Assembly: GCA_035290625.1 (NCBI GenBank)
Contig: DATDTY010000033.1
Location: 20,482-84,481, forward strand
Length of the DNA: 64,000 nucleotides
Direction of reading: 5' to 3'
Origin: Candidatus Nanoarchaeia archaeon
GTDB lineage: Archaea > Nanobdellota > Nanobdellia > Woesearchaeales > DATDTY01
Positions 1-64,000 of this stretch are shown piece after piece. Under the pieces are notes generated by a model. It was not told the origin of the DNA, did not search any database, and saw nothing but the letters and a program-made list of their open reading frames with translations. The position numbers were made by a program, and so were the translations under genes. Numbering within the stretch: position 1 is the first letter of the stretch; every line of letters begins with the position of its first letter.

Positions 1-167
1 CAAGCATCAGGAAAATATTGGTCTTTCCCAAGCCCGTCGGCAGGACTATCAGCGTATTCCTGCGAGATGCAGAATCAAGGATGCTCTCCTGGTACAGCCT
101 GGGAGTAAAGTCCCGGATCACGCTTTGGAGGGAGCAGTGCGAGTTTAAATAGGTTGTTAGAACCAAA

Positions 168-323
168 GGCAGCGTTCAAAATCTCCCGGGTTGCCATCGG
201 CTCGCCTGAGCGTTCTAAGGAATAAAGCTGATATCCCCGAGGGGGCAAGTCCCCCTATCAGCTGTGCATCTGCCTGTAAAGAGGCTCGCAAGAATGGTGG
301 CAACCTTCATTTTGAACGCTGCC
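168..323. repeat. Diverged member of inverted-repeat element family 1 (156 bp). Perfect 15-bp terminal inverted repeats ggcagcgttcaaaat / attttgaacgctgcc. The inner second stem (ggttgccatc / ggtggcaacc) and the central ccccgaggggg hairpin are arranged as in the canonical copies.
   Basis: Inverted repeats, inner stems and a central gctgata-tccccgagggggcaagtccccc-tatcagc hairpin read directly. The architecture parallels the copies at 1636, 11286, 20934 and 50612 but uses different arm sequences. Flanked by tagaacca...tagaatca. Confidence 0.5.
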
Positions 324-328
324 TAGAA

Positions 329-661
329 TCAGATTTCTGTGCTTGACAAAATGCCTTTCTCATGGAGCCAGTAGGTTATCCAGGCTCCGGCAATAAAGAA
401 GACCACGATAAAATTCCGATTCGTGTACCAGCCTCCGATGATATAGCCGATCAGGAACCCAAGCAGGATGACAGACCAGGATACTTTAAATGTATCTTTC
501 TCCTGCCACCAGAGCCTTCCTCCTAATGCCCCAGCAATGAACACAATGATGTAGCTCACACCTTCTGTCGGAGCAGCAAGAGCGAGAACCAGACCGAGGA
601 CAAGGAAGAAGAATCCCACAATCTCCGGCCAATGATTGTGAAATTGCGCCTTTCTGTTCAT
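329..661 (-). CDS. Small integral membrane protein, about 110 aa with 3 predicted TM helices. Start taken at the internal Met MNRKAQF; the longer ORF overlaps the upstream gene out of frame.
   Basis: Hydrophobic helices in the translation. ATGA stop/start overlap with the upstream ORF at 658-661. Confidence 0.45.
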   Translation of the reverse strand: MNRKAQFHNHWPEIVGFFFLVLGLVLALAAPTEGVSYIIVFIAGALGGRLWWQEKDTFKVSWSVILLGFLIGYIIGGWYTNRNFIVVFFIAGAWITYWLHEKGILSSTEI

Positions 662-1407
662 ACCATCACCTTTGATTCCAAGAAGATGTAGTAGAGAAGC
701 CAGACGATTCCGCCAATCAGCAATGCCCAGAAGAACGAGAAGATACCTACGAAATAGATAAGGAGCCCGTATCCGACGATGCTGCCAACAGTAAAGGCGT
801 AGGTCAGGCGAGAATAATAGAAGAATCTGCTGCCATCCAGCGGAGGGATAGGCAGAAGGTTGCCGATACCATATGCCCAGCCGATGACAAACAGCTTTGA
901 TATCAACGCGCTCTGCCACCCGAACCAGATATCGAGCGTCTTAAAGAAGCTGACAAAAAGAATTGAAGCCAATGGCCCGGAGAAGGCAATTGTTCCGTAT
1001 GCTGTAATGTTTGTCCCAGGCCTGAACCACCCTAAGCGGTGCGCCGGAAGGAAGTGGAGAAAAACCCCTCCTGGTGCCAGGAGCCAGAACCTGCCTTTCG
1101 AGAGAAGCGCAATGATAAGCCCGATCCCAACCCCATACAGCCATAGTTTGTATTCCACCCTGAACCCCTGGTAGAATCCGTAGATCTTCTGGACTGAGAT
1201 GTGGACTAGAATGACTGCAGCAACAAGAACTAAGCTTTCTGTCATGTTCATGGCCCAATCAGTGATGTTGAAGGCCTCTCTCCTGTCATTGAATCCGATA
1301 ATGAATGCAGAAGCAATAATCGCTACCAACACCGCAATTGTCTCATTGTACTCAAAGCGGAAGTCTGTCTTCGTTTTGTAGATTACGTCTTGCACTTTCC
1401 AGGGCAT
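658..1407 (-). CDS. Polytopic membrane protein related to M50 / site-2 protease (NLLPIPPLDGSR motif). No HExxH found; the corresponding segment reads LVHISVQ.
   Basis: LLPIPPLDG motif characteristic of S2P/M50. Multiple TM segments. The zinc-binding HExxH is absent from the read translation. Confidence 0.5.
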   Translation of the reverse strand: MPWKVQDVIYKTKTDFRFEYNETIAVLVAIIASAFIIGFNDRREAFNITDWAMNMTESLVLVAAVILVHISVQKIYGFYQGFRVEYKLWLYGVGIGLIIALLSKGRFWLLAPGGVFLHFLPAHRLGWFRPGTNITAYGTIAFSGPLASILFVSFFKTLDIWFGWQSALISKLFVIGWAYGIGNLLPIPPLDGSRFFYYSRLTYAFTVGSIVGYGLLIYFVGIFSFFWALLIGGIVWLLYYIFLESKVMV

Positions 1408-1469
1408 GCAGCATTTCTAAGAAATTATGTATTTAAAGCTTTGGGCTCCTTAAGCTCTGTCCAGCTAAG

Positions 1470-1586
1470 GGTTGCCGCCCTTTCTGTGAGGTTTTGAACC
1501 AAGACATCAGCACCGACAAGGGAGTCGCCCCCATGGAGGAATGTCGGCTAGCAGCAGAAACAACGCAACCGAACTTGGCGGCAACC
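1470..1586. repeat. Structured repeat family 3, copy A (117 nt). Closed by the 10-bp stem GGUUGCCGCC ... GGCGGCAACC. Homologous to 46242..46359.
   Basis: Terminal 10-nt segments are exact reverse complements. Internal blocks (CUUUCUGUGAGG, AUCAGCAC, GAAACA) are shared with copy B. An outer 9-bp inverted repeat gctctgtcc/ggacagagc lies at 1453 and 1606. Confidence 0.45.
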
Positions 1587-1635
1587 CGATCCTCTATGAG
1601 ATTCAGGACAGAGCCTGTTGGCTTACCCTATGCTC

Positions 1636-1771
1636 GGCTCAGTAGAAAGTCAATCGGCATCGAGCTCGCTTGTGAGGGCATAGGCGATTGCTGACACCCC
1701 CGAGGGGGCATACCATCTGTCAGCAGTGCTGATGAAGCTCGCAAAAATGATGCCGGACTTTCTACTGAGCC
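1636..1771. mobile_element. MITE-like element family 1, copy 1 (136 bp). 16-bp perfect terminal inverted repeats GGCTCAGTAGAAAGTC / GACTTTCTACTGAGCC. 8-bp target-site duplication ctatgctc at 1628-1635 and 1773-1780.
   Basis: Inverted repeats and direct duplications read directly. Nested inner stems GGCATC/GATGCC and GCTGACA/TGTCAGC around a CCCCCGAGGGGG hairpin. The 3' end supplies the stop codon of the adjacent TraB-like gene. Confidence 0.75.
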
Positions 1772-2472
1772 TCTATGCTCACAGAATAGGATATATCAGA
1801 TTCACCTGGGCGATGCGATTTCAGCAGCAGGCTGATCCCTTCCTTATGCCCTGCTCCAACGACTGCAACAACTTTCTTATCCGGATGCTGGGCAAGGATT
1901 TTTTCGAGCTCTGATGCCATGTGCCGGTTCCTCTCTTCGATCAGCACCTTGTAGACATTCGGATACCTGTCCTTGACCTTAGTCATGAGTTTTTTGATAA
2001 GCTGCTCCTCAGGAACCTTCCTTATATCAAACTCGAACTCAGGCTTACGGATTACTGCCCTTCCTAACGCCTTTAGGATATCCAGCACAAACCGCCACTT
2101 TTCCTTCCAGCTTAATGTCTCAGAGAGCCTCTTCAATGTGATCTCGATATCCTGGTCTATCAATGCAATTGGAATGCCTTTCTTCCTTGCATGCATGATG
2201 GCTGTTCTCATCTCTTCTCCTGGGGATACTCCCACAAGGTCACCCAGCTTACGCTCTGCCCAGGCTCCTATCAAGGCAAAGAGATACCCTTTGATGCCTA
2301 TCCTCTTCCAGCTCGCTCTTTTTGCACTGGTTTTTTCAAACAGGCCACGAATGCGCTTTGCATCAATCTCAAGGCAGACAACCGCAGGGCTGTTGGCATC
2401 TATGGCTTCTGCCACTTCCCTTATGCTTTGGGCTGCAATATGGCTTGTTCCTATAAGGATGAGATGTTTCAT
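1762..2472 (-). CDS. TraB/PrgY (GumN) family protein
   Basis: N-terminal ILIGTSHIA ... VCLEID pattern typical of TraB-family proteins. The last 2 codons and the stop lie inside MITE copy 1. Confidence 0.6.
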   Translation of the reverse strand: MKHLILIGTSHIAAQSIREVAEAIDANSPAVVCLEIDAKRIRGLFEKTSAKRASWKRIGIKGYLFALIGAWAERKLGDLVGVSPGEEMRTAIMHARKKGIPIALIDQDIEITLKRLSETLSWKEKWRFVLDILKALGRAVIRKPEFEFDIRKVPEEQLIKKLMTKVKDRYPNVYKVLIEERNRHMASELEKILAQHPDKKVVAVVGAGHKEGISLLLKSHRPGESDISYSVSIEAQ

Positions 2473-2572
2473 TTTTTACTAGTGATTCCCAATGCTATAT
2501 AAGGTTGTCCACTTTACCACAGAAAATTATAAAAAGGATGAAGTTTTTATTCCAAAGTAAGAAAGGTGGTCC

Positions 2573-2858
2573 TATGCTAAAGCTGAAGAGAATATCAGAA
2601 ACATATGATATGAAGGTATTTACAGATACCGGAGAATATTTCGGAGATATTGAGGAGACAATGCTTACCCAGACAAAGGTATCCGGATGGCGCGTAAAAG
2701 CCACAAAAGGCTCCTACCTTGCCAAGGCCCTTGGATCTGCGAAAGGGGTTATTGTCCCCCACCAGCTTGTCAGGAGCATTGGGGATATTATGATTATCAG
2801 CAAGGCTGCTGTCCCTTCCTACAATCCTGAGGAAGAGGAAGGCGCTGCTCAGGCATGA
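2573..2858 (+). CDS. PRC-barrel domain protein (ORF-track span 2505..2858; start probably the internal Met MLKLKR)
   Basis: KVFTDTGEYFGDIEE ... GVIVPHQLVRSIGD pattern of archaeal PRC-barrel proteins. Confidence 0.5.
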
Positions 2859-3286
2859 ACCTCAGCAGCACTGCATTCTCTGATGGCGAAGCCATCCCCT
2901 CTCCCTTCACCTGCTCAGGCAGGGATATAGCACCGTCACTCTCCATCTCAGATGTTCCAGGACAAGCCAAGAGCCTCAGCCTGATCATGGATGATCCTGA
3001 CGCTCCTGTTGGAACCTTTGTCCATTGGGTCGTTTGGAATATACCTCCTGATGCGAAGGAACTTGGCCATGGGATAAACAAAGGTGTCCAAGGCATGACT
3101 GACTTCGGAAGGATAGGCTATGGAGGGCCTTGCCCGCCTTCAGGGAAGCATAGGTATTACTTCAAACTCTATGCACTTGACTGCATGCTCCAGCTGAGCG
3201 AACATGCAGGAAAAAGGGAACTTGAGCAGGCAATGAAGGGGCATATCCTGGCCCAGGCTCAGCTGATGGGCACGTATACACGTTAA
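2855..3286 (+). CDS. PEBP (YbhB/YbcL, Raf-kinase-inhibitor-like) family protein
   Basis: DPDAP ... HWVVWNIP ... GYGGPCPP ... HRYYFKLYALD motifs. Confidence 0.75.
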   Translation: MNLSSTAFSDGEAIPSPFTCSGRDIAPSLSISDVPGQAKSLSLIMDDPDAPVGTFVHWVVWNIPPDAKELGHGINKGVQGMTDFGRIGYGGPCPPSGKHRYYFKLYALDCMLQLSEHAGKRELEQAMKGHILAQAQLMGTYTR

Positions 3287-3321
3287 GTATTTAAAAAACG
3301 CAATTCTTCTTTCCTGTTTGC

Positions 3322-3392
3322 ACGGCTGTGATCTAATGGCATGATACCAGCTTCCCAAGCTGGTTATCCGGGTTCGAATCCCGGCAGCCGTA
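3322..3392 (+). tRNA. tRNA-Gly (anticodon CCC), 71 nt, no intron, CCA not encoded
   Basis: Manual fold. Acceptor ACGGCTG/CAGCCGT. Anticodon stem CCAGC/GCTGG with loop TTCCCAA. T arm CCGGG-TTCGAAT-CCCGG. Discriminator A. Confidence 0.8.
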
Positions 3393-3397
3393 TGAAC

Positions 3398-3754
3398 TCA
3401 GTGCTGGAAGAACCGATTATCCTCAAACTCTTCATCCTCAGAAAGGAGCTTTTCTGCAGCAGATTCCTCCTCAGAAACGTTTGCTGAGCCGCAATAGGGG
3501 CATTTGTTGATAGATTTTGAGCCGATGGTCTTTGCAAACATATAGCTGCAGGCATTGCACTTCATCTTGATTCTTGGTTGGCTTTTCTCCTGGCGTGCTT
3601 CCTCTGGCTCAGGACTTCGGATCCCCCTGCATGAGCTGCACACCAGTTCTCTTCCCCGTATATCGGCAGAACTCAACGTAACTTTTTTTCCGCACTTTAC
3701 ACACTTTACCATCGCCTCTTTGGCCATTTTAGCTTTGCACAGTCTTCCATACAT
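3398..3754 (-). CDS. Double zinc-ribbon protein (two CxxC...CxxC pairs)
   Basis: CVKCG ... CSSC and CNAC ... CPYCG motifs. Acidic C-terminal tail. Confidence 0.45.
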   Translation of the reverse strand: MYGRLCKAKMAKEAMVKCVKCGKKVTLSSADIRGRELVCSSCRGIRSPEPEEARQEKSQPRIKMKCNACSYMFAKTIGSKSINKCPYCGSANVSEEESAAEKLLSEDEEFEDNRFFQH

Positions 3755-3840
3755 TTAAATCTTTTGCTTTGGCAGAGTAACAACAGAACACCGTGAATGT
3801 ACTTCGGGCATTTCCCCTAGGCAAGGCACTCACTCGGCTG

Positions 3841-4344
3841 CTAGGGCATCTTCTTCTGCCTGAGCTTCTGGATATCTGCCTGGAGCCTGCTGATGGCACG
3901 TATATGGGGATCTATCGTCTCATTAGCCTTGATGCTGAGCTTGAGCAGCTCGACTTCCAGGATGAGCTGGATTTCCTTCTGATCAAGGCTGTTATGGATT
4001 GCCTGTATCTCAGCGACCTGATCTTCGCTCAATGCAGCAACAGCAAACCCTGTTGTGCGCGGATATCTGCTGAGCAAGTAGCTGTTTGTCAGGAACGCAG
4101 AAAGAAATATCAGGGCAATGATTGCTCCAATGATGACCACTGCCTTTTTGCTGCTGAGTGTGCTTTCCTCGAAGAGCGTGCCCTGTTCTGAGGCGTGCAT
4201 CACCTTGAGGTAGGAGGCGAAAGCGCCATCTACGTCATTCTTTGTATGGCCCTGGCCATAGAGGGCATTCCTGATTGAATGGCTTGTGAAGCCCCTCTTC
4301 TGGCACTGCGCAATATACTCGATTACTTTTGAATCTGCAGCCAT
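3841..4344 (-). CDS. Hypothetical membrane-anchored protein with one TM helix and a C-terminal coiled coil
   Basis: ORF with a central hydrophobic helix VVIIGAIIALIFLSAFL. The overlapping +-strand ORF 3793..4191 is treated as an antisense artefact. Confidence 0.4.
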   Translation of the reverse strand: MAADSKVIEYIAQCQKRGFTSHSIRNALYGQGHTKNDVDGAFASYLKVMHASEQGTLFEESTLSSKKAVVIIGAIIALIFLSAFLTNSYLLSRYPRTTGFAVAALSEDQVAEIQAIHNSLDQKEIQLILEVELLKLSIKANETIDPHIRAISRLQADIQKLRQKKMP

Positions 4345-4449
4345 GTTACCAGAAACATGACTGTTTTTGATTAATAAATGTTGCGGTTTTTGGGCTCGTT
4401 GGGTAGAATCCTCTATTCAAGCAACTATTGACTGCTCCTATCCCTTACC

Positions 4450-6228
4450 TTATTCCACCTTTTCCCTGACTATAACGCTTCTCGCTTTCCCAGCCAGAGC
4501 CTGCTCGAGAAGGTTCTTCCTTTCCGTGTAGCTGCTAATAACACTCTTCACTGGGTCAGTTTCCCTCTTCTTTGTTTCTTGTGTGACAATATGCATTGCC
4601 TCTCTTCTGTTAGAGCCTGGAATATACAGCTCTTCGGGAGCAATAGGCACAATCAAGACTTCTTTCACATGCCTGCATCCAGCCATATATTCAAGAGCTG
4701 AGTCTTCTATGAGATGCCCCACTGTTCCATCGGCATGTCCATCTGGTCCTGTCCCTTCCCTCGAAAAGAGTTTTCCACTTATCATCTCTTCGAGGCCCAC
4801 TACGGGAAACAGCTCATTTTCCTTTTGCGCTTCTTTCCACTTATCCATAGCAGCGCGATATACTGTTTTGCTGCTCAGTTCAAACCCTCTGTAGGGATCG
4901 TACTTGTAAATTCCATCAGTCCTCTTTATTAAAATGACTTTTTCAATTCCATAAAACTCAGCAAGCGCAATGGTGTGGGTGTCAGAGTCTTGGAGAGGGA
5001 TCTCGTCTCTTACAAGAATATAGTGAGGAGCCATTGCAATGAGGGGGGTCTTTTTGTTGCTGTTCGAGATAAAATAAAATGCCCCTGGACCGATAAGCGA
5101 AGACCTCTCAGGCGTAAATATTCCGTGAATCATTTTAAGATTTGTCATCAATACTTCCGCAATAAGTTCTGGATAGGAGGAGTTTACGTATCTTCTATTG
5201 ATAAATTCAGCCAGCCACGGATTCTCTTGCTTCAGCTTGGCTAAGTGCAGGGCTTTCCTCACAGTCTGTCTTTCCCTCTTTACCTTATCCTCTAATTCTG
5301 TAATTGGTGTGACACGCCCTGTCCATAGGGCCTCGCCCTCCTGATATCTTCTGGATAAATCTTCCTCTACATATCTTTCTACAGATTCTGCATACGTTTC
5401 TGCAGATATCTCCCATAATCTGAGGTCTTCTATCCCGCCTGTTTCTATCCCAGAAAGTATCTTTCTCAGAGCCGTTTTATGTTTGGTAAACATTTCGTCT
5501 AATTCATCTCCTACAAGATTGCCGCTAAGGAAACTGAGTTCCGGTGATTTGTTCCTCCACAACCCGTATTTCTTCTGGTAATCTTTTATCACCTCTCCGA
5601 GTTGCCCTGCTCCTACGGTGCAGATGATCCTATGCTCCTGCATTTTTTGCTTTTTGCTAAGTGGATTTGGAATTTGATTTTGAGCTAATTTGGAAATGAT
5701 GTGGCAGTACATTGCCAGTGAGGGGTCATACTCTCTCTGCCTGTCGTAATCCAATGCGCTTCCTCCGATTTTTATGATTTTCCCACGCTGAATCGGAGAC
5801 GGGACACGGAATAATTTTCCGGCCAGATCCTCAAATGCTTGGGCATTTTCAGAAATACCCTCCATACTGTATTTCACGCCTGTGTTCACTGCCTGAATCC
5901 GTAATTGTTCAGTGATGGCTTCTCCACCTTTACTTACCATAATCTGTGGCATAAACGGATCGGCCCTTCTTATTCTTGCAATATGGGACATATTCCCATT
6001 GAGCTGCTTGTTGTCATACACTACAGCTGCCCAATGAAGTGGTTGCTGTAGATCAGGTTCTCCTACGATTTTCTTTGCCTCTTCAACAGAATCCACCCTC
6101 TTAGTATCAAACGCATTCCATCTTGATCTCTGTTTCTGAGCCAGGATGTTGTTGATGCATTGTGTAAGGTCGTCTCCTTTCTCAACAACAAGAATTGGCA
6201 ATGCTTTTGAGAGATTTAGGCTGGCCAT
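4450..6228 (-). CDS. Large (592 aa) atypical amino-acid-kinase-fold protein. IKIGGSALDYD N-lobe motif and TDGIYKYDP C-lobe motif are separated by long insertions. About 150-aa N-terminal extension.
   Basis: KIGGSAL, TVGAGQ and KRTDGIYKYDPY motifs match the carbamate-kinase/UMP-kinase fold. The size and insertions are unlike characterised family members. Confidence 0.5.
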   Translation of the reverse strand: MASLNLSKALPILVVEKGDDLTQCINNILAQKQRSRWNAFDTKRVDSVEEAKKIVGEPDLQQPLHWAAVVYDNKQLNGNMSHIARIRRADPFMPQIMVSKGGEAITEQLRIQAVNTGVKYSMEGISENAQAFEDLAGKLFRVPSPIQRGKIIKIGGSALDYDRQREYDPSLAMYCHIISKLAQNQIPNPLSKKQKMQEHRIICTVGAGQLGEVIKDYQKKYGLWRNKSPELSFLSGNLVGDELDEMFTKHKTALRKILSGIETGGIEDLRLWEISAETYAESVERYVEEDLSRRYQEGEALWTGRVTPITELEDKVKRERQTVRKALHLAKLKQENPWLAEFINRRYVNSSYPELIAEVLMTNLKMIHGIFTPERSSLIGPGAFYFISNSNKKTPLIAMAPHYILVRDEIPLQDSDTHTIALAEFYGIEKVILIKRTDGIYKYDPYRGFELSSKTVYRAAMDKWKEAQKENELFPVVGLEEMISGKLFSREGTGPDGHADGTVGHLIEDSALEYMAGCRHVKEVLIVPIAPEELYIPGSNRREAMHIVTQETKKRETDPVKSVISSYTERKNLLEQALAGKARSVIVREKVE

Positions 6229-6562
6229 GCAGTCCAGGATATCAGCATTCCTTATAAATCTTTTTACTACTTATCAGTAAGATTAAAGAGAACAAAGAAG
6301 AAAAAAGAGGGCAAGGAGTGCCATTTCCTATAAAGATACTTTATACTTCTTGCTCAGCAGCGCTCCCTGCTCTTTTCTATGGATAACTTTTCTGTGCACT
6401 TCTATCCTATCTTTCTCTCCCCTCTGTCTTGTTTTTTTCATGGCTTATCACCTTCACCTTGGTTTTGATTCTTTTAGTATTATCCGGAACATATATATTC
6501 TTTTTGTATATTGAATATATTAAGAATATGTAGTAATATTTATCATATACTAAAACGATATA

Positions 6563-6570
6563 TTTATATA
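6563..6570 (+). promoter_or_regulatory. TATA-box-like element (tttatata) about 22 nt upstream of the 6588 start, inside a 360-bp AT-rich intergenic region
   Basis: Archaeal promoter consensus position. Short leader. Confidence 0.35.
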
Positions 6571-6587
6571 TTTCTCTTCTTTCCTGT

Positions 6588-7511
6588 ATGATTATGAAGA
6601 GGAAACTCGTGAAACAGGGCTTGAGTGCGCTCACCATCACTATCCCTTCTTCGTGGGTGCGAAAAAATAACCTTAAAGCAGGAGACGAGGTTGATGTGCT
6701 GGAGAGAGATACCTCTCTGACGATTTCGAAAGAAGGAAGGACAGAATTAAATGAAATCACTGTGGATCTTACTGGGCTTCTGCCGCGGCTTGCAGACCGC
6801 TTTATGGCACGCGCATACCAGAAGGGTTATGATCGTATTATCCTGAAATCAGAGGATCCTGATCTCCTTCAGGCAGTTAAGAACAAGGTTCCTGAACTCA
6901 TGGGGTATGAAATCATTAACAGCATGAAGAACCAAGTAGAGGTTCAAATCCTTTCAGCCCAGCTTGATTTGGATTTTGACACACTCTTGCGGCGGGCCCT
7001 CCTCATCCTCAAAGACATGCTCCAGACCTGCCATGATGCCTGGAAAGCGGGGGACAAAAAGTCTCTGGACGGGATTTTCTATCAGGACTATGATGTGAAT
7101 AAATTCATGTATTTCTGCCTTCGCCAGTTAAACACCAGCCAGAAACTTATGACATTTGGTCGCTCCATCCTTTATTATCTTATTGAAACCCTAGAAGACC
7201 TGGGTGATGAGCTCAAAGCACTTGGCAAGGTGTTGGCGCAATTACCCCCTCATAAGGCCGTTCTTGGCATATTGAACAAGCTTATTGAAATGTATCAGTT
7301 AAGCTATGAGTTCTTCTATACCCCCGACAGAAAAAAGGCAAAACAGGCATATATGCTCAGCAAAGAAATATCCGAGCTTATTGATGCCCAGCTTTCAAAC
7401 ACAAATCTTCTTATGGTTAAGGCGTTGATATCTCTGGAATTCTCGAACCGGATTATTTACCATTTAACCACTATGCGCCTGGATACTCTTAAGGGCCTAG
7501 GTGGCCAGTAA
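6588..7511 (+). CDS. Regulator with an N-terminal SpoVT/AbrB swapped-hairpin DNA-binding domain fused to a PhoU-like helical domain
   Basis: KRKLVKQGLSALTITIPSSWVRKNNLKAGDEV is an AbrB/MazE-type motif. The helical C-terminal region resembles archaeal PhoU homologs. Confidence 0.55.
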   Translation: MIMKRKLVKQGLSALTITIPSSWVRKNNLKAGDEVDVLERDTSLTISKEGRTELNEITVDLTGLLPRLADRFMARAYQKGYDRIILKSEDPDLLQAVKNKVPELMGYEIINSMKNQVEVQILSAQLDLDFDTLLRRALLILKDMLQTCHDAWKAGDKKSLDGIFYQDYDVNKFMYFCLRQLNTSQKLMTFGRSILYYLIETLEDLGDELKALGKVLAQLPPHKAVLGILNKLIEMYQLSYEFFYTPDRKKAKQAYMLSKEISELIDAQLSNTNLLMVKALISLEFSNRIIYHLTTMRLDTLKGLGGQ

Positions 7512-8276
7512 TCAGTCGTTCTCCACTCTTGGAGCAAGAATAAACGTAAGATTCAGCCTGTCGGTGACTGTGTAGGATACCTTGAGCGGATAGTCCTTGT
7601 TGAAGAGGATTTCCACCTCATCTGCAATCTTTGCCCCTCCCATCATCTTTTTGAGGTACTCTACGGAGTATTTTGCCTTGACCTTGTCTTCATTGTCAGC
7701 CTTGATGCGTGTTATCTCGTCAGCAGGGATCTCGATTGATACCTTGTTGAGGTCTCCCTCGGCAGTGATGTTGAGCTTTTTCTGGTCTCCTATCAGCGTA
7801 AGAGAGTCTGCAACAACATTGGCGTCTTCAATGGCATTATTCAGTATTTGGGAAGTTGTCATGACACTGATGGGGAATTGAAGCTCTGGAATCTTCTGCT
7901 TCCTCTCCTCAACCTCAATCAGCGGAAGATGGAACGTCCTTGATGTGCTTCCTTTCAGGTCTATCCTGAGCTTGTTGTCTGCAAGCTCAAGGCCTATCAT
8001 GTCGTTTGGGGAAACCCTCCGGAGAATCTGCTTGAGATTGCTGAGGTTTATTGCGAATTCAACATTTTTCGGGACATTGTACTCTGTAAACGCGCTTGAC
8101 ACCATCTTGAAGACGACCATAGCCACGTTTGCAGGATCCATTGCAATTAGGTTAAGGCCCTCTTTGGTTGCAGTGAATTTTGCTTCGTTCACAAGGTCTG
8201 ATATGACAGAAATGCTCTCCTTAAAGTATCGCGGCTCTGCTAAGATTGCTTTCATTGTACCCCCTGTTTGCAGCAA
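7512..8276 (-). CDS. pcn: DNA polymerase sliding clamp PCNA (alternative start at 8255, MKAIL)
   Basis: Length and sequence pattern match archaeal PCNA (FKMVSSAF ... LAPRVE). A TATA-like atttaaat sits at 8309-8316. Confidence 0.8.
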   Translation of the reverse strand: MLQTGGTMKAILAEPRYFKESISVISDLVNEAKFTATKEGLNLIAMDPANVAMVVFKMVSSAFTEYNVPKNVEFAINLSNLKQILRRVSPNDMIGLELADNKLRIDLKGSTSRTFHLPLIEVEERKQKIPELQFPISVMTTSQILNNAIEDANVVADSLTLIGDQKKLNITAEGDLNKVSIEIPADEITRIKADNEDKVKAKYSVEYLKKMMGGAKIADEVEILFNKDYPLKVSYTVTDRLNLTFILAPRVEND

Positions 8277-8309
8277 AGCTAGGGCACTATTTAAATCTTT
8301 TTACTTGGG

Positions 8310-9638
8310 TTACTTCAGCACCGCATGCTGGCCTTCAGCAAGGAGGTGGATATTCTTTTTCCAGCCCATCTCTTTACAGAGGCCTGCAAGGGACTTCCTC
8401 ATCTTTTCTTCCCCATGAGAAGGGATGATGTGCTCTGGCTTAAGCATCTCAAGAAGATCCTGAAGATCCTGCCTTGCCGCATGGCCTGACACATGGATGC
8501 CTTTAAAGATTCTGATGCGCCGGTGCTTCAGATCCCTTTCCAGATGTTCCCGGTTCTTCTCGTTTGTTGGCGTGGGGATGACATTACAAGAGAAAATCAC
8601 CTTATCCCGGTGGTCAAGCCGAAACTTGAAGACATCCCTTGCAATCTTTGCCAATGTTGCTTTTGGCTCGCCCTGATGGCCTGTGACTACGATCAGGTAT
8701 TTCTTCTTCCTAGGCTGCAGCTCATTGAGCCTCTTGCGGATATTATTACCATACTTGACAATCTCTATCTCCTTTGAGAAGTGGACAATCCCGACCTCTT
8801 CAGCAGCATTGACGTATTTTGCCAGCGATCTGCCTAAAAAGATAACCTTCCGGCCAAGCTTTTTCCCAAGCTCGATGATGGATTTGAGCCGTGCAATATG
8901 CGACGAGAATGTTGTCACGAGGATTGCCTGCACCTCTTTCTCGTCATCCAGGATGGCGTCCCTCAACATTTCCTTTGCCACAGACTCTGAGGGCATCTTG
9001 CGGTCATCATCAGCATAGGTTGACTCCACAACCAACGCATACACTCCCTTCTGGCCAAGCTGCCTTAGCCGCTTCAGATCAGGGGTTTTTCCAAGAGTCG
9101 GGCTCATATCGAACTTGAAATCGTTTGCATACACGATGATGCCGTGCTTTGTATGGAGCGCAACCATCGCTGTCTGCGGCGTGGAATGGGTTACTGTGAT
9201 AAACTCTGCGGTGATGTCTTTTGTTATCTTTATGGATGACCCCGTGTTCACGGTCTTTATCCGGTTCTTGAACGGTATTTTTTCATCCCTGATGATTGCG
9301 CGAAGCACTGCTGCTGTGAAGGGTGTGCAGATGATTGGGGCCTTATAGCGTCCTGCAAGAAAAGGGATGGCGCCGACATGGTCGAGATGAGCATGAGACG
9401 GTATGATTGCCCTTATTTTGTCCTTCCAATGCTCTATCACCGAAAGGTCAGGAATTGCCTTTACCTTGATAAGATCCTCAACTTCAAACTTCTTGATGTC
9501 CTCATCCTCTGTCAGCTGGATGTAACTCTCAAGATGAATCCCGATATCAAACACAATCACGTCATCGTCAATCTTTATCGCTGTGCAGTTTCTTCCGACA
9601 ACATCGTAACCGCCGACTGTTATAATCTCAACTGCCAT
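8310..9638 (-). CDS. rnj: Metallo-beta-lactamase / beta-CASP ribonuclease, archaeal RNase J-like (start at MAVEIITVGG)
   Basis: HAHLDHVGAIP (HxHxDH) motif. N-terminus matches archaeal RNase J (MAVEIIxVGG). About 440 aa. Confidence 0.7.
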   Translation of the reverse strand: MAVEIITVGGYDVVGRNCTAIKIDDDVIVFDIGIHLESYIQLTEDEDIKKFEVEDLIKVKAIPDLSVIEHWKDKIRAIIPSHAHLDHVGAIPFLAGRYKAPIICTPFTAAVLRAIIRDEKIPFKNRIKTVNTGSSIKITKDITAEFITVTHSTPQTAMVALHTKHGIIVYANDFKFDMSPTLGKTPDLKRLRQLGQKGVYALVVESTYADDDRKMPSESVAKEMLRDAILDDEKEVQAILVTTFSSHIARLKSIIELGKKLGRKVIFLGRSLAKYVNAAEEVGIVHFSKEIEIVKYGNNIRKRLNELQPRKKKYLIVVTGHQGEPKATLAKIARDVFKFRLDHRDKVIFSCNVIPTPTNEKNREHLERDLKHRRIRIFKGIHVSGHAARQDLQDLLEMLKPEHIIPSHGEEKMRKSLAGLCKEMGWKKNIHLLAEGQHAVLK

Positions 9639-9819
9639 AGGTTTCCTGCTTTTTGAGAAGTATAAAAACCTATTGTTCAAGCTCTTTTGGCAGAATAAAC
9701 TTTGTGCCTTCTTCACCTGTGTTCAGCAGTTCTACAGGGATCTCTTTACCACTTCGATTGCCCTTTCTACACCAGCGCAGTATCCTCTGGGGCTTGCAAG
9801 AATTATCTTTTGGACCATG

Positions 9820-10983
9820 TTAACAGATACCAGCCCTAGATTTCCTGATTATCTCCACTGCTTTGTCAATCTCTTGTCTTGAGATATCAAGGCTTGGGAA
9901 CAAAACTACTCTTCCATCGAATGCAGAAATGATCAATCTATCCTCCAAGCATCGCTGCTGAATTCCGGGATCCGGCTCATCGAAGCCAATGCACAGCCCC
10001 TTTCCTTCAGGCCTGAACTCTGACAGCCTTTTCATGAGATATGCTCCGCTTTCAGCAGCCTTCGCGACAAGGCCCTTCTGCTGAATATACTCGATGTTTG
10101 CAAGGCAAGCTTCTACAGAAAATGGGTGCCAGCCAAAGGTTGAATAATTGCTAAAATCAAAACGCATGGGCTCAGCGACTTCTGGTCTGGCTATTGTTGC
10201 ACCAATCGCGCCATAGCCTGAGCTCATTCCTTTTGCGATTGTGATGATGTCTGGCTCCAGACCGAAATGCTCGAAGCCGAACCATTTTCCTGTACGGCCG
10301 AATCCTGTTGCAACCTCATCGCAGATGAACAGGGTGTCTGTTTCGCTGCATGCTTCCATGATTCTGTTAAAGAACTCTTTTGGAGGCACTATGACTCCCA
10401 GATTACAGATGATTGGTTCTGAGATGAATGCAGAGATTTCTCTCTTCTTGATGAGTTTTACAGCCTCTTCTGTTGTTTTTTCCCAATCTTTTGCGTCGAT
10501 TTGGAGATAGTCTTCTGAGAACTTTCCAAAATGCAGCTCATGGGCCGGGATTTTGACAAGCGAGAGGCAGGCAATGGATTGGCCATGGTATGCACCTTTA
10601 AAGGCCAAAAACTTCCTCCTTTTATTGTATGCACGCGACATCTTTAATGCAATCTCAACTGCTTCTGTTCCTCCTGTTGCTCTAAAGCAGGCCGTCTGCC
10701 TGCCGATAAGCCTGCTGAGCTTTTTTGCGAGGTCTTCCCATCGCTCATAGATATAGGAAGGCGGAACGTACTCAGGCCCTTTAAATCTCTGAATGGCATT
10801 CCTGATCTGGCTTTTTCTCCAGCCTGCGTTGCCAACACACCACCCCATTGTGAAATCCAGGTATCTCTTTCCGTTTTTGTCAATGAGGTAACTTCCCTTA
10901 GAATCCGCAACCTCTATTGGGTAGGGAGGAGCATCCCTAAACAAGAATTCCCTTGTATCAGTTTTTTTGCGCATCAAGTCCAT
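9820..10983 (-). CDS. Class III PLP-dependent aminotransferase (start at MDLMRKK; the longer ORF would read through the tRNA-derived repeat)
   Basis: [14 protein letters not shown] and [11 protein letters not shown] motifs. Confidence 0.75.
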
Positions 10984-11007
10984 GTAGACAATTTTTAATA
11001 TTAAGAG

Positions 11008-11075
11008 TGCGGGGAGCAGGCAGCGCAACTCACTTCGTTCGTTGCTGGCCTGCTCTCCTCGTTCATTTCATTCAC
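11008..11075. repeat. tRNA minihelix-like element, 68 nt. Begins with a copy of the 13 3'-terminal nt of the adjacent tRNA (RC gcggggagcagg). Forms a hairpin with gcctgctctcc.
   Basis: Direct repeat of the tRNA 3' end 55 nt from the true tRNA end. About 90% identical to the units at 30357..30498, with compensatory differences. Confidence 0.55.
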
Positions 11076-11239
11076 TGCGGGGAGCAGGATTCGAACCTGC
11101 GTAGGCACTAAGCCAACAGATGGCCCGCCTGAGTAGTTCATCAGACCTGGGTGAGGACCTCAACACTCATGACTTGAGTATGGACGTTTTAGCGCCTGTC
11201 GCCAAACTCTGTCCCGTTTGGCCACTCCGGCATCCCCGC
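11076..11239 (-). tRNA. Intron-containing class II tRNA (Leu-like). Long variable arm UGGCUUAGUGCCUAC and discriminator A. 164 nt, implying an intron of about 80 nt. Anticodon unresolved.
   Basis: Acceptor GCGGGGA/UCCCCGC. D arm CCG-GAGUGGCCAAA-CGG. Anticodon stem ACAGA/UCUGU separated by 87 nt. T arm GCAGG-UUCGAAU-CCUGC. Near-identical scaffold to the tRNA-Leu at 30499..30582. Canonical 37/38 splicing would give the loop GUUUGGA. Confidence 0.6.
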
Positions 11240-11285
11240 ATTGTGCGGAGTAGAACGCCCCGTGTTTTAAATATGTTGCTTTTTG

Positions 11286-11525
11286 GGCTCAGTAGAAAGT
11301 CAGTCGGCAGTGGCTTGCAAGCGAGCAAGGCGAGCTTGCTCGCTAGCCACCGGCTCGCTTGTGCTTCCTTCACTGTTTGCTGACACCCCCGAAGGTGCTA
11401 AAAAGAGCCATGCTCTTTTGGCACATCAAAACGCCAGAGGGCGTTTTGATTGGGCCAACCCTCTGTCAGCGGTGCTATAAAAGTAAATAAGCTCGCAGAA
11501 AGGATGCCGGACTTTCTACTGAGCC
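11286..11525. mobile_element. MITE-like element family 1, copy 2 (240 bp; carries an extra internal palindromic insertion). Same 16-bp terminal inverted repeats. Flanked by tttttg.
   Basis: Terminal repeats identical to copy 1. The internal insert gcaagcgagcaaggcgagcttgctcgc is itself palindromic. Confidence 0.7.
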
Positions 11526-11560
11526 GTTTTTTGGAACTCTTCTTATCCAGAAATGCGGTC

Positions 11561-11941
11561 TTATGTCAAAATCCCAAGCTTGCTCTCAATCGCATTCAAC
11601 TCTTCTTCCAGGCGGTCTAACTCAGAAACCGGCTTTGGCCTTGGCATTTGAGGCCGCCTGGCTCTTGGCTGGTCATCGATCTTCTTCTTTAGCTCTGCCC
11701 TCTTTGTATCCACATTCTTTCTTATGTGATGAACTGGCAGCGCATCTTCGAGGCTCTTGCCAAGCTTGCTAATCTCTACCATCAAGTTTTTGAGGATGAA
11801 CACCTCTCTTATCTTCATCTCCTGCGTATACTGGAAAGCTTCGTAGCGCTGCAAAGCTGTGATAATCTCCTTAGAGCCCTGGAGCAGCGTCCTTCGTATC
11901 GCAATGGGATCCTCAATACTCACAAACATCGTATCTTCCAT
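11561..11941 (-). CDS. Hypothetical coiled-coil protein (126 aa)
   Basis: ORF. Third gene of a tandem set of small coiled-coil ORFs. Confidence 0.4.
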   Translation of the reverse strand: MEDTMFVSIEDPIAIRRTLLQGSKEIITALQRYEAFQYTQEMKIREVFILKNLMVEISKLGKSLEDALPVHHIRKNVDTKRAELKKKIDDQPRARRPQMPRPKPVSELDRLEEELNAIESKLGILT

Positions 11942-11943
11942 CG

Positions 11944-12171
11944 TTACATCTGCTCAGGCTCAAAGAGGCCGCTGTCTATGCCTTCAACCCTCCTTTCAAC
12001 ATCATTAACTGCATTGCTCCAGGCTGCCAGCTCCTGATCCTCCTTATCTTTAAGCTCGTTGATCTTTGCCAGAGTTTTCTTGGCCTGGCTGATCTTTGCC
12101 CTCAGGACCTCCATGATCTCAAGGACTTCTTTATATCTCTCAATCTTGATAAACACCGGCATACCCGTCAT
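11944..12171 (-). CDS. Hypothetical small coiled-coil protein (start at the internal Met MTGMPVF, giving a 4-nt overlap with the upstream gene)
   Basis: ORF. Heptad-like KTLAKINELKDKEDQEL. Confidence 0.35.
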   Translation of the reverse strand: MTGMPVFIKIERYKEVLEIMEVLRAKISQAKKTLAKINELKDKEDQELAAWSNAVNDVERRVEGIDSGLFEPEQM

Positions 12172-12815
12172 TGTTCCATCACCTTGTCGATTTTGTGCAG
12201 CCTCTTGTTGATATCCTCGAGCATGGAACGCCATTTCTGCGTTTCCTTATCCCTGACGAGCTTGATCTCATTCAGCCTTTTGGAGAGAGCCTCAACCTCT
12301 TCCACCTTCTCCTCAATACTCTGAATATTTCCTAACAAAGTCCTGTATTCATCGCTCCTGACAAATAATGGCCTTTGAGGCATTTTTCTCTCAAACTCCC
12401 TCTTCTTTGCCTCAATCTCTTTTTGTTCAATCTCAGGTTTCACGGGAGACATTTCCGGAAAATCTGGCTTTAATGGGTGCTTCACTATTGGCCTTTGCAA
12501 CTGGTCGAATCTTGGAGGCGCCATCGGCCGGTTCATTACCTGGATTTGTGGAAGGCTTGGCGGCTTTTCTGGATGAGGGGAAGGTCCCTGAATCGGAGCA
12601 GGTACAGGCTCTCTTGGCTGCTCCCTGTCTCTGATGCCCCCCATTGGCCTGAACTCTGTCCTGAATTCAGGAACGGAAATCGGCGGCATCCTCTGTTCAA
12701 ATGAGGGCATCCTTGGCTCTAAGAACGGAGGCGGTGGAGGTATGTCTCCTGCCTTTCTCTTCCTAAATACGTCTAATAAACCCATTGCACCAACCCCTGA
12801 TTTCCAAAGAATCAA
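12168..12815 (-). CDS. Hypothetical protein with a proline-rich N-terminal half and a C-terminal coiled coil (215 aa)
   Basis: ORF. PPPPPFLEPRMP ... PAPIQGPSPHPEKPP low-complexity region followed by a coiled-coil segment. Confidence 0.4.
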   Translation of the reverse strand: MILWKSGVGAMGLLDVFRKRKAGDIPPPPPFLEPRMPSFEQRMPPISVPEFRTEFRPMGGIRDREQPREPVPAPIQGPSPHPEKPPSLPQIQVMNRPMAPPRFDQLQRPIVKHPLKPDFPEMSPVKPEIEQKEIEAKKREFERKMPQRPLFVRSDEYRTLLGNIQSIEEKVEEVEALSKRLNEIKLVRDKETQKWRSMLEDINKRLHKIDKVMEQ

Positions 12816-12892
12816 TCTTATTAAATCTTTGTGGAGTATCCTGGAGGAGTGACAAGCGATAGGTTTTTAAGGAACGTGGCGTTTAGTCTTCC

Positions 12893-14371
12893 ATGACTGA
12901 GCTCCAGCACGGATGCGGCGTGTTTGGGATTTACGGGCATCCTGATGCTGCGGAATTAACCCGTTGGGGGCTTCATGCAGTCCAGCACCGGGGGCAAGAA
13001 AGCGCCGGAATCGTTTCTGCTTATGCTTCTGATGCCGGGCGCCGCCAGCCTAACCAAAAGCTCGGTATGGGTCTTGCATTTCAGGCTATCCAGGAAGCAG
13101 ACTTAGCCAACCTTTTAGGAGATTATGCAGTTGGCCATGTCCGCTATTCTACGGATGGAGGCTCTTGCTTAGCCAATGCCCAACCGATATTACAGCATAT
13201 TCGGGATGGCTGGGCTGCTTTGTGCCATAATGGAACTTTGTATAACGCGCATCTGGCCAAAGAACAACTTCCCCAGGCCCAATTTGAATATATCGGGGAT
13301 TCAGACTCAGAGGTTATCCTCCATAAGATCTCCCTTTCATCTCAACGTTCCTTGGAGGGCCGTATCCGGGATGGGTTTGCCGGATTGAAGGGATCAGCTT
13401 CTTTGGCCGGCATGCTGGATGGAAAACTGTGGGCTTTCCGGGACCCTTCAGGGAACAGGCCCCTGGTCCTTGGCAAATTTCCGGATAAAGGCTACCCCAC
13501 TGTCGTAGCATCTGAGACCGTTGCTTTTGATATTATCCAAGCTGAATATTCGAGAGAGGTTAATCCCGGCGAACTGGTTGTCATCGATGCAGAAGGGGTT
13601 CATAGCCATCAGCTTTTTCCTCCCTTTGCCCCTTTTTTCCCATGCATCTTTGAGCTTGTTTATTTCTCCCGCCCGGATTCTTTTGTTTTCCTAACCTCCC
13701 CAACCAAATACCGAAATGAGTGCGGCCATATTCTTGCAAGGAAAGACCCAGCAGATGCGGATGTTGTTGTTTCTGTTCCAGATTCCGGAACAGACGGGGC
13801 CATCGGCTATGCTGAAGAGTCCGGAATCCCTTATGAGCGTGGCATTATACGAAGCCATTATGTGGGGAGGGGATTTATTGAGCCCAGCCAATGCATGCGT
13901 GAATTTGCTGCCCGTTTAAAATATAATCCTAACCCTTCTATTATAAACAACCGCCGCGTCATTGTTGTTGATGACTCCCTTGTTCGCGGCACTACTATAA
14001 AGAAGATTGCGTCCATGCTATGGCGCGTCGGAGCTTCTGAGATTCATCTGCGAATCGCATCTCCTGTGTGGATTGACTCCTGTACTTACGGGATTGATGC
14101 CCCTGATCCGGAGAACCTCCTTGGTTATAAATATCGGAATCTTCCTTATCAGGAAATGAAAGAAAAGATTGCTGAACATCTGAAAATAACCTCTTTTGCT
14201 TGTTTGGAGCCTCTTGATTTGTTCCTTCCTGAGTCCCTTCCATCCCATATGCGATCCAACGGGGATTCCTTGGACACTCTTTGCGCCTGCACAAAATGCT
14301 TTACCGGTTATGCCGCTATCCATGAAGCATACGATAATCAATCCATTCTTCCGATACCACAAACCTTATAA
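12893..14371 (+). CDS. purF: Amidophosphoribosyltransferase (glutamine PRPP amidotransferase) with a short N-terminal propeptide before the catalytic Cys
   Basis: MTELQHGCGVFGIYG Ntn-type amidotransferase start. PRTase-domain motifs. C-terminal cysteines consistent with an Fe-S site. Confidence 0.85.
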   Translation: MTELQHGCGVFGIYGHPDAAELTRWGLHAVQHRGQESAGIVSAYASDAGRRQPNQKLGMGLAFQAIQEADLANLLGDYAVGHVRYSTDGGSCLANAQPILQHIRDGWAALCHNGTLYNAHLAKEQLPQAQFEYIGDSDSEVILHKISLSSQRSLEGRIRDGFAGLKGSASLAGMLDGKLWAFRDPSGNRPLVLGKFPDKGYPTVVASETVAFDIIQAEYSREVNPGELVVIDAEGVHSHQLFPPFAPFFPCIFELVYFSRPDSFVFLTSPTKYRNECGHILARKDPADADVVVSVPDSGTDGAIGYAEESGIPYERGIIRSHYVGRGFIEPSQCMREFAARLKYNPNPSIINNRRVIVVDDSLVRGTTIKKIASMLWRVGASEIHLRIASPVWIDSCTYGIDAPDPENLLGYKYRNLPYQEMKEKIAEHLKITSFACLEPLDLFLPESLPSHMRSNGDSLDTLCACTKCFTGYAAIHEAYDNQSILPIPQTL

Positions 14372-14398
14372 AACTCTGGGCGCTCCTTCTCTTTTTTA

Positions 14399-15487
14399 AT
14401 GAACGCGTCTTTGGTTCTTGAGGATGGGAGTGTCTACACCGGAGAGTCTTTTGGATTTGAGAAAAACGTTTCTGGCGAAGTCGTCTTTACCACAGGCATG
14501 GTGGGATATCCTGAGTCCATGACTGATCCTTCCTATGAAGGCCAGATTCTTGTATTCACCTATCCCCTGATCGGGAATTATGGCGTTCCTAACGGAGACC
14601 TTCAGGACAATATGCTTCGGCATTTTGAATCTGACATGATTCACACAAAAGCGATTGTTGTGGGAGATTATCCTCACAAGCATCACCATTGGGAGGCGTT
14701 CCATTCTTTAGGGGATTGGTTAAAGAAAGAGAAGATTCCAGGGATAAGCGGGATTGACACACGAGCGTTGACTAAGAAACTCAGGGAGCATGGAACTCTA
14801 CTTGGAAAGATTGTGTTTAATGATGATCTAGATCATCCTTTGGCTTTAGAGGATCCAAATAAAAAGAACCTTGTATCTGAGGTATCATGCAAAGACGTCA
14901 AGAGGTATGGATCAGGAGATATACACATAATCCTGCTTGATTGCGGCTGCAAAAACAACATCATCAGGAGTTTTGTCAGCAGAGGGGTTGAGGTTGCCCG
15001 CGTTCCTTATGACCATGATTTTTCTAATGAGAGATTTGACGGCTTGTTTATTTCGAATGGGCCAGGAGATCCCAGGATGTGCGTAACAACCATTGAACGC
15101 ATCAGGACTGCAATGGAAAGAAACATCCCTACATTCGGAATATGCCTCGGCAACCAGCTTCTTGCTCTGGCTGCAGGAGCTTCTACGTACAAACTCAAGT
15201 ATGGGCATCGCAGCCAGAACCAGCCTTGCCTGGAGGTTGGGACGAAGAGATGCTATATCACTTCACAGAACCACGGGTATGCTGTTGACGCAAAAACTCT
15301 CCCTCCGGAATGGGAAGAGTGGTTTGTCAATGCCAATGACGGCACGAATGAAGGCATCAGGCATAGAAGCAAGCCGTTTTTCTCTGTGCAATTTCATCCG
15401 GAAGCGATGCCTGGGCCAGTGGACACTGCCTGGCTTTTCGACAAGTTTATTGAGGGGGTTAAGAAGGCAAAGGCCGGAAGAATATGA
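14399..15487 (+). CDS. carA: Carbamoyl-phosphate synthase small (glutaminase) subunit
   Basis: LVLEDGSVYTGESFG N-terminus. GICLGNQ catalytic Cys. HPE triad. Confidence 0.9.
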   Translation: MNASLVLEDGSVYTGESFGFEKNVSGEVVFTTGMVGYPESMTDPSYEGQILVFTYPLIGNYGVPNGDLQDNMLRHFESDMIHTKAIVVGDYPHKHHHWEAFHSLGDWLKKEKIPGISGIDTRALTKKLREHGTLLGKIVFNDDLDHPLALEDPNKKNLVSEVSCKDVKRYGSGDIHIILLDCGCKNNIIRSFVSRGVEVARVPYDHDFSNERFDGLFISNGPGDPRMCVTTIERIRTAMERNIPTFGICLGNQLLALAAGASTYKLKYGHRSQNQPCLEVGTKRCYITSQNHGYAVDAKTLPPEWEEWFVNANDGTNEGIRHRSKPFFSVQFHPEAMPGPVDTAWLFDKFIEGVKKAKAGRI

Positions 15488-18400
15488 AGCCAAAAAAAGT
15501 CCTTCTGCTTGGAAGCGGCAGCCTGAAGATCGGAGAGGCTGGAGAATTTGATTACTCGGGATCACAGTGCATCAAGGCATTGAAGGAGGATGGGATTTTC
15601 GTTGTTTTAATCAACCCTAACATTGCGACCTATCAAACCTCTGAAGGTCTTGCTGATATTGTGTATTTCCTTCCTGTAACACCTTATTTTGTGGAGAAGA
15701 TCATTGAAAAGGAAAAGCCGGATTCTATCCTCCTGTCCTTCGGAGGCCAGACTGCGCTCAGCTGCGGGCTTAGCCTGGCAGCATCGGGTGTGCTGGAGAA
15801 GCACGGGCTTTGCGTCCTTGGAACTCCTGTTGAGGCGATTGAGCAGACCGAGGATCGTGAGAAGTTTGCAAAGCTGCTCGGCAGCATTGATGTGAAGACC
15901 CCAATGTCTTTTCCAGCCACGACAGTTGAAGACAGCCTGGCGGCAGCCGAAAAGATAGGATATCCTGTGATGATGCGGTCTGGTTTTTCTCTCGGAGGCC
16001 TTGGCTCAGGGAAAGCCAAGAATCCGGAGGAGCTTGCTGAGATGGCGCAGAAGGCGCTTGCCCAGGTCTCCCAAATCCTCATCGAAGAGTCTGTGCATGG
16101 GTGGAAGGAGATTGAATATGAGGTTGTCAGAGATGCATTTGACAATTGCATCACTGTCTGCAATATGGAGAATATGGATCCCATGGGAATCCACACCGGA
16201 GAGAGCATTGTTGTTGCGCCTTCGCAAACCCTGACAAATACCGAGTATCATTTCCTGAGGGAAATTTCCATCAAAGTAATCCGGGAGCTGAAGATTGTGG
16301 GAGAGTGCAATATCCAGTTTGCCCTTTCACCTGAATCACTGGACTACCGTGTGATTGAGGTCAATGCACGGCTGTCGCGCTCAAGCGCGCTTGCGTCAAA
16401 AGCGACAGGATACCCTCTGGCTTTTGTGGCTGCGAAGCTCGGCCTTGGGTATAGCCTTCCAGAAATCCCTAATTCGATCACACAGGTCACAAAGGCCTGT
16501 TTTGAACCCTCTCTCGATTATATTGTGGTGAAAATCCCCCGCTGGGACTTCCATAAGTTCCGGGAAGTCAGAAGGCAGATTGGCAGCGAAATGAAGTCTG
16601 TTGGAGAGGTGATGGCTATAGCCAGATCCTTTGAGGAGGCGCTGCAGAAAGCAGTCCGGATGCTGCATATCGGGATGAAGGGACTGAGCCAAAACGGCCT
16701 GGTGTTCTCTGACCTGGAGAGCGAGATTACCAATCCGACAGACATGAGGCTTTATGCAGTTGCAGAGGCGTTCAGGCAGGGATTTTCTGTTTCCAAGGTC
16801 CATTCGTTGAGCAGGATCGACCCCTGGTTCCTTCATAAGATACAGGGCATCGTTGAGTATGAGAAGAGGATCGTAGCAGAAGCGCTCACTGCTCCACTGC
16901 TCAGACGGGCAAAACAACTTGGATTTTCTGACAGCCAGATTGGGAATCTTAAGGGGATGCAGGAGCTTGAAGTCAGGAAGCTGAGGAAAGGGCTTGGGGT
17001 GATTCCCTTTGTCAAGCAGATTGACACCTTAGGGGCAGAATACCCAGCCAGAACCAACTATCTCTACCTTACCTACAATGGATCTGAGCATGACATCACT
17101 TTTGCATCCCCCGATGCTGCACCCTCTCACGCAGTTGTGGTTCTTGGATCAGGCACCTATTCCATCGGAAGTTCTGTGGAGTTCGACTGGTGCTGCGTGA
17201 ATGCAGTTTCCACAGCAAAAAAGCTCGGGTATGAGACAATCATGATCAATTATAATCCCGAGACAGTCTCCACTGACTATGACACCTGCGACAAGCTCTA
17301 TTTTGATGAGCTCAGCTTTGAGCGCGTCCTCGATATCTATGAGCTTGAGCAGCCTCACGGCCTTATTGTGTCAATGGGCGGGCAGGTGCCTAACAGCCTT
17401 GCATTGAAATGCATGAAGGCGCATGTATCTGTCCTCGGGACATCTCCTGAGATGATTGATATGGCTGAGGACAGGCATAAGTTTTCCAAGCTGCTGGATT
17501 CGCTCGGCATTGACCAGCCTGCGTGGAAAGAGCTTACTTCAGTGGAGGAAGCGCAGGCATTTGCCAAGAATGTTGGGTATCCTGTCCTGGTGCGGCCCAG
17601 CTATGTCCTGTCAGGAGCAGCCATGAGCCTTTCCTTTGATGACTCTTCTCTTGCAGAATATCTCCAGAGGGCGTCCTCTGTAACTCCTGAGCATCCTGTT
17701 GTCATCTCAAAGTTCATTGCCAATGCCAAGGAAATCGAATTTGATGCTGTCAGCCAGCATGGCGAAATCGTGGTGTACGCGATTACTGAGCATGTTGAGA
17801 ATGCGGGCGTGCATTCAGGCGACGCTACTATGGTTCTTCCGACGCAGAAAACGTACTCCGAAAGCCTGAGGCGGATCAAGCAGGCATCCCGATCAATAGC
17901 AAAAGCACTTGACATATCCGGACCGTTCAATATCCAGTTTCTGGCAAAGGGAAACCATCTGAAGGTCATCGAGTGCAACCTCCGGGCAAGCAGGAGCTTT
18001 CCTTTTGTATCTAAAGTCTTCAAAAAGAACTTCGCTGATATAGCCACTCGGGTGATTCTCGGTCAGCACGTGGCAGAGCATATTGCTGAACTTCCGTCGT
18101 ATGTTGGCGTAAAGGCTCCCCAATTCTCATTTTTCAGGCTCAAGGGAGCAGATCCCATCACTGGCGTGGAGATGGCGTCCACTGGAGAGGTTGCGTGCTT
18201 TGGGGAGGATGTTGAGGAGGCTTTCCTGAAGGCGATGATCTCAACAGGATTCAGGCTGCCCCGGAAATCGATCTTCGTTACTGTTGGAGGAGATGAGATG
18301 CGCTATGAGCTTCTGGATTCTGTGCTCACCTTCCATTACTTGGGGTTCGGCCTGTATGGCACTGAGCACACCTCACTTTTCTTTCAAAAGCATGGCATCC

Positions 18401-18669
18401 CGATGCAGAAGCTGTACAAAATTCACGAGCCTGAGGAGCCAAATATCCTAAGTGCAGTCAAGCAGGGGAAGATCGATCTGGTGATTTCGATACCAGACCC
18501 CCGAAAGCAGAGAGACAGCCAGGATAAGATATTCTCCCGGAGATTTGCTGTTGACTTCTCTGTTCCTTTGCTCAGCAACCTGCAGCTGGTGAAGCTTTTC
18601 TCCTCAGCGATTGCATCGAAGGGTATGGAGGATCTTGCCATCAAGCATTGGGGGGAGTATAGGATTTAA
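15484..18669 (+). CDS. carB: Carbamoyl-phosphate synthase large subunit (1061 aa)
   Basis: Duplicated ATP-grasp halves and an MGS-like C-terminal domain. Overlapping start with carA. Confidence 0.9.
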   Translation: MKPKKVLLLGSGSLKIGEAGEFDYSGSQCIKALKEDGIFVVLINPNIATYQTSEGLADIVYFLPVTPYFVEKIIEKEKPDSILLSFGGQTALSCGLSLAASGVLEKHGLCVLGTPVEAIEQTEDREKFAKLLGSIDVKTPMSFPATTVEDSLAAAEKIGYPVMMRSGFSLGGLGSGKAKNPEELAEMAQKALAQVSQILIEESVHGWKEIEYEVVRDAFDNCITVCNMENMDPMGIHTGESIVVAPSQTLTNTEYHFLREISIKVIRELKIVGECNIQFALSPESLDYRVIEVNARLSRSSALASKATGYPLAFVAAKLGLGYSLPEIPNSITQVTKACFEPSLDYIVVKIPRWDFHKFREVRRQIGSEMKSVGEVMAIARSFEEALQKAVRMLHIGMKGLSQNGLVFSDLESEITNPTDMRLYAVAEAFRQGFSVSKVHSLSRIDPWFLHKIQGIVEYEKRIVAEALTAPLLRRAKQLGFSDSQIGNLKGMQELEVRKLRKGLGVIPFVKQIDTLGAEYPARTNYLYLTYNGSEHDITFASPDAAPSHAVVVLGSGTYSIGSSVEFDWCCVNAVSTAKKLGYETIMINYNPETVSTDYDTCDKLYFDELSFERVLDIYELEQPHGLIVSMGGQVPNSLALKCMKAHVSVLGTSPEMIDMAEDRHKFSKLLDSLGIDQPAWKELTSVEEAQAFAKNVGYPVLVRPSYVLSGAAMSLSFDDSSLAEYLQRASSVTPEHPVVISKFIANAKEIEFDAVSQHGEIVVYAITEHVENAGVHSGDATMVLPTQKTYSESLRRIKQASRSIAKALDISGPFNIQFLAKGNHLKVIECNLRASRSFPFVSKVFKKNFADIATRVILGQHVAEHIAELPSYVGVKAPQFSFFRLKGADPITGVEMASTGEVACFGEDVEEAFLKAMISTGFRLPRKSIFVTVGGDEMRYELLDSVLTFHYLGFGLYGTEHTSLFFQKHGIPMQKLYKIHEPEEPNILSAVKQGKIDLVISIPDPRKQRDSQDKIFSRRFAVDFSVPLLSNLQLVKLFSSAIASKGMEDLAIKHWGEYRI

Positions 18670-18735
18670 CAGGATTTAACAGGATTAGCGGTATGTCTCA
18701 GTCATCTTTAAATAGTTTTTTAGACCCCCGTCCTC

Positions 18736-20907
18736 ATGAAAGTCCTTTTGTGGCTTTTTTTGGGGCAGCTTTGCCTTGTGATACTTCCAACTGCGTCTTC
18801 TTTGCGTTTTAATGAGATCATGTATGATCCTGCGGGCTCAGACTCAGGAAACGAGTGGATTGAGCTTTACAATGATGAGAATTCTTCCATTAACCTCTCT
18901 GATTGGACCTTTTTTGAGGGAGGAGTGCATCACCAGATCAACGCCTTCCAAGGCTCTTTTGTCCTTGAGCCGGGGGAGTTTGCCATCCTCGCTGATGATG
19001 CGGCTTCCTTTAACCAGAGCCATGGGTTTTTAGGAAGCATTTTGGATACAAGCTGGAGCTCTCTCAGCAATTCAGGCGAGAACCTCTCTCTGGAGGATCC
19101 ATCTCAGGCAGTTATTGCTGGCACTTTCTATGACTCCGGCTTTGGAGCAGCAGGCAATGGCAAGAGCCTGGAATATTATGATGGCTGGGTTGAGTCAGTT
19201 GTTTTTAATGGGACTCCGGGAGCAGCAAACTCTGTGCTTGCTTTTATCAACTTTACCTCTTATTTCAATGCAGTTACCATTACTGAAATCATGCCGGATC
19301 CTGATGGGGATGATAACGCCGCCAAGCCAGGAGGTGAATGGGTCGAGCTGTACAACCCAACCCCCTTCCTTCTTGAACTGGAGGGGTTTGTGCTTTATGA
19401 TTCAGATCCTTCCCATCTCCTCTATGTCACGGATATGAATACAGATGGGAACTCTTCCCTTGCGCCGTATTCGTACTTGGTCGTTTATCGGGATCTTGAT
19501 TCAGACTTCACACTCAACAATCTTGGATTTGAGCAGGTCCAGTTCGCGTTTCCCAATCTTACTGTTATTGACTCAGCCTCCTATAGCAGGACTGAGGGGA
19601 ACTTCTCCTGGAGCAAACTCGATTCCTGGGGGATCTCTGCGCCGACTCCCGGGAAGTCAAATTCGAATGTCTCTCTTGGCGACTGCGATTATTCTGTTGA
19701 TGTCAGCCTTGCAGCTCCGGCGTTCCTGAATGGCTCAGATGTCGAATTTTCCATTATTGTATCCAGGAGCTATGGTGATCCCTCAAATCTTACCTTGGAG
19801 CGATGGATTGAGGATTTATTCGGCCAGAGGATGCTTTCGTATGATGCCCTTAACTTCAGCATTGTCAATCGCAAGACCTCTACTCTCTCCCCTAATCTTG
19901 CTTCGGATGACTATAGAGTCTTTGCCAATATCACGTCAATCAGCTGCAATGATGCGTTGCCTGAAAACAACTTTGATTCTGAGCTGCTTGTAGTCAGAGA
20001 GGAGCCGCGTGTTAGCGCCAGTTCGCTCCGTATAGCTTCTGTGCTCGATCTTGGCTCTGACCAGAGGGCAAGATTCGGCCAGGTGATTAGGGCCAGGATC
20101 CAGTCTAATCGGGGAAATTCGAGCCAATCAACTGTGAAGGCCTGGGTTGGCAGAGGGGGCTTTCGGATAAGCAAGATCTCTACATTCTCCCTTCCAGAGT
20201 ACACAAGCCAGGATTTAACATTGCCAATCCAGATTGATGCGAATTGCGATGATGACACCAATGATGGCTCTTATTCTGTCTATGCAGAAGGATTTGGGCT
20301 GGAGCATTCTTTTCCTCTTGAGGTTCGGGGCATTACCGATGATCTCTGCCAGGAGGTTACTGTCCAAACAAAGCAGCAGCTTCCTGAACTGGAGATATCT
20401 TTTGATTCGTTTCCAGAAACCCTTACAGAGCCCGGAACATTTCCCATACCCCTTACAGTAAGGAATAATGATGATGAAGACCACGCTTTGGTCATTTGGA
20501 GCTATTTCTACAGAGGATCGAAGAGCTATTCTGGAGAGCGCCAGGCAAACCAGAAAGAGGTTCTTATCGATGCAGGCGACGAGAAGTCTATCGAGCTTGC
20601 AACTCCTTTTGAAGTCCAAGATCCCGGAGAGTACAGGCTTCGGGCAGTCTACCTCAAGGATGACTTCTCTACAGAAAACTCGCTGACGCGCATCATTACA
20701 TTCAAGCCGGAGATTAAGTCCAGCGCTACTACTGTGCCTGCTGCTGCTGTCCTTGCAGATATTCCTCCTCAACAGGCAAAGCCTTCTGTTGCTGCACGGC
20801 AGGAGATCGTCTATCTTTCTTCAACTGAGAAAGCCCGTGATGCTGCTGATCTGTTGCTGATTGGGGTTCTTACGCTGCTTGCCAGCGTACTGCTGTGGAG
20901 GCGGTGA
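18736..20907 (+). CDS. Secreted surface protein with two lamin-tail (LTD) domains, many N-glycosylation sequons and a C-terminal TM anchor
   Basis: Signal peptide. RFNEIMYDPAGSDSGNEWIELYN and ITEIMPDPDGDD ... EWVELYN LTD motifs. Numerous NxS/T sequons. C-terminal LLLIGVLTLLASVLLWRR. Confidence 0.6.
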   Translation: MKVLLWLFLGQLCLVILPTASSLRFNEIMYDPAGSDSGNEWIELYNDENSSINLSDWTFFEGGVHHQINAFQGSFVLEPGEFAILADDAASFNQSHGFLGSILDTSWSSLSNSGENLSLEDPSQAVIAGTFYDSGFGAAGNGKSLEYYDGWVESVVFNGTPGAANSVLAFINFTSYFNAVTITEIMPDPDGDDNAAKPGGEWVELYNPTPFLLELEGFVLYDSDPSHLLYVTDMNTDGNSSLAPYSYLVVYRDLDSDFTLNNLGFEQVQFAFPNLTVIDSASYSRTEGNFSWSKLDSWGISAPTPGKSNSNVSLGDCDYSVDVSLAAPAFLNGSDVEFSIIVSRSYGDPSNLTLERWIEDLFGQRMLSYDALNFSIVNRKTSTLSPNLASDDYRVFANITSISCNDALPENNFDSELLVVREEPRVSASSLRIASVLDLGSDQRARFGQVIRARIQSNRGNSSQSTVKAWVGRGGFRISKISTFSLPEYTSQDLTLPIQIDANCDDDTNDGSYSVYAEGFGLEHSFPLEVRGITDDLCQEVTVQTKQQLPELEISFDSFPETLTEPGTFPIPLTVRNNDDEDHALVIWSYFYRGSKSYSGERQANQKEVLIDAGDEKSIELATPFEVQDPGEYRLRAVYLKDDFSTENSLTRIITFKPEIKSSATTVPAAAVLADIPPQQAKPSVAARQEIVYLSSTEKARDAADLLLIGVLTLLASVLLWRR

Positions 20908-20933
20908 ACCCATTCCATGAATCCTGTGAATCA

Positions 20934-21078
20934 GGCTCTGTAGAAAGCCAATCGGCATCGGGCTCGCCTGTGGGGAGATAGGCGATTGCTGACACCCCCG
21001 AAGGGGTCTACCCCCTGTCAGCAGTGCTGATGAAGCTGAAGAAGCTCGCAAAAATGATGCCGGGCTTTCTACAGAGCC
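20934..21078. mobile_element. MITE-like element family 1, copy 3 (145 bp). Terminal repeats GGCTCTGTAGAAAGCC / GGCTTTCTACAGAGCC, with two compensatory base changes relative to the other copies. 7-bp flanking gtgaatc.
   Basis: A->T and T->C changes in the left arm are matched by T->A and A->G in the right arm. Internal 9-bp duplication gaagaagct. Confidence 0.7.
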
Positions 21079-21122
21079 CGTGAATCCTATAGTTTTATAA
21101 AATTCATGCCTCTTCTCTCTTT

Positions 21123-21980
21123 ATGGCCTATCTCTTTCGCTCTGTTGTTGGAAACGTCGTCTTTGATGAACACTTGAGCATCCTTGAGGGTTCTGCTGGA
21201 TCAGGCATTCAGGAGATTCCAGCACATCTCGTTCCAAAGGCGCTTAAGGCGCTCAAGGACCCCAGATTTTTCTCCTTGTTCAGGAAGGCGAACATTGAGC
21301 TGACGAAGGCAGACATCCGGACTGCTGTTACTGAAGACGTCCTGATCGTCCAGGCAGTCCATATGCTTGATGAACTCCATCGGGCGATGAATATGCTGAG
21401 CACCCAGTTCAGGGAATGGTATGGCTATTATAACCCTGAATTCTCATGGCAGCAGACAGACAACTCAAAATTTATTGACTGTGTTGCTTCCGGCGCTGCT
21501 CCAAAAGCCCTTGACAGCATGGGAGGCAATCTTTCCAAGAAAGATGCGGTTTTTCTGCAGGAGATGAGCATAAAGCTTGGCCAGCTCAACAGCCTGAAAG
21601 CTGATCTTGAGGAGTACCTTGACGGCCTGATGGGGCGAGTCTGCCCAAATGTGGCTGCAATCACCGGGTTTCTCATCGGAGCAAAGCTGCTCGAGAAGGC
21701 AGGATCTCTCCGCCGCCTCTCTGAACTTTCAAGCCAGACAGTCCAGGTATTGGGGGCAGAAAAGGCGTTGTTCAGGCATCTGCGGAATAAGAGGATGCTT
21801 CCGCCAAAATATGGCCTGCTCCATGAGCATCCCCTGATCATGAAAGCACCGAAGGCTGAGCACGGCAAGCGCGCCCGGTTTTTGGCAGACAAGATTGCGA
21901 TTGCATCGAAGGTCGATTATTTCAAGGGCCCTTTTATAGGAGACCGGATCACTAATGAACTGCATCAGAGGTTTCCATGA
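21123..21980 (+). CDS. nop5: C/D-box snoRNP protein Nop5 (Nop56/58 homolog), short form apparently lacking the coiled-coil domain
   Basis: NOP5 N-terminal domain. Nop domain AAITGFLIGAKLLEKAGSL ... GAEKALFRHL. Operon with fibrillarin. Confidence 0.8.
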   Translation: MAYLFRSVVGNVVFDEHLSILEGSAGSGIQEIPAHLVPKALKALKDPRFFSLFRKANIELTKADIRTAVTEDVLIVQAVHMLDELHRAMNMLSTQFREWYGYYNPEFSWQQTDNSKFIDCVASGAAPKALDSMGGNLSKKDAVFLQEMSIKLGQLNSLKADLEEYLDGLMGRVCPNVAAITGFLIGAKLLEKAGSLRRLSELSSQTVQVLGAEKALFRHLRNKRMLPPKYGLLHEHPLIMKAPKAEHGKRARFLADKIAIASKVDYFKGPFIGDRITNELHQRFP

Positions 21981-22633
21981 ACGAGACTTTTAAGGGCGTT
22001 TTTGCAAAAGGCAAGGACTTCTATACCAGGAATATTGTTCCTGGCACAAGCGTCTATGGAGAGGCCCTTGTCAAAGAGGGCAAGGCTGAGTTTCGGCAGT
22101 GGAATCCCAACAAATCCAAGCTGTGCGCCAGCCTCCATAAGAGGATATCGCAGATCGGAATCAAGCCCGGGATGGCAGTATTGTACTTAGGCAGCTCTAC
22201 AGGAACCACTGTCTCGCATGTTTCGGATATTGTTGACCCGGGGTTTGTGTTTGCGCTTGACAGCAGCCCGAGAGTGATGAGGGATCTTGTGCACCTCTGC
22301 GAACGCAGGAGCAATATCGCGCCTGTGCTTGCTGACGCTCGCCACCCTGAGCGCTATGCCCACCGCATATCCCGGGTTGATGCCCTCTACCAGGACGTCA
22401 GCCAGAAGAACCAGGTTGAAATCTTTAAAAAGAACGCAGATATGTTCCTGAAGCCCGGCGGGTTTGGGGTGCTGTGCATCAAGGCACGGAGCATTGATGT
22501 TACCAAATCTCCCAAAGCAATTTTTAGCCAGGTCCGCAAGGAATTAGAAATCTTTATAACCCTTGTTGATTACCGAGAGCTTGATCCCTTCCAGAAGGAT
22601 CATATCATCTTCGTTTGCAAGAAAAGTCCATAA
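21977..22633 (+). CDS. flpA: Fibrillarin-like rRNA/tRNA 2'-O-methyltransferase
   Basis: LYLGSSTGTTVSHVSDIV SAM-binding motif. Overlapping start with nop5. Confidence 0.9.
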   Translation: MNETFKGVFAKGKDFYTRNIVPGTSVYGEALVKEGKAEFRQWNPNKSKLCASLHKRISQIGIKPGMAVLYLGSSTGTTVSHVSDIVDPGFVFALDSSPRVMRDLVHLCERRSNIAPVLADARHPERYAHRISRVDALYQDVSQKNQVEIFKKNADMFLKPGGFGVLCIKARSIDVTKSPKAIFSQVRKELEIFITLVDYRELDPFQKDHIIFVCKKSP

Positions 22634-22666
22634 ACAAATCCATAAACCAACCAAACCAGAGGCACC

Positions 22667-22960
22667 ATGGGGCTGTTTTCATTCGGTAAATCTATCTTTG
22701 ACAAATACGGGATTGACGTGATTGAGAGGGTTACACAGATTCTTGAGCATGAGGACGAGATACTGAGGCTCAGGAGCCAGCTTTCCAGGCTTCGTGAAGA
22801 GGCGCAGGCAGCTGTTGAAAAACGGATTGAGGCAATCCAGGCTGACATGTCTAAAGCGGTCCAGGAGCTTTCGCTTACTCCAAAACAAGTGAGCGAGATC
22901 AAACGCTATCTTAGAAAACTCCAGGATGATTTTGAGAGGAGGGATTATGGGAAAAGGTGA
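22667..22960 (+). CDS. Hypothetical coiled-coil protein (97 aa)
   Basis: ORF only. Confidence 0.35.
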   Translation: MGLFSFGKSIFDKYGIDVIERVTQILEHEDEILRLRSQLSRLREEAQAAVEKRIEAIQADMSKAVQELSLTPKQVSEIKRYLRKLQDDFERRDYGKR

Positions 22961-23252
22961 TTATGAAGCAATCATGAGCATGGCAAAGCTCATTGCCAAG
23001 AGCCAAGAACAATCCCTTGCCCTTATGCGCGATGCCTTGGAGTATTACACTAAGGAACAAAAACTGTCCCAAGGGTTCAATGATGAACGCCGGGCAGCTG
23101 GAAATCTTGATCAGGCTGCAGGCTTTCGCAAACTGGAGCTTGGACGGAGCCAGCAGGACAGGAAAATCCTCTTAGCGAAGGCCAAGGCATTGCTCCAAAA
23201 CTCTGAGAAGCTCAATACCGACCAATTGAAGCTGCTTAACAAGCTTTTGTGA
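22947..23252 (+). CDS. Hypothetical helical protein (start at MGKGDYEAIM)
   Basis: ORF only. Confidence 0.3.
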   Translation: MGKGDYEAIMSMAKLIAKSQEQSLALMRDALEYYTKEQKLSQGFNDERRAAGNLDQAAGFRKLELGRSQQDRKILLAKAKALLQNSEKLNTDQLKLLNKLL

Positions 23253-23281
23253 CAATCTTTATATAGGCTTCTTGCTCTTTT

Positions 23282-24685
23282 TTGCGTATGGCCTTTATGC
23301 TTTATAATACCCTCTCTAGGAAGCGAGAGGCATTCAAGCCATTGAAGAAAAAGGTCGGATTGTACACCTGCGGCCCGACGATCTATGACTTCGCGCACAT
23401 CGGAAATTTCCGGGCGTATATCTGCAGCGATCTCCTTAAGCGTTATCTCATCTATTCAAAATACAAGGTTAAGCACGTCATGAACTTAACTGACGTTGAT
23501 GATAAGACGATTAAGGGCTCTGTTCAGGCAGGCATGCCTTTGAAACAGTTTACCCAGAACTTTGAAAAGGCTTTCTTTGAGGATTTGGAGACCCTGAATA
23601 TCGAAAAGGCAGATATCTTTCCAAAAGCTACTGAGCATATCCGGGAGATGGTGGCTCTTGTTAAGAAACTGCTGCAGAAGAAGATTGCATACCGGGGAGA
23701 GGACGGTTCTGTGTATTATGCCATCTCTGCATTTAAATCCTACGGAAGGCTGTCGCATACAAAGATTGCATCATTGAAAGCTGGGGCGCGAGTAAAGCAG
23801 GATCAGTATGATAAAGAGGAGGCGCAGGATTTTGCATTGTGGAAGGCGCATTCAACCGAGGACGGGGATGTTTTTTGGGAGACCTCACTCGGCAAGGGGC
23901 GGCCTGGATGGCATATTGAATGCTCTGCAATGTCAACCAAGTACCTGGGGCAGCCTTTTGATATCCATGCTGGCGGGATTGACCTTGTTTTTCCGCACCA
24001 TGAGAATGAGATTGCGCAAAGCGAAGGAGCTGTTGGGAAGAAACTTGCCAGATTTTGGTTTCATAACGAGCATCTCCTTGTTGATGGAAGGAAGATGTCA
24101 AAATCCCTTGAAAATTTCTTTACACTCAGGGACTTATTGAAGAAAGGCTATGATGCAAGGGCAATCCGATACCTTCTTTTGTCTGTCCATTACAGGCAAC
24201 AATTGAATTTTACTGAAGAAGGGCTGAAAGCTGCCGGAAATGCTGTTGAGCGATTGCAGACATTTGCTGACAAGCTTCAGACGTTTAATGCTTCGCATAC
24301 AAGGGATTCCAAACTAAAGAAGATTATTGAAAAAGCTGAGAAGGATTTTGCAAAAAGGATGGACGATGATCTGAATATCTCTGAGGCGTTGGCTGTTATC
24401 TTCGATTTTGTTAAAAAGATCAATAAGAAGATGGAAGCGGGGATTGATACTAAGGACGCTTCCGAGATTCTCGATTTTATGAAAAGGATTGACTCAGTCT
24501 TGGGCGTTCTGGAATTCGGAAGAGAAGAGATTCCAGCTGCTATACAGAAGCTTGCTTGCGAGAGGGAGAAGGCGAGGAAAGAGAAGGATTTCGCAAGGGC
24601 GGACAGGATCAGAAATGAGATACGAGAAAAAGGATATGCTATTGAAGATACGACTCGCGGAGCAGATCTACGAAAGAACTCTTAA
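23282..24685 (+). CDS. cysS: Cysteinyl-tRNA synthetase
   Basis: CGPTIYDFAHIGN (HIGH-motif variant HIGN) and KMSKSLEN. Zinc-binding Cys. Confidence 0.85.
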   Translation: MRMAFMLYNTLSRKREAFKPLKKKVGLYTCGPTIYDFAHIGNFRAYICSDLLKRYLIYSKYKVKHVMNLTDVDDKTIKGSVQAGMPLKQFTQNFEKAFFEDLETLNIEKADIFPKATEHIREMVALVKKLLQKKIAYRGEDGSVYYAISAFKSYGRLSHTKIASLKAGARVKQDQYDKEEAQDFALWKAHSTEDGDVFWETSLGKGRPGWHIECSAMSTKYLGQPFDIHAGGIDLVFPHHENEIAQSEGAVGKKLARFWFHNEHLLVDGRKMSKSLENFFTLRDLLKKGYDARAIRYLLLSVHYRQQLNFTEEGLKAAGNAVERLQTFADKLQTFNASHTRDSKLKKIIEKAEKDFAKRMDDDLNISEALAVIFDFVKKINKKMEAGIDTKDASEILDFMKRIDSVLGVLEFGREEIPAAIQKLACEREKARKEKDFARADRIRNEIREKGYAIEDTTRGADLRKNS

Positions 24686-25569
24686 ATCCTGTCTGAGCTT
24701 AATCTTGTTGTATCCATGTGCTCATATATATGAGGATCTGTATCCGGCTCTTGGTTATTCATAGGTTCCAGATTTGATATGTTCCTTGCATACTTGACTA
24801 ACTTCTCGGTTAACTCTTCCAGTTCAACTTCCGGTTGCCAGAAGTCGTCATTTACAAAATAAATTTCCGATTTCGTGTCGGGTATTCTTGTGCAGTTCAG
24901 AGAGTTTTTCTTCAATGCAACCTGTATTTTTGCAATAAGCCCCCCTCTTGGCTCATTGCTTATATTCGGGGTTACAAACCATTTCCCACCTTCTGCAAAA
25001 GTGACAAATCGTATATCCTCCCCTGGTTTTTGGTAGGGGCCGTCCCATTTGCTTGACCCTATTATCTCTGAAGCTACTTCTCCAAAGTTCAACGCTGTCT
25101 TGTACGCCTCATTTTCGCTTAAACAATACTCTCTGACCAGTTGATTCATAATAGCACCTATCCTTTTCGCTGTTTCACTTGTATATCCCTGCTCAACAAA
25201 TTCTTTTGCCCGCTCGAACCCGATTCCTAAACGCTGCAGCATTTCGCTAATCTTCACTGCAGTTCCGTACACGTCAGATTTCTTGCTGTGGTTCATCTCT
25301 ACAACTTCTATAGCTTGCTGTATCGCCCACCCATACGTGGTAGACAGCACCATGATCTGGTATACATCCTCGCCGCCTTTTTTTGTAATGAAACTCTTTA
25401 ATTGATTTTCCCCTGCCATGTCTAGCTTATGATTGAACGCCCTTGCTTCTTGAATTATGCTTGCCGTAGCTTCAACCGGTAGAACTCTTTCTGCATCCCT
25501 TCCCGCAACCTCTGCCCGAGCCTCCTTGTCTAAAACCGTCTCTTCTATTTGTCTTATTGATCTCCTCAT
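24682..25569 (-). CDS. Hypothetical protein (295 aa)
   Basis: ORF. Convergent 4-nt overlap with the cysS stop. Confidence 0.4.
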   Translation of the reverse strand: MRRSIRQIEETVLDKEARAEVAGRDAERVLPVEATASIIQEARAFNHKLDMAGENQLKSFITKKGGEDVYQIMVLSTTYGWAIQQAIEVVEMNHSKKSDVYGTAVKISEMLQRLGIGFERAKEFVEQGYTSETAKRIGAIMNQLVREYCLSENEAYKTALNFGEVASEIIGSSKWDGPYQKPGEDIRFVTFAEGGKWFVTPNISNEPRGGLIAKIQVALKKNSLNCTRIPDTKSEIYFVNDDFWQPEVELEELTEKLVKYARNISNLEPMNNQEPDTDPHIYEHMDTTRLSSDRI

Positions 25570-25578
25570 CGTAACCTC

Positions 25579-27966
25579 CTATATCTCCACTGAGATTTCG
25601 CCCTCGTTTATATCCTTTACGTTGTGCATCACTTTGAGGTCTTCCTTAATGCTTTCCAGAGATTTCGGAATGGTAAGCCTTGCGACCTCTGCTTTGAGGC
25701 TGACTCCTGCATCCTTCTTCGCTTTCCAAACCATGCTGTTCACTCTTGTGATGTCCTCTGTCTTGAGCTCGGTTTGGGTCTCCTTTGCTATTTCCGGAAA
25801 TGCTTCTTTATGGATGTCTTTTCCCTCAAGAACCTCATAGATTTTGGCAGTGACCATAGGGATCACAGGGGCCCAAAGCTTCAGGAGTATGCCCAGGCAG
25901 GTGTGAAGTGCGGACAAAGCTCCGTTCTGCTCCTCTCCGGAATAGCCGCCTTCCTGGTTATAGGCCCGGTTCTTCACCATCTCAAGATAATGGGATGCGA
26001 ATGTCTCCCAGAGAAAGTGTTTGATCTTTATTGAAGGGTTGTGGAAATCATAATCTTCATAGCTCTTTCTTGTTTCTTTTGCAAGCAGCTGAATCTCCTG
26101 CAGAATCCATCTGTCCACCTCTCTCAGATTTACCCTGCCTTCAGGCTTTGGGAACATCGAGATAAATCGCGCCACATTCCAAAGCTTTGTTACTGTCTTT
26201 CCTGCCCCTTCAATGCGGTCAAAGCTGCAGCGGAAGTCTGTCTGCTCAAGGTTTCCTTCAATCGTTGCCCACATCCTGAATGCCTCTGCGCCATACCTGT
26301 CAAGGACGTCTTTTGGGTCGATAACATTTCCCTTGCTCTTGCTCATCTTATATCCTTTCTCATCAACAATGTGGTAGTTGATCCACACCTCCTTGAAAAT
26401 ACAGGTTCCTGTCAAGAGGTAATCTTTCAGCAGGGTATAGTAGAGCCATGTCCGTACAATCTCCTTGCCCTGCGGCCTGAGCGAGCAGGGATGGTGTTCT
26501 GAAAAAAACTTCTGGTTCCGTCCGTATCCCAAGATGTAGAGGGGCGTTATCGAGGAATCAAACCAGGTATCAAACACCCGTGTTTCACCTACGAATTCTT
26601 TATTGCCGCATTGGGGGCATTCCTTTACTGGAGGCTTTTGCTTCCACGGCGTGTAGTATCTGCCTTTGGGAGGAACAAACGGCATGCTGCACTTTTTGCA
26701 ATACCACAAAGGAACTTCAGTTGCATAGAACCTTCTCCGGGAGATCGGCCAGTCAATCGAGACAGTGTTAATCCAGTCAATGAGGATCTGCCTGCTTTGG
26801 GGGCTGTAGAACTTGAGTTTTGCTGCAAGCTTCAGCATCTCTTTCTTATACGAAACCTGCTTCAGATACAGCTCAGACATCGCTATGAACTCTATAGGAT
26901 CTTTCGAACGCTCGCAGATAGGAGTTCTATGCTCCTGGGTTGGAACAGCTCTCACAAGCAGGCCTTCCTCCCTGAGTCTTTCCACTATTCTTTTCCTGGC
27001 CTCTTTTACAGGAATTCCGCTCAGGAATCCTGCATGCTCGTTCATCTTCCCGCTCCTGTCAATCGCAATCGTGGGTGTGAGCTGGTTGTCCCTGAAAAAT
27101 CTAATATCCGTGAGGTCGCCAAAGGAGCACATCATGACCAGGCCAGTTCCCTTTCCCATTTGCGCTGACGGGTCAGCTTTAATAGGAACCTCTTTGTCAT
27201 AGAATGGGGCAACTGCAGTCTTCCCTTCGAGTTTTTTGTACCCCTTGTCCTGGGGATTGAAGACTACCATGCCGACCGAGCAGATCAGCTCAGGCCGCGT
27301 TGTCCCGATGATGAGGTCTTCTCCTGTCTCTTTGCAACGGAACTTGATCTCATAGAAGTTTCCCGGAATGTTCTCATATATCACCTCTGCGTCTGCAAGC
27401 GTTGTCTGGCAGCCTGGGCAATAGTTATTGACGCGCTCAGCCTCATAGACTAGGCCCTTATTCCAGAGATCAATGAAAGTCTCCTGGGTCAGCTGGCGGT
27501 ACTCCGGAGAGTCTGTTTCATAGACCTCTCCGATTTCTGCTCCTTTCTTCCAGGAATTGAAACTTATGCCGCAGCGAAGGAAGGATTCAACAGAAGCAAG
27601 AGAGGCTTCTTCAAGGATTTTTTCACAGTACTGGATTGCCTTCTCACGGGAAAGGTCTGTTAGTTTTACCTTAAAGCGCTTCTCGGCAGCCATCTCGATC
27701 GGGAGGCCGTTTCTGTCAAGGCCAAGAGGAAAAAGGACGCTCGAGCCAGCCATCCTTTTGAAGCGGGCAAACATGTCCATCAGCACATAGGTAGTTACCT
27801 GGCCGATGTGGACCGGAGTGTTTACATAGGGAGGGGGTGTATCAATCGAGAAGACGTTTTTTCCTTTGGTTTCCTTAAACACATAAGCATTTTCCCTTTT
27901 CCATCGCTCATAGATCGGCTTCTCGAGTTCCTTGGACCAGGTTTTCTCTTTGAGCTTTGGCTCCAT
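25579..27966 (-). CDS. valS: Valyl-tRNA synthetase (795 aa)
   Basis: SIDTPPPYVNTPVHIGQ (ValRS-type N-terminus; the HIGH motif reads HIGQ). FPLGLDRNGLP. KMSKSKGN. TGLVMMC editing-domain signature. Confidence 0.75.
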   Translation of the reverse strand: MEPKLKEKTWSKELEKPIYERWKRENAYVFKETKGKNVFSIDTPPPYVNTPVHIGQVTTYVLMDMFARFKRMAGSSVLFPLGLDRNGLPIEMAAEKRFKVKLTDLSREKAIQYCEKILEEASLASVESFLRCGISFNSWKKGAEIGEVYETDSPEYRQLTQETFIDLWNKGLVYEAERVNNYCPGCQTTLADAEVIYENIPGNFYEIKFRCKETGEDLIIGTTRPELICSVGMVVFNPQDKGYKKLEGKTAVAPFYDKEVPIKADPSAQMGKGTGLVMMCSFGDLTDIRFFRDNQLTPTIAIDRSGKMNEHAGFLSGIPVKEARKRIVERLREEGLLVRAVPTQEHRTPICERSKDPIEFIAMSELYLKQVSYKKEMLKLAAKLKFYSPQSRQILIDWINTVSIDWPISRRRFYATEVPLWYCKKCSMPFVPPKGRYYTPWKQKPPVKECPQCGNKEFVGETRVFDTWFDSSITPLYILGYGRNQKFFSEHHPCSLRPQGKEIVRTWLYYTLLKDYLLTGTCIFKEVWINYHIVDEKGYKMSKSKGNVIDPKDVLDRYGAEAFRMWATIEGNLEQTDFRCSFDRIEGAGKTVTKLWNVARFISMFPKPEGRVNLREVDRWILQEIQLLAKETRKSYEDYDFHNPSIKIKHFLWETFASHYLEMVKNRAYNQEGGYSGEEQNGALSALHTCLGILLKLWAPVIPMVTAKIYEVLEGKDIHKEAFPEIAKETQTELKTEDITRVNSMVWKAKKDAGVSLKAEVARLTIPKSLESIKEDLKVMHNVKDINEGEISVEI

Positions 27967-28107
27967 TTAAGAGATTATTAGGGGGGATTTTTTAAATGTA
28001 TGGGCTTGTGAGATTGCAGAACCCGGATAGACGAATGAAGGAATACAGCGTACATACTAGTCTTATCTCTTCTAACCTCTCTGGATTTACATACTCCTCT
28101 ATCCCAC

Positions 28108-28938
28108 TCAATTCAACTTTGCCCCACAAAGCAGCAGGTAATCGGACAGTATTGCACCTATCATTGTCCCTTCATTTCCTTTTACTAAGCTCTGCGAATA
28201 TAGCCCCGCGATGTGTTTGCAAAAGAGCCTATCAAGATATTCTGCTGGGCTTAACTGGCTTAACCGCCTTTCGATTTCTCTCTTACTGGTACAACGGAAT
28301 TCAGCTGCCCTTGATAGAACCTCATTGGTGCGTAAAATGTCAAATAAACCATCTTCTAGAGTCTGGTGTCCCATGCCCCAGGCAATAGGAAGGTCATATC
28401 TGCCAAAGTCCTCTCCCACCCAGCACCAGTACTCCAGCCGAGTGCCATCCTTAAATCTATCTAACTCGGCTGATATCAGATTAAATGCCCTGTAAGATTC
28501 CGGATTTTGTTGCTGTTTCTGCGTAAATGAAACTATACACCTATTAAAAGATAAGGCTATTCTAGATAGAGGAGATTTGATTTCCTGTTTCCAACCATCT
28601 TCTGCGTAATAAGCGCCCTTTTCGCCCAGCTTCTCCACCAAATTGTTGCATCGCTTTATTTCGGTTTCCGTTATTGTATGCGTTTTTTTGTTGCTTACAT
28701 CGCCATCTCTACTAAAATCAAGAACGCTAATCAAATTAACTTCGTCATATCCCTCACGGTCTAATTGGATGTTGTTGTTTTCATGAGAATAATTAAACAC
28801 CAAGTCAGAGCATGGAACTCCAATCTCTCTCAACTTTGCGTGTGCATATTTTATCCAATGGGTGCTGTCCATACTTAGAAGCGAATCCCTTTTTGGATTT
28901 AAACCTATCCTCTGGACTGCGCCCCCATTAGTTCTCAA
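28108..28938 (-). CDS. Hypothetical protein in a low-GC patch. Possible PD-(D/E)xK nuclease fold (ISVLDFSRDGD ... ITETEIK).
   Basis: ORF. Local GC is lower than that of the flanking valS and rpoN. hhhD ... ExK pattern noted but weak. Confidence 0.35.
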   Translation of the reverse strand: MRTNGGAVQRIGLNPKRDSLLSMDSTHWIKYAHAKLREIGVPCSDLVFNYSHENNNIQLDREGYDEVNLISVLDFSRDGDVSNKKTHTITETEIKRCNNLVEKLGEKGAYYAEDGWKQEIKSPLSRIALSFNRCIVSFTQKQQQNPESYRAFNLISAELDRFKDGTRLEYWCWVGEDFGRYDLPIAWGMGHQTLEDGLFDILRTNEVLSRAAEFRCTSKREIERRLSQLSPAEYLDRLFCKHIAGLYSQSLVKGNEGTMIGAILSDYLLLCGAKLN

Positions 28939-28974
28939 ATAGTTAAGTTTTAGAATTGATGCGTGCCAAACCTC

Positions 28975-29172
28975 TTAAAACTTCTTAAACTGCCCCGTCA
29001 CATCAATCAGGTCAACGTGGCCGAGGAACATTGCACGGCAGCAGTAGCGCTCAAGCCCGAGGTCGTCGAGAATCTTCTTCCTGTTGTCTCCCTTATTGGT
29101 TCGCTCCCTAAACTCCTCATAGAGGTGAGCGATGGGTTTTCCGCAACTAAAGCATCGTATCGGGATTATCAT
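28975..29172 (-). CDS. rpoN: DNA-directed RNA polymerase subunit N (Rpb10 homolog), 65 aa. The ORF-track entry 28975..29349 over-extends the N-terminus.
   Basis: MIIPIRCFSCGKPI ... LGLERYCCRAMFLGHVDLID is a classic RpoN sequence. Confidence 0.85.
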   Translation of the reverse strand: MIIPIRCFSCGKPIAHLYEEFRERTNKGDNRKKILDDLGLERYCCRAMFLGHVDLIDVTGQFKKF

Positions 29173-29206
29173 TCTTCCACCTTTGCCATTCTCTTTCTTT
29201 TCATCT

Positions 29207-29602
29207 TTAACGATATGATTTCTGCCGCTTTGCCCTTGCCTGGCCATGCCTGTTTGGCTTTGACATCTCTCTTCTTCGGACATCTGCAACAAGCAAGTGC
29301 CTGTCGTAGTCGAGGAAGGTCTTCTCAAGCTTCTTGTCCACCTGGACAAGAATGCGGGCGATTGCGAGGCGGGATGCCTCTGCCTGCCCCATAAACCCCC
29401 CTCCTCTCACAGAAACCTCAATGTTCACTTTCTTTGCAGAATCGCCTGCAAGCATGAGCGGCTCCTGGATCTTCAGGCGAAGCATCTCGGGCTCTACAGA
29501 CTGAACCAGCCTCTTGTTGATCATCACCAGGCCCTTGCCTGGCCATGCGGTTGCCCGGGCAATCGCAGACTTCCGCTTTCCTGATGACTGTATGGTTTTC
29601 AT
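29207..29602 (-). CDS. rps9: 30S ribosomal protein S9 (uS9); start at MKTIQSSGKRK
   Basis: GKRKSAIARA ... GGGFMGQAEA ... PNRHGQARAKRQKSYR. Confidence 0.85.
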   Translation of the reverse strand: MKTIQSSGKRKSAIARATAWPGKGLVMINKRLVQSVEPEMLRLKIQEPLMLAGDSAKKVNIEVSVRGGGFMGQAEASRLAIARILVQVDKKLEKTFLDYDRHLLVADVRRREMSKPNRHGQARAKRQKSYR

Positions 29603-30009
29603 CGTTCCTTTAACCTGCTGCATACTTCCTGTATCGTGATATACTTCAAGCTTCCTGTTTTTGAGACGTGGGCTTCCTTGACAGATTCCGGCTTGCCCTT
29701 CAGTTCTGCCGGGATACCCTGGTAGCACGTAATCCTCTCCAAGACAGCCTTCCCCTTATCCTGCTTATACGGGAGCATGCCCCGGATCGTCTTCTTAAAG
29801 AGCATCTCAGGCCTTGTTTTGAGGAATGGGCCTTTCCTGCTGACTCCCATCTTCATCTTTCTGAAGTAGCGCGATAGGACGTCTTCCCTGCTTCCGGTAA
29901 TGACTGCTTTTTCGCAGTTTACAATCTCGATCTTTTCTCCCCTCTTTGCTTGATGTGCTGCAAATGCAGCAATCCTTCCAAGAACCCCATCTGTTGCGTC
30001 GATAATCAT
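29599..30009 (-). CDS. rpl13: 50S ribosomal protein L13 (uL13)
   Basis: MIIDATDGVLGRIA ... N-terminus typical of uL13. Confidence 0.85.
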   Translation of the reverse strand: MIIDATDGVLGRIAAFAAHQAKRGEKIEIVNCEKAVITGSREDVLSRYFRKMKMGVSRKGPFLKTRPEMLFKKTIRGMLPYKQDKGKAVLERITCYQGIPAELKGKPESVKEAHVSKTGSLKYITIQEVCSRLKER

Positions 30010-30013
30010 GGAA

Positions 30014-30361
30014 TCACCCTATAATCCGTATGCGCCTCCCTTTGATTGGCTCCTTCATCAAGGCCTGGATTGAGATGGCCTTCGCGTTTGCTTCGGATAT
30101 CTTTCTCAGCGCGCCTTCTGAGAACCTCCATGCAGCTATGGTCATCTTATGATTCAGCGGGCCTGTCCCAAGGACTTTTCCCGGAACAACGACCGTATCA
30201 TCCTCGGCAGTGTACTTATTTAGACGAGACAGATTCACGATCCTCCCCCTTCTCGTTGATTTGTCCAGGTCTTCGGCAATTCTTCTCCAGAGAGGGGCTT
30301 CCCTGCCCAGCTTCCTGAGTTCACTTATCAGGCTTTCGAGATTTGGGTTTGTTTTAGCCAT
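30014..30361 (-). CDS. rpl18e: 50S ribosomal protein L18e (eL18); start at MAKTNPNL
   Basis: Archaeal L18e pattern. Position in the conserved cluster. Confidence 0.75.
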   Translation of the reverse strand: MAKTNPNLESLISELRKLGREAPLWRRIAEDLDKSTRRGRIVNLSRLNKYTAEDDTVVVPGKVLGTGPLNHKMTIAAWRFSEGALRKISEANAKAISIQALMKEPIKGRRIRIIG

Positions 30362-30498
30362 GATGTATGCGGGAGACAGGCAGCGCAACTCACTTCGCTC
30401 GTTGCTGGTCTGTCTTCCTCGCTCATTTCATTCACTGCGGGAGACAGGCAGCGGAATTCGCTGCGCTCATTCCTGGTCTGTCTCCCTTGTCTTTTGAC
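30357..30498. repeat. Two tandem tRNA minihelix-like units (about 70 nt each). Each ends, in tRNA sense, with the 13-nt tRNA-Leu 3' end CCUGUCUCCCGCA. The first overlaps the L18e start codon.
   Basis: tgcgggagacagg occurs three times in direct orientation (30357, 30431, 30499). Units are about 90% identical to 11008..11075. Hairpin arms gggagacaggc / gtctgtcttcc. Confidence 0.55.
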
Positions 30499-30582
30499 TG
30501 CGGGAGACAGGATTCGAACCTGCGTAGGCACTAAGCCACATGGTCCTTAGCCATGCCCGTTTGACCGCTCCGGCACTCCCGC
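30499..30582 (-). tRNA. tRNA-Leu, class II, anticodon read as AAG (loop CUAAGGA), 84 nt, no intron
   Basis: Acceptor GCGGGAG/CUCCCGC. D arm CCG-GAGCGGUCAAA-CGG. Anticodon stem CAUGG/CCAUG. Variable arm UGGCUUAGUGCCUAC. T arm GCAGG-UUCGAAU-CCUGU. Discriminator A. Confidence 0.75.
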
Positions 30583-30593
30583 AAACCGGACTG

Positions 30594-31367
30594 TCACTTT
30601 TTTAGGAGATCTTTCACTTCCTCTGCATTTTTCTGTATGATGCCGAGCGCGGCGTCAACCATTTCCTGAATCGTCAGCTGCCCGAATGGCTCTATAATCA
30701 TCACAATCTCGTTCTTATCTTCTCCGAAAACGATGTGCTTGTCGCTGTAGCTCGGATTGCAGGCATGGCACATGACGAGTTTTTCTTTGTTGACCGTCGC
30801 AGAGCTCTCTTTGATGTCAAAAATATCAAGCGGGAAACTCTTTGCGTATTCTGCATCTATCTTTCCGTTGACCTCTACTGTGGGCCGATACCTGTAGGTC
30901 ACATGCCCGGGAGACCACTTCGCGTGGATTTTTCCAGAGCCGAGCGTTGCAGTTCCCTCAACCTCAATCTCCTGGCCCTTGAGAAGCTTCACGATCGGGG
31001 TGTTTGGGAAGACTGGCCTGATTTTTGGATCTTTGAATTTCATCTCGCTCGCCATCACTACGCTCGGGCCTTTTCCAGACAGCGCCATCTTGACCTCGCA
31101 TCTGGCGCACCCTTTGCCGCCGCATTTGCACTCTTCCCTCTTGTTGTAGGTCTTCAGGTCGGATTTCAGCACAACCAATCCCAGTCGGTGGGCAATCATC
31201 TCGTCGAACAGTATGGAGCTGTTTTTTCTGAATTCAACGTCTTCCACTGCAAGTGTCGGCACTTCCATCATAGTATACCTTCGAATCATATTTGCAACTG
31301 CTGGAGTGATCCCATGCAGCAGCAGGACTGCCTTATCTTTCTCGCTCTTGAATACTTTGGCATCCAT
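30594..31367 (-). CDS. rpoD: DNA-directed RNA polymerase subunit D (Rpb3 homolog); start at MDAKVFK
   Basis: Archaeal RpoD pattern including the Cys-rich insert CKCGGKGCARC. Confidence 0.8.
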   Translation of the reverse strand: MDAKVFKSEKDKAVLLLHGITPAVANMIRRYTMMEVPTLAVEDVEFRKNSSILFDEMIAHRLGLVVLKSDLKTYNKREECKCGGKGCARCEVKMALSGKGPSVVMASEMKFKDPKIRPVFPNTPIVKLLKGQEIEVEGTATLGSGKIHAKWSPGHVTYRYRPTVEVNGKIDAEYAKSFPLDIFDIKESSATVNKEKLVMCHACNPSYSDKHIVFGEDKNEIVMIIEPFGQLTIQEMVDAALGIIQKNAEEVKDLLKK

Positions 31368-31369
31368 GG

Positions 31370-31768
31370 TTACACCCGCCTTCCGCGTTTTCCTCCTTTC
31401 TTCCTGCACCCATCATGAGGGATTGGCGTGACATCTTCTATAACTCCTATCCTCAGCCCCATGCGTGACAATGCGCGAACCGCAGCCTGCGCACCCGGGC
31501 CTGGATTTGTAGGCCCATTGTGGCCTCCTGGCGCCCTGATCTTCACATGGATCCCCGTTATGCCCTTTTCAATTGCAGTCTCTGCAGCCTTCTTCGCAGC
31601 AATCATCGCTGCTGTTGGCGAGCTTTCCAGGCGGTCAGACTTCACAACCATACCTCCTGATGTTCGGGCAATGGTTTCTGTTCCAGTAATGTCCGTAATA
31701 TGGATAATCGTATTGTTATAGGAGGAATAAATGTGCACCACACCCCACCGCGTCTTTTCGTCCCTCAT
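31370..31768 (-). CDS. rps11: 30S ribosomal protein S11 (uS11)
   Basis: [18 protein letters not shown] ... pattern. Confidence 0.85.
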
Positions 31769-32319
31769 TTCTTCTCAACCTGGCTTTCAACAGCTTTCTT
31801 TTTTTCAGCAACTTGCCTTTCTGGGTGATCCTCTTTTGCCAGAGCTGAGTTCCCATAAAAGCCAATGTGCGGCTCCTCTTCTAATGGCACAAGATACGAA
31901 GGCGAGGTTACCCTCTTCCCATTCACCAACACGTGCCTGTGCACTATGAACTGGCGAGCCTGGTCAATTGTCCTTGCCAGACCTTTTCTGACAAGCAGGG
32001 TTTGGACCCTTCGTTCCATCACATCCTTCAATGACAATCCCAGAATATCATCAACCTGACCCCCTTTTTTCAGCAGCCCATACCGCTGCAACCGATTTAT
32101 CATAGCAGTCCTTTCCTTTACCTGCTGCTTTTTCTCTCCGGAAGAGACACGCTTTGCATTATGCTTGAACCTCTGCAGAAAGGCAGCCATCCTCCAGAGC
32201 TCTTTCTTGTTCTTGAGCCCATATTCCCTCTTGATTGCGTGTTCTTCCTCTATCCGCTCTGCCTGCCATGGCCTTAACGGCCTCTGGTACTTCTTGCGTG
32301 ATTTTTTTGTATCGCCCAT
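31765..32319 (-). CDS. rps4: 30S ribosomal protein S4 (uS4)
   Basis: [11 protein letters not shown] ... S4 domain [16 protein letters not shown]. Confidence 0.85.
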
Positions 32320-32793
32320 CTACTTCCCTTCCTTGGCTCCCTGCCGCCTCTTGACGCCCAGACCGGCCTTTCCTTTGTTCTTTCTGAAATTTGCTTTGGT
32401 GCGCTGGCCCCGTGTAGGAAGACCGTAGATATGACGGACACCCCTGTACGCCTTAATCTTTTTCAGGCGCTTGATGTCATTATCTTTTGCGAAGTCCAGC
32501 TCTGACAGGACGAGATGCCTATCTGCCCCTGTCTCATAATCTTTTCTTCTGTTAAAAAGCCAGCTTGGAAGCTTTACTGCTGCAGGATCCTTCACTGCAG
32601 CCTCCAGTTTTTTAACCTGCTCTTCAGTCAGGTCCACCCCCTTTGTTCGGTGGTCAATCTTCAGGCAGTTGCAGATTGCATTCGCAGCCATAAACCCTAT
32701 ACCTTTTATCTCCCTCAGGGCATAGACTACCTGTTTCTCACCGTCAAGATCGGTGTTGGCAATACGGATAATCTGCTGGAACTCTTTCTTCAT
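32320..32793 (-). CDS. rps13: 30S ribosomal protein S13 (uS13); start at MKKEFQQI
   Basis: IRIANTDLDGEK ... GVRHIYGLPTRGQRTK. Confidence 0.85.
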   Translation of the reverse strand: MKKEFQQIIRIANTDLDGEKQVVYALREIKGIGFMAANAICNCLKIDHRTKGVDLTEEQVKKLEAAVKDPAAVKLPSWLFNRRKDYETGADRHLVLSELDFAKDNDIKRLKKIKAYRGVRHIYGLPTRGQRTKANFRKNKGKAGLGVKRRQGAKEGK

Positions 32794-33190
32794 AGTATTG
32801 CCCAAGAAAACGTTGTCAGTTAGCCCTGACATCGCTCATTCGAACTCGGGCTTTACGAGTAGGAATAGGGAGCGATTTATAAAGGTTGTGGAGCGGATTT
32901 GATATTTTTGATTGGAGAATTAACCCAACGCTTTCCGCAAGCTTCGCAAAACCATCTTTGCTTATCACAAAGCAAGGTTTTTCTCACACTGTCTTTTCTT
33001 ATTCTGTTGCTATTGCAAACTGGACAGTTTGGTCGTTGTTCGTCTTGATTTTCCATCGTTATTACCTTAGCTCTTACTCATATAAGTATAACTTTAGAAA
33101 GGCTATTTTATATATAAATCTTGTCGTTTCTTACTTTACAAAGTATATTATTAAGACACTTTAAATATCAGTTATGATTAATAGGTTTTT

Positions 33191-33358
33191 ATGGGGGAAA
33201 TAAAGATAGTTGTTGACGGATACAAGTGTGAACGTTGTAAACATGAATGGATACCTCGTTCAAGAAAGAAACTTAATCCCATAATCTGTCCTTCTTGCAA
33301 AAGCCCATATTGGAATATTCCTAAGAAGCGGAAAACAAAAAAAGCATCTAAAGGTTGA
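33191..33358 (+). CDS. Small zinc-ribbon protein (55 aa; CERC ... x17 ... CPSC) immediately upstream of the RM gene. Not in the ORF track.
   Basis: ATG..TGA ORF read manually: MGEIKIVVDGYKCERCKHEWIPRSRKKLNPIICPSCKSPYWNIPKKRKTKKASKG. Confidence 0.45.
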   Translation: MGEIKIVVDGYKCERCKHEWIPRSRKKLNPIICPSCKSPYWNIPKKRKTKKASKG

Positions 33359-33361
33359 AAA

Positions 33362-36064
33362 ATGGTTTTAAGAAAATTAACTAAAGAACAGGCGAAAGAA
33401 GAAGTTAAGAAATTAGTAGACAAATATGTCAGGATAGTTGAATCCGGCTCTATTAAAAGATACAAAGAAGAGGATACAAAAGCGGAGTTTATCGAGCCGT
33501 TATTTGAAGCGTTAGGTTGGGATGTCAGAAATACAGAAAATGATGATGAGGTAGTAAGAGAAGAAAAAATCTCAAAGGGCAGAGTAGATTACTCTTTTAG
33601 GATTAATGGAATACCTAAATTTTTCTTGGAAGCAAAAGCACTAAAAGAGGATTTAGACAATATCAAATTCGTGGAACAGGCAGTAAATTATTCCTGGCAC
33701 AAAGGCTGTACCTGGGCAGTCCTTACCGATTTTGAAGCTATCAAGATTTTTAATGCTGAATGGAAAAGCGCAAACCCTTTACAGGCACAATTCGGGCAAA
33801 CCTTGCCTTGTCAATTATTCTTAGAAAAATTTGATACTTTGTGGCTTTTATCAAGAGAAAGCTTTGAGAAGAAACTTCTTGATATTGAAGCAGAAAAATG
33901 GGGTAAAAAAATAAAAAAAACAGCTGTTGATAAACAGCTTTTAAGTGATTTGACAAGATTCAGGGATTTGCTAAACAAGAATATTCTAAAAAATAATTCT
34001 TCAAAGAATATTTCTGGCGATGAATTAGACGAAGCCGTCCAGCGCATAATTGACAGATTAATCTTCATCAGAACTCTTGAAGATAAAGAATTAGAAGCCC
34101 CCATGTTGCAGTCAGTCATCAGGGAGGATTTAAACAAAAGAATCTACAAAAAATTAAACCTCATTTTCAGAAAAATCGATGACATTTACAACAGCAAACT
34201 ATTTACTCCTCACTTATGCGAAGATTTGGACGTAGATGATGAGGTTTTATCAAAGATAATTGGTGGATTGTTTGCTACAACCGATAATACTGTGCGTTAT
34301 GACTTTTCTGCTATTGACGCTGATGTTTTAGGCAACATTTACGAGCAATATTTAGGGCATATTCTAAAGAAAACTGATAAAAGAGCCAAATTAGCAGAGG
34401 GGAAAGCACACAGAAAAGAACAGGGAATATATTATACTCCCACTTATGTAGTAGACTACATTGTTAAAAATACAGTTGGTGAATTAGCTAAAGACAAAAA
34501 ATTTGATTTAAAGAATGTCAAGATTTTAGACCCTGCCTGCGGCTCTGGCTCATTCTTAATGAAAGCATTTGATTATCTTGTCACTCTTGACAAAAAGAAG
34601 AATGGGGAAGTCGACCAGACAAAGCTTGATTTAACTGGGGCTGGCGCTTCATACGGGAGGAAAGTGGAGATATTGAAAAATAATATTTTTGGCGTCGATT
34701 TAGACCCTAAGGCTGTAGAGATAGCTCAGTTGAACTTACTATTGAAAGCAGCAGAGAAAAAACACAGACTGCCAACACTACAAGAGAATATTAAGGTAGG
34801 AAATTCATTAATTGATGATTCTGCTATTGCAGGGAATAGGGCTTTCAAATGGGAAGAACAATTTAAGGATATTATAGCTGATGGTGGGTTTGATGTGGTG
34901 ATTGGGAATCCGCCTTATGTCGAAGCAAGGCAAATAGGACAAAAGTATGTTGATTTTTATAGGGGAAATTTTAAAACCGCCGGTAATAGAATTAATACAT
35001 TCTCTCTATTTATTGAAAAATCAATTAGTTTGTTAAGTGAACATGGCTTATTCGGGATGATAGTGCATAAAAATAGCATACGTTCAAATGATTACATAAA
35101 ATTAAGACAATTTGTTTTGGATAATTGTAAAATATTAAAGATACTTCCAATAGGCGCAGGTGTTTTTGAAGGAGTAACTGGAGAAATGGTTATTCTAATA
35201 TTTCAGAAAGATAGCAATATGAAAGAAAGATTGAAGAATATTGTTTTTCACGGTGGAAAAGATTCAATGTCAAACAAGACTTCTTACCAAAAATTATCTC
35301 AAAGAATCTTTTATGAAATTCCTGGTAATAGATTTAATGTTTATCTAAATGAAACGAAAATAAAAATATTAGAAAAAATAAAAAGCGAGAGTATTGAGCT
35401 TAAAGAAATTGCTTATACTAAACAAGGGATAATTGTTGGAGACGAAGAAAAATATGTCAAAAAAACGAAAGAATCTGAAAAATATAAACCTGTTTTGCGT
35501 GGTAGGAATATATCTAGATATAATATAACCTTTGGCAATGAATATTTATTTTACGTACCAGGTACAGCAGTACTAAAAAGAGGAAAAACACCAGACTTAT
35601 TTGAGAAACCAGAGAAAATTTTGACACAACATGTTTCCGGGAGAATTATAGCCGCTCTGGATTGTGATGAGTATTATGCTTTGCAAACAATTAATCTTAT
35701 TTTCTCAAAGGGTAAAATTTCAAATAAATATCTCTTGGCACTACTCAACAGCAAATTAATTAATTTTTATTACGATAGCTATTTTAATATGGGTTCTGAG
35801 TTTACTACGGCAGTTGCAACAGAAAATTTAGATTTATTACCTATAAAACAAATTCCGGAAAAACAACAGCCCATTATTAAACTAGCAGATAAAATGATTT
35901 CTCTTAACAAAAATCTTAATGGATTAAAAGACAAGCAAACCGACGAAAAAGCCCGTCTTGAGAAAGAAATCCAGAAACTAGATTCTGAAATTGACGAAGA
36001 AGTTTACAAATTGTACGGCATAACAGAAGAAGAAAAGAAGATAATTGAGGAGAGCTTGAAATGA
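33362..36064 (+). CDS. Type IIG (MmeI/Eco57I-like) single-chain restriction-modification enzyme. N-terminal PD-(D/E)xK nuclease, central gamma-class N6-adenine methyltransferase, C-terminal target-recognition region.
   Basis: GRVDYSF ... FFLEAKAL nuclease motif. DPACGSGSFLM (motif I). VIGNPPYV (motif IV). 900 aa. About 33% GC, against roughly 50% in flanking genes. Confidence 0.75.
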   Translation: MVLRKLTKEQAKEEVKKLVDKYVRIVESGSIKRYKEEDTKAEFIEPLFEALGWDVRNTENDDEVVREEKISKGRVDYSFRINGIPKFFLEAKALKEDLDNIKFVEQAVNYSWHKGCTWAVLTDFEAIKIFNAEWKSANPLQAQFGQTLPCQLFLEKFDTLWLLSRESFEKKLLDIEAEKWGKKIKKTAVDKQLLSDLTRFRDLLNKNILKNNSSKNISGDELDEAVQRIIDRLIFIRTLEDKELEAPMLQSVIREDLNKRIYKKLNLIFRKIDDIYNSKLFTPHLCEDLDVDDEVLSKIIGGLFATTDNTVRYDFSAIDADVLGNIYEQYLGHILKKTDKRAKLAEGKAHRKEQGIYYTPTYVVDYIVKNTVGELAKDKKFDLKNVKILDPACGSGSFLMKAFDYLVTLDKKKNGEVDQTKLDLTGAGASYGRKVEILKNNIFGVDLDPKAVEIAQLNLLLKAAEKKHRLPTLQENIKVGNSLIDDSAIAGNRAFKWEEQFKDIIADGGFDVVIGNPPYVEARQIGQKYVDFYRGNFKTAGNRINTFSLFIEKSISLLSEHGLFGMIVHKNSIRSNDYIKLRQFVLDNCKILKILPIGAGVFEGVTGEMVILIFQKDSNMKERLKNIVFHGGKDSMSNKTSYQKLSQRIFYEIPGNRFNVYLNETKIKILEKIKSESIELKEIAYTKQGIIVGDEEKYVKKTKESEKYKPVLRGRNISRYNITFGNEYLFYVPGTAVLKRGKTPDLFEKPEKILTQHVSGRIIAALDCDEYYALQTINLIFSKGKISNKYLLALLNSKLINFYYDSYFNMGSEFTTAVATENLDLLPIKQIPEKQQPIIKLADKMISLNKNLNGLKDKQTDEKARLEKEIQKLDSEIDEEVYKLYGITEEEKKIIEESLK

Positions 36065-36921
36065 CTGAAAAAGATAAAGCTCTCGTTGTCTTCCAAGACA
36101 GGAAAATAAGGAGAGTATGGCATCAAAACCTGTGGTTTTTTTCAGTAATTGATATTGTAGCTATTTTGACGGAACAAGAAGACCCGTATACTGCAAGAAA
36201 ATACTGGAATAAGCTGAGCCAACGGCTAAGAGAAGAGGGAAGCGAAGTGGTGACAAATTGTCACCGGTTGAAACTTCCGGCAGAAGATGGAAAGCTAAGA
36301 GAAACCGATTGCGCTAATACTGAAAGCATATTTAGGATTATCCAATCAATTCCATCAAGGAACGCAGAACCATTCAAAAGATGGCTTGCTAAAGTTGGGT
36401 ATGAGCGTGTGCAGGAAATAGAAAACCCTGAACTAGCGCAGGAGCGCATGAAAGAGCTTTATGAGCAGAAAGGATATTCAAAATCATGGATTGACAAACG
36501 GCTGAGAGGAGTAGCAGTAAGACAAGATCTCACTGATGAATGGAAGAAGAGAGGAATTGAAAGCCAAGACGATTTTTCAATACTCACTGCGGAAATATCA
36601 AAAGCCACTTTCGGCATGACTCCAAGTGAATACAAAAAATTCAAAGGGCTTACAAAGGAAAACCTAAGAGACCATATGAGGGATTTAGAACTCATATTTA
36701 CCATGCTAGGAGAAGCATCAACTGCGGAGATTGAACGCATAAAAGACCCTGTTAAGTTCGCTGAGCACAAAAAAGCATCTAAGGAAGGTGGGAATGTAGC
36801 GAAAAAAGCAAGACTCGAGCTAGAAAAAAAGACGAAAAGCCCGGTTGCGAGCAGAGAAAATTACCTTGAAGAGCCTGAAAAAGAAAAGCGAAAAAGGCTA
36901 CCTGAACCTGAAAAGGATTGA
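36061..36921 (+). CDS. Bro-N-like N-terminal domain plus DinD-like (DNA-damage-inducible protein D family) C-terminal domain; paralog 1
   Basis: ALVVFQDRKIRRVWHQNLWFFSVIDIVAIL (Bro-N / KilA-N-like). KGLTKENLRDHMRDLELIFTMLGE resembles E. coli DinD KGLKKNQKILDHMGSTEL. ATGA overlap with the RM stop. Confidence 0.5.
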   Translation: MTEKDKALVVFQDRKIRRVWHQNLWFFSVIDIVAILTEQEDPYTARKYWNKLSQRLREEGSEVVTNCHRLKLPAEDGKLRETDCANTESIFRIIQSIPSRNAEPFKRWLAKVGYERVQEIENPELAQERMKELYEQKGYSKSWIDKRLRGVAVRQDLTDEWKKRGIESQDDFSILTAEISKATFGMTPSEYKKFKGLTKENLRDHMRDLELIFTMLGEASTAEIERIKDPVKFAEHKKASKEGGNVAKKARLELEKKTKSPVASRENYLEEPEKEKRKRLPEPEKD

Positions 36922-36931
36922 TGATAAGATA

Positions 36932-37003
36932 GGTGAGAAAGTCCACAAGCTCTACGGCATAACTGATGAAGAAAAGAAGCTTATTGAGGATTCATTAAAA
37001 TGA
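36932..37003 (+). pseudogene. Relic 3' fragment (24 codons, GEKVHKLYGITDEEKKLIEDSLK*) of a second RM gene. About 75% nt identity to 35992..36063. Preceded by in-frame stops.
   Basis: Direct comparison: gtccacaagctctacggcataactgatgaagaaaagaagcttattgaggattcattaaaatga versus gtttacaaattgtacggcataacagaagaagaaaagaagataattgaggagagcttgaaatga. The same ATGA stop/start overlap with the downstream gene is present. Confidence 0.6.
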
Positions 37004-37245
37004 CTCAAAAAACACTTGACGGAAAAGACGTTGAAGAGCCAAGTATTTGGTCAGATGGCTCTTTTGCTGAAACTCTTGGTCCGTCAGATATGAAAGTAAA
37101 GATGCGTACTTTTCATATGAAACACGATGAGGAAATGGATTTCAACTGCTCAAATTGCAAGGTTAAAATTTCAGCTCATAACAAGGACTGGCACAATGGA
37201 ATGTGTGATAAGTGTTTCAATAAGGAGTTTTTCCCAGAGGATTAA
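37000..37245 (+). CDS. Small Cys-rich (zinc-ribbon-like) protein, 81 aa
   Basis: CSNCKV ... CDKC motif. Confidence 0.4.
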   Translation: MTQKTLDGKDVEEPSIWSDGSFAETLGPSDMKVKMRTFHMKHDEEMDFNCSNCKVKISAHNKDWHNGMCDKCFNKEFFPED

Positions 37246-37247
37246 AA

Positions 37248-38099
37248 ATGGACAAAGACAAGGCTCTCGTAGCATTTCAGGATAAGAAAATCAGGAGGAT
37301 TTGGTACAATCAGGAATGGTTTTACTCGGTTATTGGCATCGTTGAAGTTCTTACAGACAGCCCAACTCCTAGGCAGTATTGGGGAAAAGTCAAAGACAGA
37401 GAATTCATAGCTCTTGAACTGTCCCCAATTTGGGTACAGTTGAAATTGGCAGCAGAAGATGGCAAATTGCGGTTTACGGACTGTGTTAACACCAAAAATG
37501 CCTTTAGGCTAATTCAATCCATTCCTTCAAAGAAAGCAGAGCCTTTCAAACAATGGCTTGCGCAATTGGCTCAAGAGCGCATTGAGGAGATAGAAAATCC
37601 TGAATTAGCCCAAGATAGGGTGAAAGAATACTATGAACTCAAAGGTTATCCGAAGGATTGGATAGACAAGCGTCTGAGAGGCATTGCCATACGGCAGGAA
37701 TTGACTGATGAATGGAAAGATCGAGGCGTCACAGAAGAAACAAATTTTGCAATCCTCACAAACGAGATAAGCAAAGCAACTTTTGGAAAGACTGTTCAGG
37801 AATACAAGGAACTCAAAGGCCTTAAGAAAAAGAATCAAAACCTCAGAGACCACATGACAGATTGGGAACTCATATTCAATATGCTGGGAGAAAAGGCCAC
37901 AACCGACATCACAAGGACAAGAGACGCACAAGGATTTGAGGAAAATAAGCAAGCTGCGAGAAGAGGAGGCCAAATAGCCCATAATGCGAGAAAAGAACTG
38001 GAACAAGAAACAGGCAAATCCGTGATCTCAAAAGATAATTTTCTAAGCCTTACTGAACAGAAAAAGCTCGAAAACAAGAAGAAAAACGACAAGAAATAG
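37248..38099 (+). CDS. Bro-N-like plus DinD-like protein; paralog 2
   Basis: ALVAFQDKKIRRIWYNQEWFYSVIGIVEVL. KGLKKKNQNLRDHMTDWELIFNMLGE. Roughly 55% identical to paralog 1 over the aligned regions I compared by eye. Confidence 0.5.
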   Translation: MDKDKALVAFQDKKIRRIWYNQEWFYSVIGIVEVLTDSPTPRQYWGKVKDREFIALELSPIWVQLKLAAEDGKLRFTDCVNTKNAFRLIQSIPSKKAEPFKQWLAQLAQERIEEIENPELAQDRVKEYYELKGYPKDWIDKRLRGIAIRQELTDEWKDRGVTEETNFAILTNEISKATFGKTVQEYKELKGLKKKNQNLRDHMTDWELIFNMLGEKATTDITRTRDAQGFEENKQAARRGGQIAHNARKELEQETGKSVISKDNFLSLTEQKKLENKKKNDKK

Positions 38100-38197
38100 T
38101 ATTTATAAAGAAAACCGCCGATTTTTTAACATCCGCTACTTCACATCTACAGGTTGAACAATAGATTTTTCCCACAATCTTTATAAATACTTAACAA

Positions 38198-38593
38198 TTG
38201 TTAACCTTTATGAAACAACGCCTCCTGATGCCGGAAGATATTGAAGTGTTTTACATTATTCCAACCCTAAAAAAGCAGCTCGCAGTCTGCTGGAAATCGC
38301 AGGGAAAGAGCCAGGCAGAGATTGCAAGGCTCCTTGGGCTGAAAAGCGCAGCAGTCTCGCAGTACATCAACAACAAGAGAGGGAACCAGATCGTCTTTGA
38401 AGAAGGCCTGCTGGAGGAGATCCGTAAATCCTCAGCCCTGATCAAGGACAGAATCACCCTATTTCGGGAGATGCAGAGACTCCTCAATACAATCCGCACC
38501 TCAAAATATCTCTGCCAGATCCACAGGCAGTTCTCTGACATACCGGAGCACTGCAATCCAAAAGACGCAGGATGTGCACTTTACCTCAGGTAA
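38198..38593 (+). CDS. HTH transcriptional regulator with a C-terminal Cys/His cluster (CQIHRQ ... HCNPKDAGC), upstream of the suf operon. Possible metal- or Fe-S-sensing regulator.
   Basis: SQAEIARLLGLKSAAVSQYINNKRG is an HTH motif. Position and overlap with sufB. Confidence 0.45.
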   Translation: MLTFMKQRLLMPEDIEVFYIIPTLKKQLAVCWKSQGKSQAEIARLLGLKSAAVSQYINNKRGNQIVFEEGLLEEIRKSSALIKDRITLFREMQRLLNTIRTSKYLCQIHRQFSDIPEHCNPKDAGCALYLR

Positions 38594-40017
38594 CCATGGA
38601 AGCAACTATCCCTCCGGAGCCGATGCAGACATTTGCCATAGATCGATCCCTGTATGACAATGCGAATGAAGGCACGACAGAGTTCCAGGCAGAGCCTGGG
38701 CTTTCGGAATCGGTTGTCCGGAAGATATCGAAGGAAAAAAATGAGCCGGAATGGATGCTCAAGCTGCGGTTGCAGGCTTTAAAGTCCTTCAATGCCACTC
38801 CTATCCCGGCCTGGGGGCCTGATCTCAGCAAACTTGACCTGAGCAAGATCATCTACTATGTTAAGCCTGGAGCCAAAAAGAATTCAAGGTCATGGGAAGA
38901 GGTTCCTGAGAAGATTAGGAGAACATTTGAGAAGATCGGAATTCCAGAGGCTGAGCGCAGGGCGCTTTCGGGAGCAGGAGCGCAATATGATTCAGAGATC
39001 ATCTATCACAACCTCAAGAAGGAGTGGGAGGAGAAGGGCGTTATTTTCGAGAATATGGATGTTGCTGTGCATACACACCCTGACCTTGTGAGGAAGTACT
39101 TCATGAAATGCATCCCTCCGGATGACCATAAGTTCATTATGCTCCATGCAGCGGTATGGAGCGGAGGCACATTCATCTATGTTCCCCCTCATGTCAAGGT
39201 AGATGTTCCGCTCCAGGCGTATTTCCGGATGAATGCAGAGGCCGGCGGGCAGTTTGAGCATACGCTGATCATCGCTGATACCGGGGCTGAGGTCCATTAT
39301 ATCGAGGGCTGCAGTGCACCTCAATTTGATGCGAAAGCACTTCATGCAGGCTGCGTTGAGCTCTTTGTGATGGAAGGGGCCAGAATCAGGTATTCCAGCG
39401 TTGAGAATTGGAGCAAGAATACCTATAACCTCAATACCAAACGCGCGATTGTTGAGAGCAACGGCATTGTTGAATGGATCAATGGGAATTTAGGATCGGG
39501 GTGTACGATGCTCTATCCCTGTTCTATCCTGAAGGGCGATGGAGCGGCCTCAGACTCCCTTGGCATAGCGTTTGCAGGCCCGGGGCAGAACCAGGATACC
39601 GGGTCGAAGGTGATTCATCTCGGAAGGAACACCCATTCCACCATTAGGGCAAAATCAATCTCCAAAGGCGGCGGCATTTCAAGCTACAGGGGATATCTGA
39701 GGGTTGCAAAGACAGCCGAGAATTCAAAGTCCAGTGTTGTGTGTGATGCTCTGCTGATTGACAAGGAATCAACTTCAAATACCTACCCTTTCATGAAAAT
39801 TGATACCAACAAGGTAGACATCGCCCATGAGGCAACTGTTGGGAAGATTGGAGAGGACGAGATCTTCTACCTCATGAGCAGAGGGTTGTCTGAAGAGCAG
39901 GCAATGCAGATGATAGTTTCCGGATTTATCGAGCCAATTGTCAAGCAGCTGCCTCTTGAATACGCAGTTGAGCTGAACAAGCTGATTGCATTGGAGATGG
40001 AAGGGTCTGTAGGGTAG
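38572..40017 (+). CDS. sufB: Fe-S cluster assembly protein SufB
   Basis: Length and conserved SufB core (GGTFIYVPP, HYIEGCSAPQ). Confidence 0.85.
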   Translation: MCTLPQVTMEATIPPEPMQTFAIDRSLYDNANEGTTEFQAEPGLSESVVRKISKEKNEPEWMLKLRLQALKSFNATPIPAWGPDLSKLDLSKIIYYVKPGAKKNSRSWEEVPEKIRRTFEKIGIPEAERRALSGAGAQYDSEIIYHNLKKEWEEKGVIFENMDVAVHTHPDLVRKYFMKCIPPDDHKFIMLHAAVWSGGTFIYVPPHVKVDVPLQAYFRMNAEAGGQFEHTLIIADTGAEVHYIEGCSAPQFDAKALHAGCVELFVMEGARIRYSSVENWSKNTYNLNTKRAIVESNGIVEWINGNLGSGCTMLYPCSILKGDGAASDSLGIAFAGPGQNQDTGSKVIHLGRNTHSTIRAKSISKGGGISSYRGYLRVAKTAENSKSSVVCDALLIDKESTSNTYPFMKIDTNKVDIAHEATVGKIGEDEIFYLMSRGLSEEQAMQMIVSGFIEPIVKQLPLEYAVELNKLIALEMEGSVG

Positions 40018-41184
40018 ATGGGGGTCTTGGCTGGCATGAAAGATATAGTGAGAAACATCGCAAAAAATGAACCTGAATGGCTTGTTGCAAAGAGGCTCCA
40101 GGCTCTTGAACTCTATCAAAAGCAGGAGATGCCTCGCTTCGTCTACGGCATCGGGATTTTTGCTTCTGCGATTGATTTCTCCTCAGCCCTCAGCAGTATC
40201 CACCCTGCTCCCGATGACGAGATCATGCATGATCCTTCCATCAAGGTCCTGTCTCTTGCTGAGGCTTCACGAACGTATCCTGAGGCCAAGGGCATGCTTG
40301 CAGATCCAACAACTGGCAAGTTCGCAAGCCTTCACCAGGCATTCTTCAATAACTCTTTGGTCATTATTGCTCCAAAACATGTATGCGGGACGGTCAAGAT
40401 ACACACCATCTTACGCCAGACCCGGGTTGATAATATCCTTGTCATTGCTGAAGAAGGGAGCACACTTGTTATCACGATGACAGAAACTGCGGACTCGATT
40501 CAAGGGAAGATGTTCCAGTCGCAGCAAGTCCAGATTTTGGCAAAAGAAAAATCAACAGTCACCTTTATCTCAAGCCAGGACCACAACGAGGAGACCTATC
40601 ATTTCTCCAACCGATACGCATCTCTTGGCAAAGATGCAGCCCTGACCTGGGTTGACCTTACCCTTGGATCACGCTTTTCCCAAGTGAATACCACAACGAC
40701 TCTCGATGCAGAGGGCGCTTCCTGCAAGAACTGGGGGGCTTGCTTTGGCTCCAATATGCAGCAATTTGATATTCATGCTTCGGCAATCCATAACGCTTCG
40801 CATTCTTCCTCAGACATGCTCCTCAAGGCGGTACTGGACAAGCAAGCAAAGACAATCTATCGGGGCCTGATCAGGATTCCTCTTGGCTCTTCTGGCTGCA
40901 ACGGTTATCAGAAAGATGATACCTTGCTCCTCTCGGACAAGGCAGAAGCGGACACTCTACCCGACCTTGAGATCAGCAACAATGAAGTGAGATGCTCTCA
41001 TGGAGCAACAATCAGCAATCTCAACCCTGAGCAGCTTTTCTACATGACCAGCAGAGGCATGGATGAGGCAGCAGCAAAACAGATGCTGATCGAGGGCTTT
41101 CTTGAGCCCATCATCTCCAAGCTTAAGGATGAGCGAATGGAGAATCAGCTGAGGCAGGCAATTATCCAGAAGATGGCAACATAA
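40018..41184 (+). CDS. sufD: Fe-S cluster assembly protein SufD
   Basis: SufBD-fold paralog directly downstream of sufB. Confidence 0.75.
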   Translation: MGVLAGMKDIVRNIAKNEPEWLVAKRLQALELYQKQEMPRFVYGIGIFASAIDFSSALSSIHPAPDDEIMHDPSIKVLSLAEASRTYPEAKGMLADPTTGKFASLHQAFFNNSLVIIAPKHVCGTVKIHTILRQTRVDNILVIAEEGSTLVITMTETADSIQGKMFQSQQVQILAKEKSTVTFISSQDHNEETYHFSNRYASLGKDAALTWVDLTLGSRFSQVNTTTTLDAEGASCKNWGACFGSNMQQFDIHASAIHNASHSSSDMLLKAVLDKQAKTIYRGLIRIPLGSSGCNGYQKDDTLLLSDKAEADTLPDLEISNNEVRCSHGATISNLNPEQLFYMTSRGMDEAAAKQMLIEGFLEPIISKLKDERMENQLRQAIIQKMAT

Positions 41185-41215
41185 CCCCAAAACATACTCA
41201 AAACATACATCAACT

Positions 41216-42439
41216 ATGGAAGCATTCAATGCAGAAAAAATAAGGAAGGATTTCCCGCTTCTTCGCAAGGGAATTGTCTATTTAGACAATGCCGCAACCA
41301 CACAAAAGCCCCTTCAGGTGATCAATGCGATCAGCGAGTACTATACCGAGTATAATGCGAACATCCACAGGGGCGTCTATGCAATCAGCGTGAGGAGCAC
41401 TACAGCTTACGAAGAAGCACATCAAAAAGCTGCAAACTTCATCAATGCTTCTATCGAGGAGGTTATCTTCACACCGGGAACAACCGGATCCTTAAACATG
41501 CTTGCATATACTCTAGTTCCGACCCTGAAGCCTGGGGATGAGATCGTTTTGACAGAGATGGAGCACCACAGCAATCTTGTCCCTTGGCAGCAGCTTGCAA
41601 AAGAAAGAGGGCTTGCTGTCAGATTTATCCCTCTTGCAAAGGATATGACCCTTGACATGGCCAAGGCAGAGAAGCTCATCACCGATAAAACAAGGATTGT
41701 TTCTGTGACGCATATGTCCAATGCTCTTGGAACCATTACGCCTATTCAGGAAATTGCAGAGCTCTGCCGCCGGCATGGCGCATTGCTTGTTGTAGACGGA
41801 GCCCAGAGCATCCCTCACATGAAGATTGATGTGAAAGCACTCAACTGCGATTTTTTTGCTTTTTCAGCCCATAAGCTCTTTGGGCCAACAGGCCTTGGCG
41901 TGCTCTATGGAAAGAAAGAGCATCTCAAGAACATGAAGCCGTTCCTGTATGGAGGGGATATGATCCGGGAAGTGAGATTTGAGGATTCCACATGGAATGA
42001 TCTGCCCTGGAAGTTTGAGGCCGGAACTCCGGATATTTCCGGAGCAATCGGGTTTGCTGCTAGCCTGGACTACATCTCCAGAATAGGGATGGAGCACATT
42101 CATTCCTATGAAAGCGAACTGCTGGACTACTGCCTTACTGAGCTTCGGAAGATTGAGGGAATCACCCTCTATGGCCCAGGATCTTATGGCCCAGGATCTG
42201 GAAAGCAGGGCCCCATTATCTCCTTCAACCTTGACGGCATTCATGCCCATGATGTTGCGACAATCCTTGATCGGGAACATATTGCAATCCGGGGCGGCCA
42301 CCACTGCGCGATGCCACTGATGAAAAAGCTTGGAATTTCCGGAACTTCCAGGATAAGCCTTGCGTTCTACAACACCAAGGAAGACATCGATAGGGCAGTT
42401 CGTGCATTGCGAAGAGCGAGAGAGGTCTTTTCCCGATGA
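41216..42439 (+). CDS. sufS: Cysteine desulfurase, SufS type (class V aminotransferase)
   Basis: HRGVYAIS ... SAHKLFGPTGLGVLYGK ... RGGHHCA motifs. Confidence 0.85.
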   Translation: MEAFNAEKIRKDFPLLRKGIVYLDNAATTQKPLQVINAISEYYTEYNANIHRGVYAISVRSTTAYEEAHQKAANFINASIEEVIFTPGTTGSLNMLAYTLVPTLKPGDEIVLTEMEHHSNLVPWQQLAKERGLAVRFIPLAKDMTLDMAKAEKLITDKTRIVSVTHMSNALGTITPIQEIAELCRRHGALLVVDGAQSIPHMKIDVKALNCDFFAFSAHKLFGPTGLGVLYGKKEHLKNMKPFLYGGDMIREVRFEDSTWNDLPWKFEAGTPDISGAIGFAASLDYISRIGMEHIHSYESELLDYCLTELRKIEGITLYGPGSYGPGSGKQGPIISFNLDGIHAHDVATILDREHIAIRGGHHCAMPLMKKLGISGTSRISLAFYNTKEDIDRAVRALRRAREVFSR

Positions 42440-42858
42440 ACCGCCAGCTTGAAGATACTCGAGAAGACGAAATTAAGCAAGAAGACGAGATCTACCGGGA
42501 GAACATCCTTGATCACTACCGGAATCCCCATAACAGCAGGATCTTGAAGGATCCGGACATCAGCCGCATTGAATTCAATCCCTTATGCGGAGACCAGATC
42601 CACTTATTCCTGAAGATCCAAAACGGCTCTATCCGTGATGCAGCGTTCCAGGGTATTGGCTGTGCGATAAGCCAGGCATCAGCGTCGATGCTTACTGACA
42701 GAGTCAAGGGCATGCCTTTGGACCAGGCAAAACGCATGGGAAGGGAGGATATTGTGAGTATGCTGGCGATACCCATCAGCGCTGTCAGGATGAAGTGCGC
42801 ATCGCTCTCGTTAAAGGCGCTTCACAACGGGATTGAGGAATGGGAGAACAAGAAATAG
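42436..42858 (+). CDS. sufU: SufU / NifU-like Fe-S scaffold or sulfur-transfer protein
   Basis: NPLCGDQIHLFLKI ... GIGCAISQAS motifs. Confidence 0.75.
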   Translation: MNRQLEDTREDEIKQEDEIYRENILDHYRNPHNSRILKDPDISRIEFNPLCGDQIHLFLKIQNGSIRDAAFQGIGCAISQASASMLTDRVKGMPLDQAKRMGREDIVSMLAIPISAVRMKCASLSLKALHNGIEEWENKK

Positions 42859-42932
42859 AAGATTAAGAAATTGGATAATAAACAACGGGAGAATAACCAT
42901 GGAGCTTGAAATTAAACAACGGGAGAATCATC

Positions 42933-43652
42933 ATGGAACTTGAAATCAAAGACCTTTATGTAAGCATCGGCGGGAAGGATATTGTGAAGGGGCTCAGCCT
43001 CACCCTCGCTCAAGGAGAGGTCATTGCACTCATGGGTCCGAATGGGTCTGGAAAGTCAACTCTTGCTTCAGCGATTATGGGAGACCCCCACTGCGATGTG
43101 CAGTCAGGAAAGATACTCGTGAACGGAGAAGATATCACTGGCCTCTCTCCAGATAAACGCGCACAGAAAGGGATTTTCCTCAGCTTCCAGTACCCAAAAG
43201 AGATCACTGGGGTGACGCTTGCCAACTTCCTCAGGACAAGCTACAACTCGCTGCGAGAGAACCCTCTCGGAGTGATGGACTTTCAGAAACTGCTCAAGGA
43301 AAAGATGCACGATCTCCAGATGGACTCACAGTTTACGAAGAGGTATCTCAATGAAGGATTCTCAGGAGGAGAGAAGAAGAGGACTGAGATCCTGCAGATG
43401 ATGGTGCTTGAGCCTACGTTCGCTATTCTGGACGAGACTGACTCTGGATTAGATGTTGACGCACTGCGAATTGTCGCCCATGGGATTAATGCCATGAAGG
43501 GGCCTAAGCGAGGCATCCTGATCATCACTCATTACCACAGAATCCTTGATTACATCTCTCCAGACAAGGTCTTCATTATGAAGGACGGGAAGATTGTGAA
43601 GTCCGGGGGGCATGACCTGGCCATTGAGGTCGAAAAGAAGGGGTATCAATGA
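42933..43652 (+). CDS. sufC: Fe-S cluster assembly ATPase SufC (ABC-type). Start at ATG 42933; the track's TTG start at 42906 lies inside a duplicated leader.
   Basis: Walker A GPNGSGKST. ABC signature LSGGEKKR. Walker B ILDETDSGLD. Confidence 0.85.
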   Translation: MELEIKDLYVSIGGKDIVKGLSLTLAQGEVIALMGPNGSGKSTLASAIMGDPHCDVQSGKILVNGEDITGLSPDKRAQKGIFLSFQYPKEITGVTLANFLRTSYNSLRENPLGVMDFQKLLKEKMHDLQMDSQFTKRYLNEGFSGGEKKRTEILQMMVLEPTFAILDETDSGLDVDALRIVAHGINAMKGPKRGILIITHYHRILDYISPDKVFIMKDGKIVKSGGHDLAIEVEKKGYQ

Positions 43653-44074
43653 TGGGATTTATAGGAGTTTTTGGCAAGAGCAAAAGCGACAAGGAACCCG
43701 CTCTTTCAGAGCCCGCTCTTTCAGCAAAGGGGCATGAGAAGGAGCAGCCATACGCAGGCCTGGCGGTTAAAGATCAGGAAACGTTGCAGAAGGACGCCAG
43801 GAATCTGGAGATCATTGAACAGATAAAACAGGTTGTTGATCCAGAAATCAATATGGACATCTGGACCCTGGGTCTGATTTATGATATCCAGCAGACTGGG
43901 GATATCGTGAAGATAATTCTCACCCTGACAAGCCCGATGTGCCCGTTTGGCCCCCAGATCATGGAAGAGCTGAAATCAAGGATAGAAAAGCTTGGGAAAA
44001 AACCTGAACTGGAGCTTGTCTTCTCACCTGCATGGAAACCTTCTGAAGATCTGCGGGAACTGCTGGGGGTGTAA
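43649..44074 (+). CDS. sufT: DUF59 / SufT-like (MIP18 family) Fe-S assembly protein
   Basis: VVDPEINMDIWTLGLIYDI ... LTLTSPMCPFG. Confidence 0.65.
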   Translation: MMGFIGVFGKSKSDKEPALSEPALSAKGHEKEQPYAGLAVKDQETLQKDARNLEIIEQIKQVVDPEINMDIWTLGLIYDIQQTGDIVKIILTLTSPMCPFGPQIMEELKSRIEKLGKKPELELVFSPAWKPSEDLRELLGV

Positions 44075-44179
44075 AGTGCTCTGAGTTGGTTGCCCCAAAA
44101 ACAGCCGCAATCTTTCAACTGCCGTGCTCACCAAACTCCAACAACAAACCTTATAAACTTAAACTTCTTCAAGGATGTC

Positions 44180-44596
44180 ATGCCGTTGTATGCTATAACG
44201 CAGGTCTTGGCTCTGATAGGGTTTGCTATAAGCCTTTATTTCATTATGGTTTATAGGGGCATACTCAGCCAGAACACACGAATGCTTCCAAAAGACATCT
44301 GTTCTCCGCACACCTGCGGGAATATCATTGCTACGCAATACTCCTATTTGTTTGGCGTCCCAAATTTTGTGTGGGGGCTGCTTTTCTATACATCGATCTT
44401 TCTGGCAGGATTTTTTCAGTTTGAGCATCCCTATCTTTTGCTCATTATGCTGGCGACATGGGTGTCAGTTGCCTATGCGGCATACCTGCTCCATGCAATG
44501 GTGTATAGAATCCATATCATCTGCAAACTCTGCGTAGCAACCCATATCATAAACCTGCTCATTGCAATCCTCTACACGAGCCTTGCTTTAACTTAG
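44180..44596 (+). CDS. VKOR-family (vitamin K epoxide reductase-like) membrane thiol-disulfide oxidoreductase; start at MPLYAITQ
   Basis: 4 TM helices. Loop cysteine pair CSPHTC and CKLC (CxxC) in the last TM. Confidence 0.5.
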   Translation: MPLYAITQVLALIGFAISLYFIMVYRGILSQNTRMLPKDICSPHTCGNIIATQYSYLFGVPNFVWGLLFYTSIFLAGFFQFEHPYLLLIMLATWVSVAYAAYLLHAMVYRIHIICKLCVATHIINLLIAILYTSLALT

Positions 44597-44998
44597 GACT
44601 TTCCTCATCATCTTTACCCTGGACTGCACTTTCTTGAGAAGCTGGGTCTTTGAGTAGGCTTTCTTAATATCCCGGGCAAGGGTCTTATCTTCAATGACCT
44701 CCTGGATCCATTTTGCGAAGTCGTTCTTCTTTCTATTGACGTGGTAGATGAACGTGTGGTTGCTCATGATCTTTAGCTCTCTGACCAGCTCGCTCAAATT
44801 CTTGATGATTGGTCCTTCCATGATCCAGAAGCTTTTTTCAGGACTTACGTTCCGAAGGTATTTCCGCGCAGTATCCCTTGTTACCTTTGGCTTCTTTCGC
44901 CTCGTAGCCTTTGCTGCGCTCTTTCCTTGCTCTTTTTTGACCTTATGGCCTGTTTTAGAATGAGACCTGAGATTTCCTCTTTTACCTCTTTTTGGCAT
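44588..44998 (-). CDS. Hypothetical protein with a highly basic N-terminal tail; start at MPKRGKRG
   Basis: ORF. K/R-rich N-terminus. Confidence 0.35.
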   Translation of the reverse strand: MPKRGKRGNLRSHSKTGHKVKKEQGKSAAKATRRKKPKVTRDTARKYLRNVSPEKSFWIMEGPIIKNLSELVRELKIMSNHTFIYHVNRKKNDFAKWIQEVIEDKTLARDIKKAYSKTQLLKKVQSRVKMMRKVLS

Positions 44999-45089
44999 TT
45001 CCACCCCTCCAATCAGCATTCCAGAGAACACTTCCTTTTAAATCTTTTGGTACAAACTTACTACTACTCTAGAAAAGTGAGATAGGCAG

Positions 45090-45163
45090 AGTGGCCATCG
45101 GGATTTGAACCCGAGCCGAGAGATCCACAGTCTCTAATGCTGCCAGACTACACCATGGCCACC
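45090..45163 (-). tRNA. tRNA-His (anticodon GUG) with genome-encoded G-1; discriminator U
   Basis: Acceptor GUGGCCA/UGGCCAC preceded by G. Anticodon stem AGAGA/UCUCU with loop CUGUGGA. T arm UCGGG-UUCAAAU-CCCGA. Confidence 0.8.
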
Positions 45164-45207
45164 ACTTTACGAAGAAACTGCTTCAGAGTTTATAAGTTTT
45201 TGTAGCC

Positions 45208-45660
45208 TTACTTGGAGACAAAGCCCCGAACATAAGCGAGGTATTCCTTCGCTTTCTCATAATACTGGGTGACCACGTCAATGTTAATCTCAACTGGCTT
45301 CCCATCAACCTTGGCCAGCATCGCAACATGCCGTCGGTATTCCCGCGTCTTTGTGTATTCAACCAACATGAGCTTCCTCAGGTCGCTGTAAAGGGAGATA
45401 AACTCTATCAGCTTGCTGTCCTTGCTATACAGCTTGCGTATCAGCTCTGCCCGGGTCCCTGGATTTGAAGGGATCTCATCGATCTTCTTCCTGCTTTTTG
45501 CGTATTTGAGGAGGGATTCTATCAGAAAGTCAAAGCAGGCGATACATCTCTCTATTCCGTGGCGGATCATGTCAACTGTCCGCGTATACTTGAGGCTCAC
45601 AAAAATCAGGTGATCCACACGCTTTAGCTCTTCTGCTGCTTCGTCTAACGCTTCCTGCAT
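45208..45660 (-). CDS. Hypothetical protein (150 aa)
   Basis: ORF only. Confidence 0.35.
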   Translation of the reverse strand: MQEALDEAAEELKRVDHLIFVSLKYTRTVDMIRHGIERCIACFDFLIESLLKYAKSRKKIDEIPSNPGTRAELIRKLYSKDSKLIEFISLYSDLRKLMLVEYTKTREYRRHVAMLAKVDGKPVEINIDVVTQYYEKAKEYLAYVRGFVSK

Positions 45661-45670
45661 TCTAGAATAC

Positions 45671-45997
45671 TCAACTCCTTAAGCTCAGGATCGCCTCTGC
45701 GAGATCTCCGGATGATTCTTTCAAAGCTCTCTCGGCCTCTGCTTTCGTTACTTTTGCCTGTTCCATAACTGTCTCTATATCCTCTTCTGAAACCTCAGAA
45801 TCCCGTTCCACCGCATGGCCAACCACTTGGTAGGTCTCCTGGCCGCCAATATCTATCTTTGAAACACTCGGGTTCTGAATAACGATCTCTTTCTCGGGAG
45901 TCCGGATGATTACTTCCCGGGCCTCTATCTCAGTCTGCTGGAGGCCCATCCTCTTCATCATCATCTTTACCTGCCTGCTGTTGATTCCGGGGATCAT
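45671..45997 (-). CDS. nac: Nascent polypeptide-associated complex alpha subunit (NAC domain plus C-terminal UBA-like region)
   Basis: MMKRMGLQ ... EIVIQNPSVSKI ... C-terminal AEAERALKESSGDLAEAI. Confidence 0.75.
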   Translation of the reverse strand: MIPGINSRQVKMMMKRMGLQQTEIEAREVIIRTPEKEIVIQNPSVSKIDIGGQETYQVVGHAVERDSEVSEEDIETVMEQAKVTKAEAERALKESSGDLAEAILSLRS

Positions 45998-46000
45998 CAG

Positions 46001-46177
46001 CTCACCCAATTCCAAGAAGCGCGTTTCCCTGAATGTGCAGGGAGATTATTATAAGGATGATAATCACTGCAATAATGATAATGTGGCCGGGCTTAAGCGT
46101 GATCTTTGATTTATACTCATCGAAATACCTTGTCAAGCCACCCATGCCTGAGGGAAGATGGATCCTGTCCTGCGCCA
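46001..46177 (-). CDS. secG: Preprotein translocase Sec61 beta subunit (archaeal SecG/Sbh homolog), 58 aa. Missed by the ORF track, which lists an out-of-frame ORF 46117..46371 instead.
   Basis: Manual translation MAQDRIHLPSGMGGLTRYFDEYKSKITLKPGHIIIIAVIIILIIISLHIQGNALLGIG carries the GL(T/I)RYF motif followed by a single TM helix. Confidence 0.7.
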
Positions 46178-46241
46178 TACCCCTTATAAGTCTGTGTTTG
46201 TTTAAATAGTTTTGCTATCGTTTTGACCTGGCCCGATTGGA

Positions 46242-46359
46242 GGTTGCCGCCTCTTTCGCGAGGCACAATAACTCCTATCAGCACAAGCGGAGGGGGTCGT
46301 CCCATACGGGGCGGTGCCGCTCTTCGCTGGAAACAGCAAGAGCCGAGCTGGCGGCAACC
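46242..46359. repeat. Structured repeat family 3, copy B (118 nt). Same GGUUGCCGCC ... GGCGGCAACC closing stem as copy A. Contains a GAAA tetraloop hairpin CUGGAAACAG. Flanked by an 18-bp direct repeat ctatcgttttgacctggc (46215-46232 and 46388-46405).
   Basis: Terminal complementarity and flanking duplication read directly. Shares the AUCAGCAC and GAAACA blocks with copy A. Confidence 0.45.
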
Positions 46360-46915
46360 CGAACCATGCAAGATTTGGGGTAGTGCCCTATCGTTTTGAC
46401 CTGGCTGGTTCTGAAGAAGTCCTTATAATCTCATCCGGAAATCCGTACTCGAACGGAAATCCGTACTCGAAGTATACCTTACTAGAAGTATAGAATTATG
46501 GGCAGAAATAAGCCGCCTTTTGTGGGGCCCTCCCCTTTTGGAAAGGTTCATCGAAGGCCCTGCCAGCATTTGACTTAGCGTTCTGTGAACTTGCACAAGC
46601 CGGGGCTCGCCTTTCATCCATTCACAGGAAAATCCATTGGATTTTCCTGTCCCGGAAAATCTCTGATTTTCTCGGGCCTCAAAATCGTCTGCAGGTTATC
46701 TCAGTTTTGTCGCCAAAACCTTCTCATGCGTCTTCCTCTTTGAGGGGGGTCTTGTTTCTGCGCGGTTGCCATCCCTTTCGAGATGTGCCTCTCGGCACCG
46801 GCTGCTCCATCCTAAATAAGGGAATTTAACCCTTATCTTCGGACTTCAGTGGGCGGACTTTCCTCAGTTTCCCGAAAGCCAGCTTTCTGCCCGCTTTCTG
46901 AAAAGCTCCGCTCAT

Positions 46916-48046
46916 TTATAAACCTTTATCCTCCATTTTCTGCTCTTTTCTGAACAGCAGGATCCTAAACTCTTTTTTCCCCTGCCAGATAGATCTCCTC
47001 TCTTTGATGATGAACTGGCGCTTTTTTGCGGCCTCTTCAACCTTCTCCGGCTTGGGGGTCAGCAGTGCGATAACTCCCTCTTTTCTTAAGATGTATTCTG
47101 CAGCGTAAAAGAATTCATTGAGCAGCTTTTCTCCTCCCTTGTCATCCAAACCTTCCGGCAGCCTTGTGATAATCTTGTCTACGCTTTCTTTCTCAAAGCG
47201 CGTATCCAGCCATTCTGTCTCAATCTTTGAGAAGCGAATTGCTGAGCAGCCTGCAATCTTTGCGTTCTTCTCAGCAGCACGAACATTCCTCATCTCGGGG
47301 TCGGCGGCGGTGATGCCGAGTTGCGGCTTCTTGTACTCTCTATCGATATTCTCAAACCATTTTAGGATTCTTGGCTGGCTTGTTAGCTTTTGCTTCTCGA
47401 AAAAACGAACAGGCCGCTCTCTTGCGAGGCATGCCTCAATGGCGATTTCTCCGCTTCTGCAAAATGGATCAAGGATGGTTTCGTCCTTTTTTATCTCTGC
47501 TATCCTGCAGAGGGCAAATGCTGTTGTGCCGGTAATGCCTTGAGGGTGTGTGAAAATCCTGTAGGTGCGTTTTCCCAGATCCAGCTTTGTTATGTCCCTG
47601 CTTATGCTGATACCCTTGTTGGTGGCTGAAACGAGGATGGTCTGCTCTGGGTTCTCAAGATCCACTTCCAGGATATTCCTGCTTTTGGCCTTGATGCATT
47701 CCCCACAACCAGCCTCTATCTCTTTAGCAGTATGCTCAGGATCCTCTCTGGTTAGCGATTCCACCTTAAAGCTTCCCTTGAGCCAGCCCCACCTGCATTT
47801 GTTGATCATGCCTCTGGCTTGGTCCAGGATATCGTCGCTCTTTTCTTCCCTAATCAGAAGTTCTCCAATCCGGTGAATACTCTGGGCGCAGTACGCGACC
47901 TTCCACACGGCATCTTCGGAGGCGTCAAACACCACCTCTTTCTCATTGATTGTTGCGTGCGCAGAGATTAATTCGCTGATCTCTTTCTCTGCAGCCTCTT
48001 CAGCTCCCCTTTGGGTATAGGCAACCGCCTTCAGAACCTTCCTCAT
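46916..48046 (-). CDS. THUMP-domain RNA methyltransferase (Trm14 / tRNA m2G6-like)
   Basis: N-terminal THUMP-like region. [15 protein letters not shown] (motif I). Class I MTase fold. Confidence 0.65.
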
Positions 48047-50487
48047 TCTGCCTTGACAAGAGCAGCGGAAACCACTTTGTCGCCCTCCTCCAGCTTCATG
48101 ATCCTGACGCCCTGGGTGTTCCTCCCGATTACTCCTACTCCTGAAATCGGTATGCGGATGATCGATCCTTGCTGCGAGACCACCATCACTTCTTCTTTAT
48201 CGGATACGCATTTGATGGCTACAACTGCGCCGTTCCTCTCATTTGAAACGATGTCTATAACCCCCGAACCCCCCCGGGAAATGAGCCGATACTCAGAGAC
48301 AGGCGTCCTCTTTCCGTATCCCTTCTCTGTTATCGTGAGCAGAAACTTGTCGGGGTCTGCCTTGACCATACCAATAACACGATCTTTTGCCTTCAACCTT
48401 ATGCCTCTGACCCCTTTTCCTGACCTTCCGACAGTCCTAATATCCTCCTCATGAAACCGCACTGCTTTGCCTGCTGCAGTTGCCAGGATCAGCTCAGATT
48501 CCTGATCCGTAAGCTGAACGTTCTCGAGCTCATCCTCACTTTCAAGTGTGATTCCGATGATGCCTCCCTGGCGCGGCCTGCTGTACTCTTCAAGCCTCGT
48601 CTTTTTTATGATGCCCTTCATTGTTGCCATGACCAGGCAATGCCTGTCGTCGAATTCCTTCACAGGGATGCATGCCGAGAGCCGTTCTCCTTCCTGCAGC
48701 TTCAAGAGGTTCGTTATGGCTTTTCCCCGCGCTTGCCTCCCCTCTTCAGGTATTTCCCATACTTTCAGCCAATGCACCCTCCCTTTATTTGTAAAGAACA
48801 GGAGATAGCTCCTGCTTGAGCCTACAAAGAGATCTTCAATGAAGTCCTCTTCTCGTGCTGTCGCAGCTATGACTCCCTTACCCCCCCGCTTTTGCTGCCT
48901 GTACGCCTCCAACCCCAACCTTTTGATATAGCCTGCGTGAGTAATCGTGATCACATTCTCTTTATCCTCGATGAGGTCCTCTTCGTCAACATCCTTCGCT
49001 TCCTCGATAATCTGCGTCCGTCTTGCGTCGCCATACTTTTCCTGGATGTCCCTCAGCTCTTCCTTTATGATTTCGAGGATTCTCTGCTCGCTTGCCAAGA
49101 TATCTTTCAGATTCTTAATCAGGGTCGTCACCTCTTCCTGCTCCTGCACGACCTTGCCGCTCTCTAGGCTTGTGAGGCGAGACAGGCGCATGTCAAGAAT
49201 TGCCTGGGCCTGCTTTTCAGAAAGCACAAATCTTTCCATAAGGGTTGCTCTTGCATGATCGGCGTCTTCAGACTTCCTTATTGCCTCAACTACATCATCG
49301 ATGTTCTGCAGGGCAATGATCAGGCCTGCGAGGATATGGCTTCGCTCTTCGGCTTGCCTGAGATCATACTCTGTGCGCTTCCGCACAATCTCTCTCCGGT
49401 GCGCCGCATACTGCTGCATCATCTCTTTGAGGTTCAGGATTTTCGGCTGGTTGCCGACAAGCGCGAGCATAATCACCCCAAATGCAACCTGCAGCCTGCT
49501 CCTTGCATAAAGCTGATTCAGCAGGATTTCCGGATCTACCCCCGCCTTCAGCTGAAGAACAATGCGGATACCCTCCCGATCGGATTCGTCGCGTATATCC
49601 GAGATTCCCTGGACTCGTTTGTCTTTTACGAGCTCAGCAATCTCCTCAACGAGCTGGGATTTGTTTACCATGTACGGTATCTCCTTTATGACTATTGCGT
49701 CCCTGTTCTTGGCTTGCCCGATCTCGGCCTTTGCACGGATGACAATCTTGCCTTTTCCGGTCTGGAACGTCTGATGGATGCCTCGCCTGCCACGAATCAA
49801 TCCCGCTGTTGGAAAGTCCGGCCCTTTTACGAATTGCATCAGCCCTTCAATGCTAATCTCCGGGTTGTCAATGAGCGCAATCACGCCCTGGCAGATCTCC
49901 CTGAGATTGTGGGGGGGAATGTTTGTTGCCATCCCAACAGCAATTCCGCTGCTTCCGTTGATGAGCAGGTTTGGGAGCTTTGCAGGAAGCACTGCAGGCT
50001 CAGTCATGGAATCGTCAAAATTTGGGACAAACTCAACCGTCTCCTTTTCGATGTCTGCCAGCATCTCTTCTGCAATGCGGTTCAGCCTGGCTTCTGTATA
50101 GCGCATCGCAGCAGGGCGGTCTCCATCAACTGATCCAAAATTTCCCTGGCCATCAATGAGCGGATAGCGCAATGAAAAGGTCTGGACCATCCGGACCATG
50201 GCATCATACACCGCAGTATCGCCATGCGGATGGTATTTACCCAATGTTTCCCCGACAATCCTCGCAGACTTCTTATAGGGCCTGTTATGGAGCATCCCCA
50301 TACTGTGCATTGCAACGAGAATCCTGCGGTGCACGGGCTTTAATCCGTCACGGGCATCTGGCAGCGCCCTTCCCACAATCACTGACATAGAATATGCGAG
50401 GTAGGACTTTTTCATCTCCTCTTCAATCAATGTGCTTACGATTCGCTGCTTGGTTGATGCGGATTTTTCTTCAGATTTTTCTTCCAT
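48043..50487 (-). CDS. gyrA: DNA gyrase subunit A
   Basis: [18 protein letters not shown] ... [16 protein letters not shown] ... [11 protein letters not shown] with catalytic Tyr in AAMRYTE. C-terminal beta-pinwheel repeats. Confidence 0.9.
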
Positions 50488-50611
50488 TGTCCTGAGAATT
50501 CTCCCTGAATTTCAGTATCAAAGAATGGACAGCCGTATATAAGCCTTTTGGTGGAAAATTGCCTTTATAGGCCGTATATCAAAGAAATTTACGTATTGAG
50601 TTGCGTATTGA

Positions 50612-50753
50612 GGGCTCAGTAGAAAGTCAATTGGCATCAGACTCGCTTGCGCTCGTATTCGTGTATGCTGCCCCCCGAAGTTGGCAACTCTGTCAGCAGT
50701 GGTTATGACTGCAAAGAAGCTCGCAAAAATGATGCCGGACTTTCTACTGAGCC
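50612..50753. mobile_element. MITE-like element family 1, copy 4 (142 bp). 16-bp terminal repeats identical to copy 1. Perfect 8-bp target-site duplication gtattgag (50604-50611 and 50754-50761).
   Basis: Terminal repeats and abutting direct duplications read directly. Lies upstream of gyrA. Confidence 0.8.
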
Positions 50754-50895
50754 GTATTGAGGCTGCTATGCGGCGGGTCCCGGATCAAGGCGCTGCGGCA
50801 ATCAAAGATCTTCCCGCAATACACACATGCCTTCTTTTTTGGCGCAACTCTTGGCTCGTAGAGCATGGAATTGCTGCATTTCGGGCATCTTACCT

Positions 50896-51813
50896 TCATT
50901 TGCCTTCTCCCCGTGCTGCTTCAAGAATATCTTCTGGCTCCTCGTCTGTCTGCTTTTTGACCTCTTTCCCCTTTCCAACAAGATTCGCCGCACCATCCTC
51001 TTCATCCTCGGCTTCAGCATCCTCTTTGCCTGGCTGCTCACCACCTCCAAGCATGTCCTCCACTTTCTTATCGACCTCGTTGCTATCCTCTGCCAGACCT
51101 GGCGTTGCGGCCTCAGAATCTTCGTATACTTCCAATCCGCCCAAAGCCTTCTCTGAAAAAATCTCAACTTTCTGGTCCGCTTTCTGATCCGGAGGCGTTG
51201 CATCCACAACCTCAACCTTAGGCTGTTCGGGCTGTTCCTGTTTCAGCCTCTGGCTGTGCTCTTTCTTGATATCTTCAATCTCTTTTTCCTTGATCTCAAT
51301 AAGCCTTGCAAGAGACTCCTGGCTCTTGAATGCCTCCTGCATGTTCTTTTCAGGAATATCAAAGTATTCGTAAAACTTCTCTGAAAGCCTAATCAGTTTT
51401 GTCCTGCCGAGCTTCTGCCTGCCGATATATCCGAGCTTCTCCAGTTCATCAAGATGGTTATAGGCCTTGTTCGTCCGCAGACCGATTACCTCTGATTGCT
51501 TTACCGGAGCGCGCCAGGCAATCACTGCTAATGTCTCAATTACCGATTTTGGAAGCTCAGTCTCAACACCGAGCTTTCTGGCAATATCGAGAAACTTGTC
51601 TTTTACGGTAAGCTTCCAGAATCTCCCCTCCTGGAAAAAGGCGAGCGAGGATTCTTTTTTCCTATACTCTTCCTGAAGCTCCTTCAGCAACGCTTCTGCT
51701 TCTTCCGGGCTGAGTTTGCAGATCTTTGCTATCTGTTCAAGCCCCATCCTTTTGCCTGCAGTGAAGAGCGCAGCTTCCAACTCTTTCTTCAGGTCCTCTT
51801 TCCTGTCGCTCAT
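50896..51813 (-). CDS. scpB: Segregation and condensation protein B (ScpB) with an acidic C-terminal tail
   Basis: LEAALFTAGKRMGLEQIAKI ... VIETLAVIAWRAPVKQSEVIGLR ... tandem winged-helix pattern. Confidence 0.7.
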   Translation of the reverse strand: MSDRKEDLKKELEAALFTAGKRMGLEQIAKICKLSPEEAEALLKELQEEYRKKESSLAFFQEGRFWKLTVKDKFLDIARKLGVETELPKSVIETLAVIAWRAPVKQSEVIGLRTNKAYNHLDELEKLGYIGRQKLGRTKLIRLSEKFYEYFDIPEKNMQEAFKSQESLARLIEIKEKEIEDIKKEHSQRLKQEQPEQPKVEVVDATPPDQKADQKVEIFSEKALGGLEVYEDSEAATPGLAEDSNEVDKKVEDMLGGGEQPGKEDAEAEDEEDGAANLVGKGKEVKKQTDEEPEDILEAARGEGK

Positions 51814-52448
51814 ACCCCTGCCTCTTTCCTGATTTGCTCTACTTGCATATGATCCTTCTTTATTCTGATTTTGTCTCCTGTACTCTCGAAAAAGCCGGTC
51901 TTGACGAGCTTGGCTACGAAGGGGCTGAGCTGATTTTCCGGAATTCCCACTATCTTTGATATCTCCGCCAGTGAGCGCTCTTTTCCCCCAACTGCTATGA
52001 TAAGGAGGTTCCTCAGCATCGCAAGCCCATTCTCCCTCACCAGGCGGTTTTCAGCGCTGAGGTTTTTCAGCACCATATCCATCTGGTGGATCCTCTCAAG
52101 GAGGCTTGCCATAATCTCATTGTAATCCCGTATCTTAAATGAAAGATTTTCCGGCCTGAGCACATCCAATGATGCAGGCATATAATCAAAGCAGAAATGC
52201 GTAAGCGCTGCCTTGTCAGAGAAAAGAATTTCGAGCTCGGCAAACGTGCTCCATAGCTGCTCCTGCTGCACTGGCTTGAACAGATCTCCCTTGAATACCT
52301 TCATTTTCGGGTCGTCCTTGATCTGCTTGATAACCTGCTTCATGGTATCTATGATATGTTCCTTCGGCTTTCCGACAATCTGGAGGGTAGCCCTGGCAAG
52401 GATGCAGCCTTTTTCGAGCTGCTCGTTGAGAATCTGTTTGTTCTCCAT
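51810..52448 (-). CDS. Hypothetical protein with a C-terminal winged helix, in an operon with scpB. Possible kleisin-like ScpA partner (weak).
   Basis: 4-nt overlap with scpB. C-terminal wHTH-like SLAEISKIVGIPENQLSPFVAKLVKTGFF. No canonical ScpA N-terminal motif seen. Confidence 0.35.
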   Translation of the reverse strand: MENKQILNEQLEKGCILARATLQIVGKPKEHIIDTMKQVIKQIKDDPKMKVFKGDLFKPVQQEQLWSTFAELEILFSDKAALTHFCFDYMPASLDVLRPENLSFKIRDYNEIMASLLERIHQMDMVLKNLSAENRLVRENGLAMLRNLLIIAVGGKERSLAEISKIVGIPENQLSPFVAKLVKTGFFESTGDKIRIKKDHMQVEQIRKEAGV

Positions 52449-52496
52449 GACCTTTTGGTATACCCTTGCTTATAAAAATCTTTCCAGCCAATGGTG

Positions 52497-52896
52497 GCAT
52501 TGAAAAGTCATGCAATGCCCTTTGTGAGCCTTCTATTCAAAGTACAGAACAGCGACAAAGGGGTTGCTCCATACGGAAAATGTCGATTCCCATGAGAGTA
52601 TGCGCAAGGCGAAGTCGGCATTGCCGAACGAAGTGAGCAACTTTTCAATGCGACCCAGCCAACGGCTCTACTGAAACCCCCGGCAGTGCCCATTTGCGAG
52701 GCTTCTCCATGACTAACGGCGCATCGACAAGAAGGCTGTCTCATCCGGAGAATGTCGATTTAAATCCAAGGCATTCCGAGCCGAGCCTGGCACTGCCTGC
52801 GAAGCGTTTCAGCAGAGCCCAGCCCAGAGCGCTATTGAAAAGCCATGCAACGCCAACTTGCGAGGCTTAAGAGCAACCGCTTCCCTCGAGCAACGA
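52497..52896. repeat. Repeat family 2: about 2.3 degenerate tandem copies of a roughly 170-bp unit bounded by cattgaaaagt ... acttttcaatg
   Basis: Unit 1 (52497..52655) has a 12-bp terminal inverted repeat gcattgaaaagt/acttttcaatgc. Shared blocks ttgcgaggcttct, aatgtcgatt, ggcattgcc recur in units 2 and 3. Confidence 0.55.
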
Positions 52897-52923
52897 ATTA
52901 CTCAACCCAGCATCACACAGAAA

Positions 52924-53250
52924 TTATCTCTTTTTCTTTCTTCGTATCTTTCTTTGCCTGCGTTTTGGCTTTCTCCGAGCCTCAGCCAATGCGCGTTTCC
53001 AAACAGCTTTCGCAGCCGGAACAGCACGCGATGCCATCTGTCTTGCTTTTTTCCGAAGAACACGCTTTGCAAGCTTGCCTTCTTTCCTTGCGACACTCTT
53101 TACAATGCTTATTGCTCTCCTTTCCTTTTTGCCGATTCCTGTGAAGCGCAATGTTTGCCCTATCCCTTTAGCCACCTTGTGCTTTGCTGCTGCGGCAAGC
53201 CGCCTGCCAAATCTGATTCCCCTTCGAATATGCTTGAGCACGGCATTCAC
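52924..53250 (-). CDS. Hypothetical highly basic (Lys/Arg-rich) protein, 108 aa
   Basis: ORF. Extreme basic composition. Could be a nucleic-acid-binding protein or spurious. Confidence 0.3.
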   Translation of the reverse strand: MNAVLKHIRRGIRFGRRLAAAAKHKVAKGIGQTLRFTGIGKKERRAISIVKSVARKEGKLAKRVLRKKARQMASRAVPAAKAVWKRALAEARRKPKRRQRKIRRKKKR

Positions 53251-53288
53251 CTCTTTTTTACTCTTTTTTGGAATTATCTTTTATAAAC

Positions 53289-54944
53289 CTATCGATTTTC
53301 CCTCAAGATTGATGTGATCAGCATGAAGCCGAGTATTCCCGCGGCTGAAAAGCTCACGAAGGAAATTGCAGAAATTCCTGCAATCTGCACCTGATCAAAG
53401 CTGAAGGTCAGCGCCCCTGTAATCAGGAACCCCGTTATCAGCAGTCCATAGCTCACCCGGTTGCTCGAGCGATCAATCTCCACAGTCAGTGTTCTGAGGT
53501 CCTTGTCAATTGTCTGGAGCCTTACATCAGCTTCTCTGAAGTTTCTTACGAATTCACTTGCCCGCTCTGGAATATTCACAATGAATTCCCTGAAGTTGTA
53601 GGCCTGCCGGCGGATGTTCTTTATGATTGCCTGCGGGCTTGTTCTCCTCTCAATTGCCTTTTTGACATAGGGCCTTGCCTCTTTCACAAGGTTGAACTTT
53701 TTGTCCAGGGTGAGGGCGACTCCTTCGAGCGTAATAATGGCTTTGCCCAGGAGCACAAAATCCTTTGGCAGCCGGACATTGTCCTTTCTTGTAAGATCGA
53801 CCAGCTTGTGGAATACTTCCCCTAATCTTATCTTGGACAATTCTGTGTTATAGTATTCGCCCAATGAATCAAAAAGATCCTGTTTCACAACCTCTTTGTC
53901 AATGGACCCTTCCATCATATTCAGGTCCATAATCGCATCAGCGATTCCATCCAGGTCTCCCTCAATCACGTTAATGAACAGCCAGGACATTTTTTCACGC
54001 ATTTTTGGATGCATGACTCCAACGATCCCAAAATCCAGAAACGCAATCCTGCAGCTGTCGATGACAAATATATTGCCAGGATGCGGGTCTCCATGGAAGA
54101 ATCCATACTCAAATATCTGCCTGAAAACGGCATTGACCAGGTTCCGCAGAACCTTCTTGCGGATATCCGGGTCAGCCCTCTTTATGAGTGCGCTGAGGCG
54201 CGTGCCTTCGATGCGCTCCATCATGATGACGTCTGCCGTCGTTCCGCTCCAATAGACCCGGGGGATTTTTACATTCGGATCGTGCAGGAAATTGGTGTAG
54301 AACCTCTGGATGTTGTGCGCCTCTCTGGCATAGTCCAGCTCTTCTTCAGTGTACCGCTCAAATTCTTTGACTATCCCGGCCATCTCTATAGTCCCAACCG
54401 GATAATGCTTGTCGATAAGCTCGGCAAAGTGGAACATGATATCGATATCGGTACGGAACGTCTTTTCGATTCCGGGTCTCTTTACCTTTACCACCACCTT
54501 CTCGCCTGTCTTCAATGTAGCCTCGTGCACCTGGCCGATGGATGCTGCTGCAACAGGCTCCTGCGAAATGCTCCTGAAGACCTGCGAAAGCGGCTTTTTG
54601 TACTCTCTCTCAATAATCTCCTGCACCTTTTTGAACGGGAACGGCCGGACATTGTCCTGAAGATTCCTGAACTCGTCGCAGAACTCCTTTGGGATCAAAT
54701 CCTGGCGAATGCTGAGCAGCTGGCCAAGCTTGATGAATGCCCCCCCGAGGTCTTCGAACACCATTCGAATCCGCTCTGGTTGCGTGTCTTTTTCTATGAA
54801 TCTCTCAGCCTGGAACCTCCGGGATGCAGGAAGGTACTCCTTTAACCGCAGCCTTTCAAGAAGGTAGCCGAATTCATGCTTAAAGAGGACATTAAGAATC
54901 TCTTCAAACCGAGCCAAATCCCTGATATCCTGCGTTACACCCAT
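53289..54944 (-). CDS. ABC1 / UbiB (aarF domain) family atypical protein kinase
   Basis: AAASIGQVHEATL ... KVKRPGI ... HGDPHPGNIFV motifs. C-terminal TM helices. Confidence 0.8.
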   Translation of the reverse strand: MGVTQDIRDLARFEEILNVLFKHEFGYLLERLRLKEYLPASRRFQAERFIEKDTQPERIRMVFEDLGGAFIKLGQLLSIRQDLIPKEFCDEFRNLQDNVRPFPFKKVQEIIEREYKKPLSQVFRSISQEPVAAASIGQVHEATLKTGEKVVVKVKRPGIEKTFRTDIDIMFHFAELIDKHYPVGTIEMAGIVKEFERYTEEELDYAREAHNIQRFYTNFLHDPNVKIPRVYWSGTTADVIMMERIEGTRLSALIKRADPDIRKKVLRNLVNAVFRQIFEYGFFHGDPHPGNIFVIDSCRIAFLDFGIVGVMHPKMREKMSWLFINVIEGDLDGIADAIMDLNMMEGSIDKEVVKQDLFDSLGEYYNTELSKIRLGEVFHKLVDLTRKDNVRLPKDFVLLGKAIITLEGVALTLDKKFNLVKEARPYVKKAIERRTSPQAIIKNIRRQAYNFREFIVNIPERASEFVRNFREADVRLQTIDKDLRTLTVEIDRSSNRVSYGLLITGFLITGALTFSFDQVQIAGISAISFVSFSAAGILGFMLITSILRENR

Positions 54945-55170
54945 GATGTTTTTGCAGGGGAAGATTGTTTATAAAGATTGTTATTACCCTTTCGGTTCCC
55001 TCACTGACACTTTTCTGCGAGCTGTTGGGACAAAAGAAACCCCCTAATCCAAAAATTCTTATTGAAAATTCGCCGGGTGGAAAACCCAGCCCTTCAGGGC
55101 GAATTTTCAATCCCGAAAACCGCACGATCAAAAACCCCGACCTTTAGGCCGGGGATTAGTGCGGTTTTCG

Positions 55171-55884
55171 TTATTCTATCACGGTTCCTTTGAACGGCGC
55201 GCCTTTGAGGTAATCCTTCAGGTTTTCAAGATCCGTTCCATTCATGATCACTACCCGGATATTTGCTGCCTGGGCCTCCTTGCATGCTTCGGGATCAAAG
55301 GGCAGGTTCATGCCAGCAACCCATTTATCCCCAACAATCTTCCTCATCTGATCCCAGCTCAGGCGTTCAAGCTTTTTTGCATCGTGGTATCTCTTGGGGT
55401 CTTTGTCATATACATACTCTATGTCAGAGAGATTCACTACTGCGCCAGCCCCAAGATTCTTTGCAAGCAGCACTGCATCCTTATCTGTGCTTGATCCTGG
55501 AAGCCAACCTCCTGCTATGATGATCTTTCTGTCGGTGTCGATAGGCTTTGTTGGATTGTAGATGACCCTTTCATACGCCTTATCCCCGAAGATTGCCCTG
55601 AGCATCTCTGCATTCAGCCAGGTCGAGACAATCCCCACCCAGTCGAGATCAACCTGTTTAGCTTTTGCAACCCTTTTTGTTGCATTGATGTAGTCCCTGC
55701 AGGTTTTGCCGCCGCCGCAGACGATTGCAACTTTGGATTCCTGGCTAAGCTCCAGAACAAGATTTCCGAAACCTCTCAGGAAGGCAACATTCACTCTCTC
55801 GGGAACAATGATAGACCCTCCAAGCGAAAACACCATCACTCTTTTCTCATTCCCATTCTCTGCCATGTTACTTCCCCATACCAA
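55171..55884 (-). CDS. pyrH: Uridylate (UMP) kinase, archaeal type
   Basis: SLGGSIIVPE ... VCGGGKTCRDYI ... GSSTDKDAVLLA ... VYDKDPKRY ... GTVIE parallels archaeal UMPK. Confidence 0.7.
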   Translation of the reverse strand: MVWGSNMAENGNEKRVMVFSLGGSIIVPERVNVAFLRGFGNLVLELSQESKVAIVCGGGKTCRDYINATKRVAKAKQVDLDWVGIVSTWLNAEMLRAIFGDKAYERVIYNPTKPIDTDRKIIIAGGWLPGSSTDKDAVLLAKNLGAGAVVNLSDIEYVYDKDPKRYHDAKKLERLSWDQMRKIVGDKWVAGMNLPFDPEACKEAQAANIRVVIMNGTDLENLKDYLKGAPFKGTVIE

Positions 55885-56218
55885 TCAGTGCAACTCCAAC
55901 CACAATCAAGCCCACTCCAATCCATTTTCTCCGGTTCATCGATTCATTTAAATATTTAATGGAGAAGAGCTCAACCCACACATAGGTTGTCGCAACAAGC
56001 GGATACAACACTGAAAGCTCGCCGTATTTCAGGCTCGCAATAAATACGACGGTCGTGAGGACGTAGATCGTTCCCCCCATAAGCAAGGGGATATTCGCCA
56101 CCTGGTCAGCGATCCTGAAATTAAACTTTGCTGATCCTTTCTTGATCAGCAGCGCAGCCAGGGCTCCGAAGACTGATGCAACCAGCACCGCAATGACTGA
56201 CCCGATTGACGTTGTCAT
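55868..56218 (-). CDS. EamA-like 4-TM half-transporter (DMT superfamily), paralog 1
   Basis: Four hydrophobic helices. Tandem paralog pair suggests a heterodimeric small transporter. Confidence 0.5.
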   Translation of the reverse strand: MTTSIGSVIAVLVASVFGALAALLIKKGSAKFNFRIADQVANIPLLMGGTIYVLTTVVFIASLKYGELSVLYPLVATTYVWVELFSIKYLNESMNRRKWIGVGLIVVGVALIGMGK

Positions 56219-56568
56219 GCTCTCCCAAGGCTTATAAGCGTAATCCCGGCGATGATGGAAGCCACTCCTCCTATCTTGAAGATGCCCAGGGTCTCGTTAA
56301 AAAAAACGACCGAGAACAGGCTCACCCAAACAAATCCTGTTGCAATAATAGGGTATATCACGCTGAGCTCCCCCCTCTGAAGGCTGAGCAGCAGCAGCAG
56401 GGATGCAAGGAGATACACTGCAAGCCCGGATATAAGAGTTCCATTGCCAATGGTCCCTGCGACGGAAAATCCGAATTTCTCAGACGCCATCTTGAATAAT
56501 ATCTGGCCCGTAGAGGTGAGGGCTGTAGCCAGCACAATCAACACGATAGCAATTGGTTCTGTCTTCAT
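56215..56568 (-). CDS. EamA-like 4-TM half-transporter (DMT superfamily), paralog 2
   Basis: Paralog of the preceding gene. 4-nt overlap. Confidence 0.5.
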   Translation of the reverse strand: MKTEPIAIVLIVLATALTSTGQILFKMASEKFGFSVAGTIGNGTLISGLAVYLLASLLLLLSLQRGELSVIYPIIATGFVWVSLFSVVFFNETLGIFKIGGVASIIAGITLISLGRA

Positions 56569-56605
56569 CCTTTGTGCTCTTTTTTAACTCCTTAATCCGT
56601 TCCTC

Positions 56606-58330
56606 TCACTCCCTGAGAAGAATCTCCAACACCTTAGCATACGCTGGCCGGGAGATAAAGACACCGATGCTTACCCCGATAATCGTGGTGATCGCAAATC
56701 CCCTCAGGAGGCCGGCGCCAGCGAACATCAATGGGACCATGGCAACGACCACTGTAAAGTACGCTCCCATAATGATGAAGAACGCGTTCTTGAGGCGGCG
56801 CTTCCAGTCGTAGATCTCCTGGGATTCCCCAAGCAATATCTCATCTGCTATCATGATAAGCTGATCGACTCCGGTTCCCACAGAGACGATAATCCCGGCT
56901 ATTGAAGCCAAATCGATATTCCAGCCAATCAAGGCAGCGACTCCCAGCATAATCACGACCTCAACAATGATATTCACCGCCATCGGAATCAGGAGCGACA
57001 TCCTCCGGTATCTTGCATAGATGACTGCGCTCACTGCCAGCAGGGCGGCAATTCCCATCCAGAGGGTGCTCTTCAGGAACTCTTCACCAAGCAAGGGGCT
57101 GATAGTATCGGCTTTTACAACATTCAGCTTTACAGGAAGGCTTCCTGTGATGAGGAGCGTCTGGAGCTTCTTCATGCCCTGCAGAGCATTCGTCGTTGCT
57201 TCCTGCTTGGATGCTCCGCCAGCAGAGCCGCTGATCTGGATGTCTGTCACTTCCCTTCCCTTAAGGTCTGCAGCGATGCTCAATGAGTCAACCTGGCTGT
57301 TGTCAAGGAAGAGAAGCAATTCTTCGCTCAGGTATCTCTGGCTTCCTTCAGTCACAATGCTGAGTTTTTCTGTAGCCTGGGCCTGCTTCTTTGCAGCATC
57401 AGGGCTCAGGGTTATCGAGAACCGATAGCTGCACGCCCACAGGCCGCTTTCTGTAATCCCGCAGCCCCTGGCTGGGTCTATGCCTGCGCATTCTGCGCTC
57501 CTGCATACATACGTAATGTCCTCTCCTCCTTTGAAGACGGTCTCATTGCTGATCTTTGCCTCAAATTTCCCCTGCTTTCCAATAAGATCCCTTACCTCCT
57601 CTTCGTTTGCTCCGGGGATTTCCACTATTGCAAGCAGATTTCCATCAAGATCGCTTGCTGAGCGGAGCACCACGTCACTCAGCCCGAAAACATTGAGGCG
57701 CTGCTCCATTGTTGCGATGACATCAAGCATATACGCTTCGCTCACGGCCTCTTCAGGCTGGAGTATGACGCGAACGCCTCCCTGAAGATCAAGGCCTTTC
57801 CTAATGTTCGTGACCGGCGCATCAAATATCCTCAATCCAATATCTTCTGCGCCAAGGACCTCCCGTTTTATCTTTGGAACTCTGATCACTCTTTTGATGG
57901 TCCTATTAATCTCCTGCACTGTTCCGTCTATTGTCTCATTTACTGCGATGCTCTCTTCAATCACCCGATCCTCGCTTTCGTTCAGCTCTGTGGTGTTCAC
58001 CTTTTCCTTGACCCTGAGCTTGTACAGCTTTTTGCCTGTCTTGATGTTAAGGGTCTGGTTTGGCTCTAATCCACTGATGAGGCTATAGTACTCAGCTTCC
58101 GATCTTATGGGATTATTGTCTATTGACACAATCCGCTCCCTTCCCATCGGCCAGATACTGCTGGGTGGGTTTTCGATACCAGCAATTGCGGCTGAGCTGT
58201 TCGGGGTTACGCTTCGTATGGCAACGCCCTGGCTGAAGGGATTCGGAGATATAGCTACGATCGCGAGGATCAAAACAATCCCCATGATAATAACGCGTAT
58301 ATTCTGGAAGATCTGCTTTATCTTTCCCAT
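56606..58330 (-). CDS. secD: Protein-export membrane protein SecD
   Basis: N-terminal TM, large extracytoplasmic domain, C-terminal 5-TM bundle. Follows secF. Confidence 0.75.
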   Translation of the reverse strand: MGKIKQIFQNIRVIIMGIVLILAIVAISPNPFSQGVAIRSVTPNSSAAIAGIENPPSSIWPMGRERIVSIDNNPIRSEAEYYSLISGLEPNQTLNIKTGKKLYKLRVKEKVNTTELNESEDRVIEESIAVNETIDGTVQEINRTIKRVIRVPKIKREVLGAEDIGLRIFDAPVTNIRKGLDLQGGVRVILQPEEAVSEAYMLDVIATMEQRLNVFGLSDVVLRSASDLDGNLLAIVEIPGANEEEVRDLIGKQGKFEAKISNETVFKGGEDITYVCRSAECAGIDPARGCGITESGLWACSYRFSITLSPDAAKKQAQATEKLSIVTEGSQRYLSEELLLFLDNSQVDSLSIAADLKGREVTDIQISGSAGGASKQEATTNALQGMKKLQTLLITGSLPVKLNVVKADTISPLLGEEFLKSTLWMGIAALLAVSAVIYARYRRMSLLIPMAVNIIVEVVIMLGVAALIGWNIDLASIAGIIVSVGTGVDQLIMIADEILLGESQEIYDWKRRLKNAFFIIMGAYFTVVVAMVPLMFAGAGLLRGFAITTIIGVSIGVFISRPAYAKVLEILLRE

Positions 58331-59235
58331 TAGGCCCTCTTTTTCATATACATGCTGATGATTGCCGCATTTTGCAGCCAGGTGGCAATAAAATCGACAA
58401 CAAGACCAATGATGATAATCACCATGATCTGGCGAATGACCTCAGATTGCGAGAAGGCAAGGCCTGCAATGGCGGCAGCCAGTGTTGTGAGGCTGAGCGT
58501 CGAGCCGGTCTTCATAGCTCCCAGTATCCTGTCCATGACGCTTCCCTGCTGCCTCCGCATGACGCGCGTTGTAAGGAGAATATCTGTGTCTACGCTGTAT
58601 CCTATGAGCATGAGAAATGCCGCAATTCCGGCTGTTCCGATCTTCATGCCGAGGATGTTGGTTATTGACATGGTGATGACAATGTCGGAAAACGCCGCGA
58701 GAATAACAGCAAGGCTGGGAACAAATGTTCTGAAATAGATGGCAACCACAATGGACATGAGGACAAAGGCGATGAGCATCGCCTTGAGGGCCTGCTTAAA
58801 GAATGCAGAACCTAACGAACTTCCGATGATTTCAACAGAGAATGCATCCCTGTTCATATTCAGATTCCGTTCTATCGCGGCGAGCAGGAGTTCCAGATTC
58901 CCCTCCTTTTCCGGGTCCACAGAGCTCTCGATGATATATCCAAGCTGCGCTCCTGCAGCAGAGAGCCTCCGCACTGAAACCTCATAGGCAATGGCTCTGC
59001 TGATTGAATCTTGAATCTCGTCAATGCTAAATTCCTGATTTGTGGGAACAGTGACTGTAAACCCACCGCGCAAGGAAACCCCCCTGTGCAGAATCTCTCC
59101 GGTCTGGCTGAACTGGAGCCCTATCTGGATCAATGCAATAAGAAGAAGGATGTTCGGGATGAGCCACAGGATATGGAGCTTTTCCTCGTATACTCTCCTC
59201 AGCTTCTGCAGCATCCCTTTCTGCCCTTCTGCCAT
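58330..59235 (-). CDS. secF: Protein-export membrane protein SecF
   Basis: About 300 aa, N-terminal TM plus C-terminal TM bundle. Start/stop overlap with secD. Confidence 0.75.
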   Translation of the reverse strand: MAEGQKGMLQKLRRVYEEKLHILWLIPNILLLIALIQIGLQFSQTGEILHRGVSLRGGFTVTVPTNQEFSIDEIQDSISRAIAYEVSVRRLSAAGAQLGYIIESSVDPEKEGNLELLLAAIERNLNMNRDAFSVEIIGSSLGSAFFKQALKAMLIAFVLMSIVVAIYFRTFVPSLAVILAAFSDIVITMSITNILGMKIGTAGIAAFLMLIGYSVDTDILLTTRVMRRQQGSVMDRILGAMKTGSTLSLTTLAAAIAGLAFSQSEVIRQIMVIIIIGLVVDFIATWLQNAAIISMYMKKRA

Positions 59236-59278
59236 GCAAGAGTCAAGAAAAAAGGTGTGTTTAAAAAGTTATTGGGCT

Positions 59279-59441
59279 GGTGCCATTGAAAAGTTGCTAG
59301 CTTCGCTCGGCAGCGCCAAGTTCGCCATGCGCAGATGCTAAGGAAAAACGACATTCTCCGAAGGCGCCAACCCTCTTGTCGTTGCACAGTCTTTTGTTCC
59401 AATGGCTCACAGGAGGGCGCTGCATAACTTTTCAATGGCGC
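59279..59441. repeat. Repeat family 2, single inverted copy (163 bp) with terminal inverted repeats around ccattgaaaagtt / aacttttcaatgg. Flanked by a 7-bp direct repeat ttgggct (59272-59278 and 59442-59448).
   Basis: The reverse complement aligns along the whole length with unit 1 at 52497..52655 (shared cattgaaaagt, tgtgagcc, ggagaatgtcg, tgcgca, agcaacttttcaatg). Confidence 0.55.
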
Positions 59442-59456
59442 TTGGGCTTGGAAATG

Positions 59457-61154
59457 CTATCCTGGCTTATACTTTGCTGCAGCCTCTACAAAGCCCACAA
59501 ATAATGGATGGGGGCTCAGAGGCTTTGATGACAGCTCAGGATGGAACTGGACTCCTATGTGGAAGGTATTTTTTGGGAGTTCGAGAATCTGCATAATAGG
59601 GTATTTGGGGGATTTTCCTGAGAATACCATCCCATGCTTTTCCAGAGTCTTGATGTATTCGGGATTGCATTCATAGCGATGGCGAAAGCGCTCCCTTGCA
59701 GTATCCTTTTTGTAAATCCTGTATGCCTGAGTCCCTTTTTTGATGCTGACATCCTGGCCACCCAAGCGCATGTTGCCTCCTAAGCCTTCGATCTTCTTTT
59801 GTTCAGGCAGGACATCAATGACTGGATCTTTGCATTTTGGGTCAATCTCTGTGGAATTGGCATCCAGCTTGCATACATTCCTGGCGAACTCGACCACTGC
59901 CATCTGGAAGCCGTAGCAGAGCCCGAGATAGGGAAGATTGTGCTCTCTGGCGTATTGTATGCATGCGATCTTCCCTTCTGTGCCCCTTTTCCCAAACCCT
60001 CCCGGCACAATGATGCCGGAAACCCCTTTGAGGGAGCCTGGAATGTCTTTAATGCCGGATGATTCGACCCATTTCACAATCGGCTTGATCCTGAGCTTTG
60101 ACCCGCAATGCTCCAATGCCTTGAGGATGCTTAGGTAAGAGTCCTGCACAGTTGTATATTTGCCGATAATCCCAATGGTGACCTCTTTCTTTGCACCGGC
60201 AAGACCCTCTGCTATCTCTCTCCAGTTTTCAGATGTCAGCTCCTTGTCCCCATTTGTTCGCGGTTTGAGGCCAAGTATTTTGAATATCTCTTTGTGCAGA
60301 CCTTTTGTCTCAAGATCAATAGGAACTTGGTAGATATTGCTTACGTTTGGGACGCTGAAAACATGGGACACAGGAACGTTGGCGTAGATCGATATCTTTT
60401 CCCTGATCTTCTCTGTCACCTCATTCCTTGCCCTGCAGAGGATGATATGGGGCTGGATTCCAAGGGAAAGCAAAATCCTCAAGCCAAGCTGGGCAGGCTT
60501 TGATTTCTGTTCCTGAAGGGAGCTCGGATCTATGATATAGGTCACGTTTACGAAGCAGACATTCTCCCTGCCTTCCTCATAGGAAAGCTCCCGCATTGCC
60601 TCCAGAAAGTAGGAGTTCTCCAAATCTCCTGCGGTTCCTCCGACTTCTACAAGGACCACATCAGCGCTTGTTCTCACTGCCAATGTCCTTACAAAGTTCT
60701 TAATCTCTCCGGTAACATGGGGGATAAACTGGACGTCCCTGCCAAGGTAATCCCCTTTTCGCTCCTTGTCAATGATCGTCTTGAAAATCTTGCCGGCAGT
60801 GAGGTAATTATCCTTGCTCAGGTTCTGGTTGAGGAAGCGCTCATAGGTTCCTAAGTCCAGGTCGCATTCTGTTCCGTCATCCAGGACAAAGACCTCTCCA
60901 TGGCGAAAGGGATTGAGCGTGCCTGCATCGTAATTGAGGTAGCCGTCAAATTTAATCGGAGCAACTGCAAGGCCATGGCATTTCAGGAGATTGCCAATCG
61001 AAGAGCTCAGGGTTCCTTTTCCTACGCCAGACATGACTGAGCCTGTTATGATGACATACTTTGCCTTTCCTGCCTTGTAGCCTTTTGGAAAAGGAGTGTA
61101 AAACTCATGCTCATCTGATCTTTCTGCAAGGCTGTCAAGGATATCGCTGCTCAT
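59457..61154 (-). CDS. pyrG: CTP synthase with an approximately 40-aa N-terminal extension
   Basis: ITGSVMSGVGKGTLSSSIGNLLK synthase-domain N-terminus. C-terminal glutamine amidotransferase GLCYGFQ ... HPE. Confidence 0.9.
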   Translation of the reverse strand: MSSDILDSLAERSDEHEFYTPFPKGYKAGKAKYVIITGSVMSGVGKGTLSSSIGNLLKCHGLAVAPIKFDGYLNYDAGTLNPFRHGEVFVLDDGTECDLDLGTYERFLNQNLSKDNYLTAGKIFKTIIDKERKGDYLGRDVQFIPHVTGEIKNFVRTLAVRTSADVVLVEVGGTAGDLENSYFLEAMRELSYEEGRENVCFVNVTYIIDPSSLQEQKSKPAQLGLRILLSLGIQPHIILCRARNEVTEKIREKISIYANVPVSHVFSVPNVSNIYQVPIDLETKGLHKEIFKILGLKPRTNGDKELTSENWREIAEGLAGAKKEVTIGIIGKYTTVQDSYLSILKALEHCGSKLRIKPIVKWVESSGIKDIPGSLKGVSGIIVPGGFGKRGTEGKIACIQYAREHNLPYLGLCYGFQMAVVEFARNVCKLDANSTEIDPKCKDPVIDVLPEQKKIEGLGGNMRLGGQDVSIKKGTQAYRIYKKDTARERFRHRYECNPEYIKTLEKHGMVFSGKSPKYPIMQILELPKNTFHIGVQFHPELSSKPLSPHPLFVGFVEAAAKYKPG

Positions 61155-61421
61155 GTGAACTCCCTGCTTACTGGTTTGTTAAATACTTTGCTGTTCTGCA
61201 ATAGCTTTATTGGAGTATCCTTAGACTTCTTAGACTTCGATTGAGATGGGTATGAAAGGATTTCAGAACCTGGATGTCTTGGCGAGTGCATTTCTAAAGG
61301 GGTTTTATATAGTTTATAAAGGTAACGAAAAACGTCTTTGAGTCCCGAAAGTGTGGCATTACCACGAAAACGGGGGCTGCTGCATTGGTGGGACGCACGT
61401 AAGGGTGCCGCATGAGGCACT

Positions 61422-62687
61422 TTAGGTTGGTAAGGTCTGTTGAGAATCTTCTTTAAGCAATAACCACTTTATCTTAGGGTCAGCTTTCCAAAATTTATCT
61501 TTTCCATTCTTTCTTCTTAAAAATACGCAACCTGAATTTTCCAAGTCCTTAATATAATTCGAAATATTAGAGCGAGGAATCTTTAGTTTATCAGATAATG
61601 CTTTATTGGTTATCTCTTTGTGCTTTATAATTTCACCTAAAACTTCTCGTTCTCTTGGAGTTAATCTATTAAGGTATCTTTTTTCTAAGACTTCATTCAA
61701 AACTCTTGCTAACTTATTTTTATCCAGCTTAACCGGACTTTCCGTCGTAGCATGAAATACAGCTGTTGATAAACTATTTAATATATCCCTAATATTCCCA
61801 TCCATTAATTCATAAAGAATTTTCAAACAATGTTCATTATAGGGGTAAATCAAATTGAGTTTTTCTGAAATGCGTAAACCTTCAAATCTTTTTCTTATTA
61901 CCTCAATAACCTCATTATAAATCAATGTTTCAATATGAAACGGGGTATCTGACAGTATTGACGAGAATCTTGGGACACTCTGAAGTATGGAAAAAGCAGT
62001 GAGATTTCCGATAAAAATAAAATGAACCCCTTTTGTTTGGAAATAATCCCTTAATGTGCCAAATAAACTTCTGATTTTCTTTTCAGACATTAATTCCAAA
62101 TTATTGTAGTGGATGATAACCTCTTTTTTTGTATTATTGTTTATCTCCTCTATTAACTCAGCAAAAAAACTTTGCAGACTGACAGAGGGCAATACATCGG
62201 GTGATTTTTTCTGCGATGCATAATTCCCGCCAAAACCAGCGACCGAAATTCCTGCACTAATACTTGTCTTGCCAATTTCGAATAGACTTTCTAATCTATC
62301 ATATGTATCCTTACTCACAGGTTTTTCTTTAAGAAGTTTTAAAGTCGAATAAATGGCGGATAATGTATTTAAAACAAATTCATCGGGCGTCCATTTATCT
62401 TGCGTTGTTATCTCTTTAAAATGCGTGAAAAATCCCTTTTGAACAGCAGAACTCCTTACCACATTCACAAATGATGTCTTTCCAATTCCGATATCTCCAT
62501 AAACAAAGACCCTTGACCCACCTTTTGAACCAATTATCCGACTTAACCTTTTTATGAATTCTCCTCTCCCAACAAAGGAATCAATAGGTATTGCGCCACC
62601 CATAACCATAATGGGAGAAATGGAGAAAGGATTTTCTTTAACCCCATATAACTCCCAAATGTCTTGTATATCATTATTCTCCTGCAT
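61422..62687 (-). CDS. P-loop ATPase (archaeal-ATPase/STAND-like) with a C-terminal winged helix-turn-helix, in an AT-rich patch
   Basis: Walker A VYGDIGIGKTSFV. C-terminal TPREREVLGEIIKHKEITNKALSDKLKIPRSNISNYIKDLENSG wHTH. Local GC is low. Confidence 0.55.
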   Translation of the reverse strand: MQENNDIQDIWELYGVKENPFSISPIMVMGGAIPIDSFVGRGEFIKRLSRIIGSKGGSRVFVYGDIGIGKTSFVNVVRSSAVQKGFFTHFKEITTQDKWTPDEFVLNTLSAIYSTLKLLKEKPVSKDTYDRLESLFEIGKTSISAGISVAGFGGNYASQKKSPDVLPSVSLQSFFAELIEEINNNTKKEVIIHYNNLELMSEKKIRSLFGTLRDYFQTKGVHFIFIGNLTAFSILQSVPRFSSILSDTPFHIETLIYNEVIEVIRKRFEGLRISEKLNLIYPYNEHCLKILYELMDGNIRDILNSLSTAVFHATTESPVKLDKNKLARVLNEVLEKRYLNRLTPREREVLGEIIKHKEITNKALSDKLKIPRSNISNYIKDLENSGCVFLRRKNGKDKFWKADPKIKWLLLKEDSQQTLPT

Positions 62688-62914
62688 ACGAGTTAGTTAT
62701 AACTTTATATTTATAAATCTTTCTATAATTATGATAATTCATATATCAACCGAAAGATGTATATAGTTATAGATATTTCAATAACTATCGCATTATAACT
62801 ATGCGGAGATGTTCAAACGAACCCGACGGAGGGAGCAAAAAGGGGGGAGTTCCGTAGATTAGACCGTCCCCGTTTCAATAACCTTTTTAACTCTTGGAAG
62901 GCTCTGTTTTTACT

Positions 62915-64000
62915 ATGCTGCCAAAGCCTTCAAAACATCCTCTGTTCAACTGCGGGAAGCTGGACTGCCCTGTGTGCATGAAGGCGTATTCTGTCATACA
63001 ACTGAAGAAGCGGTTCAGCAAAGAGCATTATTCCACGCAAGGGGTTGCGCCTTTCATCGGAAGGTTTGGGTATCCGGCTGTGCAGGCAGGCGTGTTTGCG
63101 CCTCCTGAGAGTTTTGATGAAAGCTGGAAGCTGGATGCTCCGAGGCAGTGGGCTGCTGACAGCCTGGCTTTAGGGAAGATTGTTGAGTATCGAAGCTCTC
63201 TTATGAATTCCAGGAGCGCTGTCCACGTCAGGGAGACGGGCGCCCGAGCAAGGTCTATCATGGATCTGCAGGAGATCTCTATGGCCAGCAAGCCTGTTGA
63301 TGTGGAGATCGAGCTGAAGAAGAGGCCTTTCTTTCGAATCAATACTGATTCGTATATCGCCCCTTCAGGTCCAGTGGCGCAGCTGAAGGAGATGGATATA
63401 ACTTCCAACCCTAAGATTCCGGTTCATATTGAGAAGGTATACAACGATATTGACCTGAAGGCTGCTGATGCTTTAGGGTATCTGCAAAAGCACGGCTATG
63501 ATGAGACTTACCTTATGAGGGTGTTTTCTACTGGAGTTATGGGCATGAAGAAGGATAGGAAGATGGTGCCTACCCGATGGTCTATTACAGCAACAGACAG
63601 CACTCTTGGCAATCATATTGTCAAGCAGATCAAGGATTGTCCTGTTGGGGGCTACCAGGCGTATTTTGGGGGGTATCTGGGGAATTATTTCTTGGTGTTG
63701 GTGTTTCCTGATGTGTGGCAGTATGAGCTGTTTGAGATGCTTGCGGGGTCTTCTCACTATACTACTGACTTTGAGCCTTATGATGGAAGGAAGAGCTATG
63801 TTGAGGAAACTGCTGGCGGATTCTATGCTTCGCGTTTGGCTGTGCTGGAGAAGCTGAAGGATATGAAGAGGCAGGGAAGCTGCCTTGTTTTAAGATTTAT
63901 CACAGGAGACTACCTTGTCCCTTTAGGGGTATGGGTTGTGAGGGAGGCGGTCCGGAAGACGATGATGGGGGGGCCGCTCACGTTTTCAAGCAAGGAGCTT
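62915..64000 (+). CDS. Conserved hypothetical protein, 3'-truncated by the window edge (over 361 aa). N-terminal CGKLDCPVC cysteine cluster.
   Basis: Uninterrupted reading frame from ATG 62915 to the window end (not listed in the ORF track because no stop is reached). The antisense ORFs 63028..63408 and 63473..63757 lie inside it. Confidence 0.5.
   Translation, partial: MLPKPSKHPLFNCGKLDCPVCMKAYSVIQLKKRFSKEHYSTQGVAPFIGRFGYPAVQAGVFAPPESFDESWKLDAPRQWAADSLALGKIVEYRSSLMNSRSAVHVRETGARARSIMDLQEISMASKPVDVEIELKKRPFFRINTDSYIAPSGPVAQLKEMDITSNPKIPVHIEKVYNDIDLKAADALGYLQKHGYDETYLMRVFSTGVMGMKKDRKMVPTRWSITATDSTLGNHIVKQIKDCPVGGYQAYFGGYLGNYFLVLVFPDVWQYELFEMLAGSSHYTTDFEPYDGRKSYVEETAGGFYASRLAVLEKLKDMKRQGSCLVLRFITGDYLVPLGVWVVREAVRKTMMGGPLTFSSKEL

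Follow-up and report, generated by a model that had tools for sequence, protein, structure and literature searches.

A predicted RNase P RNA gene with a lineage-specific double-hairpin insertion, a decayed MITE copy and local duplications between the Sec61beta and THUMP methyltransferase genes of a Nanoarchaeia genome

The window, that is, the entire 64-kb stretch of Nanoarchaeia DNA analysed here, contains a gap of 737 bp (46179-46915) between the start of a Sec61beta gene (46178) and the stop codon of a THUMP methyltransferase gene (46916), with the proteins of the locus represented at NCBI by the accessions HLD42927-HLD42931. The identity of the left border is indicated by a PF03911 match on the identical Sec61beta gene in five further loci (L005-L009). 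The first-pass annotation described the gap as an unusually long non-coding region of about 740 bp, in which no ORF was credible. An ORF check of 46179-46915 agrees on the latter point, with no credible protein gene detected across the gap. While no protein is encoded, the region is nevertheless not a spacer, with 393 of its 737 bp belonging to a predicted RNA gene, flanked on one side by a decayed miniature inverted-repeat element (MITE) and local tandem duplications (Table 1). The length is real, but comparison with relatives suggests that little excess remains when the RNA gene is taken into account. The corresponding gap measures 387 bp in the distant relative L089 and ~434 bp in the sister species (L010), and the ~300 extra bp of the window are made up of a 53-nt insert, the MITE copy and small duplications. 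Between the RNA end and the start of Sec61beta, relatives have 35-73 nt, compared to 321 nt in the window. The Sec61beta TATA box is retained in L010 and L011 as a TATATAAA-type box and is a putative promoter element, with its spacing of 22 nt from the ATG suggesting that the Sec61beta mRNA may be leaderless or near-leaderless.

Table 1. Positions of the features at the Sec61beta-THUMP locus, of the MITE copies in the window, and of the syntenic RNase P RNAs of distant relatives
Feature	Positions	Strand	Remarks
Sec61beta gene, left border	46002..46178	-	58 aa; ORF
Sec61beta TATA box TATTTAAA (minus-strand reading)	46201..46208	-	22 nt upstream of ATG
Left 18-bp direct repeat CTATCGTTTTGACCTGGC	46215..46232	.	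perfect
MITE copy A	46224..46387	+	~164 nt; 5' boundary 46224-46233; decayed terminal inverted repeats
Right 18-bp direct repeat CTATCGTTTTGACCTGGC	46388..46405	.	perfect
Local tandem duplications	46436..46492	.	2 x 18 nt (46436-46471) and three degenerate 16-nt units (46443-46492)
Predicted RNase P RNA gene (rnpB)	46500..46892	-	393 nt; archaeal type, RF00373 match
Insertion in RNase P RNA	46624..46676	-	53 nt, RNA nt 217-269; two adjacent hairpins
Helix P12 of RNase P RNA	46677..46746	-	RNA nt ~148-216; covariance-model alignment and segment fold
Putative TATA box TTTATAAA of RNase P RNA gene	46915..46922	-	-30 to -23 from RNA first base
THUMP/UPF0020 methyltransferase gene, right border	46916..48046	-	376 aa; ORF; Pfam PF02926 and PF01170
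MITE copy	~1454-1619		window
MITE tandem units	52494-52654, 52661-52820		window; plus degenerate third unit
MITE copy	59280-59441	-	window
Related MITE subfamily	168-317, 1636-1771, 11285-11525, 20934-21078, 50613-50753		window
L089 syntenic RNase P RNA			296 nt; 148.7 bits
L090 syntenic RNase P RNA			330 nt; 110.5 bits
L091 syntenic RNase P RNA			308 nt; 85.8 bits

Relatives of the locus were collected at two distances, with close relatives obtained through exact-protein look-ups, while a scan of genome contigs with the THUMP protein gave distant relatives only. Six contigs, derived from groundwater and other samples, encode an identical THUMP protein and share 99.9-100 % nucleotide identity over 46000-47000; as these contigs are independent of one another, the region is not an assembly artefact. 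The best THUMP homologues belong to taxa named Woesearchaeota or Nanoarchaeota. Only one relative is closer than 40 %, namely the sister species represented by L010 and L011 (THUMP 72 % identical), which can be aligned with the window at 46489-46997 and 46000-46223, but not between these segments. In three distant relatives (L089, L090 and L091; THUMP 34-40 % identical) the order GyrA, THUMP, RNase P RNA, Sec61beta and NAC has been kept. Conservation of the gap, complete absence of which had been raised beforehand as evidence against a function, is thus divided, with the RNase P part highly conserved and 46224-46488 without conservation.

On the basis of its sequence, the segment 46500-46892 is predicted to be an RNase P RNA gene, whose product would be a ribozyme. 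The match to the archaeal RNase P RNA family RF00373 covers model positions 1-288 of 288 on the minus strand, with a score of 77.8 bits and E-values of 1.8e-21 when calculated over a 1.3-kb region and 8.9e-20 over the whole window. The score falls below the Rfam gathering cut-off of 84 bits for this family, and an Rfam scan of the whole window at gathering thresholds returned three tRNAs only, missing the RNase P RNA, which surfaced when E-value thresholds were used in place of the gathering thresholds. It is the 53-nt insertion that brings the window copy below the cut-off, with the insert-free RNA of L010 attaining 103.2 bits, above the gathering score. No second RNase P RNA match is present in the 64-kb window. 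One or more non-coding RNAs in the gap had been among the options listed in the first-pass annotation, with an Rfam/Infernal scan as the suggested check, and the full-length match confirms this option, albeit at a score below the gathering threshold.

The universally conserved core strings (GAGGAAAGUCC, GCAAG, CGCUAAGUC and ACAAAAGGCGGCUUA) are all present in the window RNA and align to the RF00373 consensus, while the P4 strands GAGGAAAGUCC ... ACAnAAGGnGGCUUA, the J-region GCAAG and CGCUnAGU are identical in L010. RNase P RNAs occur between the THUMP and Sec61beta genes in each of L010, L011, L089, L090 and L091, and those of L010 and L011 are almost base-for-base identical to that of the window, apart from a few substitutions and the absence of the 53-nt insert. 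The putative promoter is likewise shared. The TTTATAAA TATA box overlaps the THUMP stop codon and precedes the first RNA base by 22 nt, with an equivalent box located at the identical 22-nt distance in both L010 and L011 (alignment A1). The positions of 46500 and 46892 given for the RNA ends are predicted. The RNA is assumed to be functional despite its insert, considering that it is fixed in the sampled contigs and that there is no other RNase P match in the window.

Several features of the RNA are shared among the Nanoarchaeia. Distal to P15, all five RNAs have 2-5 nt in place of the model's 34-39 nt; all lack P16/P17/P6, and all carry an extra hairpin of 18-34 nt after the 3' strand of P2. 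The P7-P9 interval comprises 55 nt in the window and L010 RNAs, compared to 14 in the model. Within P12, CCUCAAAG is predicted to pair with UUUUGAGG, with the tip folding as GGUUUUG-GCGA-CAAAACU, while its 3' strand, GAUUUUGAGG, carries a GAUUUU motif and abuts the 53-nt insertion.

On the Sec61beta side of the RNA gene lies the unit which the first-pass annotation had called a family 3 element with 18-bp flanking repeats; remnants of an integrated element were among the options it offered for the region. The latter reading was right in spirit, with the 18-bp-flanked unit being identified through the family alignment and profile as a MITE copy (copy A). Along its length it can be aligned with 20 further members (alignment A3), and a match of the family profile (E 1e-19) starts at 46238 and stops precisely at 46387. 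Nearer subfamily relatives occur in L075, L026, L062 and L052, including members with intact inverted repeats such as GGCTCTGTCCTGAATGAAGG in L075. The tips of copy A are more degenerate, with ~8/16 nt complementary, the first 13 positions left unaligned by the profile, and a 5' end which resembles the inverted repeat of the L075 subfamily at 13/20 nt. The flanking repeats are as previously described, forming a perfect CTATCGTTTTGACCTGGC pair for which 0/100 shuffles gave a match. The first 9 nt of the repeat correspond to CTATCGTTT and have the usual duplication length of the family. The inner 9 nt (TGACCTGGC) stand on the left where the 5' tip of the element would be expected, and on the right are ordinary flank. 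In L010 and L011, ~48 nt take the place of window positions 46224-46488, and the Sec61beta TATA box adjoins one CTATCGTTT-like sequence only. Since this site is empty in both, copy A was either gained in the lineage of the window or lost in L010/L011. The family produces 9-bp duplications and the repeat of copy A is a perfect one of 18 bp; a simple old insertion thus fails to explain how a perfect 18-bp repeat came to flank decayed inverted repeats. Conversion or repair, in the course of which 9 nt of flank were copied over the 5' tip, would fit the kept overall length and may be offered as a guess.

Profile and pattern searches with 46233-46387 place about 10 related copies in the 64-kb window. 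The core pattern matches four of the window copies, where none is expected by chance, and 77 loci with 60 distinct cores in public metagenomes, mostly from groundwater and sediment. The units are 155-166 bp in length and without an ORF. Among 24 copies, which are flanked by copy-specific direct repeats (8-11 bp, with 9 bp the commonest length), an automatic search located terminal inverted repeats with two or fewer mismatches in twelve. These inverted repeats are GGC-ended and include, for example, GGCTTCCCTGAAAATG, GGCTCAGTAGAAA, GGCTCTGGTGAAA, GGTGGCATTGAAAAGT and GGCAGCGTTCAAAATG. Inverted repeats together with copy-specific 9-bp duplications are the sequence signature of non-autonomous cut-and-paste elements, to which these units would accordingly belong. 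A search of 650 kb of related loci for an autonomous partner, based on inverted-repeat pairs 100-5000 bp apart with duplications, returned MITE-sized units only, none of which enclosed an ORF. Furthermore, the core motif has no match in viral contigs and the repeats match no Rfam family.

The core of the MITE is conserved across subfamilies whose inverted repeats differ completely, and it appears to be maintained as a fold. Compensatory pairs are found in an inner helix (GCAGCGCC/GGCGCTGC, GTTGCCGT/ACGGCAAC, GGTAGTGC/GCACTACC, GCCAGCAT/ATGCTGGT and CCTTGCTG/CAGCAAGG). A short helix, P3 of the MITE core, which has conserved GA dinucleotides on both strands, retains 4.26 of 5 pairs compared to 3.0 when partners are shuffled (maximum of 1000 shuffles 3.38), in a control that ignores the relatedness of the copies. 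The same limit applies to the outer P4 pairs of the near-invariant hairpin CGACAAGGGGG...GGGGAAUGUCG, which retain 1.78 of 2 pairs against 1.02 after shuffling. In plus orientation, UUCG/UACG-like and GAAA loops cap the hairpins. The base pairs were counted by anchored rules in Python; RNAalifold applied to a MAFFT alignment recovered the central hairpin only, with the outer helices out of register. The compensatory changes suggest selection on a folded single strand, which is possibly RNA. Readings of the UGAUGA/CUGA motifs as hammerhead or C/D-box elements were discarded, as these motifs are not conserved across copies.

These observations allow for a reading in which the family 3 unit is a free-standing gene for a structured small RNA, expressed on the plus strand from an abutting bidirectional TATA box. 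The compensatory changes between copies in P3 and outer P4, the RNA-type tetraloops in plus orientation and the location of copies A, B and F, each of which adjoins the TATA box of a divergent gene, are all consistent with such a gene. The terminal inverted repeats and copy-specific 9-bp duplications, however, mark the units as transposed, copy A is missing in the sister species and can thus not be regarded as a gene conserved at this locus, the units are without a match in Rfam, and the partner-shuffle controls ignore the kinship of the copies, so that a small-RNA gene seems unlikely. A decayed MITE copy is preferred, and a tentative and rather speculative extension can be attached to it. The MITE superfamily may carry a single-strand fold under selection, with RNA the likeliest strand, and, separately, the RNase P specificity domain may tolerate two new hairpins; both together would seem a long shot. 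The fold may in that case have four helices in which the changes are compensatory, together with a tandem G-A internal loop and the CGACAAGGGGG...GGGGAAUGUCG hairpin, and could act in the mobilisation or regulation of the element, e.g. as a cofactor or guide for a transposase.

Between copy A and the RNA gene, the segment 46398-46499 has no counterpart in L010 or L011 beyond its two ends and no match elsewhere in the window or in related loci. The tandem two-fold repeat reported for this part of the gap is present as a perfect 2x18 CGGAAATCCGTACTCGAA at 46436-46471, and would represent a lineage-specific duplication. The segment as a whole is largely made up of tandem 18-nt and 16-nt units. 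From its sequence, it is read as spacer that lies downstream of the RNase P RNA gene and has expanded in the manner of slippage, with no function indicated. A second MITE remnant in the same interval was considered and rejected, as only a terminal-repeat-like GGCTGGTTCTGAAGAAG is present at 46403 and no homology was found.

The two palindromes highlighted in the first-pass annotation correspond exactly to the 53-nt insertion at 46624-46676, as delimited by alignment with L010 and L011 (alignment A1). The 21-bp palindrome, GGAAAATCCATTGGATTTTCC, exists, but is located at 46627-46647, with arms extending to 46624-46650, and not at 46616-46636 as reported, an offset of 11; the second hairpin directly after it was correctly recognised and occupies 46651-46676. 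In the RNA the first hairpin reads CCCGAGAAAAUC-AGA-GAUUUUCCGGG and the second ACAGGAAAAUCC-AAU-GGAUUUUCCUGU. The insert is present in the window and in the six contigs of the same species, which come from different samples, and is missing, with clean flanks, from L010 and L011. When the segment is folded, both hairpins form separately, directly 3' of an intact P12 and before the GAAUGGAUGAAAGG strand of P10/11, a site at which the type A RNase P RNAs of bacteria carry P13/P14. Because the modelled hairpins are self-contained and peripheral, the conserved core would be left intact. In the mature RNA the insert is probably retained.

The composition of the insert points to its probable source. 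GAAAATC/GATTTTC occurs 29 times in the window, with four of these occurrences clustered within 46628-46671, and the complement of the native strand lies at 46681. In the RNA, the insert adds four GAUUUUC/GAAAAUC copies in alternating orientation beyond the native P12 3' strand GAUUUUGAGG. As five copies of the motif alternate within ~65 nt, the first being the native strand itself, a local origin of the insert is most likely, in which the motif GAUUUU(G/C) of the P12 3' strand was duplicated repeatedly in inverted form. A different origin would be a tiny mobile palindromic element, of the class of 43-58-nt modules nested in the MITEs. Double hairpins of similar size, whose stems contain A4-5/T4-5 tracts, do occur in many MITE copies, and one arm plus loop of the insert (AGAGAUUUUCCGGGA) fits, at 14/15 positions, AGAGAUUUUCAGGGA, which is the 3' inverted repeat in the GGCTTCCC subfamily of MITEs. 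This match was noted post hoc, however, and is not significant by BLAST in the database of related loci. Furthermore, neither the window nor ~650 kb of related loci contains the 53-nt insert a second time (best match 17 nt, E 0.3), the alignment with L010 and L011 shows no target duplication at its borders, and the nested modules always occupy a homologous position in the MITE core, so that mobility of their own is at best putative. A mobile origin of the insert is hence quite improbable, and the proposal that the 58-nt double-hairpin module is independently mobile has been withdrawn on account of its constant position in the MITE core. Even though the two palindromes are adjacent, near-perfect and share GGAAAATC, it is extremely improbable that they form a protein-binding DNA site placed by chance in the gap, whether an operator or the replication- or partition-related site proposed earlier, as they form part of the RNase P RNA gene, do not occur in the sister species, where the surrounding genes are the same, and are not repeated elsewhere in the window, and the suggested check of GC skew found no sign change at the palindromes, the skew following the minus-strand genes.

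Local duplication thus remains the favoured origin of the insert, and the gap as a whole is best explained, with a probability of about 0.88 and on the strength of sequence comparison, as an essential RNase P RNA gene accompanied by recent junk in the form of the insertion, the MITE copy and the tandem repeats. None of the latter three is conserved in the sister species. The RNA would be transcribed on the minus strand, starting at 46892 under direction of the TATA box at 46915-46922 and ending at ~46500, and would, in complex with archaeal RNase P proteins, cut the 5' leaders off pre-tRNAs. In the species of the window, the RNA gained the 53-nt insertion in its specificity domain, directly 3' of P12, where it is predicted to fold as two self-contained hairpins. 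A MITE copy of ~164 bp, of the cut-and-paste type, would have inserted by the Sec61beta promoter, downstream of the RNA gene, and subsequently decayed, while short duplications would have lengthened the remaining spacer.

The consequences are partly practical. The RNase P RNA escapes threshold-based annotation because the lineage-specific insertion lowers its score, and pipelines relying on such thresholds may report this Nanoarchaeia genome as one without RNase P RNA. Loss of RNase P has been discussed within the clade, with Nanoarchaeum as a case in point. The order THUMP, RNase P RNA and Sec61beta provides a simple positional means of finding the gene in other DPANN genomes. Furthermore, the specificity domain may tolerate a recent addition of 53 nt beside P12, and the locus has exposed a widespread and very dense MITE superfamily with a conserved structured core in groundwater Nanoarchaeia.

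All components of the region are of known kinds, comprising an insert-bearing new member of the RNase P RNAs, a decayed MITE and local duplications. Compared to the type A and M RNAs described by RF00373, the P1-P4 core, P7-P10/11 and P12 with its GA-rich K-turn region are all matched. Type M RNase P RNAs are without P16-17 (PMC5499556). The P16-17 region is likewise reduced in the Nanoarchaeia RNAs, but both P8 and P9 are present, and the window RNA can therefore not be classed as a clean type M. Only the window species has the 53-nt double hairpin 3' of P12. A parallel exists in heterocyst-forming cyanobacteria, where STRR repeats were reportedly described inside the RNase P RNA gene (Vioque, in 1997) and are said to reside in the peripheral helix P12 without abolishing activity. 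In both cases a genome-specific repetitive sequence is lodged in an RNase P RNA gene which is conserved in other respects. However, while the STRRs are tandem heptamers of a genome-wide repeat family and lengthen a helix, the window insert consists of two palindromic hairpins beside P12, of which no further copy was found.

The highest archaeal MITE densities occur in DPANN genomes, including a Woesearchaea genome, with 105-146 MITEs/Mb for a Woesearchaea and an Altiarchaeum genome (PMC11602168). The density in the window (~10 copies/64 kb) is in line with these figures. As in the catalogued archaeal MITEs, the copies are ORF-less and intergenic, occur in many copies and carry inverted repeats and a target duplication of fixed length. 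The inverted repeats of IS903 start with GGC. For IS903B, the formation of 9-bp direct repeats has been documented (PMC10513040). The GGC ends and 9-bp duplications of the present family recall such IS903-type (IS5 family) elements, but, as no transposase partner was found, this likeness can serve as a lead only. The family further departs from usual MITEs in its interior, where a core of several helices is conserved, with compensatory changes and the near-invariant loops CGACAAGGGGG..GGGGAAUGUCG.

About ten further copies of the MITE superfamily (non-autonomous elements of about 155-166 bp with GGC-ended inverted repeats) are distributed across the 64-kb window. In the subfamily whose terminal repeat is GGCTCAGTAGAAAGTC, the duplications are clean and 8-9 bp long (CTATGCTC, GTGAATC, GTATTGAG). 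Three units are arranged head to tail at 52494-52940, with common CAGCC(C)AA-like junctions, to which the flank of the copy at 59280-59441 is similar. Another subfamily, whose terminal repeat is GGCTTTTTGCAGGGG, sits inside a longer repeat that is itself bounded by inverted repeats (AGTAAAGTTTCCAAGT ... AACAGCTTTACTTAAC) in related or metagenome loci (MITE flanks; L022, L033, L034, L043, L057 and L071), an embedding which suggests composite or nested elements.

Location of RNase P RNAs, repeats and mobile-element features in the window and compared loci (L-numbers)
Feature	Sequence	Position	Strand
RNase P RNA	L010 (sister species)	2141-2478	
RNase P RNA	L089	3667-3962	
RNase P RNA	L090	3964-4293	
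RNase P RNA	L091	4831-5138	
RNase P RNA	window	46500-46892	
tRNA-Leu	window	30498-30583	minus
Diverged direct repeat pair	window	35981-36072 / 36920-37011	
Diverged direct repeat pair	window	36659-36747 / 37837-37925	
Nested double-hairpin module in MITE	L017, L025, L029, L040, L050, L052, L056 and others		
Nested double-hairpin module in MITE	L019, L075, L083		
Nested double-hairpin module in MITE	L018	812-858	
Nested double-hairpin module in MITE	window	11398-11460	
MITE superfamily copy	window	168-317	
MITE superfamily copy	window	1454-1619	
MITE superfamily copy	window	1636-1771	
MITE superfamily copy	window	11285-11525	
MITE superfamily copy	window	20934-21078	
MITE superfamily copy	window	50613-50753	
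MITE superfamily copy	window	52494-52654	
MITE superfamily copy	window	52661-52820	
MITE superfamily copy	window	52830-52940	
MITE superfamily copy	window	59280-59441	

Some copies carry optional double-hairpin modules of 43-58 nt nested in the MITE core. In every case the module occupies one of two structural positions: either it precedes the inner helix's 3' strand, or it lies in the conserved hairpin's apical loop. The A/T tracts in their stems are shared with the two hairpins inserted in the window RNase P RNA, and a search for sequence homology between the modules and this insert found none.

Comparison of window regions 11008-11115 and 30368-30583 showed that the 3' half of the tRNA-Leu is repeated at 11071-11115 (45 nt, 91 %). 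Of the 52-nt units with a start resembling the tRNA-Leu 3' end, two lie immediately downstream of the tRNA and one is at 11008. The arrangement is reminiscent of an integrated element, about 19 kb long, with a copy of its attachment site on each side. The block at 32-36 kb, adjoining this candidate element, is of unusually low G+C content (0.365). Two direct repeat pairs in the low-G+C block (71-74 % identical, about 90 nt, spaced about 1 kb) look like tandemly duplicated gene segments. Elsewhere, the GyrA gene of the distant Nanoarchaeia locus L091 (1-2307) contains an intein with a LAGLIDADG domain, according to precomputed Pfam hits, from which the intein-free GyrA of the window differs.

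The Nanoarchaeia RNase P RNAs occupy a fixed locus, with the THUMP methyltransferase on one side and Sec61beta on the other. As the scores of the five RNAs, including that of the window, span 78 to 149 bits, some are near or below the Rfam threshold. P8 and P9 are retained, and an extra hairpin follows the 3' strand of P2. Everything distal to P15 is missing from these RNAs; type M RNAs likewise lack P16-17.

Follow-up and report, generated by a model that had tools for sequence, protein, structure and literature searches.

The repeats near 52.5 kb of the 64-kb stretch of DNA analysed here (the window), together with an inverted copy 6.6 kb away, are best explained as decayed copies of a MITE that has an IS5-like partner, integrates at the edge of promoters, has formed a stack beside one of them by repeated insertion, and carries a folded core. 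We put the probability of this explanation, taken as a whole, at roughly 0.78.

The repeats sit where the sequence-only reading had placed them, and their similarity is far above chance by blastn, nhmmer and a covariance model (R1). The inverted copy (59279-59441; the blastn match there runs from 59275 to 59437) aligns with unit 1 over its full length, at 73% identity over 164 nt (blastn E 1.7e-25). Units 1 and 2 match at 66% over 106 nt (E 2.6e-8), and the third, partial unit matches each of the other three copies at E values of 1e-4 to 4e-6. The tandem copies, put at about 2.3, are a full unit 1, a diverged full unit 2 and a partial, internally deleted third, with unit boundaries refined here (Table 1); a repeat search places consecutive unit starts 171 and 164 nt apart. 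The 12-bp inverted repeat gcattgaaaagt/acttttcaatgc exists and falls within a 16-nt arm that is 94% complementary. In principle, the similarity could be due to chance or low complexity, as Tandem Repeats Finder was silent about the array at 52.5 kb when run on the window and the units are only 55-73% identical. However, the array was missed because its units are too diverged, and this possibility is already refuted, with a vanishingly small probability left to it, by E values of 1e-25 (blastn), 1e-45 to 1e-53 (nhmmer profile, three full copies) and 1e-17 (covariance model), far from falling below significance, and by hundreds of related copies in other genomes.

Nor is the element confined to two loci. 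The covariance model finds at least 6 full copies in the window, including three further full-length ones, two of them with a diverged core, plus shorter relatives. Among the latter are the ~140-nt elements from which the tandem repeats had been called distinct ("family 1"). That distinction falls away, as these elements have the terminal-repeat type GGCTCAGTAGAAAG in common with the tandem units, together with P2 and the TTTGCGAGC junction, their core hairpin is related, and they fit R1 end to end (37, 50 and 24 bits); two of them are 87% identical in alignment. The window copies reach only 60-88 bits with R1, versus 120-150 bits for copies elsewhere, and are probably dead.

Table 1. Element copies, target duplications and neighbouring promoters in the window
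Feature	Position	Strand	Details
Further full-length copy, diverged core	168-323	-	R1 77 bits, E 1e-15
Further full-length copy	1453-1615	+	R1 88 bits; core 1514-1546; terminal repeats GCTCTGTCCAG.../...CAGGACAGAGC, unlike other copies'; 5' side adjoins TAAGGAGCC-CAAAGC-TTTAAATA-22 nt-ATG (minus strand)
Family 1, ~140-nt relative	1636-1771	-	R1 full-length match
Family 1, 240-nt variant	11286-11525	+	
Family 1, other copy	20934-21078	-	R1 full-length match
Further full-length copy, diverged core	46225-46387	+	R1 60.6 bits, E 6e-12; duplication CTATCGTTT(T); TATA-like box past its 5' end
Family 1, other copy	50613-50753	-	R1 full-length match
MJ0538-like/scpB operon promoter	52471-52483	-	BRE-like AAAGA(T), TATA box TTTTTATA at 52478, 22 nt ahead of ATGGAGAAC; ATG at 52448
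Target duplication, copy a	52484-52492		CCAGCCAAT; between BRE-like hexamer and unit 1
Unit 1, full-length MITE	52493-52655	+	R1 84 bits, E 3e-17, model positions 1-164; terminal repeats GGTGGCATTGAAAAGT / ACTTTTCAATGCGACC, arms 94% complementary; core hairpin 52553-52585
Target duplication, copy b	52655-52663		CCAGCCAAC; first C is the last base of unit 1
Unit 2, full-length MITE, different subfamily	52664-52819	+	R1 86 bits, E 1e-17; terminal repeats GGCTCTACTGAAAC / GTTTCAGCAGAGCC, arms 78% complementary; core 52725-52757
Target duplication, copy c	52819-52827		CCAGCCCAG, read from the sequence; first C is the last base of unit 2
Unit 3, internally deleted copy	~52828-52905	+	nhmmer E 6e-9, profile positions 1-58; retains left terminal repeat AGCGCTATTGAAAAGC, P2 5' arm and TTGCGAGGCTT junction; probable right-end remnant GAGCAAC...ACTCAA (right part by eye only, right boundary uncertain)
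Possible decayed fourth copy of duplication	after unit 3		CCCAGCATC
secF promoter	59258-59271	-	TAACTT (6 nt), TATA-like TTTAAACA at 59265, 22 nt before ATGGCAGAA; ATG at 59235
Duplication at distant copy	59272-59280, partner 59442-59450		exact TTGGGCT, 7 bp
Distant inverted copy, subfamily as unit 1	59279-59441	-	R1 86.6 bits, E 9e-18; core 59349-59381 (minus strand)

The anatomy of the family supports the earlier proposal that the element is palindromic, interspersed and mobile, and is flanked by target duplications. The element is ~163 nt long (156-176), with GGC...GCC ends, 15-bp terminal inverted repeats and 9-bp target duplications, and is built of the terminal repeats, an inner helix P2, a short helix P3, a 33-nt conserved core hairpin and a mini-hairpin. 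It is non-coding, as no ORF is conserved and those over the units are short and differ by copy. The covariance model recovers 124 copies within 689 kb, at many unrelated loci; arms of 12-17 bp are present in nearly all copies, and helix P1 is paired at 93.6% (124 copies). Across the model, 95% of pair cells are paired, versus 30-47% when partners are slid, and double changes occur in 815 cells. Clean 9-bp direct repeats border copies having GGC...GCC ends. These duplications are fixed in length, with at most one mismatch in 41 of 91 full copies, and unrelated in sequence between copies; in the window, the copies of the duplication match at 7-8 of 9 positions. The ttgggct repeats described beside the distant copy are thus real (59272-59278 and 59442-59448), but the duplication of the family is 9 bp, not 7, and as 9-mers the two sides (TTGGGCTGG, TTGGGCTTG) agree at 8 of 9 positions.

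The element is common in tiny groundwater (DPANN) archaea. A core-pattern scan with one genome per species returned 107 stretches, several per MAG, nearly all from Woesearchaeota, Nanoarchaeota or Nanoarchaeia MAGs or from MAGs labelled Methanosarcinales, whose ScpB is 49% identical to that of the window. At least 114 stretches carrying the element came from a metagenome scan, and the viral contigs scanned for the core pattern gave 0 matches. Copies of the element also break assemblies; one contig (L005) stops exactly at unit 1. A check for empty sites found none; the six related contigs, which carry the same pyrG, are all of one strain (99.8-99.99% identity), with no indels or presence/absence differences among them. 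The literature within reach of our search holds no description of the family, and Rfam 15 gives no family at gathering score in the window except three tRNAs. By E-value, the sole Rfam match on the repeat region is snoZ6 (E=1), and seven loci with well-kept copies have none. Several other element classes were considered. Ends of the form GGC..TGTTG..AAA had suggested a link to IS6/IS26, which is ruled out by a duplication of 9 bp rather than 8 and by a partner transposase that is DDE_Tnp_1/IS5-like. DGR template/variable repeats, CRISPR repeats, box C/D RNAs, ribozymes, IS200/IS605 omega RNA and IS110 bridge RNA were all rejected on anatomy, given the terminal repeats with duplications and the lack of a nearby RT, TnpB or IS110 gene, and on the lack of an Rfam match.

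A short, non-coding element of this kind calls for an autonomous partner with the same ends. The window's genome yielded no such element. Outside it, one insertion sequence (P0101) carries the terminal repeat GGCTTCATCCAAAAAAT, 17 nt identical to that of one MITE subfamily (L113/L102/L092), and makes 9-bp duplications. A second (L057) is 1195 bp long, with terminal repeats of matching type and the 9-bp duplication CGCTGGAAG. Its 315-aa ORF matches PF01609 at E 6e-17 (62.5 bits against a cut-off of 23) and, as the best NCBIfam match, IS5_2 at E 7e-26 (91 bits, below the cut-off of 140). This transposase has 583 homologues, some annotated as transposases of Woesearchaeota or Nanoarchaeota; it is 21-26% identical to IS5-family genes in tblastn, and a tblastn search for transposase genes in the window and in 1.37 Mb of other loci, 99 from genomes and 114 from metagenomes, found only L057 itself. 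Judged by these scores, the transposase is only distantly IS5-like. The partner group probably consists of divergent IS5-like insertion sequences that are abundant in DPANN archaea, and the 315-aa DDE transposase of this group probably moves the MITE in trans.

Within the IS5 family, the closest analogy is to the IS903 group. As in IS903B on plasmid Rts1 (terminal repeat GGCTTTGTTGAATAAATC, 9-bp duplication), the ends begin with GGC and the duplication is 9 bp, and one MITE subfamily (L046/L030) opens with GGCTTTGTTGAA, the same 12 nt with which the IS903 terminal repeat begins. The autonomous partner, of ~1.1-1.2 kb with a single DDE_Tnp_1 transposase, is also alike. The analogy is not exact because the host is a DPANN archaeon, and the transposase is only 20.7% identical to that of IS903B over 164 aa and lies below the NCBIfam IS5 cut-off. 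Further, IS903 prefers a palindromic target pattern, not promoters, whereas the DPANN insertions stand at a fixed distance from BRE and TATA, and the interior of the element is long and structured and contains a conserved core.

The position of the insertions relative to promoters is precise to the nucleotide. The layout runs from element to 9-bp duplication, 6-nt BRE-like hexamer, TATA box, ~22 nt and ATG. A strict TATA box lies 9-22 nt past an end in 48 of 91 copies, against a random expectation of 2.4% per flank; in these 91 copies the offset peaks at exactly 15 nt and the distance from TATA to ATG at 22-24 nt. Among copies with intact duplications, 35 of 41 have the box on one or both sides (14 on the 3' side only, 14 on the 5' side only, 7 on both). 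The pattern recurs in metagenomes, where the box accompanies 19 of 25 copies versus 19% in the control, and about 5 of 7 full insertion-sequence sites obey the same layout (flanks read by eye). Host genes of the window show the same TATA-22 nt-ATG spacing. The stack adjoins the promoter of an operon whose genes are identified as MJ0538 (PF27325) and ScpB (PF04079), and the secF promoter begins directly past the duplication of the distant copy.

We suggest that the DNA is cut with a 9-bp stagger where an archaeal promoter begins on its upstream side, just outside the BRE and 6 bp ahead of the TATA box, and that the element would insert there in either orientation and leave the core promoter intact. 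A different cause of the adjacency would be selection, such that in compact DPANN genomes only insertions just outside the core promoter survive. DPANN genomes have little intergenic space, an insertion downstream of the BRE would part the promoter from its gene, and MITEs generally build up in intergenic DNA (PMC10969869). But selection alone should tolerate positions further upstream, whereas in 26 of 42 cases exactly 6 nt separate the duplication from the TATA box, and wider spacings are seldom seen. Moreover, the same 9-mer has been hit again, in both orientations, by full insertion sequences (L120, L121, L123) and by MITEs (the window stack and L024). Selection thus seems unlikely as the explanation, though it could account for part of the adjacency, which probably reflects targeting.

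How targeting would work is a more tentative matter. The DDE transposase could be directed to the TFB/TBP-promoter complex at its upstream edge or could read BRE/TATA directly, with the core and its base triples as a folded RNA or ssDNA cofactor required for mobilising non-autonomous copies; we regard this combined proposal as possible, though doubtful. If true, it would give prokaryotes an equivalent of the way in which Ty3 and Tf1 are targeted to the transcription machinery. Like Ty3 (at Pol III start sites), Tf1 (at Pol II promoters) and the Dictyostelium TRE, the DPANN element has a fixed integration position beside the binding site of the initiation machinery, and here too this "safe haven" would keep the coding DNA of a compact genome free of insertions. 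Ty3, Tf1 and TRE are retroelements, however, with integrases tethered by known protein contacts, whereas here the actors are an archaeal DDE insertion sequence and its MITE, for which direct recognition of BRE/TATA sequence or shape is equally possible as tethering. The idea that the target hexamer copies positions 10-15 of the adjacent terminal repeat found no correlation by subfamily (0.473 versus 0.481 shuffled); only a generic RAAA is shared.

The tandem array can be understood in the same terms. Of the two origins offered by the sequence-only reading, repeated insertion and unequal crossing-over, the first holds, though not as insertion of the element into itself, because the same 9-mer lies between units. 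Successive independent insertions into a regenerated target beside the promoter are the better reading. The duplication copy nearest the promoter would restore the target, and therefore later elements could insert there, between the promoter and the earlier copy, to give the stack promoter-T-u1-T-u2-T-u3 beside the MJ0538/scpB promoter. The duplication chain decays further from the promoter, the arms are kept better in unit 1 than in unit 2, and unit 3 is deleted. The order of insertion suggested here follows from these degrees of decay only, the R1 scores of units 1 and 2 being about equal.

Arrays are commonly made by recombination between direct repeats, and one could instead suppose a local duplication of one element, by unequal crossing-over or slippage between the flanking 9-mers, followed by divergence. 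The head-to-tail arrangement in one orientation, the near-constant period and the shared 9-mer would all fit. Yet neighbouring units are not closest relatives: unit 1 is nearer to the copy 6.6 kb away (68% in alignment; blastn 73%) than to unit 2 (55%; blastn 66%). The units also differ in terminal-repeat type (GGYGNYATTGAAAAG in units 1 and 3, GGCTCTACTGAAAC in unit 2) and in core state (AGG/TCC/GAA in unit 1, GAG/CTC/GAG in unit 2), and stacks or independent insertions that re-use one 9-bp target are seen at other loci (L024; L120/L121/L123). Local duplication is therefore quite unlikely. Not everything is predicted by simple independent transposition, however, because CCAGCC(C)AA borders each of the four copies of the window element's subfamily, always in one and the same orientation.

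It is less obvious why the core hairpin is near-invariant when the remaining element is only 40-60% identical. The 33-nt core has compensatory stems and a three-way covariation that is consistent with base triples. At positions 7-9, 16-18 and 24-26, 205 distinct copies carry mainly three states, GGG/CCC/GGG (126), GAG/CTC/GAG (29) and AGG/TCC/GGA (22), and intermediate states occur in at most 3 copies each. The exchange of G.G-C for A.A-U, in layers 7/26/16 and 8/25/17, is a pattern known from purine-purine-pyrimidine triples of tRNA such as 9-23-12. Unlike the tRNA case, the triple here is predicted from covariation only, and the core has no sequence or fold relation to tRNA (ARAGORN and Rfam find none). 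ARAGORN likewise finds no tRNA next to the module at two loci where one had been considered (L080/L109). A pseudoknot in which the core G-run would pair with the CC following P2' was rejected, as those C's are already in P2.

Such features raise the question of whether the elements are mobile DNA at all, or rather host-used structured non-coding RNA genes or cis-regulatory RNA motifs whose inverted ends form a closing helix. The very strong covariation in four helices, the near-invariant core, the tRNA-like triples, fold z-scores of -4 to -8 across copies (-4.1 for unit 1) and the excess of G-U over A-C in P2 (30 versus 9) would all be at home in an RNA family. We consider this very unlikely. 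Copies are bordered by 9-bp direct repeats of unrelated sequence and have identical ends to an insertion sequence that encodes a transposase. They are numerous in each genome, point either way with respect to the genes next to them, and lie upstream of promoters and outside the adjacent transcription units. They also have no internal TATA box and no Rfam family, and both strands fold about equally well. The strand signal for RNA is weak and inconsistent: G-U exceeds A-C by 75 to 47 in the model-fitted alignment and by ~27 to 20 in a MAFFT alignment (our own tally), but within the core stems the test is reversed (2 versus 11). Because a mobile element may still make functional RNA, the RNA reading overlaps with the mobile-element explanation.

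For a mobile element, the core would function in single-stranded, folded form, most likely as core-strand RNA, and selection for the propagation of the element itself would have preserved it; it could, for instance, serve the transposase or a host factor as a cofactor or an accessory site. Not all autonomous relatives require the core, since the P0101-type insertion sequences examined are without it and R1 has no match to the L057 insertion sequence at E<1e-3. A 3' non-coding hairpin of L057, GAGACTTGGCTCCTTCGGAGT, that by eye resembled a variant of the core (variant B) also gave no covariance-model match at E<1e-3.

Among short elements, the closest in form are the Correia elements of Neisseria, ERIC, RUP/BOX and RPE, which likewise encode no protein, exist in many copies, end in inverted repeats and fold as a whole into a hairpin. 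Their ends and duplications are different (Correia elements duplicate TA), and several carry promoters or IHF sites of their own, whereas the DPANN element has no obvious promoter and leaves that of the host intact. Bacterial structured intergenic MITEs also adjoin genes, often upstream (PMC10969869); in the literature searched, there is no report of their inserting at a fixed distance from a promoter element. The MITEs of Sulfolobus, Halobacterium and Haloquadratum are non-autonomous derivatives of insertion sequences that are mobilised in trans (PMC10969869). The DPANN element differs from these in its hosts, in its insertion-sequence group and in a core that is conserved across subfamilies with diverged ends.

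What at first looked like an ordinary interspersed repeat is, on follow-up, an uncatalogued and abundant IS/MITE group of DPANN archaea. Ultra-small DPANN genomes had been noted as unusually dense in MITEs, and in one census a Woesearchaeal genome, with 105 per Mb, ranked near the top of the archaea for MITE density (PMC11602168). If the TSD-BRE-TATA pattern with its 6-nt gap reflects targeting, DDE transposition would here be guided by promoters, a rarity among prokaryotes, and this would account for the survival of transposons in genomes that have next to no spare DNA. The elements incidentally flag promoter positions in organisms without transcriptomic data. Finally, in a near-invariant 33-nt core amid a diverging element, the three-way covariation predicts a base-triple fold that is directly testable.

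Between the MJ0538-like/scpB operon and the gene for a 108-aa basic protein, all on the minus strand, the intergenic stretch 52449-52923 holds three related units arranged head to tail. By blastn, unit 1 matches the inverted copy beside secF (59275-59437) with 73% identity over 164 nt (E 1.7e-25) and unit 2 with 66% identity over 106 nt (E 2.6e-8), and the partial unit 3 matches the other units at E 1e-4 to 4e-6. A three-copy profile recovers its own three copies (E 1e-45 to 1e-53) and adds a fourth locus, 1462-1589. The tandem units and distant inverted copy described in the sequence-only reading are thus borne out by both searches; the 12-bp inverted repeat that it saw bounding the unit is real, lying within a 16-nt arm of unit 1 that is 94% complementary, and the ttgggct direct repeats beside the distant copy are exactly as it stated. 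Tandem Repeats Finder did not report the array at 52.5 kb because the units are too diverged. The element's repeats break short-read assemblies: L005, a metagenome contig of the same strain, ends exactly at the start of unit 1 (window 52496).

The fourth locus has its interior in common with the other copies and differs in its terminal arms, and both sides of the inner helix change between copies. For these reasons, one genome per species was scanned with a 33-nt core pattern, CGACAARNNNGNYGNNNCNNNNGRRRAATGTCG, sized for about two chance matches. The scan found 107 stretches, nearly all in MAGs of Woesearchaeota, Nanoarchaeota or Nanoarchaeia or labelled "uncultured Methanosarcinales," with several per MAG. 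The few bacterial matches look like chance or an unrelated short repeat; in a Candidatus Zipacnadia bacterium MAG (JALGVE010000005.1; loci L018, L037 and L068), the pattern matched a dense short-repeat array built from GGAGAATGTCGG / CGACAGGAATGTCGCC motifs, whose architecture is unrelated to the element. Metagenomes yielded at least 114 stretches, mostly from groundwater and sediment samples, and viral contigs yielded none. The window comes from a Candidatus Nanoarchaeia archaeon MAG, and its archaeal genes (Nre, MJ0538, Orc1-like) agree with that source. At locus L020 (1260-1426, minus strand, and 1448-2054, plus strand), from a MAG labelled Methanosarcinales, a copy lies directly upstream of an MJ0538-like gene and then scpB; the window has this operon too (protein identities 33% and 49%). 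Either the MAG is mislabelled or one promoter type is hit repeatedly.

A covariance model trained on 51 copies detects 124 in the fetched loci, which total 689 kb, and six full-length copies in the window. The element is about 163 nt long. Its outer helix, P1, formed by the terminal inverted repeats, has about 15 bp with GGC...GCC tips and is followed by a 3-5-nt spacer and by P2 (about 7-11 bp), whose 5' junction reads YTTTGYGAG or AGGTCGAGC. The interior carries a short P3 and a variable loop, then a core hairpin, CGACA-AGGGGGAYGYCCCnnnCGGGG-AA-TGTCG, with two covarying pairs extending the stem; a 3' junction (CGAGAAGC or CGAAC) leads into P2', and a mini-hairpin, GAGC-GNNA-GCGAG, precedes P1'. 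In the 124-copy alignment, which was fitted to the model so that its pairing figures lean towards the structure, standard pairs fill 95% of pair cells, versus 30-47% with slid partners, and 815 cells show double-sided changes. MAFFT and RNAalifold, run independently, gave the same helices, with compensatory changes in 22 of 30 pairs.

Copies of the element, shorter relatives and shared flanking 9-mers in the window
Feature	Position	Strand	Inner helix	Basis
Full-length copy	168-323	-		covariance model
Full-length copy (1.5 kb)	1453-1615	+	TTGCCGCC / GGCGGCAA	covariance model
Full-length copy	46225-46387	+		covariance model
Full-length copy (unit 1)	52493-52655	+	GCAATGCC / GGCATTGC	covariance model
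Full-length copy (unit 2)	52664-52819	+	GCAGTGCC / GGCACTGC	covariance model
Full-length copy (distant)	59279-59442	-	GCAGCGCC / GGCGCTGC	covariance model
~140-nt element	1636-1771	-		weaker full-length covariance-model match
~140-nt element	20934-21078	-		weaker full-length covariance-model match
~140-nt element	50613-50753	-		weaker full-length covariance-model match
240-nt variant of shorter element	11286-11525	+		
CCAGCC(C)AA 9-mer	52484-52492			
CCAGCC(C)AA 9-mer	52655-52663			
CCAGCC(C)AA 9-mer	52819-52827			
CCAGCC(C)AA 9-mer	59272-59280			
CCAGCC(C)AA 9-mer	59442-59450			

The ~140-nt elements are 87% identical in pairwise comparison, and their terminal repeat, GGCTCAGTAGAAAG, is common to the 240-nt variant. 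They are probably the family 1 of the sequence-only reading, which had held the two families distinct. That separation is contradicted by what they share with family 2: the terminal-repeat type, P2, the TTTGCGAGC junction and a related core, CTGACAG-ATGGTATGCCCCCTCGGGGGTG-TCAGC. They are a sister subfamily of the element rather than a separate kind, and they look younger than the family-2 copies. They too adjoin TATA boxes, as at 21094 (plus strand) beside 20934-21078. The P2-core-P2' module recurs in a non-coding element of about 300 nt at loci L080 (1529-1830, plus strand) and L109 (about 7590-7880, minus strand), with different terminal repeats (TAATACTTCAGC...GCTGAAGTATTA) and 9-10-bp duplications (CTGTGGATTG, CTGCTAAAA). 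This element has a second domain, GCGTC-CCCC-GTA-GGGGG-CAACT-CCCC-GCGACGC, which looks like the core in reverse complement.

Other repeats were seen in passing. At 30368-30511, 2.2 copies of a 68-nt unit (82% matches), overlapping a tRNA gene (30499-30582, minus strand) on its 3' side, may be a tRNA-linked integration remnant; a weak covariance-model match lies nearby at 30726-30875. The 2.1 copies of a 34-nt unit (89% matches) at 42879-42950 contain GGAGAATAACCATGGAACTTGAAAT and look like a duplicated gene start. At locus L044, a 207-nt variant of the element has, 47 nt away, a 127-nt Rfam tRNA match (673-799, minus strand; 57.6 bits) whose length suggests an intron.

Several observations mark the element as mobile DNA. 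First, copies are flanked by direct repeats of mutually unrelated sequence, 9 bp long when the ends are GGC...GCC (AGTTTTTCC, GAAAAATCG, CCTTTCACT, CCTTCAACA and AAGACAATC, for example), and in 41 of 91 full copies the 9-bp duplication survives with no more than one mismatch. Second, at locus L057 there is an element of 1195 bp whose ends are of the same kind (GGCTCCATCCGAAAAAT) and which has a 9-bp duplication (CGCTGGAAG); its 315-aa ORF matches PF01609 (DDE_Tnp_1; E 6e-17) and in NCBIfam comes closest to an IS5 model (E 7e-26, below the cut-off). This transposase has 583 homologues at E<=1e-10, some named as transposases of Woesearchaeota or Nanoarchaeota and most on contigs of about 1.0-1.6 kb, as collapsed repeats would give. 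Third, the insertion sequence of one homologue, P0101, is found at several different sites with 9-bp duplications, and its terminal 17 bases, GGCTTCATCCAAAAAAT, are identical in a MITE subfamily (L113, L102, L092 and others). Apart from L057, a transposase search of the window and the other fetched loci found none. The window copies score 60-88 bits with the covariance model, versus 120-150 bits elsewhere, are mutually 41-68% identical and look old and dead. No empty site was found among contigs with the same pyrG because all of them are of one strain.

GGC ends and a 9-bp duplication are hallmarks of IS903; IS903B on plasmid Rts1, for instance, is 1057 bp long with terminal repeat GGCTTTGTTGAATAAATC and duplication GACACAACG. 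The ends and duplication of the partner insertion sequence are IS903-like, and one MITE subfamily begins GGCTTTGTTGAA, but the partner transposase is distant from that of IS903B (20.7% identity over 164 aa) and 21-26% identical to IS5-family plasmid genes. By structure the element is a MITE in every respect, partnered by an IS5-like DDE insertion sequence. Among archaea, MITEs have been described in Sulfolobus, haloarchaea and a few other groups (PMC10969869), and a census records very high MITE density in one Woesearchaeal genome (PMC11602168). Promoter or target-site preference goes unmentioned in a 2026 survey of archaeal insertion sequences (PMC13343696). In the part of the literature covered, which did not include ISfinder, we found no description of this family, of its insertion at the BRE/TATA edge or of its core.

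Reading outward, the layout is fixed: element, 9-bp duplication, A-rich hexamer (consensus gaAAnn), TATA box (TTTaTAtA), about 22 nt and ATG. A strict TATA box lies 9-22 nt outside one end in 48 of 91 copies, versus 2.4% per flank at random; its offset peaks at exactly 15 nt (17/29 on the 5' side, 11/24 on the 3' side), and the TATA-ATG distance peaks at 22-24 nt. Where the duplication is intact, 35 of 41 copies have a box on at least one side (3' only in 14, 5' only in 14, both in 7), and in 26 of 42 cases exactly 6 nt separate the duplication from the box. In an independent metagenome set, 19 of 25 had a box, versus 19% of random sites. Genes of the window show the same TATA-22 nt-ATG spacing, and the boxes are therefore genuine promoter elements of the hosts; such spacing would fit leaderless or short-leader transcripts. 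The full insertion sequence obeys the promoter rule at about 5 of 7 distinct sites, judged from flanks read by eye. One 9-mer, TCTTTTCTA, was its target in both orientations in different samples (L120, L121, L123), and also carries two tandem copies exactly 9 bp apart (L121 1-80; left flanks of L120 and L123). That the gap is so sharply set at 6 nt, and that identical 9-mers recur as targets, would favour target choice over survival alone. At L123 the right flank, TAAAAAGAA, differs from the left 9-mer, which suggests rearrangement between copies. A subfamily-by-subfamily test showed that the target hexamer does not mimic positions 10-15 of the terminal repeat next to it.

The left end of the insertion sequence (L114-L124) reads CCAAAAAA-TAGATTAA-23 nt-ATG. 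This fits the BRE-like hexamer and TATA box of the host and their 22-24-nt spacing, so a promoter for the transposase may be built into the inner part of the terminal repeat. In MITE copies, the TATA-like part has given way to the 5' arm of P2.

At the stack, the minus strand reads ATTGGCTGG (the duplication), AAAGA, TTTTTATA, 22 nt and the ATG of the MJ0538-like gene, and unit 1 is therefore in canonical position beside the operon promoter. The distant copy obeys the same rule (CCAGCCCAA, TAACTT, TTTAAACA, 22 nt, ATG of secF, minus strand). Copies of one 9-mer separate the units, in the order CCAGCCAAT, unit 1, CCAGCCAAC, unit 2, CCAGCCCAG, unit 3; CCCAGCATC after unit 3 is possibly a decayed fourth copy. 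Unit 1 is closest to the 59.3-kb copy (68%, versus 55% to unit 2), units 1 and 3 have one terminal-repeat type and unit 2 another, and core states differ between units. Taken together, these differences indicate separate insertions. Of the two origins first suggested, repeated insertion of the element into itself or unequal crossing-over, it is repeated insertion that gains support, as separate events at the promoter-side 9-mer. In such a process, the promoter-proximal copy of the duplication would re-create the preferred target after every insertion, and a later element would insert between the promoter and the earlier copy, so that age is predicted to rise with distance from the promoter. 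The 9-mers diverge increasingly with distance, arm complementarity is 94% in unit 1 versus 78% in unit 2, and unit 3 has an internal deletion, a pattern consistent with an age gradient outward from the promoter. Locus L024, with an intact copy beside the promoter, a terminal fragment beyond it and a duplication in common, shows the same picture; the order of insertion in the stack is inferred.

CCAGCC(C)AA flanks each of the four copies of the unit 1 subfamily, whose two loci are 6.6 kb apart, and always has the same orientation relative to the element, with TTT before it on the 5' side at both loci; the 9-mer is not notably enriched within the window. Two sites with nearly the same 9-mer are not predicted by independent insertion. 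A target preference specific to the subfamily is possible, as is a non-transpositional copy event.

Within the element, the 33-nt core is nearly invariant while P1, P2 and the loops drop to 40-60% identity. Its stem is extended by two pairs whose bases vary freely with pairing kept (AU 54 and GC 51; CG 71, GC 28 and UA 18). Among 205 distinct copies, core positions 7-9 / 16-18 / 24-26 read GGG/CCC/GGG in 126, GAG/CTC/GAG in 29 and AGG/TCC/GGA in 22, and intermediates occur in at most 3 copies each. Positions 16-26 and 17-25 form Watson-Crick pairs that the 5' purines track, G.G-C exchanging with A.A-U in a purine-purine-pyrimidine base-triple pattern; tRNA base triples show the same pattern. 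If segment 1 paired with segment 2 instead, one variant core state would be accounted for but not the other. Because the variants turn up in subfamilies with different ends, the linkage is maintained, beyond mere inheritance. This maintained linkage and the triple-like covariation suggest that the core acts as a folded single strand.

That single strand may be RNA, though the signs are mixed. The two strands of the element fold about equally well. G-U exceeds A-C in the model-fitted alignment by 75 versus 47 overall and 30 versus 9 in P2, with the reverse in the core stems (2 versus 11), and a hand tally of MAFFT pair types gave roughly 27 versus 20. Rfam has no family matching the element. 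The insertion sequences examined carry structured 3' non-coding regions without this core, and a hairpin of the L057 insertion sequence resembles it by eye only. Our tentative reading is that selection for the element's own propagation may have preserved the core as an accessory feature.
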